A DNA stretch of 37,499 nt from Promethearchaeia archaeon (GTDB taxonomy: Archaea; Asgardarchaeota; Lokiarchaeia; Sigyniarchaeales; SOKP01): contig JAHQWY010000002.1 of assembly GCA_029856445.1 (NCBI GenBank), positions 1 to 37,499 of the forward strand. Direction: 5' to 3'. The notes under the pieces were generated by a model. That model worked only from the letters and a program-made list of their open reading frames with translations, was not told where the DNA came from and did no database searches. Below, one piece after another: positions 1 to 37,499 of the stretch; the stretch's first letter is position 1; each line of letters starts with the position of its first letter. The position numbers were made by a program, and so were the translations under genes.

Positions 1-534
1 AGGCATCGCTTTTTTTTTATCTACATGAGAAATAAGCTCAAAAACATCTTCGCGCAGTAAAGGTTCACCTCCCGTGAAGGCAATGATAGTTACACCCAAT
101 TTTTGTGCGTCGTCAATTAATTTTTTAGCCTCTTCTGTGGATAGTTCTTTTCTATCTTTCTTAAGATGCCTGCCGGCACTACAATGAACACATTTACATT
201 GACATTGATAAGTAATCGCGAAAGTCATCGCAACAGGAAAGGGATAAGGCATTAATTGTGATTTTATTAAACCTTTTAAAGCACGTATCATAGGACGACT
301 TCCTACTGGGGGAGCAAACGTATTAGCAACCATTTTTCCTTTCCATTTTCCAATATTATCATAATTTTTATAGAAATTAGCTTGTAAGAGTATCATAAAA
401 ATAAGACGATAAATCCTTAACTTATCAAGGAGAGGGTTGAGAAGACCAGTTCCTGCGACTTGACCATTTTCAAGCTTCTTATAACTAATGAGTTTTTGTC
501 CAAATAATTTCAAAAAAATGTGTTCTTCTTCCAT
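1..534 (-). CDS. Radical SAM domain protein, N-terminal 178 codons (rest of gene lies left of the window)
   Basis: Not in the ORF track because there is no stop inside the window. Minus-strand translation from ATG (534-532) reads MEEEHIFLKLFGQKLISYKK... and stays open to base 1. It contains CQCKCVHC (the CxxxCxxC radical-SAM cluster motif) followed by IAFTGGEPLL. Confidence 0.8.
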   Translation of the reverse strand, partial: MEEEHIFLKLFGQKLISYKKLENGQVAGTGLLNPLLDKLRIYRLIFMILLQANFYKNYDNIGKWKGKMVANTFAPPVGSRPMIRALKGLIKSQLMPYPFPVAMTFAITYQCQCKCVHCSAGRHLKKDRKELSTEEAKKLIDDAQKLGVTIIAFTGGEPLLREDVFELISHVDKKKAMP

Positions 535-730
535 AGACAGCTCTCACTTTTAGAAGCTTTATACTAAACGAGTTAATTTAGGAACTAATAAATCTTTCTA
601 ATGATAATTTTTTACTACTTAAATAATATTACTCTTAAATCTGATATATCAGTTTTCTAGATGTCCTTTAAAAATCAGGTTATAAACTTCACAAGATTCC
701 CTCAAAAAAGCTCTTATCTAAAAAATTATT

Positions 731-946
731 TTAACAATCACGTTTAAACATTACAAGAGCATTATGCGAACAGATCTCAACACATTTTCCGCATCCATCA
801 CATAAATTGGCATCAATTTTTGCCAATGATGATATAAATCCAATTACAGAGTATGGGATTGCACGTTTAGGGCAAAATTCGACACAAGCACCACAACCAA
901 TACAATTCTTAATATCTAGCTTAGCTATAATTGACGATTTTGTCAT
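731..946 (-). CDS. 2x[4Fe-4S] ferredoxin-type protein
   Basis: The 71-aa protein has two CxxCxxCxxxC motifs (CIGCGACVEFCP and CDGCGKCVEICS). It is on the same strand as, and upstream of, the radical SAM gene. Confidence 0.8.
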   Translation of the reverse strand: MTKSSIIAKLDIKNCIGCGACVEFCPKRAIPYSVIGFISSLAKIDANLCDGCGKCVEICSHNALVMFKRDC

Positions 947-1040
947 AAATAATGATCGTACTGTTCTAAGAATTAATTTAAAGGAACTTGATTATATTAA
1001 TGGAATATTTAGGACAAAAATTAAGTTTAATGTTATTGTC

Positions 1041-2093
1041 TTAATTGATAGAATCAAAACGCTTTGTCTCAGGAATCTCTAGTATAAAATCTGCCCCAAA
1101 AGTTAAAGCTGGTGTTAATGCACCTATTGGGGCAATATCGAATACTTTCTCTACAGATTGTACTCCTGCCACAGCAGTAAAATGATAAGATTCCATTGTT
1201 TCAAGCCAACCGTGCGCTTCCTCACCATCATTGTTATATACTGAAGCTGATATGTAACATCGAAAAGTATTGCGTTTAAATTCATCGGGGCCATGAATAT
1301 TTTCTTCAATCCATTTTTCAAGTTTTCTCTTAGATTCTTTATCTTCAAACATTTCTTCAGGTGAAATTCCAACAGAACCAAGCAGGTTATTGAATTTCTT
1401 TGGTAAAGGAAAGTATGTAGTTATATTCGGTATGCCTGTTGTTCGGTAAGCAGTTGATAAATCCCCCCATGTAACTGGTCTTACTATTCGTTCTTTATCA
1501 GAAAACTTTATCTTTCGGATTTCTTCATTTTCAAGAGGGATAAGTTTTCCATTTCTTCTAACTAATTGTCCGATATTATAATGCTCTAACATAGTTTTAA
1601 GAGTTCCAGGACTTGGATTACTCATAGCTGTTATCCCAAGATCTAAAGATGTTGGTTCCACAACCTTTTCACTGACATATTTAGCTAAACAATCAGTAGG
1701 AACAACATCAAATCCAACTCCAGATATAATTGCAATTTCATTATCTTTTGCTTGGGTATTATATTCAAAATTCTGTTCAAAAACAGGGATTTCTCCCGTT
1801 ATATCAACATAATTTGTACTGGATTTTAAGCATGCTTTTACCATAGGCGCACTTGTATATTTAAAAGGACCAGCTGCATGAAATACTAAATCAAATTCTT
1901 CAAGAGTATTTATTAAATCATTTTCATTTTCTAAATCAAGTATAATATAATCTAAATTTAATCTTTCTGCTAATGGAATGAGTTTATTGGCAGAACGTCC
2001 AGCTAATACAGGAGAATGACCACGATCTTTTGCTTCTTGTGCTATCAAGCTTCCTGTATATCCATAAGCCCCATACAACATCCATGATTTCAT
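1041..2093 (-). CDS. Saccharopine dehydrogenase-like NAD(P)-binding oxidoreductase
   Basis: ATG start. N-terminal Rossmann motif LYGAYGYTGSLIAQEA. The overall layout (AGRSANKL..., HAAGPF, VDITGE) is typical of the saccharopine dehydrogenase / trans-acting enoyl reductase-like family. Confidence 0.75.
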   Translation of the reverse strand: MKSWMLYGAYGYTGSLIAQEAKDRGHSPVLAGRSANKLIPLAERLNLDYIILDLENENDLINTLEEFDLVFHAAGPFKYTSAPMVKACLKSSTNYVDITGEIPVFEQNFEYNTQAKDNEIAIISGVGFDVVPTDCLAKYVSEKVVEPTSLDLGITAMSNPSPGTLKTMLEHYNIGQLVRRNGKLIPLENEEIRKIKFSDKERIVRPVTWGDLSTAYRTTGIPNITTYFPLPKKFNNLLGSVGISPEEMFEDKESKRKLEKWIEENIHGPDEFKRNTFRCYISASVYNNDGEEAHGWLETMESYHFTAVAGVQSVEKVFDIAPIGALTPALTFGADFILEIPETKRFDSIN

Positions 2094-2244
2094 TTCTATT
2101 CAAATTTGAAAATGAGTATTTTAATTAATTCCTATCTTTATTGATCAATTTTATTAATTAATCTTTAAAGCTTATGCTTAATTATTAAAAACCACTCAAT
2201 TAAAAGCTTTAAATTCTAAATATTAAAAGTATTTACTAAGTTTT

Positions 2245-3129
2245 TCATTTATAAGTCTCTGCACCATAAGCCAATCTCTCATCTAATGAATAAGAAGAAT
2301 TATAATAACCAGAATCCAAAAATTTGACTAGTGTATTGAAGTAGGGATAATTTACATATAAAAAGGTAATAAACTGTTCAAAGTAATAATAGAATTTTCC
2401 ATACGGTATTTTGTAGTTATTAAATTCTTTATAATTTAAATGTAGTAAAATAAATTTTCCAAATTGCTCTTTATATCTTTTAGGAAAGAGTTTAAATATT
2501 TCAAATAGAAGAGTCTTATTAAATTTTAAATCTATAAATAGAATTAAATCTATTAAATCTCTTATTGTTTTATAATTAACCAAACTAGAAATCACTAATC
2601 TTTTTAATTGATCTAGAACATTTTTAATTAGAATGGGGCTTGCTTGTTCAAATAAACATTCCAATTCTCCTTTATTTAAAAAATCTAAATAATTATTATA
2701 TAAAAGAAATTGAATAGGGCCTAAATGCCCATTCTCAAATCTTTTTGCGATCTCTTCTTTAAATACTTTTTTGGCACGAAGATCTCCTACTTCTGTGAGT
2801 TTTTTAAGCAATGGAAAAGCCAAATTACTATGGATTAGGCATGAGTTATAATTATTTTCAGACCAAGCTTGTAAATTCGAACAATGTCCCCAAAATTGAA
2901 CTTTTGGGGAAATATTACTTACCATTCCACCTGAAAAATCATTATTTCTTTTTAACTTTAAAAAAGCGTCATCAATCGAATTAATCTCATCTAAACTATC
3001 CATTTCCTCTTTAGATATATTTATTAGAAGATATTTACATTTGATAAACAACTTATTATTTACATATATATTTGTCTTCTTGTTTTCTAATCTAAGCTCG
3101 AGATGGTCATTTATAAAAAATTTAAGCAT
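2245..3129 (-). CDS. Hypothetical protein (no recognisable motif)
   Basis: Long ORF with no competing ORF. The track start at 3132 is TTG and the next codon is ATG at 3129. The protein is rich in Asn/Lys/Phe/Tyr like its neighbours, and I recognise no family motif. Confidence 0.6.
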   Translation of the reverse strand: MLKFFINDHLELRLENKKTNIYVNNKLFIKCKYLLINISKEEMDSLDEINSIDDAFLKLKRNNDFSGGMVSNISPKVQFWGHCSNLQAWSENNYNSCLIHSNLAFPLLKKLTEVGDLRAKKVFKEEIAKRFENGHLGPIQFLLYNNYLDFLNKGELECLFEQASPILIKNVLDQLKRLVISSLVNYKTIRDLIDLILFIDLKFNKTLLFEIFKLFPKRYKEQFGKFILLHLNYKEFNNYKIPYGKFYYYFEQFITFLYVNYPYFNTLVKFLDSGYYNSSYSLDERLAYGAETYK

Positions 3130-3184
3130 CAAGAATTTATAGTATATCTAAGTTTTATTTCTATGTATTAGGAAGGAAAATATA

Positions 3185-3616
3185 TTGAAAAAGATTAAAT
3201 TTCATAAGAAAGAGATATTTAATATGGAAGAATTAAAAAAGGTTCTTTATAAGAGAATCCCTTTTTACTCGACGTTAGGTCTTGAACTAGTAGAGATAGG
3301 TAATGGAAGAGCTGCTTTTGAACTAATTATAAGAAAAGATTTAACTCAGAATAATAATGTTCATGGAGGTGTTATAGCATCTCTAATCGATTCTTCATGT
3401 GCTTGTGCTGCATTTTCATTAATACATCCTAATGGCTATATTACAACTATTGACTTACAAGTTGAATTTCTTAAACCTGTTTCTAAAGGACGGCTTTTAG
3501 CAAAGGCAAAATGTATTAAAAGTGGAAAAAATATATTTTTCTGTAAAGCTAAAGTCTGGAGTGAAGAAAATGAGCTAATAAGTACAGGTGGATCCCAACT
3601 ACTCAGGATTCCTTAA
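3185..3616 (+). CDS. PaaI/hotdog-fold acyl-CoA thioesterase
   Basis: HGGVIASLIDSSCACAA and the overall ~140-aa layout are typical of PaaI-family thioesterases. The TTG at 3185 is preceded by GGAAGGAAAA. An alternative ATG start lies at 3224. Confidence 0.7.
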   Translation: MKKIKFHKKEIFNMEELKKVLYKRIPFYSTLGLELVEIGNGRAAFELIIRKDLTQNNNVHGGVIASLIDSSCACAAFSLIHPNGYITTIDLQVEFLKPVSKGRLLAKAKCIKSGKNIFFCKAKVWSEENELISTGGSQLLRIP

Positions 3617-3671
3617 ATTAATTTTGATCAGTTTAATTGATCAATTAGTAAATCAAAAGAAAAATTACTAA

Positions 3672-4700
3672 TTAGACTTTAACCATCCATCCAAACTCAT
3701 CTTCTATTTCTAAATGTTGAATTCCTGTTAGGATTTCGTACAATTTTGTTGTAATTTCGCCGGGTTCTTTATTATTAAAAACTCGTTCTTTATTTTCTAA
3801 AGTAACCGAAGCTATAGGAGTAATAACTGCAGCGGTTCCTGAACAGAAAGCTTCACTACAACTCTGATCAAATAATTCTTTATAAGAAATATCCCTTTCT
3901 TCCACTTCTATTCCAAGCTTTTTTGATGCTAATTCCAAAATAGCTTCCCTTGTGATTCCTTCAAGTATTGTCCCTGTCTTTCTAGGAGTGGCTAATTTAC
4001 CATTTATTAATCCAAAAAAATTAGCTGCTCCGACTTCCTCTATAAATTCCATATTAACTGCATCTAGATATAAAATTTGGGAAAAGCCTCTAGATTTTGC
4101 TTCTTTTGCTGGTAGCATTGTTCCAGCATAATTACAGATTGTTTTTGTGGAACCAGTCCCTCCAGGTGCTGCTCTTGTATATTTTTTCGATATCTCTAAA
4201 CTAATACCTTTAAAACCTTCAGGGAAATATGGTCCAACAGGTACTGTAAAAATGATTAACTTGAATTCTTTTGCTGAAGTTACACCTAATATTGGTCCAT
4301 TCCCAAATAACATAGGTCGAATATATAAAGCGCCCCCACTATCGTGAGGAGGAATGTAATCTTCATTCGCCTTCACTACCTTTTTAATTGCGTCAACAAA
4401 TTTGTCAATTTTATACTCTGGCATTAGCATTCTTTTAGCGCTTTGATTGAATCTTTTTCCATTTTCGCTTGGTTTAAATAAGGTAATCTCTCCAGATTTT
4501 GTTTTTAGAGCCTTCATACCTTCAAAAATTCCTTGTCCATAATTTAATACACATGCCGCAGGAGAAATTTCAATATTACCAAAGGGTACAAGTTTTCCTT
4601 CATCCCATTTACCATCTTTAAAATCAGAAATAAACATACTCCTTGTTTCAATAAACTCAAACCCTAATGAGTAAAAATCAATATTTTTGGGATCTACCAT
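3672..4700 (-). CDS. ilvE: Branched-chain amino acid aminotransferase (fold-type IV, long form)
   Basis: Motifs YGQGIFEGMKA (PLP lysine region), GGALYIRP, GGTGSTKTICNYA, EEVGAANFF and GITR. The track start at 4709 is TTG; I prefer the ATG at 4700 (MVDPKN...). Confidence 0.85.
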   Translation of the reverse strand: MVDPKNIDFYSLGFEFIETRSMFISDFKDGKWDEGKLVPFGNIEISPAACVLNYGQGIFEGMKALKTKSGEITLFKPSENGKRFNQSAKRMLMPEYKIDKFVDAIKKVVKANEDYIPPHDSGGALYIRPMLFGNGPILGVTSAKEFKLIIFTVPVGPYFPEGFKGISLEISKKYTRAAPGGTGSTKTICNYAGTMLPAKEAKSRGFSQILYLDAVNMEFIEEVGAANFFGLINGKLATPRKTGTILEGITREAILELASKKLGIEVEERDISYKELFDQSCSEAFCSGTAAVITPIASVTLENKERVFNNKEPGEITTKLYEILTGIQHLEIEDEFGWMVKV

Positions 4701-5030
4701 AATTATCAACTTCCAATTAAAACTTGTAAGAATTATATGAAAGGTTAATAAAAAATCTTTTTAACAAAAAAATCAACTAGTTCTAAATTAAGTTATTCAA
4801 TATTTCAGTATAAAAATCAATTTTAATATTATTTAATCTATTTAATAAAAAAAATCTTTAAAAAATAATACCTCGATAACTCATTTAATTATTAGAACTA
4901 TAACGGATTCTCCTTTTATTGATATAAATAAAATTATAAATTTGTATTTATAGTTATAATATATAAAAGCTTGAACATTTTCGAAAATTTAAAAAATATA
5001 TTAATGTGAAATGCAAAAAGAGGACCTGTG

Positions 5031-6701
5031 ATGGCTGAAGAATATGACTTTCTTTTTAAATCGATTGTTGTAGGAGATGGAGGTGTTGGAAAAACAGCTC
5101 TCACACTTCGATTCTCAAAAGGTTTTTTCACTGAAGATTATAAAATGACGATTGGCGTTGATTTTCATGTAAAAACGATTAATATTGATTCAAATGAGGG
5201 ACCAATTCGTGCGAAGCTCCAAATATGGGATACAGGGGGACAGGAACGTTTTAGTTCAATAAGACCAATGTATTACAGAGGGTCATTAGGAGCACTATTA
5301 ATATTTGATTTAACAAATTCTGCTAGTTTCGAACATCTACCTGGATGGATTGAAGAGGTTAGAGCTAATATAAAAACCGAGATTCCATTCCTGTTAGTTG
5401 GGAATAAAAGTGACTTAGTTGATCAGAGGGCAGTATCATTGAATGAAATCAACACATTTACCCGAGATTTTAATTTGTATTATATGGAAACTTCTGCAAA
5501 AACAGGAGAGGGTGTTGGTGATTGTTTCTATATTCTTGCTTGCTTAATGATAGGATCTGGGGTTCCAGATCAACTCATTTCCAATAATGTAGTATTTAGT
5601 CCTGGATTTATACCGATTACAAGTTCTGAAACCATTTTACCCACCTCAGATCAGGTACAGCCTGATTTTGAATTTTCTGCACCACCCGTTCCAGAACCTA
5701 CGACTATAACTACACAAGAGCCGGTGTCTTCATTTGAACCAGAACCAGAATTCGAATATGAGGCACCACCCGTTCCAGAACCTGCATCTATGAAGGTCTC
5801 TGCTGCCAGCCCTTCTTTTGAGACAGAATTTGAGCCAGAAATACCAATTCCTGAATCCAAGATAGGAATTCAAGATGGTGGTTCGACAGATTTTGAATTT
5901 AAAACACCTGAAGAAATACTAGCTGAAGAAAAAACAGAAGAAGATAAAAGTTCAATATCTTTGCAAAGATCCCCCATAACACCAAAGGAAGAAATTTACA
6001 AACCTAAACCTGTTCCCTTTTCTTCAAAAATTCCCACTCCAGCACCGCCACCAGAAGGATTTCAACCTACTCAAACATCTGTAGAAAAATCTAATATACC
6101 ACCTACTCCTTTTCTTACATCACAAGGAGAACCTCAAACAAAATCTAATTCTTTAATGGATTATATGCCTGAACCAATTTATTCAAAAAAAGACCTGAAA
6201 AAACTAGAAAAACAGAAAAAGAAAGAAGAAAAGGAGAAGAAAATCCAAGAAGAAAAAGAAAAACAACAACAATTAATAGAAGATATGAAAAAAGCAAAAA
6301 AGGAAAAGAAAGAGAAATCTAAAAAAGAAAAGAAAGCGAAGGAAGAAATTCCAGTTACTCGTCCAGTTTCACCTAGTACTTCAATAAATTCACCATCTAG
6401 CGCTCCAACTCTTTTTCAAACCTTAACGCAGAAAGAAGATGAAACTGCTAAAGCTCAATCATCTCATTTCGTTCCTTTCAGCGAAAAAAAAGAATCACAG
6501 GTTCAAGAAACCAGTAGATTAAGAATAATTCCAAATGCAGCTGATATTGAAAGTAAATCAAGTAGTTTTACACCAATCCAACCAACACCGCAAGGTGAAG
6601 CTTCTAAATCAGGAAGTAAAGAGCTAATAATTTGTAAAAATTGTGGTGCTATACTTTCTTCTGATTATGCTTTTTGTAACAAGTGTGGTACAAGTATATA
6701 A
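5031..6701 (+). CDS. Rab-like small GTPase with long low-complexity tail and C-terminal zinc ribbon
   Basis: GTPase motifs are G1 GDGGVGKT, switch I YKMTIGVDF, G3 WDTGGQE, G4 GNKSDL and G5 ETSAK. Rab-family-like motifs are IGVDF, KLQIW, RFSSIR, YYRGS and LIFDLT. The tail has Pro/Glu repeats and a K/E-rich block, and ends in CKNC-x10-CNKC. The ATG at 5031 directly follows the GTG at 5028. Confidence 0.9.
   Translation: MAEEYDFLFKSIVVGDGGVGKTALTLRFSKGFFTEDYKMTIGVDFHVKTINIDSNEGPIRAKLQIWDTGGQERFSSIRPMYYRGSLGALLIFDLTNSASFEHLPGWIEEVRANIKTEIPFLLVGNKSDLVDQRAVSLNEINTFTRDFNLYYMETSAKTGEGVGDCFYILACLMIGSGVPDQLISNNVVFSPGFIPITSSETILPTSDQVQPDFEFSAPPVPEPTTITTQEPVSSFEPEPEFEYEAPPVPEPASMKVSAASPSFETEFEPEIPIPESKIGIQDGGSTDFEFKTPEEILAEEKTEEDKSSISLQRSPITPKEEIYKPKPVPFSSKIPTPAPPPEGFQPTQTSVEKSNIPPTPFLTSQGEPQTKSNSLMDYMPEPIYSKKDLKKLEKQKKKEEKEKKIQEEKEKQQQLIEDMKKAKKEKKEKSKKEKKAKEEIPVTRPVSPSTSINSPSSAPTLFQTLTQKEDETAKAQSSHFVPFSEKKESQVQETSRLRIIPNAADIESKSSSFTPIQPTPQGEASKSGSKELIICKNCGAILSSDYAFCNKCGTSI
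5679..5783 (+). repeat. In-frame direct repeat inside the GTPase tail (21-nt identical copies at 5679-5699 and 5763-5783)
   Basis: gcaccacccgttccagaacct occurs twice, encoding APPVPEP within FEFSAPPVPEP and FEYEAPPVPEP. Confidence 0.9.
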
Positions 6702-6704
6702 TCA

Positions 6705-6722
6705 TTTTTAATACATTTTTTT
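6705..6722 (+). terminator. Oligo-T tracts downstream of the GTPase gene (candidate archaeal terminator)
   Basis: T5 (6705-6709) and T7 (6716-6722) lie within about 20 nt of the TAA stop. Archaeal RNA polymerase terminates at oligo-dT runs. Such runs are common in AT-rich DNA, so support is weak. Confidence 0.3.
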
Positions 6723-6797
6723 ATTAAAACTTAAAATAAGAATTTAAATCCAAGATATAATACATTCCTTATTGTTAAAATTAATTATTTGGTTTAA

Positions 6798-7577
6798 TTA
6801 TAAGTCTTTTCCGCAAATTGGGCAAGTACTCCACATTTTCTTTATCTTAGAATTGCAATAAGTGCAAACTTTTAACTCAGGATCAATTTTAGTTTGAGGT
6901 TTACCAAAAATAGTCAAATTTTGTGCAGATTGCTTAGGAGCTCTAGTATCTGCGTTGGATTTAATCGGTCTCTGAGGAATAATTTTAGGTGGTTCAATCC
7001 TATTTCTGGTTAAATAACTTTCTGATTTTTGAGGTTCAACTGTAGTTCTAGAGTATTGTTGAGGTTGAATCTGAGATTCCTTGATTTTCTCTGTAAAAGC
7101 TTTTTTTTCACTTTCAATAGGTTTCTCTTCAGGTTCTCCAAGAGATACGCCCACTTTATAATAATAATATTTATTATCATTATTTTCAATTATTCGTTCT
7201 CCATTCTCTAAATAAACTTCAATATAATAAATGATAACAGAACCAGCAGGAATTTCATCAATTTCAGCTATGTAATAATCCATCTTAGCATCCATAGGCA
7301 TTTGATACCATGATTTTCCTTGATCAGCACTAAAAATCAAAATTACATTAAATATAGCTCTAGGAAAATCTTCTTCAGTAATCTTTACTACAATCTTTAT
7401 TGTTTTCTTTTGATCCTCTAGAGCACTTGAAAATGCCTGTGCTTCCATTTCATCCCAAGCTGCACCACATTTTGGGCAATTTGTAAACCAATTAGGATAT
7501 TCAAAACCACATTTAGAACAATTTTTAGTAAAATATCGAGTTGTTTTTATCCCTAATGATTTTTTTTCTTTCCCCAT
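6798..7577 (-). CDS. Double zinc-ribbon protein with central beta-rich domain and Pro/Gln-rich linker
   Basis: N-terminal CSKC-x10-CPKC and C-terminal CTYC-x10-CPIC. The central segment is KIVVKITEEDF...YYIEVYLENGERI. ATG start at 7577. Confidence 0.75.
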   Translation of the reverse strand: MGKEKKSLGIKTTRYFTKNCSKCGFEYPNWFTNCPKCGAAWDEMEAQAFSSALEDQKKTIKIVVKITEEDFPRAIFNVILIFSADQGKSWYQMPMDAKMDYYIAEIDEIPAGSVIIYYIEVYLENGERIIENNDNKYYYYKVGVSLGEPEEKPIESEKKAFTEKIKESQIQPQQYSRTTVEPQKSESYLTRNRIEPPKIIPQRPIKSNADTRAPKQSAQNLTIFGKPQTKIDPELKVCTYCNSKIKKMWSTCPICGKDL

Positions 7578-7813
7578 ATTACTAAATCAAACTTTTTGAA
7601 ATTAAACTCCCAAATAAATTTTTACTAAATATTAAATAGTAAAACGTACTAAATATATTTTTTTGTTGGTAGTGTGATTTAGAGCAGTACATTAGAAATA
7701 ATACTGATTTGGATTTAAAAATTGAAAAGTCTAAAAAGTGAAATGGAAAGCCCTTTGAAATTTGTATATTTAAGAATAAAATCTCACAGTTAGAATATAT
7801 TTCTTAATTTAAC

Positions 7814-8992
7814 TTAACAAATTTTTAATTTTTTCACAATATCTTCTAGATCCTTGAGAAAATTTTTCAAATGAATTTTCTGAACATGAGGCATTAACAC
7901 AACTCTTATTAAATTAAACTCTTCGAACTTTCCTGTCATCCAATTCCTTTTTCGCAATTCTTCATCGATCTCACATATTGACTCTCCGTCTTTGGTCGTA
8001 ATACCTACAATGTTAATGATAGGTTCTGATGCTATTTTAAGCCCTTTAATTTCCGCAATTCTATTTTTTAGATAATTGGTATTATCCATACATTTTTTAA
8101 CAATTTTATTAAACCCATTTATCCCTAAAGACTTTAAAATTGCCCAAAATGCAATAACTGTTCCACCAGGTCTTGTTCCAACAATTTGAAGATGTTTAAA
8201 ATTACCACCAGCTAAATAAGGGATTTCAAATCCAATTTTTTTCAAGATTGATTTATCCCGTACAAAAATTCCACCTGTAGGAATTATTCCCATTCCCATC
8301 TTATGTGGATCTGCTGTTATAGAATCAACAGATTTCACTGAAAAATCCCAGATAGGACTAGGAAGGTTCAAATTTTTTAAAAAAGGTAATACAAATCCAC
8401 CAAAAGCAGCATCTACATGAAAGAAGATATCCTTTCCATCCGTTAATTTGCCAATCTCTTCAATCGGGTCAACTAAACCTAAAGACGTGGTTCCTGCAAT
8501 CCCTACTACCCCACATGTGCTTTTGGTTATTAAAGATTCAAATTGGTTCATATCTAAAGTAAAATCCTCATTTAGATCTGCTTTTCGAAGTTTTATATCG
8601 AGTAAATCAGCTGCTTTATCAAATGAAATATGAGCGGACTTAGGTAAAACAACCTCAGGATTAGCTATATCAGGTCTTAATTTCTTAGCAATCCTCAATG
8701 CGATTAGATTTGCTTCTGAACCACCTGTAGTAAAAGTACCGATTATGTTTTTTCCTCCAAAAAGTTCACCTATCTCTGAAATTAATTCTTGCTCTAAAGC
8801 TGAAGTCGCCAAAAATAATCCAGGATCACCCAAGTTTTTAGATAAATATTTGTTATATATTTGTTTTCCAAATTCAAGGGGCTCTGTACACATTGATCCT
8901 AAAATTGAACCATCTTCATAAAGAAAATCACTTTTCAATTTTTCTTCAAGTATTTTCAATATTTTCTGTTTCTCTAAACCTTCTTCCAACAT
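7814..8992 (-). CDS. mfnA: PLP-dependent group II decarboxylase (MfnA-type tyrosine/aspartate decarboxylase)
   Basis: TTGGSEANL, HVDAAFGG and SITADPHKMG (PLP-lysine motif). The ~390-aa length is typical of archaeal MfnA. Confidence 0.8.
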   Translation of the reverse strand: MLEEGLEKQKILKILEEKLKSDFLYEDGSILGSMCTEPLEFGKQIYNKYLSKNLGDPGLFLATSALEQELISEIGELFGGKNIIGTFTTGGSEANLIALRIAKKLRPDIANPEVVLPKSAHISFDKAADLLDIKLRKADLNEDFTLDMNQFESLITKSTCGVVGIAGTTSLGLVDPIEEIGKLTDGKDIFFHVDAAFGGFVLPFLKNLNLPSPIWDFSVKSVDSITADPHKMGMGIIPTGGIFVRDKSILKKIGFEIPYLAGGNFKHLQIVGTRPGGTVIAFWAILKSLGINGFNKIVKKCMDNTNYLKNRIAEIKGLKIASEPIINIVGITTKDGESICEIDEELRKRNWMTGKFEEFNLIRVVLMPHVQKIHLKNFLKDLEDIVKKLKIC

Positions 8993-9132
8993 CTTTAGGG
9001 TAAAAAAGTATTAATCTTAGGTATTTATTCATAGTATTCCACAAAATAGAAAAATTCTACCAATTAAAATTTTTCAAAATATTCCTAAATTCGTAATATA
9101 AAAATTTACAATAAATATTGCTTAGATTATAA

Positions 9133-9453
9133 TTAATAAAATCTTTTTGAATCCCTCTCAGAATATTTGTCAATTACGTTCTCTAATTCCTTACTTAAAT
9201 CAATCTCATAAAAATTAGCTACACAAATTATTGAGAATAGAAGATCTGCTAGTTCTTCTCCTAAATTAGATTTACCTCTTTTAATGACCTTTTTTGGCTT
9301 AAAACCTTCAAGAGAGTTAACCTCTCTTGCCAATTCCCCTAATTCCTCCATAATGGCAGAAATCATAGATAATGGGGGCCAATAACCTCCATGATCATTA
9401 ATCCAATTATTTACAATTTTTTGGAGTTCCTTAAGTGAATTTTCATTCTTCAT
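9133..9453 (-). CDS. MazG-like nucleotide pyrophosphohydrolase domain protein
   Basis: A 106-aa all-helical protein with EELGELAREV ... EELADLLF, the paired acidic EExxE/ExxD helices of the MazG fold. Confidence 0.7.
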   Translation of the reverse strand: MKNENSLKELQKIVNNWINDHGGYWPPLSMISAIMEELGELAREVNSLEGFKPKKVIKRGKSNLGEELADLLFSIICVANFYEIDLSKELENVIDKYSERDSKRFY

Positions 9454-9638
9454 GAATTATGTAATGTTCTAAAACATTTAAAAGATAAATGTATTAGAAA
9501 CTAACTATAAGGTATAAAGACATTTGTGAAAAACCTTCTTTAGCCATTGAAATCGGTAGTAACAAATAAATTCTAATATATCATTTATATAAGTAAAATC
9601 GATCTGGAAAAATAGGAAAAATAGGATGGGGATGAAAT

Positions 9639-10373
9639 TTGAAAATAGAAAAAAAAGTATTAGTAACATTTTTAATTATTCTCGGAGCATCAATCTCACT
9701 ATCGTTCGTTGGCTCTTATTTCATATATGATGCTTTAACTACAAAAGAAAGTAAAACGTGGACAACAGAATTCAATGTTGAGAATTGTACATTTTCTACT
9801 ACGGGTAATAATACTTATTTTATTCTGGAGATTGGATTTTATTTGATCCTAGAAGGCGTTGATGAGGGGAATAATGTTAAACTCAATATTACCGTCTTAA
9901 ATCAAACAGAGATGGTCGGAACTATTGAAACTAGAGTAGTACAAGAGAATGAGACTGTAAATGGTGAAATAGTTGAAATTTCGCGCAATTTCTTTGCATT
10001 TTGTGAGGAAACTAAATCTATTTTTTACTTTGGAGAAGAGGTTGATATTTATGAGGGAGGGATGATTGTTAGCCATGAAGGTGAATGGAGAGCAGATGAA
10101 GGAGACAATAAACCGGGAATCATAATGCCTGGCCTCGCATTAATTGGTGCTAGATATTATCAAGAGATTGCTCCTGGTGTAGCTATGGACAGAGCAGAAA
10201 TAATAGAAAATAATGCTACAATTACAGTTCCGGTTGGGACGTTCGAAGGATGTTTGATTATAAAGGAAACAAGCCCTGTGGAACCAGGAGCTTTAGAATA
10301 TAAATATCATGCACCCGGTATTGGTTTAATCATAGATGAAATGTTGGAGTTAGTTCAATACGGCTTCCTTTAA
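9639..10373 (+). CDS. Membrane-anchored or secreted hypothetical protein
   Basis: N-terminal hydrophobic anchor VLVTFLIILGASISLSFVGSYF followed by a beta-rich, Asn/Glu-rich body. TTG is the first possible start after an in-frame TGA, and GGATGGGGA lies just upstream. Confidence 0.65.
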   Translation: MKIEKKVLVTFLIILGASISLSFVGSYFIYDALTTKESKTWTTEFNVENCTFSTTGNNTYFILEIGFYLILEGVDEGNNVKLNITVLNQTEMVGTIETRVVQENETVNGEIVEISRNFFAFCEETKSIFYFGEEVDIYEGGMIVSHEGEWRADEGDNKPGIIMPGLALIGARYYQEIAPGVAMDRAEIIENNATITVPVGTFEGCLIIKETSPVEPGALEYKYHAPGIGLIIDEMLELVQYGFL

Positions 10374-10406
10374 TAAAAATAGAGAAGAAAAATTAAACTA
10401 AAAACC

Positions 10407-10429
10407 AAAAAAAATTCTTTTTCTTTTTT
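10407..10429. terminator. Bidirectional oligo-T/oligo-A tracts between convergent genes
   Basis: A8 (10407-10414, which is T8 on the minus strand downstream of nrdD), plus T5 (10418-10422) and T6 (10424-10429) on the plus strand downstream of the 244-aa gene. Confidence 0.3.
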
Positions 10430-10472
10430 GAAATAAGCTTCCTAGATTTTAAAAAGATTATATTAGAAAATT

Positions 10473-12602
10473 TTAATGAAAAAGATGTTCTCGTTTACGG
10501 TTTTTCCATTCGGCTTGTTTCCCAGGATTATATCTATTAACTTCACTATAATATCCTGTGACTCTAGAATAAACCTTTACATCTTTAGAATAGCATACGG
10601 GACAACTGAATTGAGACCCTCTACTCATCTTTCTACACGAAGGACAATAAATGAAATCAATTGTATACGCAAAATACGCGGTATTTGTATTAAGGCAAAT
10701 ATTTTTAGTTAATTCCCATAAAGCATAAATATCTGGCTTTTGTTCTCCAAGCCAAATGTGAGTGATAACTCCTCCATTTACTATTGGATGAAATTCACCC
10801 TGTTTTTTGATTCTTTCTGATAAAGGAATATTCGCGTCATATCTGAAATGATCTGAATTAGTATAATATACAGAATTATTCTGCGATTGAGGATTTGCTT
10901 TCTTTGGAAAATGTTTTACATCTAATTTTGCTAAACGATTAGCTGTCGATTCGCTAGGTTGTTCCCAAAGAGAATAATATTTTTTATCTCTTTCTGTCAT
11001 ACTATTACATTTAGCGACCATGTAACTTAATATTTTTTTTCCCAAATCATAGGCAGTATTATTTTCATGTAATTCATATCCAGTTAGGCTTTTCACCGCT
11101 TCATTTAATCCTGTGAATCCTATAGAAAGATTCTGATCATTAATATTAAAAATAGGCTTACCTCTAATTTTCCCACTACATAAAGGTAAATGACCTGTCT
11201 TTAACCGTTTTGCCATTAAATTCCACTTTTTCCTTAGAATTCTCGCCGAAAGTTCCATTTTTTCATCTAATATTGTAAAGTAATCATCTTCATTTTTGGA
11301 TAGATAAGCATACCGAGGTAAATTCAAACTTACGCTTTGTAATGAACCAATCGTAACATAATTTTCCCAAATATTTGCATTTTTTCTTTTTTCAGGATCG
11401 AGGATGCACTGCTCTATAATTTGATTTCCACTTAAAAACTTTCTACAACATTGGCTATGAATTTCATCAGGCATCCAATCTGGACACATATTTAGGAAAT
11501 AAGGCGTTCCCATTGTTGCAACCTCTTCCATAACTTTTAAATAAGATGGCTCAAATTCACTTAACCATTCTTTCCTAATTTTAATCTCGTGTTTTGGGAA
11601 AGCAAATAGCTTTCCATTATGATCACCTTGGATATATACATCAGTCAAAGCATCAAAGAGTTTTAGACATTCCTCTCTATAATCGCCGTAGCTTCCTTTT
11701 ATTTTTCCATGAGGTCCAACCGCTGGTATCTTTAACAAACCGTCTGGTACTGTCGGAGTACAAGAAATTGAAGTAAATGGAACTTGTCCTCCTCTTGCAG
11801 CAAAAATTTGATTAGTTTCAAAAATTAAACATTGCATTGATTGTTCTATTTCTTTATCAGAAATTCCACGAGCATAAGGAGCCAAGAAGGTTGTTATATA
11901 ATCATATCCTTGACCACCACTAAATTCACCTTGAATAATCCCTAACCATTTTGCTAGGTGCGTAACTGCAACTCGCAAACTACCTGCTGGACCAGACTTA
12001 CTACAATGAGCCCAACTCTCAACTGGAGGTAAACCATTTTCAAGAATCATCCGTGGATCCCATTCTTGACAAAATGGTCGCAAATCGAAATACCGAAGCA
12101 TATGAATATGGAGATCTCCAAATAAATGAGCGTGAGCTTCTTCTGAATCTAAAATTCTTAATAGTGCGTATTCATCAGAAATTCTATTTGCCGCCCAATG
12201 ATGAATACTTTCAGGATTCATATCTTGATTTGCATTTTCATCAACCCCATATTCTAAAATAGCTTCATAATCCATCAATGGCATCCCAATTCTCGTGTAT
12301 ATTTTACGCTCTTCTTCAAAATGCTGTTCTGATAAAATTGAGCAAACGATTTCTCTAATGTGTGGACCTGATAGAAATTTAATCCCAGAAGAAATTATTC
12401 TTCTGACAACAAGTTCAGTAATCCTATCAGCGGATCTTTGATCTATACCAGTTTCTTTAATAAGACTATATTCAATTTTAAGTGGATCAAAAGGTACAAC
12501 ATCTCCTTCAGTTCTAAAAACTTGAGGTAATAATTTTCTTAAATAATTCCGCTTTATTTTTTCGCTATTTTTCTCTTTTATAGTTTTAGGATCTGATAAC
12601 AT
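10473..12602 (-). CDS. nrdD: Anaerobic ribonucleoside-triphosphate reductase (class III)
   Basis: N-terminal ATP-cone-like segment (VVPFDPLKIEYSLIKETGI...). The C-terminal zinc site CPSC...CPVC is followed by the glycyl-radical motif SRVTGYYS. The track start at 12608 is GTG; I prefer the ATG at 12602. Confidence 0.85.
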   Translation of the reverse strand: MLSDPKTIKEKNSEKIKRNYLRKLLPQVFRTEGDVVPFDPLKIEYSLIKETGIDQRSADRITELVVRRIISSGIKFLSGPHIREIVCSILSEQHFEEERKIYTRIGMPLMDYEAILEYGVDENANQDMNPESIHHWAANRISDEYALLRILDSEEAHAHLFGDLHIHMLRYFDLRPFCQEWDPRMILENGLPPVESWAHCSKSGPAGSLRVAVTHLAKWLGIIQGEFSGGQGYDYITTFLAPYARGISDKEIEQSMQCLIFETNQIFAARGGQVPFTSISCTPTVPDGLLKIPAVGPHGKIKGSYGDYREECLKLFDALTDVYIQGDHNGKLFAFPKHEIKIRKEWLSEFEPSYLKVMEEVATMGTPYFLNMCPDWMPDEIHSQCCRKFLSGNQIIEQCILDPEKRKNANIWENYVTIGSLQSVSLNLPRYAYLSKNEDDYFTILDEKMELSARILRKKWNLMAKRLKTGHLPLCSGKIRGKPIFNINDQNLSIGFTGLNEAVKSLTGYELHENNTAYDLGKKILSYMVAKCNSMTERDKKYYSLWEQPSESTANRLAKLDVKHFPKKANPQSQNNSVYYTNSDHFRYDANIPLSERIKKQGEFHPIVNGGVITHIWLGEQKPDIYALWELTKNICLNTNTAYFAYTIDFIYCPSCRKMSRGSQFSCPVCYSKDVKVYSRVTGYYSEVNRYNPGKQAEWKNRKREHLFH

Positions 12603-12680
12603 TACCACTTTTTCACATCTCTTTTTCTAATTTTAATTTTCTTTAACAATAAAGAACTATAATCTACGATTCCTAAATGT

Positions 12681-12694
12681 ACAAAATTTTGTCG
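12681..12694. promoter_or_regulatory. Palindrome-containing motif acaaaattttgtcg, copy 1 (candidate operator)
   Basis: The core ACAAAATTTTGT is a perfect palindrome. The 13-mer caaaattttgtcg recurs at 12912-12924. This copy lies 79-92 nt upstream of the nrdD ATG (12602). Confidence 0.3.
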
Positions 12695-12911
12695 GAGGTG
12701 TGATCTGAGTTAGGAGACTTATTAATTCTTTATTAACGTAAATATTTTACCTCTTTTGATATAAAAATTTATTTGTTTCTCTAATTTAAAGTTATTTTAT
12801 TAATCCTTTATTTGCAAATTCTGTTATTGTTTATTTAAACCAGAAAAAAATACATAATTATTTGGAGTCTAATTGATTTGTAATTTATTATATCGCAATT
12901 AACCAATAACT

Positions 12912-12924
12912 CAAAATTTTGTCG
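12912..12924. promoter_or_regulatory. Palindrome-containing motif caaaattttgtcg, copy 2 (candidate operator)
   Basis: Exact 13-nt repeat of copy 1 in the same orientation, about 112 nt upstream of the cupin gene ATG. Confidence 0.3.
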
Positions 12925-13035
12925 AACAGATTACAGTTTTTATTGAATTTGTAACAAAATAGTTTTATAAAAATCTATAATGTGTATTTTTAAATAAAAA
13001 AATTTTTCAAATCAGGTTAATAAGGTGAAAGCATA

Positions 13036-13365
13036 ATGATGAAAAATATTTTGAGTAAAGATAGCGCAAAAAAAATAACAATTTTTGAAGGAGTTCATCG
13101 AAAAACATTAATATATGACAAGAATCTTATGATTTGTCATTTTATACTTGAAAAGGATGCCGAAATCCCTGTTCACTCTCATAAAGAACACCAAATTGGA
13201 TATGTAATAAATGGGAAATTGAAGTTCCTCACAAAAACTGGTGAATATATAGCAAAAAAAGGTGATAGCTATATTTTTGATTCAGATGAAAAACACGGTG
13301 CTTTGGTTTTAGAAGATTCCGAGGTAATTGATGTTTTCCATCCTGCTAGAGAAGACTATAAATGA
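13036..13365 (+). CDS. Cupin domain protein
   Basis: A 109-aa protein with the His-containing pattern PVHSHKEHQIGYVINGK...GD...HG, consistent with a metal-binding cupin barrel. Confidence 0.7.
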   Translation: MMKNILSKDSAKKITIFEGVHRKTLIYDKNLMICHFILEKDAEIPVHSHKEHQIGYVINGKLKFLTKTGEYIAKKGDSYIFDSDEKHGALVLEDSEVIDVFHPAREDYK

Positions 13366-13419
13366 TTTATTTTAGTTTATATGAAATTCAGGAAATAACG
13401 TAGAGAAAAAAGAAAATAT

Positions 13420-13773
13420 TTACCATTGATATGCAGCAACAGCAAATATTGCAAACATACATAACAAAAATTCTCCTATTAGCCAATCAAAAAAATATTC
13501 TCTCTTTTTATTCCTATCATTTTTAATTTTTGATGCTACCCCAAAACTAACTGCTGAATTCGTTCCTATAAAGATAATGAAGCTGAAAGTTATTGCATTT
13601 AAATTCAATTCTATTAGTTCAAGTATTGGGTCAAGGAATATCCAACCACCCATAAATCCTCCAAGGGCAATCAAAAACATCCAACCAGAAAATTGAACAA
13701 TTTTTTCTAGTTTTATATCTAATTCCGAAAGAATTTTTTGACGTTCAATTTGTTTTTTTCTAACTTTTGACAT
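13420..13773 (-). CDS. Small integral membrane protein (about 3 TM helices)
   Basis: Basic N-terminus followed by hydrophobic helices (WMFLIALGGFMGGWIF, ITFSFIIFIGTNSAVSFGV, LLCMFAIFAVAAY). Confidence 0.6.
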   Translation of the reverse strand: MSKVRKKQIERQKILSELDIKLEKIVQFSGWMFLIALGGFMGGWIFLDPILELIELNLNAITFSFIIFIGTNSAVSFGVASKIKNDRNKKREYFFDWLIGEFLLCMFAIFAVAAYQW

Positions 13774-13856
13774 TACTTATCAAATAACCTTCTTTTTGAA
13801 TATTAAAAATTCTATAATTCTTAATTTTTATGATTTCTATATAACGAAAAATGATT

Positions 13857-14348
13857 TCATTTAGGTCTATTTTTTAAGAGTAATATTGCTTTGGCAATAT
13901 CACCATCACATTCTTTTAATACAGTTTCTGCTTCTTGTTTATCAACGTTTGCTTGAGATGCAACTAAAATAATATCATTTTCCGTAATAGAGGGTTTAAC
14001 ATCGGTCTCTTCTATTGGTTCCGTATCTTCAATTACAGAATTTGATTGAATCGTAAGATCATCGGAAGAAAGCTCTTCTGCTTGTCCTATTATCTGATAA
14101 ATCTCTTGACCTGCTTGTTTCATAAGAACGACTTCAGGTTGTTCTAGTACTAACGTTTTTTCTGATCCTTCAATTATAACTCTCGTTGCTTCTATTTGAT
14201 CCATTTCGATACCTTGTTGTTGCATTCTTCTTCGCATTTGCCTCGATCCAAATTGACTACCCTCTCTCTTTGGAGCGGTTTGAGGACGTTTAGGTTTACT
14301 TTTTATTTTGTCTTGCATTTCTTTCGGCAATTTTACCAAATTCTTCAC
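13857..14348 (-). CDS. nac: Nascent polypeptide-associated complex protein (NAC domain + C-terminal UBA)
   Basis: RQMRRRMQQQGIEM followed by the NAC beta-barrel segment ATRVIIEGSEKTLVLEQPEVVLMKQAGQEIYQIIG. The C-terminal UBA-like segment is ENDIILVASQANVDKQEAETVLKECDGDIAKAILLL. The track start is GTG, and an in-frame ATG lies at 14318. Confidence 0.8.
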   Translation of the reverse strand: MKNLVKLPKEMQDKIKSKPKRPQTAPKREGSQFGSRQMRRRMQQQGIEMDQIEATRVIIEGSEKTLVLEQPEVVLMKQAGQEIYQIIGQAEELSSDDLTIQSNSVIEDTEPIEETDVKPSITENDIILVASQANVDKQEAETVLKECDGDIAKAILLLKNRPK

Positions 14349-14390
14349 TTTTAAATTTAATTTCTATATAATTATATAATAATGTACAAT

Positions 14391-14882
14391 TTATATCTTT
14401 GATTTATAAACTCCTTTTCGAACACTCGCAGCGACACCACTCGAGAAAGATTTAATATATGAGACAGGCAGTTTTAATCTCCCAATCGCTAATAATTCAT
14501 CATCTTGATTAACGACAATTACTTCATCTAAGGCTCTTAAATTTTCATCAATATCCACCACATGTTTACAGAAAACATTTCTACCTTTCTTTATAAACTC
14601 AGAAATATCATTTAAGACAATGATTCTTAATTTTGGGGCTGAAGTATTATTGATTATCATTTTTGCTGAATATAAAGTTAATGTGAAGAAACCATTATTT
14701 GGTCGTAAAGTAAGCATTAAATTCTTTTTATGAAAAATATATCGAATTTTATCAGTAGTGCGAGATCTTTCAATAGAAATGAAATCTAATTCCTTAAATA
14801 GAATATTCGTTATCTCTTGACCAAATTGGTAATCTGAAATTGCTTTAACTTGTCTAATACCTAATAAATGTTTAATTTCCAT
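14391..14882 (-). CDS. PUA domain RNA-binding protein
   Basis: C-terminal PUA-like segment GRNVFCKHVVDIDENLRALDEVIVVNQDDELLAIGRLKL. The first 21 codons of the track ORF (up to 14945) look like non-coding AT-rich spacer, so I start at the ATG at 14882 (MEIKHLLG...). Confidence 0.65.
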   Translation of the reverse strand: MEIKHLLGIRQVKAISDYQFGQEITNILFKELDFISIERSRTTDKIRYIFHKKNLMLTLRPNNGFFTLTLYSAKMIINNTSAPKLRIIVLNDISEFIKKGRNVFCKHVVDIDENLRALDEVIVVNQDDELLAIGRLKLPVSYIKSFSSGVAASVRKGVYKSKI

Positions 14883-14951
14883 TTGAATATAACAAAATAG
14901 ATTAATACTATAATAAAAAACTAAAAATAAATAAATTCTATTCAAAACTCA

Positions 14952-16160
14952 TTATGAATATAGTCGAGATTCAACACATTTATCTCTTATTTTATTCATA
15001 ACTTTATCGACAGCATCAATAAAGTCTTTATTGACAATTATATCTGCATCCTTTCTGATAGCAAACATACCTGCCTCTGTGGAAATTGCTTTTATATCTG
15101 CTCCAGTTGCTCCTTCGGTCAAATTTACTAATCGATTGAAATCTACTTTATCTTCTACATTTAATCTTCTAGTATGAATCTTAAAAATTGCCTTTCTTGC
15201 TTCCTCATCTGGAATAGGAAACTCGATCATACGGTCAAATCTCCCAGGTCTTAATAAAGCAGGATCTAAGATATCAACTCGGTTTGTAGCACCAATTATT
15301 TTTACATCCCCACGTTGTTCAAAGCCATCTAATTCACTTAATAATTGCATTAAAGTTCTCTGAACTTCTCTATCACCAGATGTGGCTACTTTCAATCTCT
15401 GAGAACCAATTGCGTCTAATTCATCTATAAATAATATCGTAGGGGCTTTTTCTTTGGCTAAATTAAAAATTTCTCTAACTAAACGAGCACCTTCGCCAAT
15501 AAATTTTTGAACTAATTCAGATCCAATAATTCTGATAAATGTTGCTTCCGTTTCATGTGCAACTGCTTTTGCTAATAATGTTTTTCCTGTACCTGGTGGT
15601 CCGAATAACAATACACCTTTAGGTGGCTCAATCCCTATTCTTTCAAATAGTTCTGGCTTCTTCAATGGTAATTCGACAGTTTCTCTAACTTCTAGAAGTT
15701 GATCTTCTAGACCTCCAACGTCAACATATGATATATCTGGAATTGAATCAATAACTTCCATACCTTTCACAAATGGATCAAGTTTAGTAGGTAGAACCTC
15801 CATAATTGCGAATGTTCTCTGATTTAAAGCAACTCTCATTCCAGGTGATAAATTTTCATTTCTCACTTTTCTACTGGCATTAACCACAAAGCTTGGACCT
15901 GTTGAGCTCTTTACTATTGCCCTTCCTTTATCATCCAAGAAATCTATAATAGTTGCTGAAACTAATGGTGGTTCTCTTAGCCTATCAATTTCATTTCTTA
16001 AGCTGTGTAGTTCTTGTTCTAATCTTAATCGCTCTGCATCCAAGAGTTGCTTTTCTGTCTCTAAATTTCTTAACCTTTTCTCTAGATGTCTCGTATAGGT
16101 TATCAAATACTCGCCATCTTTAGTTTCTTCTCTTTTTCTCTTATCCTTGGTCGTAGTCAA
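14952..16160 (-). CDS. pan: Proteasome-activating nucleotidase (AAA+ ATPase, Rpt homolog)
   Basis: N-terminal coiled coil, OB segment, Walker A GPPGTGKT, Walker B ILFIDELD, and second region of homology. TTG start with AAGGAG 10 nt upstream. No in-frame ATG in the first ~100 codons. Confidence 0.9.
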
Positions 16161-16404
16161 ATAAATTATTCTCCTTAGTTTCTCAATTTTCTTTTAATCT
16201 CAAGAAAGTGCTTTAATTTAATAATAAACTTTTCTTCATTTAAATTTAAGGTTATTTCTTGACTATTACTTTAAAATCTCAATTTTTAAAAAATTTATAG
16301 ATTATAAAATATAATGGAATAATAACCACAAATTATAAGAGTTTTCAATTACCTTCTATATATAAAAGAGGATTCTATCAATTAGTAATACTTGAGATGA
16401 GTTT

Positions 16405-16953
16405 ATGCCGAAACCTAGATACAATGAGATCGATAAGGAATGCCCTATATGCGGAGGTATTATTTGGGGAAAAGGACAGAGAGTTTTATTAGAGGGTGCT
16501 AAAATTACAGTTTGTGATAATTGTGCACAATATGGGACCAAAATCTATAAACCAATTACTAATGTTCAAATGAAAACAAAAGGGCAAATCAAGACTCAAA
16601 TGGCCCCAAAAAAGCAATCTTTTAAACCTAAGGGCATTGAAGAATTAGAGATCGTTACGGATTACGCTAAGAGGATTAGAAATGTTAGAAATAATCTTAG
16701 ACTCAATCAAGATCAATTTGCTCAGAAATTAAACGAAAAACCATCGTTACTTAGGAGAATTGAAGCAAGAAAAGTGGAACCAACTATTAAGCTAGCTAAG
16801 AAGATCCAAGAAGTATACAAAATCAAACTTTTAAAGAAAATAGATGAGACTAAAATTAGTGTTCAAGAAACTAAATTTATGAAAAAATCAACAGGGAGTT
16901 CCTTAGGAGATATTGCATTCATTAAGAAAAAGAGTAAGGATTCAGATTCCTAA
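16405..16953 (+). CDS. mbf1: Multiprotein bridging factor 1 family transcriptional regulator (zinc ribbon + HTH)
   Basis: N-terminal CPIC...CDNC zinc ribbon, then the XRE-type HTH segment IRNVRNNLRLNQDQFAQKLNEKPSLLRRIE. Confidence 0.8.
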   Translation: MPKPRYNEIDKECPICGGIIWGKGQRVLLEGAKITVCDNCAQYGTKIYKPITNVQMKTKGQIKTQMAPKKQSFKPKGIEELEIVTDYAKRIRNVRNNLRLNQDQFAQKLNEKPSLLRRIEARKVEPTIKLAKKIQEVYKIKLLKKIDETKISVQETKFMKKSTGSSLGDIAFIKKKSKDSDS

Positions 16954-16977
16954 TATTTGTACCTATCAAAGTTGTTT

Positions 16978-19002
16978 CTAATTTAATTTTTTAATTTGTA
17001 CAAGAGAAGAATTATACGCTCCTGATAAGCCCGATTCTTCAGGAATGTCAGGAGTAAATAGATTTACATTTGTACTTGTATAATAAGGTGATGATGCTCC
17101 GGAATAGATTAGAGCAATCCCAGATTTTAAAGATGGAAGTTCTGTCAATATATACTTAGCAGTTCCATATTCATTAGAAACAATGACTTCATTATCTATA
17201 TCCAAATCTAAATCCAATATATCATCTGGATTTAAAAATATTCTTCCAAAATCTTCATAATATTTTAAATTCAATAATCCCAATTGAGAATGTAAAAAAT
17301 AAGGATGAGAAGGGGAAATTAATATAAATTCATTTTTCTTACGGTTAACCTTCTGTTTTAATTCATATTTTCCAAACCTAAGCGTTATATCTTGAATTTG
17401 GATTTTATGTTTTAGAGTAGGAAACTTAAGATTTTTATAGGGTACGTATGCTTGATCGAATAATAAATGATATCCTTTTGAAATAATATTTTTGTATATG
17501 TTTTTAGGGAGCATATTTAGAACTTTATAAAATATATCTTCTCCAGATTCTTTAAAAATCGATGATTTATTATAACCAACTTTTAAAGCTAATTGCTGAA
17601 AAAACTCATAATTCGACATACAATCAGGATATGGACATGGCCCCCCAAAATTTAAAGATAAACTAGGGAAATAATATGGAGCAATTATGTCAGATGTTTC
17701 CAAATCAAACTTCGCTGGTAAAACAATATCCGCATAATTTGTAGTTTCATTTAAGAACAAATCTAAAACAACAACAAATAAATCCTTATTTAAAAGTGCT
17801 TCTCTTAATAAATTTTGATTAGGTAAGGAACTTGCTGGATTAAAATTATATACAAATAATAATTTAAAATCTCCAGTCGATAAAGCTTTACCGAGTGAAA
17901 TTAAAGGAATTTCCTTTATATTCGAACTCATTTTAGACTTGCTAATATAATCCAAAATTGGTCCCGTTATGGACTTTATATAATCACTTTGAGAATATAA
18001 CAAACCTGTTCCTTGTTTACCGATATTACCAAGTAATATCTGGACTAAAGCAATAGATTGAACAATTCTACCTCCATAAAAGTCTTTCTGAACTCCATAA
18101 CCAATCATAAATAAGGTATGATGTTTGTGTTTTACCAATAAATTAACAAACTCCTGAAGTGATTCACCTTCGATCCCTATTTGAGATAATAACTTGTCAT
18201 CATCAATATTTTCGATCTTTGAAACGATAGAAGAATAGGAATCAACATTTTTTTTAAGAAAATCAATATCAAAGACATTTTGCTTGCTAAGTGCTTTAAT
18301 CAACAGCGTAGCCATTAAATATTCAGTACCAGGATTAATTTGTATAAAGCAATCGGCCTTTTTTGCTACTTGAGTATTTCGAGAATCTATTACAATTAGC
18401 TCAGTTTCATTTTTAATTGCTTGCTTAACCAAAAAATAAGCATGAATATTACTCTCTGAAAGATTACTCCCCCAAATCACAATTAAATTGGTTGCTGGAT
18501 TATTAATTTGAAAGGGATTTGATATTGAATAAGTTCCAAATATTTTTTTCAAACTTTCACACCCACCTTCATTACATAGACCAGCACTGGTAACCGAACT
18601 TCCAAGTTTTGCAAAAAACCTTAGAGGAGAATACATGGATATCAATCCAGAATTTCCTGCATAAAATGCGCCAATTATAGATTTTTCTTGCCGTTTTTCT
18701 TTAATTTCTATTACTTTCTGAGCTATAGTCTCTAATGCTTGTTGAGGGGAAATTTCTTTAAAATTTTTTTCAGGTTTTTGACTTATCCTAGATAACGGTT
18801 TTTTTAAACGCTTTGGGTGATATAATAATTCTTGTCGATTATTATATTTAGAACAAAAAAACCCATTTGTAAAAGGATGATTTTTTAAAGGTTTTGCAGA
18901 AAGGAATTTATGTTCTACGGCATTATCATTCCAAATCCCTTTAAATACGCAAGAACCATAACAGTCTTTTGTACATGTTCCAAATCTAACAATCTCTTCC
19001 AT
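16978..19002 (-). CDS. Molybdopterin-dependent oxidoreductase (MopB superfamily), specificity unknown
   Basis: The N-terminal CTKDCYGSC...C pattern (Cx3Cx3C...C, the N-terminal [4Fe-4S] cysteine cluster of MopB enzymes), the ~670-aa length and the C-terminal segment VIVSNEYGTAKY (molybdopterin dinucleotide-binding beta-barrel-like). No Tat signal seen. Confidence 0.7.
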   Translation of the reverse strand: MEEIVRFGTCTKDCYGSCVFKGIWNDNAVEHKFLSAKPLKNHPFTNGFFCSKYNNRQELLYHPKRLKKPLSRISQKPEKNFKEISPQQALETIAQKVIEIKEKRQEKSIIGAFYAGNSGLISMYSPLRFFAKLGSSVTSAGLCNEGGCESLKKIFGTYSISNPFQINNPATNLIVIWGSNLSESNIHAYFLVKQAIKNETELIVIDSRNTQVAKKADCFIQINPGTEYLMATLLIKALSKQNVFDIDFLKKNVDSYSSIVSKIENIDDDKLLSQIGIEGESLQEFVNLLVKHKHHTLFMIGYGVQKDFYGGRIVQSIALVQILLGNIGKQGTGLLYSQSDYIKSITGPILDYISKSKMSSNIKEIPLISLGKALSTGDFKLLFVYNFNPASSLPNQNLLREALLNKDLFVVVLDLFLNETTNYADIVLPAKFDLETSDIIAPYYFPSLSLNFGGPCPYPDCMSNYEFFQQLALKVGYNKSSIFKESGEDIFYKVLNMLPKNIYKNIISKGYHLLFDQAYVPYKNLKFPTLKHKIQIQDITLRFGKYELKQKVNRKKNEFILISPSHPYFLHSQLGLLNLKYYEDFGRIFLNPDDILDLDLDIDNEVIVSNEYGTAKYILTELPSLKSGIALIYSGASSPYYTSTNVNLFTPDIPEESGLSGAYNSSLVQIKKLN

Positions 19003-19076
19003 AAATAGTTATATATTTATAGTTATTTTAAGGTTATTGACAAAGAAAAAGGATACTAATATTAACTAAGAGAATT

Positions 19077-19631
19077 TTAATCAATTAATATTTTTAAGTT
19101 CTGGCTTAAAGCAATCTTATTTTTTAATAATTCTATAATTTTTTGGTTATCTTGAGCTTCTAATGGGTTTCCACAATCAGGGCATCTAAAGTTGAGTTCA
19201 AAGGCTTCTTCAAAATTATATTTAATATTGATATTTTGACAATTTTTACAAATAAAAAAATAATTATTTTCCTCAAATTCTAATCGCTGTCTTAATTTAG
19301 TTTCTATCAACTTTTTTTTCTCAATAAGGATTTCCTCTAACAAATCAAATTCATGCCACCAATAGTAGATAAACCAGCCTGTAGATTTATCTCGAATACG
19401 TCTGAATTGTGCTAATTTTTCTGAATATAATTTATAGAGTGTTTTTCGCACCGTATTCAACTTTAAAACTTCGGTATCATCTGGCTCAAAGTCAATTTCT
19501 GTGTCTTTAATCTGTGATTTTATGTTTTCTGTAATATCCTCATCTGTTATATCTTTTGATTCAGAATTTAGAAGCTCCAATCCAACATATACACCAATAT
19601 CTCCAGCAATAATATATAGAAAAGATTTCAA
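19077..19631 (-). CDS. tfe: Transcription factor E (TFIIE-alpha homolog)
   Basis: Winged-helix segment VRKTLYKLYSEKLAQFRRIRDKSTGWFIYYW followed by the zinc ribbon CKNC...CPDC. TTG start with no in-frame ATG nearby. Confidence 0.8.
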   Translation of the reverse strand: MKSFLYIIAGDIGVYVGLELLNSESKDITDEDITENIKSQIKDTEIDFEPDDTEVLKLNTVRKTLYKLYSEKLAQFRRIRDKSTGWFIYYWWHEFDLLEEILIEKKKLIETKLRQRLEFEENNYFFICKNCQNINIKYNFEEAFELNFRCPDCGNPLEAQDNQKIIELLKNKIALSQNLKILID

Positions 19632-19745
19632 AAAAGGATTTAATTCTGTGATGCAGATCTACCTTATTTACGATTAGTATTAGGTTTGATAATTATTTAT
19701 TTTTCATGAAAATTAAATTTTTTTAAAAAAATTATAAATTAACAA

Positions 19746-20522
19746 CTAAACAACAAAATTATATTGTTTTTCAATAATCTCTTGATCAATCTCTAAGGAT
19801 CGAATCAGTTTACCTTTCCTTATTGCCAATATTCTCTTTAATCCCCAATTATCGATATCTTCAGGTAATTTGATATCTGTAATCTTGTAATTATTTGTTA
19901 TTGTTATATTTTTCCATTTTTCAGGAAGTTCTGCCTTGAAATCTGGTATAACCAAATCTAATAGAGTTCTTAAATTATGTTCTGTATTATTTAACACACC
20001 CGTACAAAACTGTATCCTCTTACTTACATCATCTTCCTCTATTTTCTTTTTAGAAGGTTGTGGGATGCTAGTTTTAGTTGTTACCTTGCACGTGGGGCTA
20101 ACATTAAAAGAAATCAAGTAATAACTAGTCTTTCTAAAAGCTTCAATACTTTCTAATAGAGTTTCCTTATCAGTTATGCTTAGTATTTTAGCTTTATAAT
20201 TCTTGGCTTGACCTGTTGATTTTTTAAGCGTCCAGTCAAATCCTAAGTTTGTAATTAAATCACTTATATCATTTCCAGATATTAAGATCCCCTTTATTTG
20301 AACTTCCTCTTCAGAAAGAGAATTAACTACTGCCTCGAGAATTAAATCTTCATATTCATGAGTACCCTTAAGCGTTATACGAGTGTTAGTTTTTGTAATC
20401 TTCAAAGCTGGACCAATAAATTCTCCTTTTGAATATCTATAAAAATGACGATGGACATCTATATGGTGTTTTGTAGGGTCCTTTAATATAGGAGATTCAA
20501 TAATTTTTTTTAGAAAATGCAT
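19746..20522 (-). CDS. Hypothetical protein (mixed alpha/beta, no recognisable motif)
   Basis: 258-aa ORF with an ATG start and no competing ORF except a short antisense one. It lies immediately upstream of tfe on the same strand. Confidence 0.6.
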   Translation of the reverse strand: MHFLKKIIESPILKDPTKHHIDVHRHFYRYSKGEFIGPALKITKTNTRITLKGTHEYEDLILEAVVNSLSEEEVQIKGILISGNDISDLITNLGFDWTLKKSTGQAKNYKAKILSITDKETLLESIEAFRKTSYYLISFNVSPTCKVTTKTSIPQPSKKKIEEDDVSKRIQFCTGVLNNTEHNLRTLLDLVIPDFKAELPEKWKNITITNNYKITDIKLPEDIDNWGLKRILAIRKGKLIRSLEIDQEIIEKQYNFVV

Positions 20523-20675
20523 CTTTATCTTTAAAAATCTTTCTTCAATATTAATATAAGTTTTTGTTTAGTATATATCAAAAAATCAGAATTTTAAATT
20601 TTATTCATCAATAAAATTAAAAAAAAATAATTCATAACTTAAAACTATCAATTATAAAAAATAGATTATATTCAA

Positions 20676-20876
20676 ATGCCTACCATACCCTCATTAACTT
20701 TATGGGCCTTAGCATGGCTTTTTCTTTTCATAGGTTTATTTGCTCTAACAATTTTAGTAATTTATACTAGATATGGTAGAGAAAAATCAGTTCGTTTATC
20801 AGTAATAAGCATTTTTATAGCATCAGTATTTCTAGGTTTTTCTATTCACTTTTTTTTATTAAGCTGGGGAATATGA
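20676..20876 (+). CDS. Small membrane protein (2 TM)
   Basis: A 66-aa protein with two clear hydrophobic helices separated by YTRYGREKSVR. ATG start. Confidence 0.5.
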   Translation: MPTIPSLTLWALAWLFLFIGLFALTILVIYTRYGREKSVRLSVISIFIASVFLGFSIHFFLLSWGI

Positions 20877-21006
20877 GAAAATCTTTAATCCCTTAATGAA
20901 AATGTCTTATATTTATCATTTATAATTTAAGTTCTTAATATTTAAAAAGAAAAAATGTATTATCTCTATTATTAAATCTTAAAATAAATTTTCTCAGGTT
21001 ATTAAA

Positions 21007-21468
21007 ATGTTATTTCAAGATGACGTAGAACCTGTATTTTTTATAATATGGTTAATCCTGGCAACGATAATTGTAGCATTAATAATATACATTGTTGTTC
21101 TTCTTTTAGAGTCGAAAACTAAGGCTTCAAGTAAAAAGTTTATGATCCTTTTCTTAGCTTTTCTGATAGTTTTAGTTGTACCAATTGTTTTAAACGCAGT
21201 AACTGCAGTATTGGCTGCAATAGGAGATGCCTTAGCAGAGTTAAGGAATGCAATTGATGATGGGGGATTTAATTATTTAATATTACTTTCACCAGTTATC
21301 GGCTTTCTATTACTTTTATTCTTAGTGAAGTTTTTAATTGATGTACCATGGGATAATGCACTTTGGATATCTTTGTTGCTTTTATTCATATTATATATAC
21401 TATTTACAATAATACCAGAACTATACACATTTATCTTTGAATATGAAATAGTAATTATATATGATTAA
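21007..21468 (+). CDS. Integral membrane protein (about 4 TM)
   Basis: A 153-aa protein with four long hydrophobic segments. ATG start. Confidence 0.6.
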   Translation: MLFQDDVEPVFFIIWLILATIIVALIIYIVVLLLESKTKASSKKFMILFLAFLIVLVVPIVLNAVTAVLAAIGDALAELRNAIDDGGFNYLILLSPVIGFLLLLFLVKFLIDVPWDNALWISLLLLFILYILFTIIPELYTFIFEYEIVIIYD

Positions 21469-21515
21469 AGTAAAACTTAATCAACTTGGCAAAATTAATA
21501 TTTAAAAAAATTTTT

Positions 21516-24500
21516 TTATATTTTTTCTTTCAATTTAAGTCGTGGTGCCAATCCTAAGGACATCATTTCTTGTAATAATAGCTTAAACGCATAGGAACAA
21601 ACTACTTTCGATATAATTGTTCCTTCTCCACACACAGGACAATATCTCTTGTCTCGATTTCGATCATAAACAGCTAGAAGTCCACATTTTTCACAAACTA
21701 ATATAACAGTTCTGTCAGACTCATCTAAAAGCCTCTCCTTCAATAATAGTGCAGATCCATGACCTACAAGACAATCTCGTTCCATCTCACCAAATCGTAA
21801 CCCACCTTCTCTTGCTCTGCCTTCTGTTGGTTGTCTTGTCAATATCTGAACAGGACCACGTGCCCTAGCATGAAGTTTATCAGCAACCAAATGATATAAC
21901 TTTTGATAATAAATCGGTGCGCAATAAATACCAGCTTCATACTTTTCTCCGGTTATTCCATTATACATTATTTCTCTACCATTAAATTCAAAACCGGAGT
22001 CTACCAATTGTTCTTGAAGTTTAGTTATATCCGTCCATTCAAAAGCAGTAGCATCACCTAACTTCCCATTAGCACACGCAATTTTACCACTTATCCCCTC
22101 AAATAATTGTCCAAGGGTCATTCTTGAAGGCATAGCATGGGGATTAACAATAATGTCAGGAATTACACCCGATGATGTATAAGGCATATCAGATTGGTCA
22201 ACTATTAGTCCAAGAACTCCTTTTTGACCGTGACGTGAAGAAAATTTATCTCCCAATTCTGGAATTCTTAGATCTCTCACTTTTATTTTCACCAGTTTGT
22301 TTCCGTCAACGGTTTCTGAAATAATTACAGTATCAACTATTCCTTGTTCATTATGCCTCATATTTTTAGAAGTCTCACGTCGGTTAGGTTGCATCAATTC
22401 AAATTCTTCATAAGATTTAATAAATCTAGGCGGGGAGGTTCTTCCAATTAGAACATCACCTCCATTAACTTGAGTTTCTGGTTCTATTATACCATCTTCT
22501 TCTGAAAGAAGCCTATAAGATTCAGCAGATTTGAAACCTCTCACTCCTCTTTCTGGAATCTCAAACTTATCAACTTCTCCTCCTGGATACTTTCTTTCTT
22601 CAGCATCATAAGTTCTAAAGAAATGACTACGAGCGAGACCTCTCTCAATAGATGCTTTATTAATTATTATAGCATCTTCTATGTTAAAACCTTCAAAACT
22701 CATCATTGCAATAACGAAATTTTGTCCCGCTGGTCGTTTATTAATGCCAATAATCTCCATTGGGCTTGTTTTTACTAAAGGTTGTTGAGGATAATGTAAT
22801 GTATGTCCTCTTGTATCAAGTCTGAGATGCATATTCGCAGCAAATAAACCTAATGCTTGTTTTACCATACCAGCTTCGTATGTATTTCTTGGTGATTGAT
22901 TATGCTCTGGAAATGGAATAATAGAAGCACAAATTCCAAGAATTGCTGCAGGAGAAATTTCTAAATGAGTATGTTCACTCGTTATGTCATCTTCAAACAT
23001 AGCTATATATGCGTTTTCTTCTTCCTCAGCATCCAAATACTCAATTACACCCTTTTGAACTAAATCTGACCATATATATTTATTTTGTATTAACTTCTCA
23101 ATATCTTCCTTAAGAATCAATGTTTTTTTATTTTTTAATACAAAAAGTGGTCTTGTTGCTCTTCCAGCATCACAATTAATTTGAATTTCTTTAGAATCAT
23201 GATAATACCCGATGTTTACATGTTGTCCTATTTCTCCTTTCCTACGCTTTTCTCTAAGTTGTCTAATAAAAGGATTATATTGCTGATGGATGCCAACTAA
23301 TTTTCCATTAAGAAATACTTTTACTTTATCTCCTTTTACATTTTTAACTTCATTAATAGGAATTACTCCCAAATCGAATAATATATTTTCAATTATTCTC
23401 TCATCAGTTCCTACAGAAATAATGGAGGCTAATCCAAGATTTTTTACCAAACCACAATTAGGTCCTTCAGGGGTTTCTGCTGGACAAATTTTTCCCCACT
23501 GAGTTGGATGCAAATCTCTAGCCTCAAAATGAGGTTGACTTCTACTTAAAGGAGAGATAACTCTTCTTAAATGACTCAATGTGCCAACATGATTATTCCT
23601 ATTTAATAATTGACTTACTCCTGCCTTACCTCCGACCCAATTTCCTGTAGCTAGCGCATGTCTAATTCTTTCTGTTATTACGTCTGCTCTTACCGCAGTT
23701 TTTATATTTGGCGCTCTTCCTCGAACAGCAGTTCTCTCCAATTGATACTTAATATCTTTCACAAGATTTAAAAAAGCGACTCTAAATAAACCAGTAAATA
23801 ATTCTCCTGCTAATTTTAACCTTTTATTTGCATAATGATCTTTATCATCTGGTTCTCTTAATCTTAGAGCAAGTTCCATCACTTTTTGTGCCATTTGGCC
23901 TAAATAATATGCTTTTTTGATTCTATCCTCTTCAGCATTTCCAATATGAGGTAATAAATATCTATCTAGAACCTGAAGTGCTCGTCTAATACGATAATCT
24001 TTGGTTTGCCCAATAGCTACTCTTTTTCCTATATAATCAAGAGCGTTTTGTTGAGATTTTTCTGGATCCTTCAATACTTGGATCTCGGAAGCTACATCTA
24101 TTACAGGGATCAATTCTTTTTGGATTTCATCATTTTCAGATATAGCTTCAAAAATTTCTCTATCTGAATGTAAACCAAGAGATCTCATAAGAATGGCTAG
24201 TGGGATCTTACCAGGTACCGAGGGAAATGAGACTCTTAAATTACCATCTTTTTTCCTTTCAATCGTTACAGGTGCGCGGAATCCACTTCTCGTCGAAAAT
24301 ACCTTTGCTTGGTGAGTGGCACTCGAACTTCTACTAGCTTCTTCTGCAAGAATTCTATTAGGTGCTAAATCCTCCTGTGTCACTAAAACTCTCTCCGTTC
24401 CATTAATGATGAAATAACCTCCGGGGTCTAATGGGTCTTCTCCCCGATTGATTAGTTCCTGCTCTGATAAGCTTTCTAAAGGGCAACGACAGCTCTTCAA

Positions 24501-24887
24501 CATTATCGGAATTTTACCGATATAAATATCAAGAGTTTCTTCTGCTTCTTCTCTCTGTGTCCGCTCATCTATAGTAATTGGGGTCATTTCTAAAGTAATA
24601 TCTGCAGCATAGCTTAATTCTCTTATTCTTGCTTCAATAGGAGTAATTTCCATAGTTGCCCCATCAGCTTCTCTGACCTTTGGCATTCCAACTTTAATTT
24701 TACCAAATTTAATTTTGAAACCAGGAATATCAGGTATAACTTCTCCAGATTCATCTACTATGGATTGCATTTCATATTCAATAAACCCATTGTAAGAATC
24801 TAAATGCTGACGAACCAAACCTTTCTCGTCAAAAAGACTTTTTAATACAACCCATTTATCTTCATTGGATAATTTTTCAGTACTCAA
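21516..24887 (-). CDS. rpoB: DNA-directed RNA polymerase subunit B (unsplit, 1123 aa)
   Basis: The N-terminus WVVLKSLFDEKGLVRQHLDSYNGFI, many conserved Rpb2 blocks (for example GDKFSSRHGQKG and GGLRFGEMERD) and the C-terminal zinc ribbon CEKC...CPVC. TTG start. Confidence 0.95.
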   Translation of the reverse strand: MSTEKLSNEDKWVVLKSLFDEKGLVRQHLDSYNGFIEYEMQSIVDESGEVIPDIPGFKIKFGKIKVGMPKVREADGATMEITPIEARIRELSYAADITLEMTPITIDERTQREEAEETLDIYIGKIPIMLKSCRCPLESLSEQELINRGEDPLDPGGYFIINGTERVLVTQEDLAPNRILAEEASRSSSATHQAKVFSTRSGFRAPVTIERKKDGNLRVSFPSVPGKIPLAILMRSLGLHSDREIFEAISENDEIQKELIPVIDVASEIQVLKDPEKSQQNALDYIGKRVAIGQTKDYRIRRALQVLDRYLLPHIGNAEEDRIKKAYYLGQMAQKVMELALRLREPDDKDHYANKRLKLAGELFTGLFRVAFLNLVKDIKYQLERTAVRGRAPNIKTAVRADVITERIRHALATGNWVGGKAGVSQLLNRNNHVGTLSHLRRVISPLSRSQPHFEARDLHPTQWGKICPAETPEGPNCGLVKNLGLASIISVGTDERIIENILFDLGVIPINEVKNVKGDKVKVFLNGKLVGIHQQYNPFIRQLREKRRKGEIGQHVNIGYYHDSKEIQINCDAGRATRPLFVLKNKKTLILKEDIEKLIQNKYIWSDLVQKGVIEYLDAEEEENAYIAMFEDDITSEHTHLEISPAAILGICASIIPFPEHNQSPRNTYEAGMVKQALGLFAANMHLRLDTRGHTLHYPQQPLVKTSPMEIIGINKRPAGQNFVIAMMSFEGFNIEDAIIINKASIERGLARSHFFRTYDAEERKYPGGEVDKFEIPERGVRGFKSAESYRLLSEEDGIIEPETQVNGGDVLIGRTSPPRFIKSYEEFELMQPNRRETSKNMRHNEQGIVDTVIISETVDGNKLVKIKVRDLRIPELGDKFSSRHGQKGVLGLIVDQSDMPYTSSGVIPDIIVNPHAMPSRMTLGQLFEGISGKIACANGKLGDATAFEWTDITKLQEQLVDSGFEFNGREIMYNGITGEKYEAGIYCAPIYYQKLYHLVADKLHARARGPVQILTRQPTEGRAREGGLRFGEMERDCLVGHGSALLLKERLLDESDRTVILVCEKCGLLAVYDRNRDKRYCPVCGEGTIISKVVCSYAFKLLLQEMMSLGLAPRLKLKEKI

Positions 24888-24937
24888 TATCTCTCATACC
24901 TTACAAGTTTAATTTAAAATTTATTAAAAATTACAAT

Positions 24938-25195
24938 TTATCCTTTTTCCTTCTTCACATAACGATAATAATCTATCTTTTTTACTGTGGTGTGCGAGTC
25001 TCGGATTATTCTAATGATATCTCCCTCCTTTGCTCCAATAGCAATTGCAACGGGATCTTTTTCAAATATCTGAGGTAAATCAGTTAGTTCTATTTTATAT
25101 TTTTCTAAGAGTTCAAGAGATTCTTCTTTAGTTAAAAGAAGATGTTGAGGAACAAACTTATGTAATAAGACGTCTATTCTTTTTTTCTTAGTCAA
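24938..25195 (-). CDS. rpoH: DNA-directed RNA polymerase subunit H (Rpb5 homolog)
   Basis: HKFVPQHLLLTKEESLELLEKY...LPQI...DPVA...GDIIRIIR is the typical RpoH pattern, and the gene lies directly upstream of rpoB. TTG start with AGAGGA upstream. Confidence 0.85.
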   Translation of the reverse strand: MTKKKRIDVLLHKFVPQHLLLTKEESLELLEKYKIELTDLPQIFEKDPVAIAIGAKEGDIIRIIRDSHTTVKKIDYYRYVKKEKG

Positions 25196-25302
25196 GGAAA
25201 AATCCTCTTATATGACTATTAATAAATAAAGAAATTATGCTTTTCTAAAAAATTTTACCAATTTTCTTGATTTTTTAATCAATTCTGAATGGTGAATACC
25301 TT

Positions 25303-25938
25303 TTAATTCACTTGAAAAAATCTAAAAACCCAATAGCCACTTCTTTTACAAATTACTTCAATATTATTATTTGGATAATTTTTACTAATATAATTTAATA
25401 TATGAGGTGCTCCCATTTTTTTTTTAATAACAAATTGAAAAGAACCTTTTGATTTTAAATAATTCGGAATGTCTTGAATCAACCTCAAAAAATCCTTCTT
25501 CCCTTTTCGCATTGGAGGATTCATGTAAATTCCATCAAATTTTACATTTTTTTTTTTAAGTGGTTCAAAATAATTACCATGTAATATTCGAATCCTTTTT
25601 TTTTCTGTATTTAGATTTATTTTGATGTTTTCTTTAGCACACCATATTGCATGTTTATTAATATCAATTAAATATACTAGACTTTCAGGTGATTCATAAC
25701 CTAATACAATTCCAATAGCCCCATATCCACATCCTAAATCAAGTAAAACGCTAGGTTCCTCAGGAATCACTATGTTTTCAATCAATATTTTTGTCCCTAA
25801 ATCTATTTTATGAAAAGAAAATACACCTGTGATAGTTTTAAAAATATAAAGATGCTTTCTCAGACTTTCAGAAATTGTATGGATCCTTACCTTTACCTCT
25901 GGAAATTCACTATAATAATGTTGATTATTATTTTCCAT
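25303..25938 (-). CDS. Class I SAM-dependent methyltransferase (RsmC/MTS-like, NPP motif)
   Basis: Motif I LLDLGCGYGAIGI and motif IV YMNPPMRKG. The track ORF extends to 25980 and overlaps the cbf5 stop; I prefer the ATG at 25938 (MENNNQ...). Confidence 0.7.
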   Translation of the reverse strand: MENNNQHYYSEFPEVKVRIHTISESLRKHLYIFKTITGVFSFHKIDLGTKILIENIVIPEEPSVLLDLGCGYGAIGIVLGYESPESLVYLIDINKHAIWCAKENIKINLNTEKKRIRILHGNYFEPLKKKNVKFDGIYMNPPMRKGKKDFLRLIQDIPNYLKSKGSFQFVIKKKMGAPHILNYISKNYPNNNIEVICKRSGYWVFRFFQVN

Positions 25939-25966
25939 GATTAAAAACAATATAAAACTAATAAAT

Positions 25967-26971
25967 TTATTTTTTTTCATTCCAACGAGGGTAGATTCCC
26001 CTATCCATAAAAACTTTATTTGTTTTTACTAATATTCCCGACTTAGCTTTATACATTTGCATAGCATTCTTTAAAGAAGTACCAAATCCAACCAACTCTT
26101 TCTTCAAAGTCATTATAGCAACTAAATGGGAAGGTGTAATTCGAGCATCAATATAACATATTCCAGCTGAAGCTAAATCTGCACCGTGACATATTGCATC
26201 AACGGCTGTATCTCGAATATATATTTTCGGCAGATGAGAAACAACTTTTTCCATTGGAAATATAATTTTTTTTAAATAATGATCATCGTTCTCCAATTGG
26301 TATATGGTGTAGGCATCTTTCAAATTTTGGAGAGTAATGAGATTATCATTTTCTGTAAAATTCCCAACTCTAGTTCTTCTTAATTCTAACATATGGGCAC
26401 CTGAACAAAGAGCTTCTCCAATATCAAAACAAAATTTTCGTATATAAGTTCCCGCTTCGCACCCTATTCTAAATAAGACATGATTATTCTTTACTTCAAT
26501 AACTTGACTATAATATATTTCTCTAACTCTAAGTTTTCTAGCTACTGATGATATGAGTGGAGGTCTTTGATAAATCTTACCAGTGAATAATTTAAATATT
26601 TTTTCGATTCTCATTAATTTTTCAGGAGAGTGCAGATAAAGTACACCTACATATTCTTTACCAGCATTCAATAATGAAGATAATGCCCGTGTGGCTCTTC
26701 CAAGGGCACAAGGTAATACTCCAGTAACTTTTGGGTCTAGCGTTCCTCCATGACCTGCATTTGAGATTCCTAATACTTTCCGAACCCACGATACCACCTC
26801 ATGACTAGTTGGACCACTTGGTTTATCTAAATTTATTACTCCATATTCTAAAAGCTTGGGTAAACTTCTATTTTCTGGCTCAGTTCCAAAATTTGGATCG
26901 GAGATATCTTGTGATTTAACTAATAATTGTTCAGGTTCATCAGAAGGTAATTTGAAATCTGAAAATGCCAT
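25967..26971 (-). CDS. cbf5: H/ACA RNP pseudouridine synthase Cbf5 (TruB family with C-terminal PUA)
   Basis: INLDKPSGPTSHEVV and GHGGTLDPKVTGVLP (catalytic Asp motif), plus the PUA segment at the C-terminus. Confidence 0.9.
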   Translation of the reverse strand: MAFSDFKLPSDEPEQLLVKSQDISDPNFGTEPENRSLPKLLEYGVINLDKPSGPTSHEVVSWVRKVLGISNAGHGGTLDPKVTGVLPCALGRATRALSSLLNAGKEYVGVLYLHSPEKLMRIEKIFKLFTGKIYQRPPLISSVARKLRVREIYYSQVIEVKNNHVLFRIGCEAGTYIRKFCFDIGEALCSGAHMLELRRTRVGNFTENDNLITLQNLKDAYTIYQLENDDHYLKKIIFPMEKVVSHLPKIYIRDTAVDAICHGADLASAGICYIDARITPSHLVAIMTLKKELVGFGTSLKNAMQMYKAKSGILVKTNKVFMDRGIYPRWNEKK

Positions 26972-27067
26972 ATTTAATAATAGTAAGGGTTCTCTTTATG
27001 TAATTATAAAAATAGAAATTTCATAAATTTTACTTAAAAAAATATTTTATTCACATTTAGATTTGTA

Positions 27068-27094
27068 TGGACTATATGGGAATTGAACCTCAGG
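27068..27094 (-). pseudogene. Degenerate copy of a tRNA 3' half (T-arm plus acceptor 3' strand), no matching 5' half nearby
   Basis: The minus-strand reading CCTGAGGTTCAATTCCCATATAGTCCA aligns with the 3' end of the tRNA at 28396-28424 (GGTCAGGGGTTCAATTCCCCTATAGCCCG). Twelve contiguous identities (GGTTCAATTCCC) are followed by TATAG. The T-stem no longer pairs, and I found no complementary acceptor 5' strand within about 250 nt. Confidence 0.45.
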
Positions 27095-27147
27095 TATATA
27101 CAATATTCTTACCAATACGTATAATTTCTTACGTTTGGGTCATTAAC

Positions 27148-27229
27148 GGTAAAAAATTGGTTAAATACTTGAAAAGATGAGTTGGGATAATGAACTAAAT
27201 TGAAATTCAAAATGCATATTCTCAAATAT
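27148..27229. repeat. Left copy of collinear direct-repeat blocks flanking the enoyl-CoA hydratase gene
   Basis: ggtaaaaaattggtt (27148-27162) and catattctcaaatat (27215-27229) recur at 28213-28227 (14/15 identical) and 28281-28295 (15/15 identical), offset by 1065-1066 bp. Confidence 0.7.
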
Positions 27230-27293
27230 CATTTATAATAAACCTGAATAAATTAAAGGATTGTTGCCTTTAAATTTAATACCAACGTTAATA

Positions 27294-28127
27294 TCACTCT
27301 ATAGGAAAAAAATCGGGTAAATCTCCTGGCACTTTCAAATTCCATTTAGGTCTTCTTTTTTGAAGAAAAGACATTATTCCTTCTCTTGCATCTGATTGTT
27401 TACCTGTCCAGCGTGTATATCTATGATTTATACTCTCTACCTTATCTATATCTGTCTCGTAAAGGAATTGATAAAGCATTCTCTTTGTAAGAGCTGTACT
27501 TACAGGCGCACTTAATAATATTTCATCAGCTATTTCTCGGGCGGTATCCATTAATTTATCATCAGGTACTACTCGACTAACAAGGCCATACTCTAAAGAT
27601 TCTTGAGCATTTAAGATTCTGCCAGTATACATTAATTCCGCAGCACGACTAATTCCAATGATACGAGGTAAAATCCAGGGACATGAAATCTCAGGTAAAT
27701 AACCACGTCGATTGAATACAATTCCTATACGTGCACTCTCGGAAGCAATTCGTATATCAAAGGGTAAAATAAATGTGACACCGATCCCAACAGTAGGACC
27801 ATTAATTGCAACTATTACAGGCTTCATCAACAAAAAGTACCGTCTAGTAATACTTCCTTCACGTCTGGCCCTTTCATCTATCTCACGTGGCCTATTTGAA
27901 CCATCAAATGTCGTAGCACCACCCGATAGATCAGCACCAGCACAAAATCCTCTTCCTGCACCAGTTAATATTGTAACCCGTAAATTAGGATCATTTTCAA
28001 CTTTCATAAGTGCATCCCAAACCTCCATCCCCATTTGCCAAGTATAAGCGTTCAAACGTTCTGGTCTGTTTAAAGTGATTGTTGCAACCTCATCTGAGGC
28101 TTGGAAAATTATTTGTTCATATTCCAT
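27294..28127 (-). CDS. Enoyl-CoA hydratase/isomerase (crotonase superfamily)
   Basis: ITLNRPERLNA and GAGRGFCAGADL (oxyanion-hole motif), with the typical ~270-aa length. Confidence 0.85.
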   Translation of the reverse strand: MEYEQIIFQASDEVATITLNRPERLNAYTWQMGMEVWDALMKVENDPNLRVTILTGAGRGFCAGADLSGGATTFDGSNRPREIDERARREGSITRRYFLLMKPVIVAINGPTVGIGVTFILPFDIRIASESARIGIVFNRRGYLPEISCPWILPRIIGISRAAELMYTGRILNAQESLEYGLVSRVVPDDKLMDTAREIADEILLSAPVSTALTKRMLYQFLYETDIDKVESINHRYTRWTGKQSDAREGIMSFLQKRRPKWNLKVPGDLPDFFPIE

Positions 28128-28212
28128 TTTTATAAAAACCTCCTTTTTATCTTTATTTTTATTTTAAACTACCTGATTTTATTTACCAAAATATTTAAAG
28201 TTTTAACGAAAA

Positions 28213-28295
28213 GGTAAAAAATTAGTTCCCTCTCTGCAGAGAATCAATAGATCAGCATTATTAAACCAAAATCCTTAGATCATATTCTCAAATAT
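28213..28295. repeat. Right copy of collinear direct-repeat blocks flanking the enoyl-CoA hydratase gene
   Basis: ggtaaaaaattagtt (28213-28227) and catattctcaaatat (28281-28295). See the left copy at 27148-27229. Confidence 0.7.
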
Positions 28296-28395
28296 TATTA
28301 ATATTAAAATTCAGGAAATCTTTAGAAAGAGTAATTTGGGATATGATGAAATTTGAAGGACAAAATATTTATAGATAACTTATTTACCTGAATAA

Positions 28396-28499
28396 CGGGC
28401 TATAGGGGAATTGAACCCCTGACCTTCCTTTTCATGAGAGGATCCCTCATAAAGTTCAGGTTAAAAGCCTGTTGCGCTACCTGCCTGCGCCAATAGCCC
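28396..28499 (-). tRNA. tRNA-Lys (anticodon UUU) with an intron of about 30 nt, apparently 3' of the anticodon arm
   Basis: Minus-strand fold: acceptor GGGCTAT/ATAGCCC, D-stem GCGC/GCGC, anticodon arm ACAGG-CTTTTAA-CCTGA (anticodon at 28465-28463), variable loop AGGTC, T-arm AGGGG-TTCAATT-CCCCT, discriminator G. About 30 extra nt (roughly 28426-28455) contain the hairpin ATGAGGG/CCTCTCAT. No encoded CCA. Confidence 0.8.
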
Positions 28500-28629
28500 T
28501 TCTTAAATCTATTACTTTACAAATAGGTAAAGATAGTATTTGCAATAAATCAATTATAATATAAAAATTTTATTTTATAGAGTGTCTCTTCTTTCATTTT
28601 TAAATAATTTTTAATAAACCAATCATCTT

Positions 28630-29655
28630 TTAAGCTGGTTTACTGAAATGCTCAAACCCATAGGCCTTTAATTCACTTCTTTTATTTTCTTCTAAGATAT
28701 ATATATATTCACCAGATATCACCTTGCCAACTCTGAAAAGTTTTCCACCTCTTGTTTGTATTTCTTTTTTAGCCTTGGAAAAATTTCTTTCGGCTATAGT
28801 AAATAAATGAATGAATTCTTCACCCCCATTAAATACCAGATTTACTAACGGAATATTATACTCTTGAGAATATTTTAAAGCTTCTTGGTCAATTAAATTA
28901 TCATTAAAAGCAATTTCAAAGCCTAAATTTGGATTTGATAATATTAAATCGTGTAAAGACTTAGATAGCCCGTCGGATGAATCAATACTTGAAGTTGCGA
29001 GCTTTTTTTCCGATAATATTAACGCTTCATTTCCAGAGATATTAGGTTCTAAGACACTCATTATTGATCTTCTATAATCTGGAAAACTTTCAAGATCCCC
29101 ATTCCTATTTAAGAGAATATCAAATCCCACTCCAGTTAATCCAAATTTATTATTCACTACCAAAATATCATCAAGATGTAATCCATTTCGAAAAATTATA
29201 TCTGAGGGATTTTTAAATCCAAATACTGTGGGATTTATTATTAATTCTTTAGTTTCATTGATATCTCCCCCAATATATCTAAGATTAAATTTTACAGAGC
29301 AATCGATTATTCCATTAATAATATCAATGAATTCTTCTTTTTTTAGTTCTTTTGGTAAGCCTAAGGATATGATCATTCCCCTAGGTTCAACACCTTTAAC
29401 TATTAAATCACTGATATTCATTATAACTGATTTTTTTCCAGTTTGATAAAAATTCATTAGAGGTGGAATATCAGTTGTGAAAACTAGCATATCTGAATTC
29501 AAAACCAATTTATCATCCACATTTCTGCTTTTAGGATTGAAAAAAAAAGAATCATCTCTTAATAAAACTTTTCCAGTTTTCTTTAATATCAAATCTTCAA
29601 TAAGTTTTATTAATTTATTTTCACCGAGATTTCCTATCCGAAGATCCTTATTCAT
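28630..29655 (-). CDS. thiL: Thiamine-monophosphate kinase (PurM/AIR synthase-like fold)
   Basis: The N-terminal GENKLIKLIEDL...DDSFFF pattern and the internal ISLGLP / GGDINE segments are typical of ThiL. Confidence 0.7.
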   Translation of the reverse strand: MNKDLRIGNLGENKLIKLIEDLILKKTGKVLLRDDSFFFNPKSRNVDDKLVLNSDMLVFTTDIPPLMNFYQTGKKSVIMNISDLIVKGVEPRGMIISLGLPKELKKEEFIDIINGIIDCSVKFNLRYIGGDINETKELIINPTVFGFKNPSDIIFRNGLHLDDILVVNNKFGLTGVGFDILLNRNGDLESFPDYRRSIMSVLEPNISGNEALILSEKKLATSSIDSSDGLSKSLHDLILSNPNLGFEIAFNDNLIDQEALKYSQEYNIPLVNLVFNGGEEFIHLFTIAERNFSKAKKEIQTRGGKLFRVGKVISGEYIYILEENKRSELKAYGFEHFSKPA

Positions 29656-29722
29656 TAGATAAAATTTAAAATTTTTTAACTATTATAATTTTTGAATAGA
29701 TTCATATTTTTAATATATTTTT

Positions 29723-29812
29723 GCCTCTGTGGCTTAGTGGTATAGCATCAGATTCGTATTCAAATTTAGAAGAAATATCTGAAGGTCGGGGGTTCAATTC
29801 CCCCCAGAGGCT
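29723..29812 (+). tRNA. tRNA-Thr (anticodon CGU) with an 18-nt intron at the canonical 37/38 position
   Basis: Acceptor GCCTCTG/CAGAGGC, anticodon stem TCAGA/TCTGA, loop TTCGTA-[intron 29759-29776]-A (anticodon at 29755-29757), variable loop AGGTC, T-arm GGGGG-TTCAATT-CCCCC, discriminator T. Confidence 0.85.
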
Positions 29813-29816
29813 CTAA

Positions 29817-30830
29817 TTACACTTCCTCAGTAAAAACAAATTGCTTTATTATTTGTAAAGCAAGCATTTTGAATGCATCATTAATGTTTTCCCCTGTTTT
29901 GGCTGAGGTTTCGATATAAGAAAGATTTAACTTTTTTGCTAATGCCTCGCCTGCTTCAGTTGAAACGACCCTATCTTCTGTCAAGTCTATTTTATTTCCA
30001 ACTAAAATTAAGGAAATATTCGGTGAAACCTCTTTTATTTCATTATACCAATTTTCTAAATTATCAAGAGTATCTTTACGGGTTACGTCATAAACCAAAA
30101 TACCTGCTTCAGCATTAGATAAATAAGATTGTCTTACACGCTTAAATTGGGCTTGTCCTGCTAAATCCCAGAGAACAAAGCGGACTTTTGATTCTAAACC
30201 ATCGAAATCACATTCCTTTTTCATTATGGATGTTCCAATTGTGGATTTATAATCAGTATGAAATGAGTCTTCTACAAAACGGTGAACCATACTTGTTTTC
30301 CCTACTCCCCCCTCCCCCCCCAAAATTAGTTTGTATGCATATTCCCCTGATTTTATCTTAATTTTTTGAAGTGTATCCACTTTTCTTTCAATATTTTGAA
30401 CATCTTTGTCTGAAATAAGTTTTGGAATTACAGGACTTACTGTTCTTCCATCAAAAATTCGAGCGATCTTCTCTGCAGCTAAGTAAGCATATGGAAAGAT
30501 TGGATCGACCATAGCAATCGACTCTAATACGGTTACAAAGATGGCTTCTGGTCCTGCTTCACAAAAAATAATACGTTGTTCTTCTGTATCGAAAGTACCA
30601 GTCCCAAAAGCACCTGAACTAAATTCTTCAGTGATTCTAGTTAGAACGGGTTCTACTAAAGCACTAACACCTCCAATTACATCTTCTTTTACTTCTGCTT
30701 CTGATTCTCCTTTTAATGCAGCCATAACTAAACCTTCTCTGTTTACAATAATAGCAGCAATCAAATTTTTCCCAACTTCCTGCCTATACCATTTCAGCAT
30801 TGCTTCTAGTTTATCGCGATCAACTGACAT
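29817..30830 (-). CDS. Roadblock/LC7 domain - Ras/Rab-like small GTPase fusion protein
   Basis: The N-terminal ~135 aa resemble Roadblock/LC7/MglB (LIAAIIVNREGLVMAAL...GGVSALVEP...IIFCEAGPEAIFVTVLE). The C-terminal GTPase has G1 GGEGGVGKTS, switch I KSTIG, G3 WDLAGQ, G4 GNKIDL and G5 ETSAK. Confidence 0.85.
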   Translation of the reverse strand: MSVDRDKLEAMLKWYRQEVGKNLIAAIIVNREGLVMAALKGESEAEVKEDVIGGVSALVEPVLTRITEEFSSGAFGTGTFDTEEQRIIFCEAGPEAIFVTVLESIAMVDPIFPYAYLAAEKIARIFDGRTVSPVIPKLISDKDVQNIERKVDTLQKIKIKSGEYAYKLILGGEGGVGKTSMVHRFVEDSFHTDYKSTIGTSIMKKECDFDGLESKVRFVLWDLAGQAQFKRVRQSYLSNAEAGILVYDVTRKDTLDNLENWYNEIKEVSPNISLILVGNKIDLTEDRVVSTEAGEALAKKLNLSYIETSAKTGENINDAFKMLALQIIKQFVFTEEV

Positions 30831-31127
30831 AAAATTATAAACCTCAAGAATTTATTTTTTAATGCATTAAAAATTAACTAAAATTTAATATTTAAATAAT
30901 AGGTTTATCTTAAAAATTTATAGAAAAAGATAATCCTTCACCTTATTAATATTAAGAGATTTTGTTTAAAAAATAAATCAAATACCAAGTGAAATTCGAA
31001 CTTAGTATCTAAAATAATATTTTACTACAATGAAGGAAAAAGGTTTTAAAAATTGTATACATTATCTAAATTCAATATCGTCTATACTATTTATTCTTCG
31101 GAAAAGAAGTTAATAAATCTCTATAAA

Positions 31128-31244
31128 GCAGGAGTTGCCAAGCCTGGTCTAAGCTTAGTTTATTGAATTGAGCAAGCGATTAACGGCGCTAGACTGAGGT
31201 TCTAGTGACATAGGTCTTCGTGGGTTCGAATCCCACCTCCTGCA
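31128..31244 (+). tRNA. tRNA-Leu (anticodon GAG), class II, with an intron of about 31 nt in the D-arm region
   Basis: Acceptor GCAGGAG/CTCCTGC, D-arm GCC AAGCCTGGTCTAAG ... GGC interrupted by about 31 nt (roughly 31154-31184), anticodon arm CTAGA-CTGAGGT-TCTAG (anticodon at 31196-31198), long variable arm with GAC/GTC stem, T-arm GTGGG-TTCGAAT-CCCAC, discriminator A. Confidence 0.85.
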
Positions 31245-31312
31245 ATTTCAAACCTTAATAATACTATATTCTTCGAAGTTTATCTAATCAAGGAATATCA
31301 AAATATTATATA

Positions 31313-31356
31313 AGATCTAAAAAACATTGAAGAATTTGTTCTTAAGTTTTAGATCT
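31313..31356. repeat. 10-bp perfect inverted repeat (agatctaaaa / ttttagatct, 24-nt spacer) between convergent tRNA-Leu and polC
   Basis: Arms at 31313-31322 and 31347-31356. Located 69 nt after the tRNA end and 23 nt after the DP2 stop. It could act as a hairpin at a bidirectional termination zone. Confidence 0.5.
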
Positions 31357-31378
31357 ATCGATTTAGGAAATCAGCAAA

Positions 31379-34300
31379 CTAGAAGAAGTCCCCTAATTTA
31401 TGTTGCTTAATCTTAGGATTATTAGTTAAGCTCTCTACGTATTCTTCAATTAATTCCATTCTTTGAATAGTATAATCATCAAGATTATAATTCTTACACA
31501 ATTGTAAAGCTCTTGGAATATACTTTTCAATTCCTCCACGGTTTACAGTTAATATTATTTTATTTCCACATTTAGGACATTTCCCTGCGTTTGAAAGAGG
31601 TGGTCTTCGATATTTTGCATTGCATTTAACACATCTAAATTTCTGAACACTAAACTTTCTAAGATTTCCTATAATATCTGGATTGAAATGCGTTGCTAAA
31701 ATTTTTTCTGCAACTTTTTTTACATCTACAGCTCTAATAATTTTTCCTAAATGTAATTGAGCGTCTATTTTTTCATCCATTGATTCATATAATTTATATG
31801 CTGTAGTTTTAGGACCTTCATTAATATCATTAGTTGGAATATTAAAACCAATATCCTCGTATTGTTTCGCAGTACCTAAACGACTACTAACAAGATTCAT
31901 CATTTTTTCTATTTTTGAAGGAGAAGTGTACTTTAGTGTAGCAGTATAAAATTCTAAGGGATAACGAAAGGAAGTATCAACATTATGAGCTTCTGTCTCA
32001 ATTTCATTAGGATCTAATAATGTGCTAATAACTAATGTAGCATCCATCCTCCCTCCTATTTTACTGGGTAAATAATAGCGTGAAAAATTCAAAAGAGGAT
32101 CCATTAGAAGCATAATACCATCTTCATCTCCATCACAATTACGCCTTTTTGCATTATGCCAGAATGGATGTGCATAGATAGATCTAGCTGGAGTAAAACC
32201 AATTATTCTTCCAATTATTCCTGCGCTAGTATGTGGTGCTAATCCAACTACAAGATGACCTATTAAGTCAGTTGTGCGCTCAACGTTATAAAAACGATTC
32301 ATTTTGTAAAAATAATCTAACTCATCATCTAAGAAATTTGCGACTTTAATAAAGTATTGACCACAATCATTCGAAAGGACTACATCTTGAACTTTTAGTT
32401 CAATAATTTGATCTTCTGTTTGTAAAGGCTCACCTTTATAATCATAATCATATCCCAAATCTTTAAGGGTTTCAATATTTACACCAATTTCTTTTGGCTT
32501 GAAATGAGTTAATGGAATATCAGTGGCATCATATCTAATTTCAGCTGTCTTATATACTAAGACGTTGTTTTTTGCTCGTAATATTCCTTTTTCTAAAGGT
32601 TCAGGAATTTTAAACTGATTAGTTAATCCATAAATACCCTTTAATTTTTTTGGAAAAGGTATTTGTAAAGAACGGAATATAGAATTAACATGATTCTTAA
32701 TGTTAAAAATGGCATCGTTGGATGCCTTTAATCTTCCATTACATTGAGAACATCTTTGTTCATTTTTAGGTTCACTCGGTGGATATATTTTCTTACATTT
32801 TTCACAAATTGAGCCTAATTCTGTGTGTGTGGAACATTTTGGGCAAATATTGAATATGCTAATTGTACCACATTTCGGACATTTTTTTCTACACACATCT
32901 ATCTTCACTTTTTGAAGTTCAAGTGCTTTTTCTACTGATCTTGAGCTTCCAACTTTATCACTTAGAGGAAATAGAGCATGAACTCCTTTCATACTTTTTC
33001 TCTCAGACTTTTCTGGTCTGCCCATTCGAGATCCAATGAAATATGGTGCTTTATTATTAATTTTTATTGAAGAAATTTTGTTGAAGTATGAAAAAACATT
33101 ATCATCCTTTTCGAATTTTATTTTTTTTTTATCTTCAAGCCTAAATATTTCTGAATAGATGAGATTCATTGCTTTAGTGAAAGTAATTTTGTTTTCCTTG
33201 ACCTTATGAATAATAAAGGCTTTTTCTAATATTTTTTTTAAATTTTCATTAATATCTAAAACAATTTTTTTTTCTAAGTCTGAAAATCCCTTTATGAAGA
33301 AATTTCTCAAGGTATAAAGTTCTTTAAGTGAAAGATTCCCCCAAAAATCAGTAAAATAGGGATGCAAAGGGATCTTAAACTCCTGAGATATTTTTATTGC
33401 TTCTTCTGCTGTAGGTTTTAGAATAAAAGGATTTTCTATCAATCTTAATATTTTAGGATCAATATTTTTTTGATTTTTAACTCTTTTTTCCAAGTCTAAT
33501 GCCCACCATTCTTCAACATAACCAGAAGGGATTAATTTATGATTATTCTCAGCAAATTCCCCAAATCCAAAGAGGATATCTCCGAGAAATAAGATTGATT
33601 CCATATTTTGGAATACTTGTTTAGCCATCTTATACGAAGAAACTCTAATTACACTTCCATTTTTTAATTTTACAATAGGAGGTTCAATGGCACTAACAGG
33701 GCAAATACTTGTACTCTTTCCAGGTCTTTCAATTCTAAGTTGAGTACCAATAGCTACAAAATCATCTAAAATACCCATAGTTGCAGGGTGTATACCGCCT
33801 GCTGCCAATCCAGTGTTCCGAGATCGACCATATCTTAATCTATGACCACCAATTTCTGAGGGATCGCTAAACACAGGTCTACCAGCAATAATATCAGCAA
33901 CATATTTAGAATTTGGAGGAATAATTTCCACATCTTCCACTTTATCTATTATCTTTTCTATTTGGCTCTTTTCGGATTCTTCTTTCTGGGTAATTTTCTT
34001 CAAGTCATCTAACCAATCCCATCCTTCTAAATTCATAGCTTTTGCAATTTTCAAAAGTTTTGGGGCTTTTAATAGGATTCCGTCATTCAAAACAAGACAA
34101 GCTCCGCCCCTTATGTTATTGGTTTCGATTCTAGGTAAATCTCTAAAACCAGAAACTTCTTCAAACTCAGTTGCATCTCCATTTATTTCAACGGGTAAAT
34201 TTTTAACAGCATGTCGTATCTCGCGATTAGAAGAAGGATATTGTAAATGAACAGCTCTATCATAAAGTTTTACCTCTTCTACATATCTTCCGATTTCTGC

Positions 34301-34834
34301 CTCAGTGGCTTCATACTTTGGAATATTTGATTTCTTTCTAACATAATCAGCAATTAGTACACATAGAGCGGCTGTTGTCCCCCCTGCGGCTCTTATTGGA
34401 CCTGCAAAGTATAAAGATAAATATTGCTTACCAAATTGGTCTTTCCGTATTAAAATCTTTGAAATTCCTTCAAGTGGGGCACTTACAACTCCCATTGTCT
34501 TTATTGCTAACCCTACTCTTATAGCCCTTCCTACCCGTTCTTCTAGGGATTCAATATTTCCAACTTTTTTATCTAATATATCAGTAACTACCCTAAAAAC
34601 GATTTCATCATCATTTAAACCATTCTTCTTCAAATTTCTTATTACTTCAGCTACACCTTCTGGACCAATTAATTTTTCAACTCTACCAGCTAAATCTTTC
34701 GCTTGAGGACATTCAACATACTGTTCTGGATCCAATCCTTTACTACGTGCTTTTTCAGCTATTTCATAGCAGTGATCCACTTGATTTTGGATTGAAGCAA
34801 AGTAATCCTCAATCTCCTTATTCATTTCTACCAT
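31379..34834 (-). CDS. polC: DNA polymerase II (PolD) large catalytic subunit DP2
   Basis: An 1151-aa protein with a typical DP2 N-terminus (YFASIQNQVDHCYEIAEKARSKGLDP), cysteine-cluster zinc fingers (CPKCG...CPKC, CEKC...CSQC, CVKC...CPKCG) and conserved blocks such as NCDGDEDG. No intein-sized insertion is apparent. Confidence 0.92.
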   Translation of the reverse strand: MVEMNKEIEDYFASIQNQVDHCYEIAEKARSKGLDPEQYVECPQAKDLAGRVEKLIGPEGVAEVIRNLKKNGLNDDEIVFRVVTDILDKKVGNIESLEERVGRAIRVGLAIKTMGVVSAPLEGISKILIRKDQFGKQYLSLYFAGPIRAAGGTTAALCVLIADYVRKKSNIPKYEATEAEIGRYVEEVKLYDRAVHLQYPSSNREIRHAVKNLPVEINGDATEFEEVSGFRDLPRIETNNIRGGACLVLNDGILLKAPKLLKIAKAMNLEGWDWLDDLKKITQKEESEKSQIEKIIDKVEDVEIIPPNSKYVADIIAGRPVFSDPSEIGGHRLRYGRSRNTGLAAGGIHPATMGILDDFVAIGTQLRIERPGKSTSICPVSAIEPPIVKLKNGSVIRVSSYKMAKQVFQNMESILFLGDILFGFGEFAENNHKLIPSGYVEEWWALDLEKRVKNQKNIDPKILRLIENPFILKPTAEEAIKISQEFKIPLHPYFTDFWGNLSLKELYTLRNFFIKGFSDLEKKIVLDINENLKKILEKAFIIHKVKENKITFTKAMNLIYSEIFRLEDKKKIKFEKDDNVFSYFNKISSIKINNKAPYFIGSRMGRPEKSERKSMKGVHALFPLSDKVGSSRSVEKALELQKVKIDVCRKKCPKCGTISIFNICPKCSTHTELGSICEKCKKIYPPSEPKNEQRCSQCNGRLKASNDAIFNIKNHVNSIFRSLQIPFPKKLKGIYGLTNQFKIPEPLEKGILRAKNNVLVYKTAEIRYDATDIPLTHFKPKEIGVNIETLKDLGYDYDYKGEPLQTEDQIIELKVQDVVLSNDCGQYFIKVANFLDDELDYFYKMNRFYNVERTTDLIGHLVVGLAPHTSAGIIGRIIGFTPARSIYAHPFWHNAKRRNCDGDEDGIMLLMDPLLNFSRYYLPSKIGGRMDATLVISTLLDPNEIETEAHNVDTSFRYPLEFYTATLKYTSPSKIEKMMNLVSSRLGTAKQYEDIGFNIPTNDINEGPKTTAYKLYESMDEKIDAQLHLGKIIRAVDVKKVAEKILATHFNPDIIGNLRKFSVQKFRCVKCNAKYRRPPLSNAGKCPKCGNKIILTVNRGGIEKYIPRALQLCKNYNLDDYTIQRMELIEEYVESLTNNPKIKQHKLGDFF

Positions 34835-35060
34835 ACTTTACCATTTCTAAAAAGTTTTTATAACTGTAAAGAGAAAATTACCGATATTATTATAGGTATT
34901 TCTTACCATAAATTAAATTCATTTATTAATCAGCTATTTCATTTATAAATCTGAAGAGAATGCTAATTTATAACACCCTATTGAAATAAAAAGAAATCAT
35001 GTTTTTCCTTTAATAAAAAATGATTTAATTTTGTCAAACAATTTTTAATACAATTCAATA

Positions 35061-36872
35061 TTGGAATGGAAAACCGTGAAAACAGAAAATACTGAAGTAA
35101 AAAAAATCATTGTAAAGAAGCTAGTAAATTCGGGAATAAATATCACTCCTTCTCTTCTAGAATATATCTTAACCCTAGATAATCCTCTTAATAAAATTAA
35201 TCTAATAATTAAAGATTCGAGTTTTATAGCTAATTTCAAGAGTCATTTAACTGAAAATATATTAAATAAAATATCTAATGAAGAAATAAAGAAAGTAGTG
35301 AAGAGGAAACTCGTTAAAAAAGAATTTAATTCAACTAAAGAAGATTCAAGTATAATAGAACATTTTGAGGAGCCCCCAAAGTATTTAGCAGAACATATTT
35401 CGCATAAAACAAGTGATTTAAATTCTTTTAAAGATACCAAAATTATTACTGAAAAAATGAATGACTATAATCCCGAACAGGAATCCTCTCCAATATTAGA
35501 ATATAGCAAAAACGATTTAAATCCTCAAGCTATTAAAACAACAAAAAAAAAAATTATCGAAGGGACTAAATCTACAATTGCATTTAATCCCACGGCAAAG
35601 CAATACAATTCTCAATTTGAAATTTTAAAGGATCCTACTGGAAAATTGTATACCAGCGGAGAATATAAGGATTTTTATGATTTAACATTTGATAAATTTA
35701 ACAAACTTCGAACACTAATGAGGAAAAGAACAGAAGTTCACAATGCTGATAACATCAATAATATTTTAAGATTATCCAATAAAATAGAAGTATCTATTAT
35801 TGGTCTTGTAAATCAAATTAAAATAACTAAAAATGGATTTTACTTACTAACATTAGAAGATCTTACGGGTTTAATAAACGTAGTTATTAGAAAAGACACT
35901 GAAAATCAAGATAACGTAAAAATCGCTGAAAGAACTCTTAATGATCAAATGGTTTATATAGAAGGTACTTATAATCCAGGTGAGAATGGTAAATCAGGTA
36001 TAATTTTTGGGAACTATATTTCTCAAATTGATATTCCAAAAGATTATGAACCAAACAAGTCTCAAGATCCATTATCTATTGCTTTAATTTCTGATACTCA
36101 TATTGGTAGTAAAGAGTTTGAAGAAAAGCTCTGGGAGAGATTTATAGGTTTTTTAAATGGAAAAATTGGAAATAAGGCGCAGAGGGAAAGAGCTGGTAGA
36201 ATAAAATATATCATAATTAATGGGGATTTAGTTGATGGGATAGGAGTGTATCCAACACAAGAAAGTGATCTTCTAATCTCTAATATTTATAATCAATTTA
36301 ATAAAGCAGCAGAGCTCATCTCAGGTATACCAGATTATATTAAAATCTTCTACAGCTCAGGAAATCACGAACCTGTAAGAAATGCTATTCCAAGACCCGC
36401 TGTACCCAAAAAATATTCTCAAGAACTTATTAATTTAGGGGTAACTTGCATTGGAAATCCTTCTTTTGTAAAAACTCATAATGTTTCTACACTAATTTTC
36501 CACGGCGATAGTATTCTTGATATGAATATGTTAATTCCAGGAATGGAAAATACTAAATCTGTTGAAACCATGAAAGAATTTTTAAAATGTAGGCATTTAG
36601 CCCCAGTCTATGGGAAAAAAACTCAGTTAGCACCTATTAGTAAGGATTGGCTAGTAATTGACAAAATTCCCGATATTTTTCACACAGGACATATTCACAT
36701 TAATGATATGGGTACTTATAACAATATCATTTTGGCAAATTCGGGATGTTTTCAAAGCCAAACGGATTTTATGAATTCTCTAGGAATCCATCCTACACCT
36801 GGAATTTTATCAATAATTGATTTAGATTCTTTAAAAGGAACACAATTAGACTTAAAAATCAGTCTTAAATAA
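35061..36872 (+). CDS. polB: DNA polymerase II (PolD) small subunit DP1 (calcineurin-like phosphoesterase / 3'-5' exonuclease)
   Basis: OB-fold segment (VSIIGLVNQIKITKNGFYLLTLEDLTG) and phosphoesterase motifs ISDTHIGS, INGDLVDG, GNHEP and TGHIH. The start is uncertain: TTG at 35061 is the first in-frame start, with GTG at 35076. Confidence 0.88.
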   Translation: MEWKTVKTENTEVKKIIVKKLVNSGINITPSLLEYILTLDNPLNKINLIIKDSSFIANFKSHLTENILNKISNEEIKKVVKRKLVKKEFNSTKEDSSIIEHFEEPPKYLAEHISHKTSDLNSFKDTKIITEKMNDYNPEQESSPILEYSKNDLNPQAIKTTKKKIIEGTKSTIAFNPTAKQYNSQFEILKDPTGKLYTSGEYKDFYDLTFDKFNKLRTLMRKRTEVHNADNINNILRLSNKIEVSIIGLVNQIKITKNGFYLLTLEDLTGLINVVIRKDTENQDNVKIAERTLNDQMVYIEGTYNPGENGKSGIIFGNYISQIDIPKDYEPNKSQDPLSIALISDTHIGSKEFEEKLWERFIGFLNGKIGNKAQRERAGRIKYIIINGDLVDGIGVYPTQESDLLISNIYNQFNKAAELISGIPDYIKIFYSSGNHEPVRNAIPRPAVPKKYSQELINLGVTCIGNPSFVKTHNVSTLIFHGDSILDMNMLIPGMENTKSVETMKEFLKCRHLAPVYGKKTQLAPISKDWLVIDKIPDIFHTGHIHINDMGTYNNIILANSGCFQSQTDFMNSLGIHPTPGILSIIDLDSLKGTQLDLKISLK

Positions 36873-36906
36873 TTCACTTAATAAAAGAAAAAAAAAGTAA
36901 TAATCT

Positions 36907-37499
36907 ATGGATTTAGCAATTCCTCGTGAAAGTAACACAGAATTTTTATTATATCTTTGGAAAATAATTGATTTACCCGATATTACACGGAATAACCTTT
37001 TATATAAAATTTCATATGATTTGGCTGTAATTCCTCCAGATAAAGCAAATATATTTATAAAAGATTGCCTCAACAAAAATCTACTAACCATAGATAATGA
37101 TGAGAAAATAAGATTGTCAACTCCTCTTAATGAAAAATTAGAAGCATGGCAAAAAGAAAGGAAAAAGCAGATTTTAAAAAAGAAAAATACTGTTAAAAAG
37201 ACCGCCCAAATAATTAATATTTTTGAAAAAGCTGAAACAACAAGTTTTAGTATTTTATTAAAATCTTTTGTAGAGACGGGTACAATAAACAGAGCAGCAA
37301 ACATAGCTAGCACAGCTTTCAATATTAAAGAACTAGATATTACAAATGGCATTATGAAATCGACAGTTTCAGGTTCTAAGGAAGAGCCTTATTATATTGA
37401 AATTGATATAAACAAAAAATTATTAAAACACAATTGCCATGATTTTGAAACAAGAAGGAGTAAAAACAAACACTTTTGCAAGCATTTAGTCAGATTCCT
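36907..37499 (+). CDS. Hypothetical protein with a SWIM-like zinc-finger motif (partial, continues past the right edge)
   Basis: Not in the ORF track. My translation from the ATG at 36907 (MDLAIPRESNTEFLLYLWKIIDLPD...) is open to the window end (197 codons). The end reads HNCHDFETRRSKNKHFCKHL, resembling the SWIM pattern CxCPxF...CKH. It starts 34 nt after DP1 on the same strand. The antisense track ORF at 36852-37352 is low-complexity Phe/Leu, the mirror of Lys/Glu codons. Confidence 0.65.
   Translation, partial: MDLAIPRESNTEFLLYLWKIIDLPDITRNNLLYKISYDLAVIPPDKANIFIKDCLNKNLLTIDNDEKIRLSTPLNEKLEAWQKERKKQILKKKNTVKKTAQIINIFEKAETTSFSILLKSFVETGTINRAANIASTAFNIKELDITNGIMKSTVSGSKEEPYYIEIDINKKLLKHNCHDFETRRSKNKHFCKHLVRF

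What the first reader, a model, noticed from the sequence alone, without database searches (positions are those of the whole stretch)
5031..6701. Rab-signature small GTPase whose tail ends in a zinc ribbon instead of a prenylation motif
The first ~175 aa form a complete Ras-superfamily G domain (GDGGVGKT, WDTGGQE, GNKSDL, ETSAK). Beyond those generic motifs, it carries close versions of all five Rab-family (RabF1-5) signatures known from eukaryotic Rabs. These are IGVDF (exact), KLQIW (exact), RFSSIR (vs RFRSIT), YYRGS (vs YYRGA) and LIFDLT (vs LVYDIT).

Where a eukaryotic Rab has a short hypervariable tail with C-terminal prenylated cysteines, this protein has about 380 aa of low complexity. 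That tail holds duplicated FE(F/Y)xAPPVPEP units with 21-nt identical DNA copies, a Lys/Glu block encoded by purine-rich DNA at about 6190-6350, and Ser/Thr/Pro stretches. The last 25 residues form a CKNC-x10-CNKC zinc ribbon.

Small GTPases are known eukaryotic signature proteins in Asgard archaea. I do not recognise the combination of strong Rab signatures, a giant disordered linker and a zinc-ribbon anchor as a described architecture. It may represent an alternative, non-lipid way to tether a Rab-like switch.
Basis: partly seen in the sequence, partly recalled or inferred. Interest (0 to 1): 0.7.

Follow-up and report, generated by a model that had tools for sequence, protein, structure and literature searches.

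The report
Rab-like GTPase with zinc-ribbon tail
This gene encodes the Lokiarchaeial version of the textbook "archaeal Rab-like" GTPase, and it carries an overlooked, conserved tail of about 380 residues that ends in a zinc ribbon and always sits beside a zinc-ribbon partner gene, which gives a testable clue to how such switches are positioned without lipid anchors.

Summary
ORF 5031-6701 (+) encodes a 556-aa protein with these parts:
- a complete Ras-superfamily G domain that scores far better against eukaryotic Rabs than against Ras, Rho or Ran
- a tail of about 355 residues, mostly disordered
- a charged helix of about 48 residues within that tail
- a C-terminal Cys4 zinc ribbon

It is not an assembly artefact. 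More than 200 protein clusters and 95 species-representative genomes, nearly all labelled Lokiarchaeia/Promethearchaeota, share the plan.

The tail is not mere low complexity. About ten short sequence islands are conserved, and dN/dS is below 1 in every region. The G domain is almost invariant (dN/dS about 0.03).

A gene for a β-sandwich protein with zinc ribbons is adjacent in 86 of 87 loci and two genes away in the other. The adjacency survives a change of side and strand in cultured Lokiarchaeum ossiferum.

The novelty is tempered. The GC14_75 orthologue (KKK40223) is the published exemplar archaeal "Rab-like" protein, from a paper that says such proteins lack C-terminal extensions. An MK-D1 protein is labelled "GXzn" in one supplementary figure.

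My best reading is a self-tethered GTP switch and scaffold that docks through its zinc ribbon. A direct role as a membrane anchor is unsupported but not excluded.

The parts
5031..6701 (+). Complete coding sequence of the Rab-like GTPase with a zinc-ribbon tail (556 aa plus stop)
   Evidence: ORF. Full-length orthologues at 55-87% identity over 100% coverage. The start is supported by the orthologue N-termini and by GAGG at 5020-5023.
5031..5555 (+). G domain (aa 1-175) with G1-G5 motifs, the catalytic Gln71 and RabF-type motifs
   Evidence: Pfam Ras E 1.1e-52. The best PDB hits are all Rabs, at E 1e-44 to 1e-39. Mean column identity is 0.95 among 88 orthologues. dN/dS is 0.02-0.03.
5556..5630 (+). 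Conserved segment after the G domain (aa 176-200, GSGVPDQLIS..VF.PG.IP)
   Evidence: Mean column identity 0.76. S176, P179, L182, P191 and G192 are invariant in 88 sequences.
5631..6185 (+). Acidic, proline-rich disordered region 1 (aa 201-385, net charge -23 over aa 176-385) carrying conserved short motifs
   Evidence: AF2 pLDDT is mostly below 50. Islands are listed. dN/dS is 0.23-0.35.
5679..5699 (+). APPVPEP motif, copy 1, preceded by [DE][FY][DE][FY]
   Evidence: At least 80% conserved across 88 orthologues. Lies in the 47-nt DNA repeat. Divergent members carry 2-4 copies.
5733..5783 (+). FEPEPEFEYEAPPVPEP (acidic-aromatic stretch plus APPVPEP copy 2)
5832..5846 (+). EPEIP island (part of FEPEFEPEIPIPE)
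   Evidence: consensus.
5889..5921 (+). DFEFKTPEEIL island (aa 287-297), with a short predicted helix at 293-298
   Evidence: Also present in divergent members P0135, P0140, P0144 and P0173.
5997..6062 (+). YKPKxxPF(S/T)SxxPxPxPxPxxF island (aa 323-344)
   Evidence: Y323, P325, P329, F330, P339, P341 and F344 are invariant. Kept in divergent members.
6186..6329 (+). Lys/Glu-rich charged helix (aa 386-433), probably a single stable helix that acts as a spacer
   Evidence: AF2 models a continuous helix at 386-433 with pLDDT 84-88. Only 6 of 48 residues are hydrophobic and none is aromatic. dN/dS is 0.03-0.07. The span that contains it varies from 66 to 175 residues among orthologues.
6330..6617 (+). 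Disordered region 2 (aa 434-529) with the PSLFQTL (6405-6425), FVPF (6468-6479) and S+LRIIPN (6513-6536) islands
   Evidence: pLDDT below 50. Islands. dN/dS is 0.22-0.67.
6618..6698 (+). C-terminal Cys4 zinc ribbon (aa 530-556; C535, C538, C549, C552)
   Evidence: Pfam Zn_Ribbon_1. Present in 117 of 120 homologues, and the 3 exceptions are truncated or carry a deletion. AF2 pLDDT is about 83. The four Cys, G539, S543, D545, N550, K551 and G553 are invariant.
6798..7577 (-). Conserved partner gene (259 aa): N-terminal zinc ribbon, Ig-like β-sandwich, short helix, disordered linker, C-terminal zinc ribbon
   Evidence: Immediately adjacent and convergent in 83 of 83 loci and next to divergent members. 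Adjacent upstream on the same strand in L. ossiferum. AF2 model; Foldseek.

Best explanation
The gene encodes a working small-GTPase switch of the Asgard Rab-like (RasL) kind. The switch is built into a long, self-tethering scaffold.

The proposed mechanism has four parts:
- The nearly invariant G domain cycles between GTP and GDP states and engages effectors through Rab-type switch and RabF surfaces.
- The tail of about 355 residues is intrinsically disordered. It carries about ten conserved short linear motifs, mostly acidic-aromatic or proline-rich, which act as docking sites for several partners.
- A charged helix of about 48 residues acts as a stiff spacer whose length varies between species.
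- The C-terminal Cys4 zinc ribbon is a protein-docking module. It fixes the whole molecule to a defined partner or structure, most plausibly together with the β-sandwich/zinc-ribbon protein encoded next door.

The nucleotide state of the G domain would then gate what is recruited within the radius set by the tail, in a membrane-remodelling or cytoskeletal process.

Shown here: the architecture, its conservation, purifying selection, the gene pairing and the taxonomic spread. Inferred: zinc binding, docking, the identity of the partner and the cellular process.
For: - **GTPase competence.** All G1-G5 motifs and the catalytic Gln71 are present, with Pfam Ras at E 1e-52.
- **Rab-type surface.** The 60 best PDB hits listed are all Rabs, including the archaeal Thor-Rab 7EZB. 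BLASTP gives 156 and 155 bits for Rab30 and Rab8A, against 107, 95 and 88 for Ran, HRas and RhoA and 50-82 for neighbouring Loki paralogues (references verified).
- **Extreme constraint on the switch.** The G domain is 83-98% identical across 81 loci, as conserved as NrdD at 76-96%, and dN/dS is 0.02-0.03.
- **A functional tail.** Conserved islands are found in 88 orthologues and persist in members whose tails are only 33-38% identical. dN/dS is below 1 in every tail region.
- **Predicted order.** AF2 predicts order only for the helix at 386-433 and the ribbon at 530-556.
- **Ribbon conservation.** It is present in 117 of 120 close homologues and in 88 of 104 proteins from a search with a divergent member.
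- **Partner linkage.** The partner is adjacent in 83 of 83 loci and next to P0162 and P0173. It is two genes away for P0216. In L. ossiferum it moved to the upstream side and the same strand but is still adjacent, with a 108-bp gap.
- **Experimental precedents for ribbon-plus-linker docking in archaea.** The C-terminal C4 ribbon of CdpC binds FtsZ1. ArcoC, a zinc ribbon with a long disordered region, binds the Ras-superfamily GTPase ArcoA and FtsZ1. ArvC is a zinc-ribbon partner of the vesiculating GTPase ArvA.
Against: - No interaction has been measured or modelled. I had no multimer prediction.
- The full-length AF2 model was poor (mean pLDDT 51), so it says nothing about contacts between tail and G domain.
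- Much of the surrounding neighbourhood (MfnA-like, MazG, NrdD, aminotransferase) is also syntenic in these related genomes. Adjacency in the main clade is therefore weak evidence on its own. The L. ossiferum rearrangement is a single case.
- In the L. ossiferum/P0216 branch the tail islands are largely replaced, so the motif set is not universal to the architecture.
- The Pfam score for the ribbon is marginal (25.4 against 25).
- The partner's central domain is a generic Ig/FN3/CBM-like sandwich and gives no functional lead.
- The haloarchaeal precedents are analogies, not homologues. No DUF2072/PF09845 or MMR_HSR1 hit was found.
Confidence: 0.5

Rival explanations
1. The C-terminal zinc ribbon, perhaps helped by the Lys-rich helix, binds the membrane directly and replaces the prenyl anchor of eukaryotic Rabs. 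The long tail then plays the part of a giant hypervariable domain.
For: The ribbon sits at the extreme C-terminus, where Rabs carry their lipidated cysteines. The K/E block has net charge +9. Asgard genomes lack REP and RabGGTase, and no membrane signal has been found for their Rab-likes. In CdpC a zinc-ribbon domain is required for membrane association.
Against: The tail has no transmembrane or membrane-seeking amphipathic segment. The highest hydrophobic moment is 0.39, at mean hydrophobicity -0.9, and the highest 18-residue hydrophobicity is 0.51, in a proline-containing stretch. The K/E block is mixed-charge and not polybasic, and it is absent or replaced in some members (P0173, P0162). 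In CdpC it is an amphipathic helix that binds the membrane, not the ribbon itself. As far as I know, ribbons of the PF13240 type have no demonstrated lipid binding.
Confidence: 0.15
2. The tail acts within the same molecule. The zinc ribbon or some tail motifs fold back onto the G domain and act as a built-in inhibitor or regulator, like a GDI or GAP. The protein would then be an autoregulated switch and not a tethered one.
For: The conserved segment just after the G domain and several tail islands are as constrained as folded parts. Zinc-finger modules do occur in GTPase regulators, as discussed for ArfGAPs and ArvC.
Against: AF2 gave no confident packing of tail elements against the G domain, although the model was poor. 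A linker of about 350 residues, with a rigid helix of variable length, is longer than intramolecular regulation needs. The ribbon has no conserved Arg or Gln that could serve as a catalytic finger.
Confidence: 0.12
3. The zinc ribbon binds nucleic acid and tethers the GTPase to RNA, ribosomes or chromatin.
For: Zinc ribbons are common in nucleic-acid-binding proteins (general knowledge). The gene lies in a housekeeping and information-processing region with NAC, a PUA protein, PAN, RpoB, PolD and Cbf5.
Against: The G domain is Rab-like and not of the translation-factor class. The tail before the K/E helix (aa 176-385) is strongly acidic, with net charge -23. The profile of the C-terminal module matches no solved nucleic-acid-binding ribbon. 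The neighbouring genes do not form an operon with it.
Confidence: 0.07
4. The long ORF is an assembly fusion, a frameshift artefact or a decaying gene.
For: None was found. The only prompts are the biased composition and the internal DNA repeat.
Against: The same full-length architecture occurs in more than 200 independent protein clusters and in 95 loci from species-representative genomes. These include the complete chromosomes CP070831, CP070805 and CP163304. dN/dS is below 1 throughout.
Confidence: 0.01

Closest known systems
Lokiarchaeum GC14_75 KKK40223, the exemplar archaeal "Rab-like GTPase" of Surkont & Pereira-Leal 2016 (PMC4915359)
   Same: It is the orthologue. P0063 carries the accession KKK40223.1, is 61-66% identical over the full length and sits in the same gene neighbourhood. 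It has all five RabF-type motifs and the same best templates, Rab8, Rab30 and Ypt1.
   Different: Nothing differs biologically. What differs is the description. The paper treats only the G domain and states that archaeal Rab-likes lack an extended C-terminal region and any membrane-association signal. Yet this protein is 587 aa long, with the conserved tail and the zinc ribbon.
Eukaryotic Rab GTPases (closest here: Rab30, Rab8A, Rab43, Rab2, Rab1/Ypt1)
   Same: The G-domain sequence is 42-44% identical. RabF1 and RabF2 are exact and RabF3-5 are near matches. The catalytic Gln is present. A long flexible C-terminal region ends in cysteines.
   Different: There is no CC, CXC or CAAX prenylation motif; the cysteines form a CxxC-x10-CxxC zinc ribbon. 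The tail is about 380 aa, against about 30-40 aa in Rabs by my own knowledge. REP and GGTase are reported absent from Asgard archaea. Published trees do not place Asgard RasL sequences as sister to Rabs.
Thorarchaeota Rab (PDB 7EZB) and the MK-D1 small GTPases of Tran et al. 2024 (PMC10933270), including WP_147661765.1, labelled "GXzn"
   Same: They are Asgard Rab-like G domains. Thor-Rab scores 146 bits against this one. The MK-D1 "GXzn" protein is listed directly after Ypt1 and Rab1B, and its G domain resembles the divergent P0216/L. ossiferum branch of this family.
   Different: Thor-Rab is a bare G domain with a truncated C-terminus. "GXzn" is only a label in a supplementary figure. The main text says these proteins lack the C-terminal extension and that no MK-D1 GTPase has terminal cysteines. 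I could not obtain the MK-D1 tail sequence to confirm membership.
Haloferax volcanii ArcoABC, also called ArvABC or OapABC (PMC10927574; bioRxiv 10.64898/2026.07.23.738820)
   Same: A Ras-superfamily GTPase works with a protein made of a zinc ribbon plus a long disordered region. That protein binds both the GTPase and a cytoskeletal target. In functional terms the parts list is the same.
   Different: Those are separate polypeptides in an operon. The GTPase is Arf/SRβ-like with an N-terminal amphipathic helix and matches Pfam PF01926. The ribbon is N-terminal (DUF2072/PF09845). A SepF-like third component is needed. None of these features is found here, so this is an analogy and not homology.
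Haloferax volcanii CdpC (bioRxiv 10.64898/2026.07.16.738847)
   Same: Its plan is a zinc ribbon, a long disordered linker and a C4 zinc ribbon, and the C-terminal ribbon is a high-affinity protein-docking module. Distant multi-ribbon relatives are reported in Lokiarchaeia. The partner gene at 6798-7577 has the same ribbon-linker-ribbon outline.
   Different: CdpC has no GTPase and no β-sandwich. Its N-terminal ribbon is of the C3H type and has an amphipathic helix. Homology to either window protein was not tested because no CdpC sequence was available.

Membership tests
Ras superfamily of small GTPases | G1-G5 nucleotide-binding motifs: GxxxxGK[ST], the switch I Thr, DxxGQ, NKxD and SAK | tested here: met
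   GDGGVGKT 15-22, T40, DTGGQ 67-71, NKSD 125-128 and SAK 155-157 in the translation. All are invariant or nearly invariant in the orthologues.
Ras superfamily of small GTPases | A profile match above the curated threshold | tested here: met
   Pfam PF00071 scores 178.3 bits against a cut-off of 21.6. NCBIfam TIGR00231 scores 88 bits against 42.5.
Rab family (eukaryotic) | The RabF1-F5 family motifs | tested here: met
   IGVDF and KLQIW are present. RFSSIR, YYRGS and LIFDLT sit at the RabF3-5 positions. The reference motif strings are from the finding and from my own knowledge; the paper text available to me does not print them. The orthologue KKK40223 was scored by the Rabifier as having all five.
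Rab family (eukaryotic) | Higher similarity to Rabs than to Ras, Rho, Ran or Arf | tested here: met
   The top 60 PDB hits are all Rabs. Scores are 155-156 bits for Rabs against 88-107 bits for Ran, HRas and RhoA. The Pfam Arf model gives only 30.7 bits.
Rab family (eukaryotic) | A C-terminal prenylatable cysteine motif (CC, CXC, CCXX or CAAX) | tested here: not met
   The protein ends in CNKCGTSI. The last Cys is 5 residues from the end and belongs to a CxxC knuckle of a Cys4 ribbon.
Rab family (eukaryotic) | Phylogenetic placement inside, or sister to, the eukaryotic Rab clade | not tested
   No tree was built, because no reference set or tree software was available. Published analyses are unresolved or do not recover Asgard sequences as sister to Rabs.
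Rab family (eukaryotic) | Dependence on REP/GDI and RabGGTase | not testable with these tools
   Tran et al. report no REP or RabGGTase homologues in Asgard archaea.
Asgard Rab-like / RasL GTPases | Orthology to a recognised member | tested here: met
   P0063, which is KKK40223.1, is 61-66% identical over the full length and shares synteny.
Zn_Ribbon_1 (PF13240) zinc ribbon | Two CxxC knuckles about 10 residues apart and a profile match | tested here: met
   The spacing is C-x2-C-x10-C-x2-C. The score is 25.4 bits against a cut-off of 25, which is marginal. The cysteines are invariant. AF2 models a small β-hairpin module at pLDDT about 83. Zinc binding itself was not tested.
ArvA/ArcoA archaeal vesiculating/oscillator GTPases | An N-terminal amphipathic helix, Arf/SRβ-like affinity (PF01926/PF00025), and an operon with a SepF-like protein and a DUF2072 zinc-ribbon protein | tested here: not met
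   The N-terminus is the Rab-type MAEEYDFLFK. Ras is the best Pfam match, and there is no PF01926 hit. The neighbours are an aminotransferase and the β-sandwich/ribbon protein, with no SepF-like or DUF2072 gene.
CdpC-like double zinc-ribbon proteins (for the partner gene 6798-7577) | N- and C-terminal zinc ribbons joined by a long disordered linker, plus sequence homology to HVO_0399 | tested here: inconclusive
   The outline is met, with ribbons at 12-40 and 235-259 and a disordered 179-221. However, there is an extra β-sandwich at 57-141. No CdpC sequence was available for a homology test.

The most novel reading that the evidence does not exclude
Lokiarchaeia solved the problem of positioning a Rab-like switch without lipids. 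The most Rab-like GTPase of the lineage is permanently leashed, through a motif-studded disordered tail and a rigid spacer, to a zinc-ribbon docking module. That module plugs into a dedicated β-sandwich/zinc-ribbon receptor protein encoded next door. Together they would form a two-gene "GTPase plus tether/receptor" module that specifies a site on the membrane or cytoskeleton. This would be a pre-prenylation counterpart of the Rab hypervariable domain and its membrane receptors, and it could be tested directly in cultured L. ossiferum and MK-D1.
Probability: 0.2. Interest if true: 0.85.

Novelty: new variant of a known kind. Interest (0 to 1): 0.62.

Why it matters
Asgard archaea encode dozens of Rab-like GTPases. 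Nobody knows how these are localised or what they control. The literature states that they lack the C-terminal extension and any membrane-association signal.

This result shows that the exemplar Rab-like protein of Lokiarchaeia does have a large, conserved C-terminal apparatus: short linear motifs, a charged spacer helix and a zinc ribbon. It also has a faithfully co-located partner gene.

That turns a vague question, how a Rab-like switch is targeted without prenylation, into concrete experiments. The experiments would use one protein pair that is present in the cultured strain L. ossiferum, and probably in MK-D1. The near-invariance of the G domain suggests a central, hub-like cellular role.

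Tried and rejected
- **Full-length AF2 model.** The alignment held 88 orthologues, and the G domain came out poorly, probably because the orthologue-only alignment lacks diversity there (it is nearly invariant). Mean pLDDT was 51. The model was used only for the helix, the ribbon and the disorder call, and it gives no information on tail-to-G-domain contacts.
- **Tail alignment built from fragmentary representatives (A3).** It had no conserved stretch usable for the genome scan (error). I replaced it with a 100-residue C-terminal alignment (A4).
- **Profile of the C-terminal module against the PDB.** There were only chance-level hits, at E above 1.
- **Foldseek search with the partner model.** It matched only generic Ig/FN3/CBM21/CBM56 β-sandwiches (best E 4e-4), with no functional lead. 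No adaptin-ear or Mss4 match appeared among the 50 matches listed.
- **Weak Pfam hits.** Clathrin_lg_ch scored 19 bits against a cut-off of 22, over the K/E block. ATP_bind_1 scored 24.8 against 27. I reject the Clathrin_lg_ch hit as composition-driven and the ATP_bind_1 hit as a sub-threshold match within the GTPase fold.
- **NZF/RanBP2-type zinc finger.** It has the same C-x2-C-x10-C-x2-C spacing, which made me consider it. I rejected it from my own knowledge of that family's Trp and Asn signature residues, which are absent here. This was not tested with a tool.
- **Tail motifs compared by eye with known ligands.** I looked at EVH1 (FPPPP), SH3 (PxxP), UEV (PTAP), γ-ear (ψG[PDE]ψ) and LIR consensus motifs. 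None fits exactly, and I make no claim from them.
- **MK-D1 membership.** I could not confirm that WP_147661765.1 has the same tail. Only OCR'd G-domain segments from a supplementary alignment were available.
- **Phylogenetic tree.** None was built. The pairwise scores are similarity, not phylogeny.
Full report
**1. What is there**

The ORF listing finds a single long ORF at 5028..6701 on the + strand. The ATG at 5031 is the start. All orthologues begin M-[A/V/S]-EEYD, and a GAGG lies 7 nt upstream. The stop is followed by oligo-T runs. The product is 556 aa.

- G motifs: GDGGVGKT 15-22, WDTGGQE 66-72, GNKSDL 124-129, ETSAK 153-157.
- RabF-type motifs: IGVDF 41-45, KLQIW 62-66, RFSSIR 73-78, YYRGS 81-85, LIFDLT 90-95.
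- Ribbon: CKNC-x10-CNKC at 535-552.

Pfam gives Ras at 10-170 (E 1.1e-52) and Zn_Ribbon_1 at 535-555, at 25.4 bits and just above the cut-off of 25. NCBIfam gives small_GTP.

The duplicated FE(F/Y)xAPPVPEP units are encoded by 47-nt copies at 5661-5707 and 5745-5791, with an identical 21-nt core. The Lys/Glu block is strongly purine-rich. The window has about 30% G+C. It carries archaeal housekeeping genes: RpoB, PolD DP2 and DP1, PAN, Cbf5 and NrdD.

**2. The gene is real and the architecture recurs**

A full-length search returned 560 hits. The best 120 are all about 500-615 aa, with 55-87% identity over 100% of the query. They are named "GTP-binding protein" or "Rab-11A" from Promethearchaeota/Lokiarchaeota MAGs.

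The C-terminal Cys4 motif is present in 117 of the 120. The three exceptions are truncated or carry a deletion.

A scan of one genome per GTDB species, using a C-terminal profile, confirmed 95 loci. Of the 80 listed, nearly all are labelled Promethearchaeota or Promethearchaeia. A few carry Thor, Odin, Hod, Hermod or Heimdall labels, yet they have the same synteny and G domains 88-95% identical. I suspect these are loose submitter labels, but I could not verify that.

A tail-only search of 1.84 billion cluster representatives found only 33 proteins at E below 1e-10. Below that level there are only generic zinc-ribbon matches. The tail is therefore lineage-specific.

More distant members keep the plan of a Rab-like G domain, a long tail and a terminal ribbon. 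These are P0135, P0140, P0144, P0169, P0173, P0162 and P0216, with tails 30-41% identical. A search seeded with P0216 gave 864 hits. Of the 104 new proteins, 88 have a Rab-like N-terminus plus a C-terminal Cys4 and are 359-683 aa long. One of them, P0385, comes from the cultured Candidatus Lokiarchaeum ossiferum. Assembly fusion or frameshift is excluded.

**3. The G domain**

Against the PDB, the 60 best hits listed are all Rabs (Rab30, Rab8A, Rab43, Rab2, Ypt31, Rab1/Ypt1 and others, E 1e-44 to 1e-39). They include the solved Thorarchaeota Rab, 7EZB.

BLASTP then gave the following:

| Reference | Identity | Bits |
|---|---|---|
| Rab30 | 44% | 156 |
| Rab8A | 42% | 155 |
| Ran | 37% | 107 |
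| HRas | 37% | 95 |
| RhoA | 34% | 88 |
| Other Lokiarchaeial small GTPases from fetched loci | 29-33% | 50-82 |

The "Rab signature" is therefore real at the level of similarity.

It is also already known. P0063, the GC14_75 orthologue (61-66% identical over the full length, same neighbourhood), carries the accession KKK40223.1. [quoted passage not shown] They modelled it on Rab8, Rab26, Rab30 and Ypt1.

Phylogenetic membership in the Rab family is a separate matter. Their trees were an unresolved polytomy. Vargová et al. state that no Asgard sequences are specifically sister to eukaryotic Rabs. I built no tree. "Rab-like (RasL)" is the defensible name.

The G domain is remarkably constrained. 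It is 83-98% identical across 81 loci, as conserved as the NrdD gene nearby (76-96%). Its mean column identity is 0.95, and dN/dS is 0.02-0.03.

**4. The tail is structured information, not filler**

The composition is biased (S, E, P and K make up 50%). AF2 gives pLDDT below 50 for most of it. Even so, alignments of 23 and 88 orthologues reveal discrete islands:
- GSGVPDQLIS..VF.PG.IP, just after the G domain
- two to four copies of [DE][FY][DE][FY]xAPPVPEP
- FEPEFEPEIPIPE
- DFEFKTPEEIL
- YKPKxxPF(S/T)SxxPxPxPxPxxF
- SLxDYMPE
- PSLFQTLTQK
- FVPF
- S+LRIIPN
- the ribbon, C(K)xCGAxLSSDYxFCNKCGxxL

Most of these persist in members whose tails are only 30-41% identical.

dN/dS is below 1 in all regions:

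| Region | dN/dS |
|---|---|
| G domain | 0.02-0.03 |
| K/E helix | 0.03-0.07 |
| Zinc ribbon | 0.08-0.28 |
| Disordered region 1 | 0.23-0.35 |
| Disordered region 2 | 0.22-0.67 |

AF2 predicts order in only two tail elements. One is a continuous helix at 386-433 (pLDDT 84-88). The other is the ribbon (pLDDT about 83). The helix has 6 hydrophobic residues out of 48 and no aromatics. This fits a charged single α-helix better than a coiled coil, which is my inference. The span that contains it ranges from 66 to 175 residues among orthologues, through repeat expansion. That is what one expects of a spacer.

In the L. ossiferum/P0216 branch the acidic islands are largely replaced by S/K/P/N-rich sequence, but the terminal ribbon remains.

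**5. The neighbour**

A 259-aa gene lies 96 bp downstream and convergent, at 6798-7577 (-). Its product has these parts:
- an N-terminal Cys4 ribbon
- a β-sandwich at 57-141 (pLDDT 70-82)
- a short helix
- a disordered linker
- a C-terminal Cys4 ribbon

Foldseek matches only generic Ig/FN3/CBM sandwiches. The family (366 hits) is annotated only as "hypothetical" and comes from the same lineage.

The gene is immediately adjacent and convergent in 83 of 83 loci. Much of that neighbourhood is syntenic too: the aminotransferase is present in 73 loci, the MfnA-like gene in 74, MazG in 76 and NrdD in 67. Adjacency alone is therefore weak evidence. The pair does persist where MfnA is lost or where insertions occur. 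It also sits next to the divergent members P0162 and P0173, and it is two genes away for P0216.

In L. ossiferum a homologue lies immediately upstream on the same strand, 108 bp away. It has the β-sandwich (30% identity, E 1e-10) and a C-terminal ribbon but no N-terminal ribbon. Adjacency that survives a change of side and strand is the best evidence here for a functional link.

**6. Mechanism**

The best-supported reading is a self-tethered switch and scaffold. A Rab-type G domain is leashed by a motif-rich disordered tail and a rigid spacer to a zinc-ribbon docking module, and it works with the neighbouring ribbon protein.

Direct archaeal precedents exist for a zinc ribbon plus a long disordered linker acting as a protein-docking device around GTPases:
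- The C-terminal C4 ribbon of CdpC binds FtsZ1, and its N-terminal domain binds membrane through an amphipathic helix.
- ArcoC, a ribbon with a long disordered region, binds the Ras-superfamily GTPase ArcoA and FtsZ1.
- ArvC is the zinc-ribbon partner of the vesiculating GTPase ArvA.

These are analogies. The window protein has none of the defining features of ArvA/ArcoA.

There is no transmembrane or membrane-seeking amphipathic segment. The K/E block is mixed-charge, and some members lack it.

Nucleic-acid tethering and intramolecular autoregulation remain minor rivals.

**7. Novelty**

The Rab-like G domain is published. The architecture has been noticed once, as the label "GXzn" on MK-D1 WP_147661765.1 in a supplementary figure.

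Both papers nonetheless state that Asgard Rab-likes lack a C-terminal extension or membrane signal. Other literature searches found no description of this architecture.

What appears new is the following:
- recognition that the exemplar Rab-like protein carries a conserved tail of about 380 aa
- the motif map of that tail
- the selection profile
- the taxonomic spread
- the conserved partner gene

I rate it a new variant of a known kind. Interest is moderate to high, because it makes the question of how Asgard Rab-likes are targeted directly testable in cultured strains.

Noticed in passing
window 6798-7577 (-): An uncharacterised 259-aa protein with Cys4 zinc ribbons at both ends, a central Ig-like β-sandwich and a disordered linker. 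It is always encoded beside the GTPase, and its family is annotated only as "hypothetical".
   Followed up: yes
window 9639-10373 (+): A 244-aa ORF between the MazG-like gene and NrdD, with no Pfam match. tblastn finds it in only 1 of 83 related loci. It looks like a lineage-specific insertion in an otherwise syntenic block.
   Followed up: no
window 28396-28499 (-) and 29723-29813 (+): Rfam calls two tRNAs of 104 and 90 nt, but ARAGORN reports only the second (tRNA-Thr, 91 nt). Both are longer than a standard tRNA, so they may contain introns.
   Followed up: no
orthologues P0067, P0106, P0124, P0127 and P0063 (alignment columns 420-505 of A1): The Lys/Glu helix is expanded by tandem repeats of about 30 residues of the EEKEKQEKLIEDMKKEKQKKKDEKEKKLQ type. 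The span from SKK to LFQ ranges from 66 to 175 residues.
   Followed up: partly
L084 3073-4035 (+): Directly upstream of the divergent family member P0216 lies a 320-aa protein with ABC_transp_aux / IFT52_GIFT domain hits. The partner-like ribbon protein sits one gene further upstream.
   Followed up: no
L087 7774-8598 (-), Ca. Lokiarchaeum ossiferum CP163304.1: The convergent downstream neighbour of the L. ossiferum GTPase is a different 274-aa protein. It has an N-terminal CxxC motif and a long Ala/Glu-rich region, and it is not a homologue of the window's partner.
   Followed up: partly
L002 5231-5740, L086 973-1533, L085 3183-4139: In several related genomes, additional small Ras-family GTPase genes (169-318 aa) lie a few kb upstream of the family member. 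They are only 29-33% identical to it. The window itself has none.
   Followed up: partly
loci L007, L022, L027, L028, L031, L034, L037, L041, L045, L055, L059 and L065: These contigs are labelled Hodarchaeota, Heimdallarchaeota, Odinarchaeota, Thorarchaeota or Hermodarchaeota. They carry the same gene order and G domains 88-95% identical to the Lokiarchaeial ones. The submitter taxonomy labels may be unreliable.
   Followed up: no
Supplementary Fig. 5 of PMC10933270: A second MK-D1 small GTPase, WP_147662073.1, is labelled "Gzn". Fusions of a G domain with a zinc module may therefore occur in more than one Lokiarchaeial GTPase family.
   Followed up: no

Follow-up and report, generated by a model that had tools for sequence, protein, structure and literature searches.

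An intact, conserved fusion of a Roadblock domain to a Rab/Ras-like GTPase in an uncultured Asgard archaeon

Results

A single open reading frame encodes a Roadblock domain followed by a small GTPase

We analyzed a 37,499-nucleotide stretch (the window) of contig JAHQWY010000002.1, which belongs to a Promethearchaeia archaeon assembly of 3.8 Mb in 505 contigs (GCA_029856445.1). The window has a G+C content of about 30% and encodes, among other proteins, archaeal PolD DP1/DP2, Cbf5 and an unsplit RpoB. The gene studied here encodes a Roadblock domain followed by a G domain, an architecture termed RG. Its features are as follows.

29817..30830, minus strand: RG gene, 337 aa plus stop codon (open reading frame list and translation)
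30447..30830, minus strand: Roadblock/LC7-type domain, residues 1-128 (family profile, AF2 and Foldseek)
30585..30653, minus strand: most conserved Roadblock patch, residues 60-82, comprising the C-terminal half of helix a2 (a2C), the following loop and strand b3, and including FGTGTFDT
30345..30446, minus strand: inter-domain linker, residues 129-162 (conservation and AF2 secondary structure)
29838..30344, minus strand: Rab/Ras-like G domain, residues 163-331 (Pfam Ras, phmmer against the PDB and Foldseek)
29820..29837, minus strand: short C-terminal tail FVFTEEV

The gene starts with ATG, and a Shine-Dalgarno-like GAGGT motif lies about 10 nt upstream. As a preliminary description of this DNA had pointed out, the two domains stand in the opposite order to those of Rag GTPases.

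A scan of species-representative genomes with the window protein as the single query, which reaches close relatives only, recovered an uninterrupted open reading frame of 337 to 340 aa at approximately 58 of 60 loci. These intact loci encode either orthologs (70-94% identity) or the nearest paralog (61-64%). In a large protein collection, the best 120 protein clusters are all full length (337-340 aa) and 82-98% identical to the window protein, and the close homologues are labelled as Promethearchaeota or Lokiarchaeota MAGs. Together with the gene content of the window, these labels identify a Loki-type Asgard archaeon. The distribution figures given here and below come from single-sequence or small-profile searches.

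Separate Roadblock and GTPase genes could in principle have been joined artificially in this MAG, through misassembly or a frameshift. What speaks for this is a G8-A-G6 homopolymer run in the P-loop codons, a kind of sequence in which sequencing errors are common. This run, however, lies within the G domain and away from the domain junction, and approximately 58 independent assemblies show the same single open reading frame, two of them being closed chromosomes (CP070831 and CP070805). The preliminary description had allowed for a gene split in two in independent assemblies; our survey of fused versus split arrangements found it fused at all of these loci. We therefore rejected a merged or split gene, an explanation whose probability we regard as negligible. 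The RG fusion in the window is a real, intact gene. Programmed slippage at the homopolymer was also considered and rejected, since among 39 orthologs scored for their P-loop codons a run of 8 occurs in only one, with runs of 2 to 7 in the rest.

The N-terminal half is a divergent MglB-type Roadblock domain

The preliminary description had assigned the N-terminal half to the Roadblock/LC7/MglB family and proposed separate HMM searches of the two halves. The G domain was recognized directly, with an E value of 1.6e-51 to Pfam Ras, but the single RG sequence falls below the Pfam cut-off of 23 bits for Robl_LC7 (PF03259), scoring 14.7 bits, or 16.3 bits with the N-terminal 162 aa alone, and a family profile was needed. 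In five full or partial RG paralogs, Robl_LC7 is the sole N-terminal match (E values of 0.005 to 0.12), and the register of the match is constant across the paralog N-domains scanned. An exhaustive phmmer search of 1.84 billion representatives with residues 1-160 showed that the N-domain subfamily comprises only 113 clusters at 50% identity; 45 related N-domains from these clusters were used to build a profile. Searched against the PDB, this profile matched the following chains.

9jue_D, Roadblock/LC7 domain protein (MK-D1 Roadblock3): 5.7e-14
7yh1_D: 2.2e-10
7f8m_A, Robl_LC7 protein (Thorarchaeota Roadblock): 5.7e-10
CvnB5, 3leq: 1.2e-9
MglB: 3e-4

Structure prediction agrees with the profile. 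AF2 predicts for residues 1-138 (pLDDT 88.4, pTM 0.83) an alpha-beta-beta-alpha-beta-beta-beta-alpha topology with a five-stranded sheet, formed by helix a1 (residues 5-19), strands b1 (23-30) and b2 (35-40), helix a2 (approximately 50-69), strands b3 (77-81), b4 (85-91) and b5 (96-103), and helix a3 (approximately 109-127). Foldseek searches with this domain are led by MK-D1 Roadblock3, MglB, MglC, the Thorarchaeota Roadblock and LAMTOR2/p14, and the best 50 matches are all Roadblock-fold chains or entries containing them, at a probability of 1.00. The N-terminal half is thus a genuine, though divergent, Roadblock domain of the three-helix MglB type, and the assignment in the preliminary description holds at the level of both profile and fold.

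Across the paralog family, G33, K121 and P136 alone reach at least 90% conservation in the 45-sequence profile alignment. An arginine finger in the style of the NPRL2/FLCN longin GAPs was considered and rejected, as no arginine is conserved across the paralog family.

The C-terminal half is a Rab/Ras-like G domain

The small GTPase is complete, as the preliminary description had stated, with the following motifs.

Residues 171-180: G1, GGEGGVGKTS
Switch I: YKSTIGT, containing T197
Residues 221-226: G3, WDLAGQ, with the catalytic Gln226
Residues 278-283: G4, GNKIDL
Residues 307-311: G5, ETSAK

The G1-G5 motifs, the switch I threonine and the catalytic glutamine are conserved in 54 orthologs, and from this complete set of motifs we predict that the G domain is catalytically competent. 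The switch I sequence is DSF(H/Q)TDYKSTIGTSIM, and none of the switch I variants listed among the 54 orthologs contains an arginine.

Both sequence and structure place this domain among the Rabs. Pfam Ras (PF00071) covers residues 167-328 and NCBIfam small_GTP matches at 5.6e-27, with weaker Pfam matches to Arf (4.8e-13) and, over part of the domain, to Gtr1_RagA (2.2e-8). The best PDB sequence match by phmmer is a Thorarchaeota Rab (7ezb, 2.3e-44), followed by Rab26, Sec4, Rab11 and Rab8, and the best 60 matches consist entirely of Rab/Ypt/Sec4 proteins and the Thorarchaeota Rab. The full-length AF2 model, computed from a 56-sequence alignment, has a pLDDT of 85.2 and a pTM of 0.82. Its G domain aligns to Rab5/Rab1/Rab8 with TM scores of 0.93 to 0.95, and the best 50 Foldseek matches are all Rabs, Rab6 among them (TM 0.87-0.95, rmsd 1.1-1.4 A, approximately 165 columns). 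The alignment to Rab5c (1huq; TM 0.94) pairs 163 of 164 residues at an rmsd of 1.1 A, so that a switch II insert can be excluded. The preliminary description had called the G3 motif Rab-like rather than MglA-like; the strength of the Ras match relative to Gtr1_RagA and the lack of a switch I arginine show the G domain to be Rab-like and neither MglA-like nor Rag-like. The relationship to Rag/Ragulator ancestry suggested at the same time is unsupported by a G domain of the Rab/Ras type.

The two domains are joined by a linker that begins with a near-invariant GRxVSPVIPK segment, continues through a variable region (residues 138-153), and then includes a predicted extra beta-strand (154-159). 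The only cysteines in the protein are at residues 90 and 207. The tail therefore lacks a Cys prenylation motif, and the ortholog tail variants are likewise free of cysteine. The protein contains no hydrophobic stretch of at least 15 residues and hence no transmembrane segment. Judged from sequence, the RG protein would be a soluble Rab/Ras-type switch without a prenyl anchor, presumably dependent on a GAP.

Constraint is shared by both domains and is highest on one Roadblock face

Averaged over positions, 54 orthologs match the window protein with an identity of 0.82 for the Roadblock domain and 0.84 for the G domain. The two domains are equally constrained, with strong purifying selection on both. 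We also scored each column of the same orthologs by the frequency of its commonest residue, with the following results.

C-terminal half of a2 (a2C): 0.96
Loop after a2: 0.95
Strand b3: 1.00 (five of five residues invariant)
Helix a3: 0.97
Post-a3 segment 128-137 (GRxVSPVIPK): 0.97
P-loop: 0.94
Linker 138-153: 0.59

The a2/b3 surface is known as the dimer face from established Roadblock structures. In the Asgard proteins, too, a2C/b3 has been described as the canonical Roadblock dimer interface (Tran 2024, PMC10933270, Fig. 7). The highest conservation in the Roadblock domain of the window protein, in the a2C-loop-b3 patch, thus appears to coincide with this interface, an observation that the present analysis adds.

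The RG G domains of the source genome form one clade

The source genome contains 62 small-GTPase matches, and six of its proteins, including that of the window gene, have the RG architecture. One paralog (C304) is 52% identical to the window protein and has a 65-aa tail, a tandem pair (C126) is 37-38% identical and carries C-terminal extensions of approximately 190 aa, and the remaining two (C223 and C163) are both truncated by contig ends. C163 had been considered as a "G-only" member of the RG clade and was rejected as such because the contig end cuts the gene. We inferred a maximum-likelihood phylogeny, of the kind proposed in the preliminary description, for 54 G domains encoded by the source genome. 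The six RG G domains form one clade in it (SH-aLRT 93), and no label shuffle matched this clustering. This suggests a single ancestral fusion within the GTPase family of the source genome, whose product was then duplicated.

Canonical Robl_LC7 matches number 17 in this genome, most of them separate open reading frames of 96 to 161 aa, and three of its proteins have the Rag-like GR order (C291, C260 and C437); both domain orders coexist there. The 45-sequence profile scores RG N-domains at 1e-30 to 1e-53 and free Roadblock proteins at 1e-4 to 2e-18, suggesting that the RG N-domains are a subfamily distinct from the free proteins. In nearly all members of this subfamily of at least 300 aa, a P-loop follows 30 to 60 residues past the domain, indicating that this Roadblock subtype is essentially always fused. 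Single-sequence N-domain matches were found in 46 of the 201 genomes of a phylum sample, and 44 of these 46 belong to the order of the window. A second Asgard family (f18) has X-R-G-X proteins of 428 to 436 aa.

The RG gene holds a fixed place between PolD and Cbf5/RpoB

Gene order is shared by approximately 50 loci: DP1+DP2 (divergent), RG, tRNA-Thr (convergent), a ThiL-like gene, Cbf5, an MTS methyltransferase and RpoB. The sister family retains parts of the PolD/RG/ThiL-like/Cbf5/RpoB order. Synteny within one archaeal order may merely mirror slow genome rearrangement.

The convergent tRNA-Thr begins 3 nt past the RG stop codon, and a 548-bp AT-rich spacer lies upstream of the RG gene. An operon partner was rejected on the basis of this spacer and of the tRNA-Thr that intervenes before the ThiL-like gene, and the RG gene appears to be monocistronic. 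Across approximately 55 syntenic loci, the conserved neighbors of RG include no gene for a Roadblock or longin protein, a GAP or a GEF.

At the most distant locus of the same family, RG is 63.5% identical, compared with 62% for DP2, 62% for Cbf5 and 85% for RpoB; the corresponding values for the sister family are 51%, 49%, 57% and 73%. In both comparisons, the slow pace of RG evolution is similar to that of DP2 and Cbf5. The species representatives recovered carry one intact copy of the RG ortholog. This tight conservation, together with the fixed place between PolD and the Cbf5/RpoB cluster, suggests that the RG ortholog has a core cellular role.

Discussion

A model for the RG protein and its alternatives

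We propose that the RG protein is a two-domain switch, in which a linker of approximately 35 residues joins the Roadblock domain to a Rab/Ras-like GTPase. Like Roadblock domains in general, that of RG may dimerize, using its a2/b3 face to pair with a second copy of itself or with the corresponding domain of an RG paralog, and the dimer would place two G domains on one platform, following the logic of the Rag/Gtr dimer with the order permuted and G domains of the Rab type. The G domain would cycle as a classical switch. Gln226 and Thr197 are present but the switch I arginine is absent, so that hydrolysis would require an external GAP. With no lipid anchor, the protein is unlikely to follow the prenyl-dependent membrane cycle of Rabs. 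We favor, with some reservation, this reading of a Roadblock-dimerized, domain-permuted GTPase switch, Rag-like in its logic and reliant on an external GAP.

Regulation in cis, the self-regulating switch raised in the preliminary description, is an unlikely alternative. Here the Roadblock domain would bind the switch regions of the G domain in the same chain, either as an internal GAP resembling MglB or as a GEF-like allosteric element, making the protein an autonomous timer. MglB, the closest characterized Roadblock relative after the Asgard proteins, does act as a small-GTPase GAP, and one report on Myxococcus xanthus describes a C-terminal helix of MglB contacting MglA allosterically (PMC6785124). 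In line with such a role, helix a3 and the post-a3 GRxVSPVIPK segment are conserved like the P-loop, and the pTM of 0.82 for the two-domain chain implies a defined packing of Roadblock and G domain. In MglAB, however, an MglB dimer acts on one MglA and uses the switch I arginine of MglA, which is absent from the RG variants listed; nor is any Roadblock arginine invariant across the paralog family, and the variable 16-residue stretch of the linker argues for a flexible tether. Homodimerization through the Roadblock domain would seem to fit the conservation pattern better than a cis GAP. It should be noted that the same pTM value fits an intramolecular Roadblock-G contact equally well, which would favor cis regulation over the dimer model, and that gene linkage lends the dimer model no support, since RG has no linked gene for a partner, a GAP or a GEF.

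A heterotypic platform seems to us rather improbable. In such an arrangement, the RG Roadblock domain would pair with a free Roadblock or longin protein or with a GR GTPase, and a Ragulator-like assembly would thereby recruit the Rab-like G domain. Candidate partners are encoded by the same genome, among them the 17 canonical Robl_LC7 matches and the three GR-order proteins, and Roadblock/longin proteins typically form both homo- and heterodimers, as described in PMC10933270 and PMC3747258. Against this, a Roadblock or longin gene is linked to the RG locus in none of the approximately 55 syntenic loci, and the RG N-domains form their own subfamily, apart from the free Roadblock proteins.

One speculative idea, to which we give a low probability, is that the RG ortholog ("RG1") is a core, near-universal Lokiarchaeales housekeeping switch, domain-permuted and dimerized by its Roadblock domain, that arose independently of Rags and couples growth state to replication or to ribosome/RNA biogenesis. 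If so, RG1 would be a prokaryotic functional analogue of Rag-type growth signaling rather than another membrane-traffic-like paralog, and its linkage to PolD, Cbf5 and RpoB would reflect that role.

Published RG proteins and the present addition

Debates on the origin of eukaryotic membrane and growth signaling give a central place to the small GTPases of Asgard archaea and to the Roadblock/longin proteins that partner them. To our knowledge, almost none of these GTPases or partners has an assigned function. The RG ortholog, being an intact single copy under polymerase-like constraint and recognizable by synteny, is a sensible first target for biochemistry on the control of a Rab-like switch by a Roadblock domain in the same polypeptide.

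The preliminary description singled out the fused order and the Rab-like G3 motif as deserving a look, but publications of 2016 and 2024 had already reported the RG architecture of the window gene in Asgard archaea. Roadblock domains fused to Ras-like GTPases were reported for Lokiarchaeum (Klinger 2016, as relayed by Dey et al. 2016, PMC4917890). In MK-D1, 74 small GTPases have been catalogued, of which 26 are combined with Roadblock or longin domains (Tran 2024, Commun Biol, PMC10933270). Four of these are RG proteins (WP_147664993.1, WP_162306515.1, WP_147663391.1 and WP_147662074.1; Fig. 1f and Suppl. Fig. 6 of that study), and their G domains were aligned beside Ypt1/Rab1B. The same study reports a switch II insert that is present in GR and absent from RG proteins, the absence of the switch I arginine, and Asgard Rabs that likewise have no C-terminal Cys prenylation motif (PMC10933270). 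Its account of RG proteins consists of architecture and AF2 cartoons, without ortholog conservation, distribution or synteny, and our literature search found no functional study of any RG protein. What we add is an ortholog that is single, intact, conserved, syntenic and near-universal among the species representatives recovered, a clade uniting the RG G domains of one genome, and the peak of conservation that appears to fall on the dimer face.

WP_162306515.1 shares FAKVRQTY, WYNE, LILVxNK and YLETSA with the window protein, in the context of switch II, G4 and G5. These residues were read from Suppl. Fig. 6, whose text is garbled by OCR; as a lead only, they make WP_162306515.1 the probable ortholog of the window RG gene in MK-D1.

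Comparison with known systems

The RG proteins of MK-D1 and Lokiarchaeum, from the same phylum, are the nearest counterparts. They have the same Roadblock-then-G order in one polypeptide, and those of MK-D1 have the same Rab/Ypt-like G domain, lacking the switch II insert, the switch I arginine and a prenylation tail. The window species differs in being an uncultured MAG of a sister family, with an identity of approximately 51% at the order level.

For the G domain taken by itself, the eukaryotic Rabs (Rab1, Rab5, Rab8 and Sec4) and the Thorarchaeota Rab 7ezb are closest in both sequence and fold, and they share with it the conserved glutamine of DxxGQ and the switch I threonine. Unlike Rabs, the window protein has neither a C-terminal hypervariable region nor a Cys prenylation motif, and its P-loop is Ras-like (GxGGVGKT). 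We know of no eukaryotic Rab with an N-terminal Roadblock domain.

MglA/MglB of Thermus thermophilus and Myxococcus xanthus likewise pair a three-helix Roadblock fold with a Ras-superfamily GTPase, and MglB matches the RG N-domain with a Foldseek probability of 1.00 and TM scores of 0.6 to 0.73, in addition to the profile match given above. MglA and MglB are, however, encoded by separate genes, whereas RG is a single open reading frame. In MglA, moreover, switch I is expanded and carries an intrinsic arginine. The window protein has neither feature, and its G domain is far closer to Rabs than to MglA.

Rag/Gtr GTPases (RagA-D, Gtr1/2) with Ragulator/EGO resemble RG in that a small GTPase is covalently joined to a Roadblock dimerization platform, and the likeness extends to Ragulator itself through LAMTOR2/p14, which is among the structural matches of the RG N-domain. 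They differ in order, with the G domain preceding the Roadblock domain in Rag/Gtr and following it in the window protein, and in the kind of switch, the G domain of the window protein being of the Rab/Ras type (Pfam Ras at 1.6e-51 versus Gtr1_RagA at 2.2e-8).

Sequence features of RG and its flanks

The P-loop glycines of RG, the window's fused Roadblock-GTPase gene, are encoded by a guanine-rich run.

30307..30321: G8-A-G6 run coding for the P-loop glycines of RG

Among the 39 orthologs in which P-loop codons were scored, a run of eight occurs in the window genome only, with runs of two to seven in the rest. This distribution (1/39) rules out a conserved slippery site; the G8-A-G6 run is a lineage-specific codon quirk.

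Three further features lie in the surrounding gene cluster.

27294..28127, minus strand: enoyl-CoA hydratase gene, with the ThiL-like gene on one side and Cbf5 on the other
29723..29813, plus strand: tRNA-Thr(CGU), 91 nt
30831..31378: spacer between RG and DP2, 548 bp

The tRNA-Thr(CGU) gene stands between RG and the ThiL-like gene and is convergent with RG, leaving only 3 nt between the tRNA end and the RG stop codon. Because it is longer than a plain tRNA, it probably contains an intron. The enoyl-CoA hydratase gene, which is adjoined by a tRNA-Lys (28396..28499), is an insertion: among approximately 55 syntenic loci, it is found at this position only in the window and in one other locus (L027), whose copy is 94% identical. 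L001, L003, L004, and a few further loci have an RG-DP2 spacer of comparably small size. In most orthologous loci it spans approximately 1.7 to 1.9 kb, so these longer spacers probably hold an additional gene or element. The sole Rfam match within the window's spacer is a T-arm/acceptor-like fragment (31219..31236).

Taxonomic labels of related loci

For eight related loci (L003, L005, L007, L010, L019, L024, L026, and L045), the record labels look unreliable. MAGs labeled Hod-, Thor-, Hermod-, or Odinarchaeota have RpoB 95 to 98% identical to that of the Lokiarchaeial window, with full synteny. L045, although named "Candidatus Nanopelagicaceae bacterium," has the same archaeal gene order as the window and is therefore probably a misbinned contig.

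Related GTPases

Besides RG, the window encodes another small GTPase, whose architecture is unusual. Other GTPases of note occur on two further contigs of the same genome (C126 and C99) and in another Asgard family (f18).

5028..6701, plus strand: small GTPase
C126:1199..4443, minus strand: two RG paralogs in tandem, ~530 aa each
C99:985..4185, minus strand: two neighboring GTPases, ~340 to 385 aa
L066 670..1980 and L067 673..1959, both minus strand: RG proteins of family f18

In the second window GTPase, the Ras-family G domain (PF00071, 1.1e-52) is N-terminal; ~350 aa of low-complexity sequence rich in Pro, Glu, and Lys follow, and the C terminus is a zinc-ribbon-like CxxC...CxxC. The f18 RG proteins carry an additional ~70-aa N-terminal module, which in one of them contains a CxxC, and end in a helical C-terminal tail of ~45 aa. 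Each C126 paralog has a conserved ~190-aa C-terminal extension beyond the G domain, and this tandem pair recurs in most genomes of the window's family. The C99 pair has a non-Roadblock N-terminal domain of ~170 aa, which returned no match in a Pfam scan and is probably longin-like. The G domains of this pair fall within a larger clade (SH-aLRT 92) that also contains the clade of RG paralogs.
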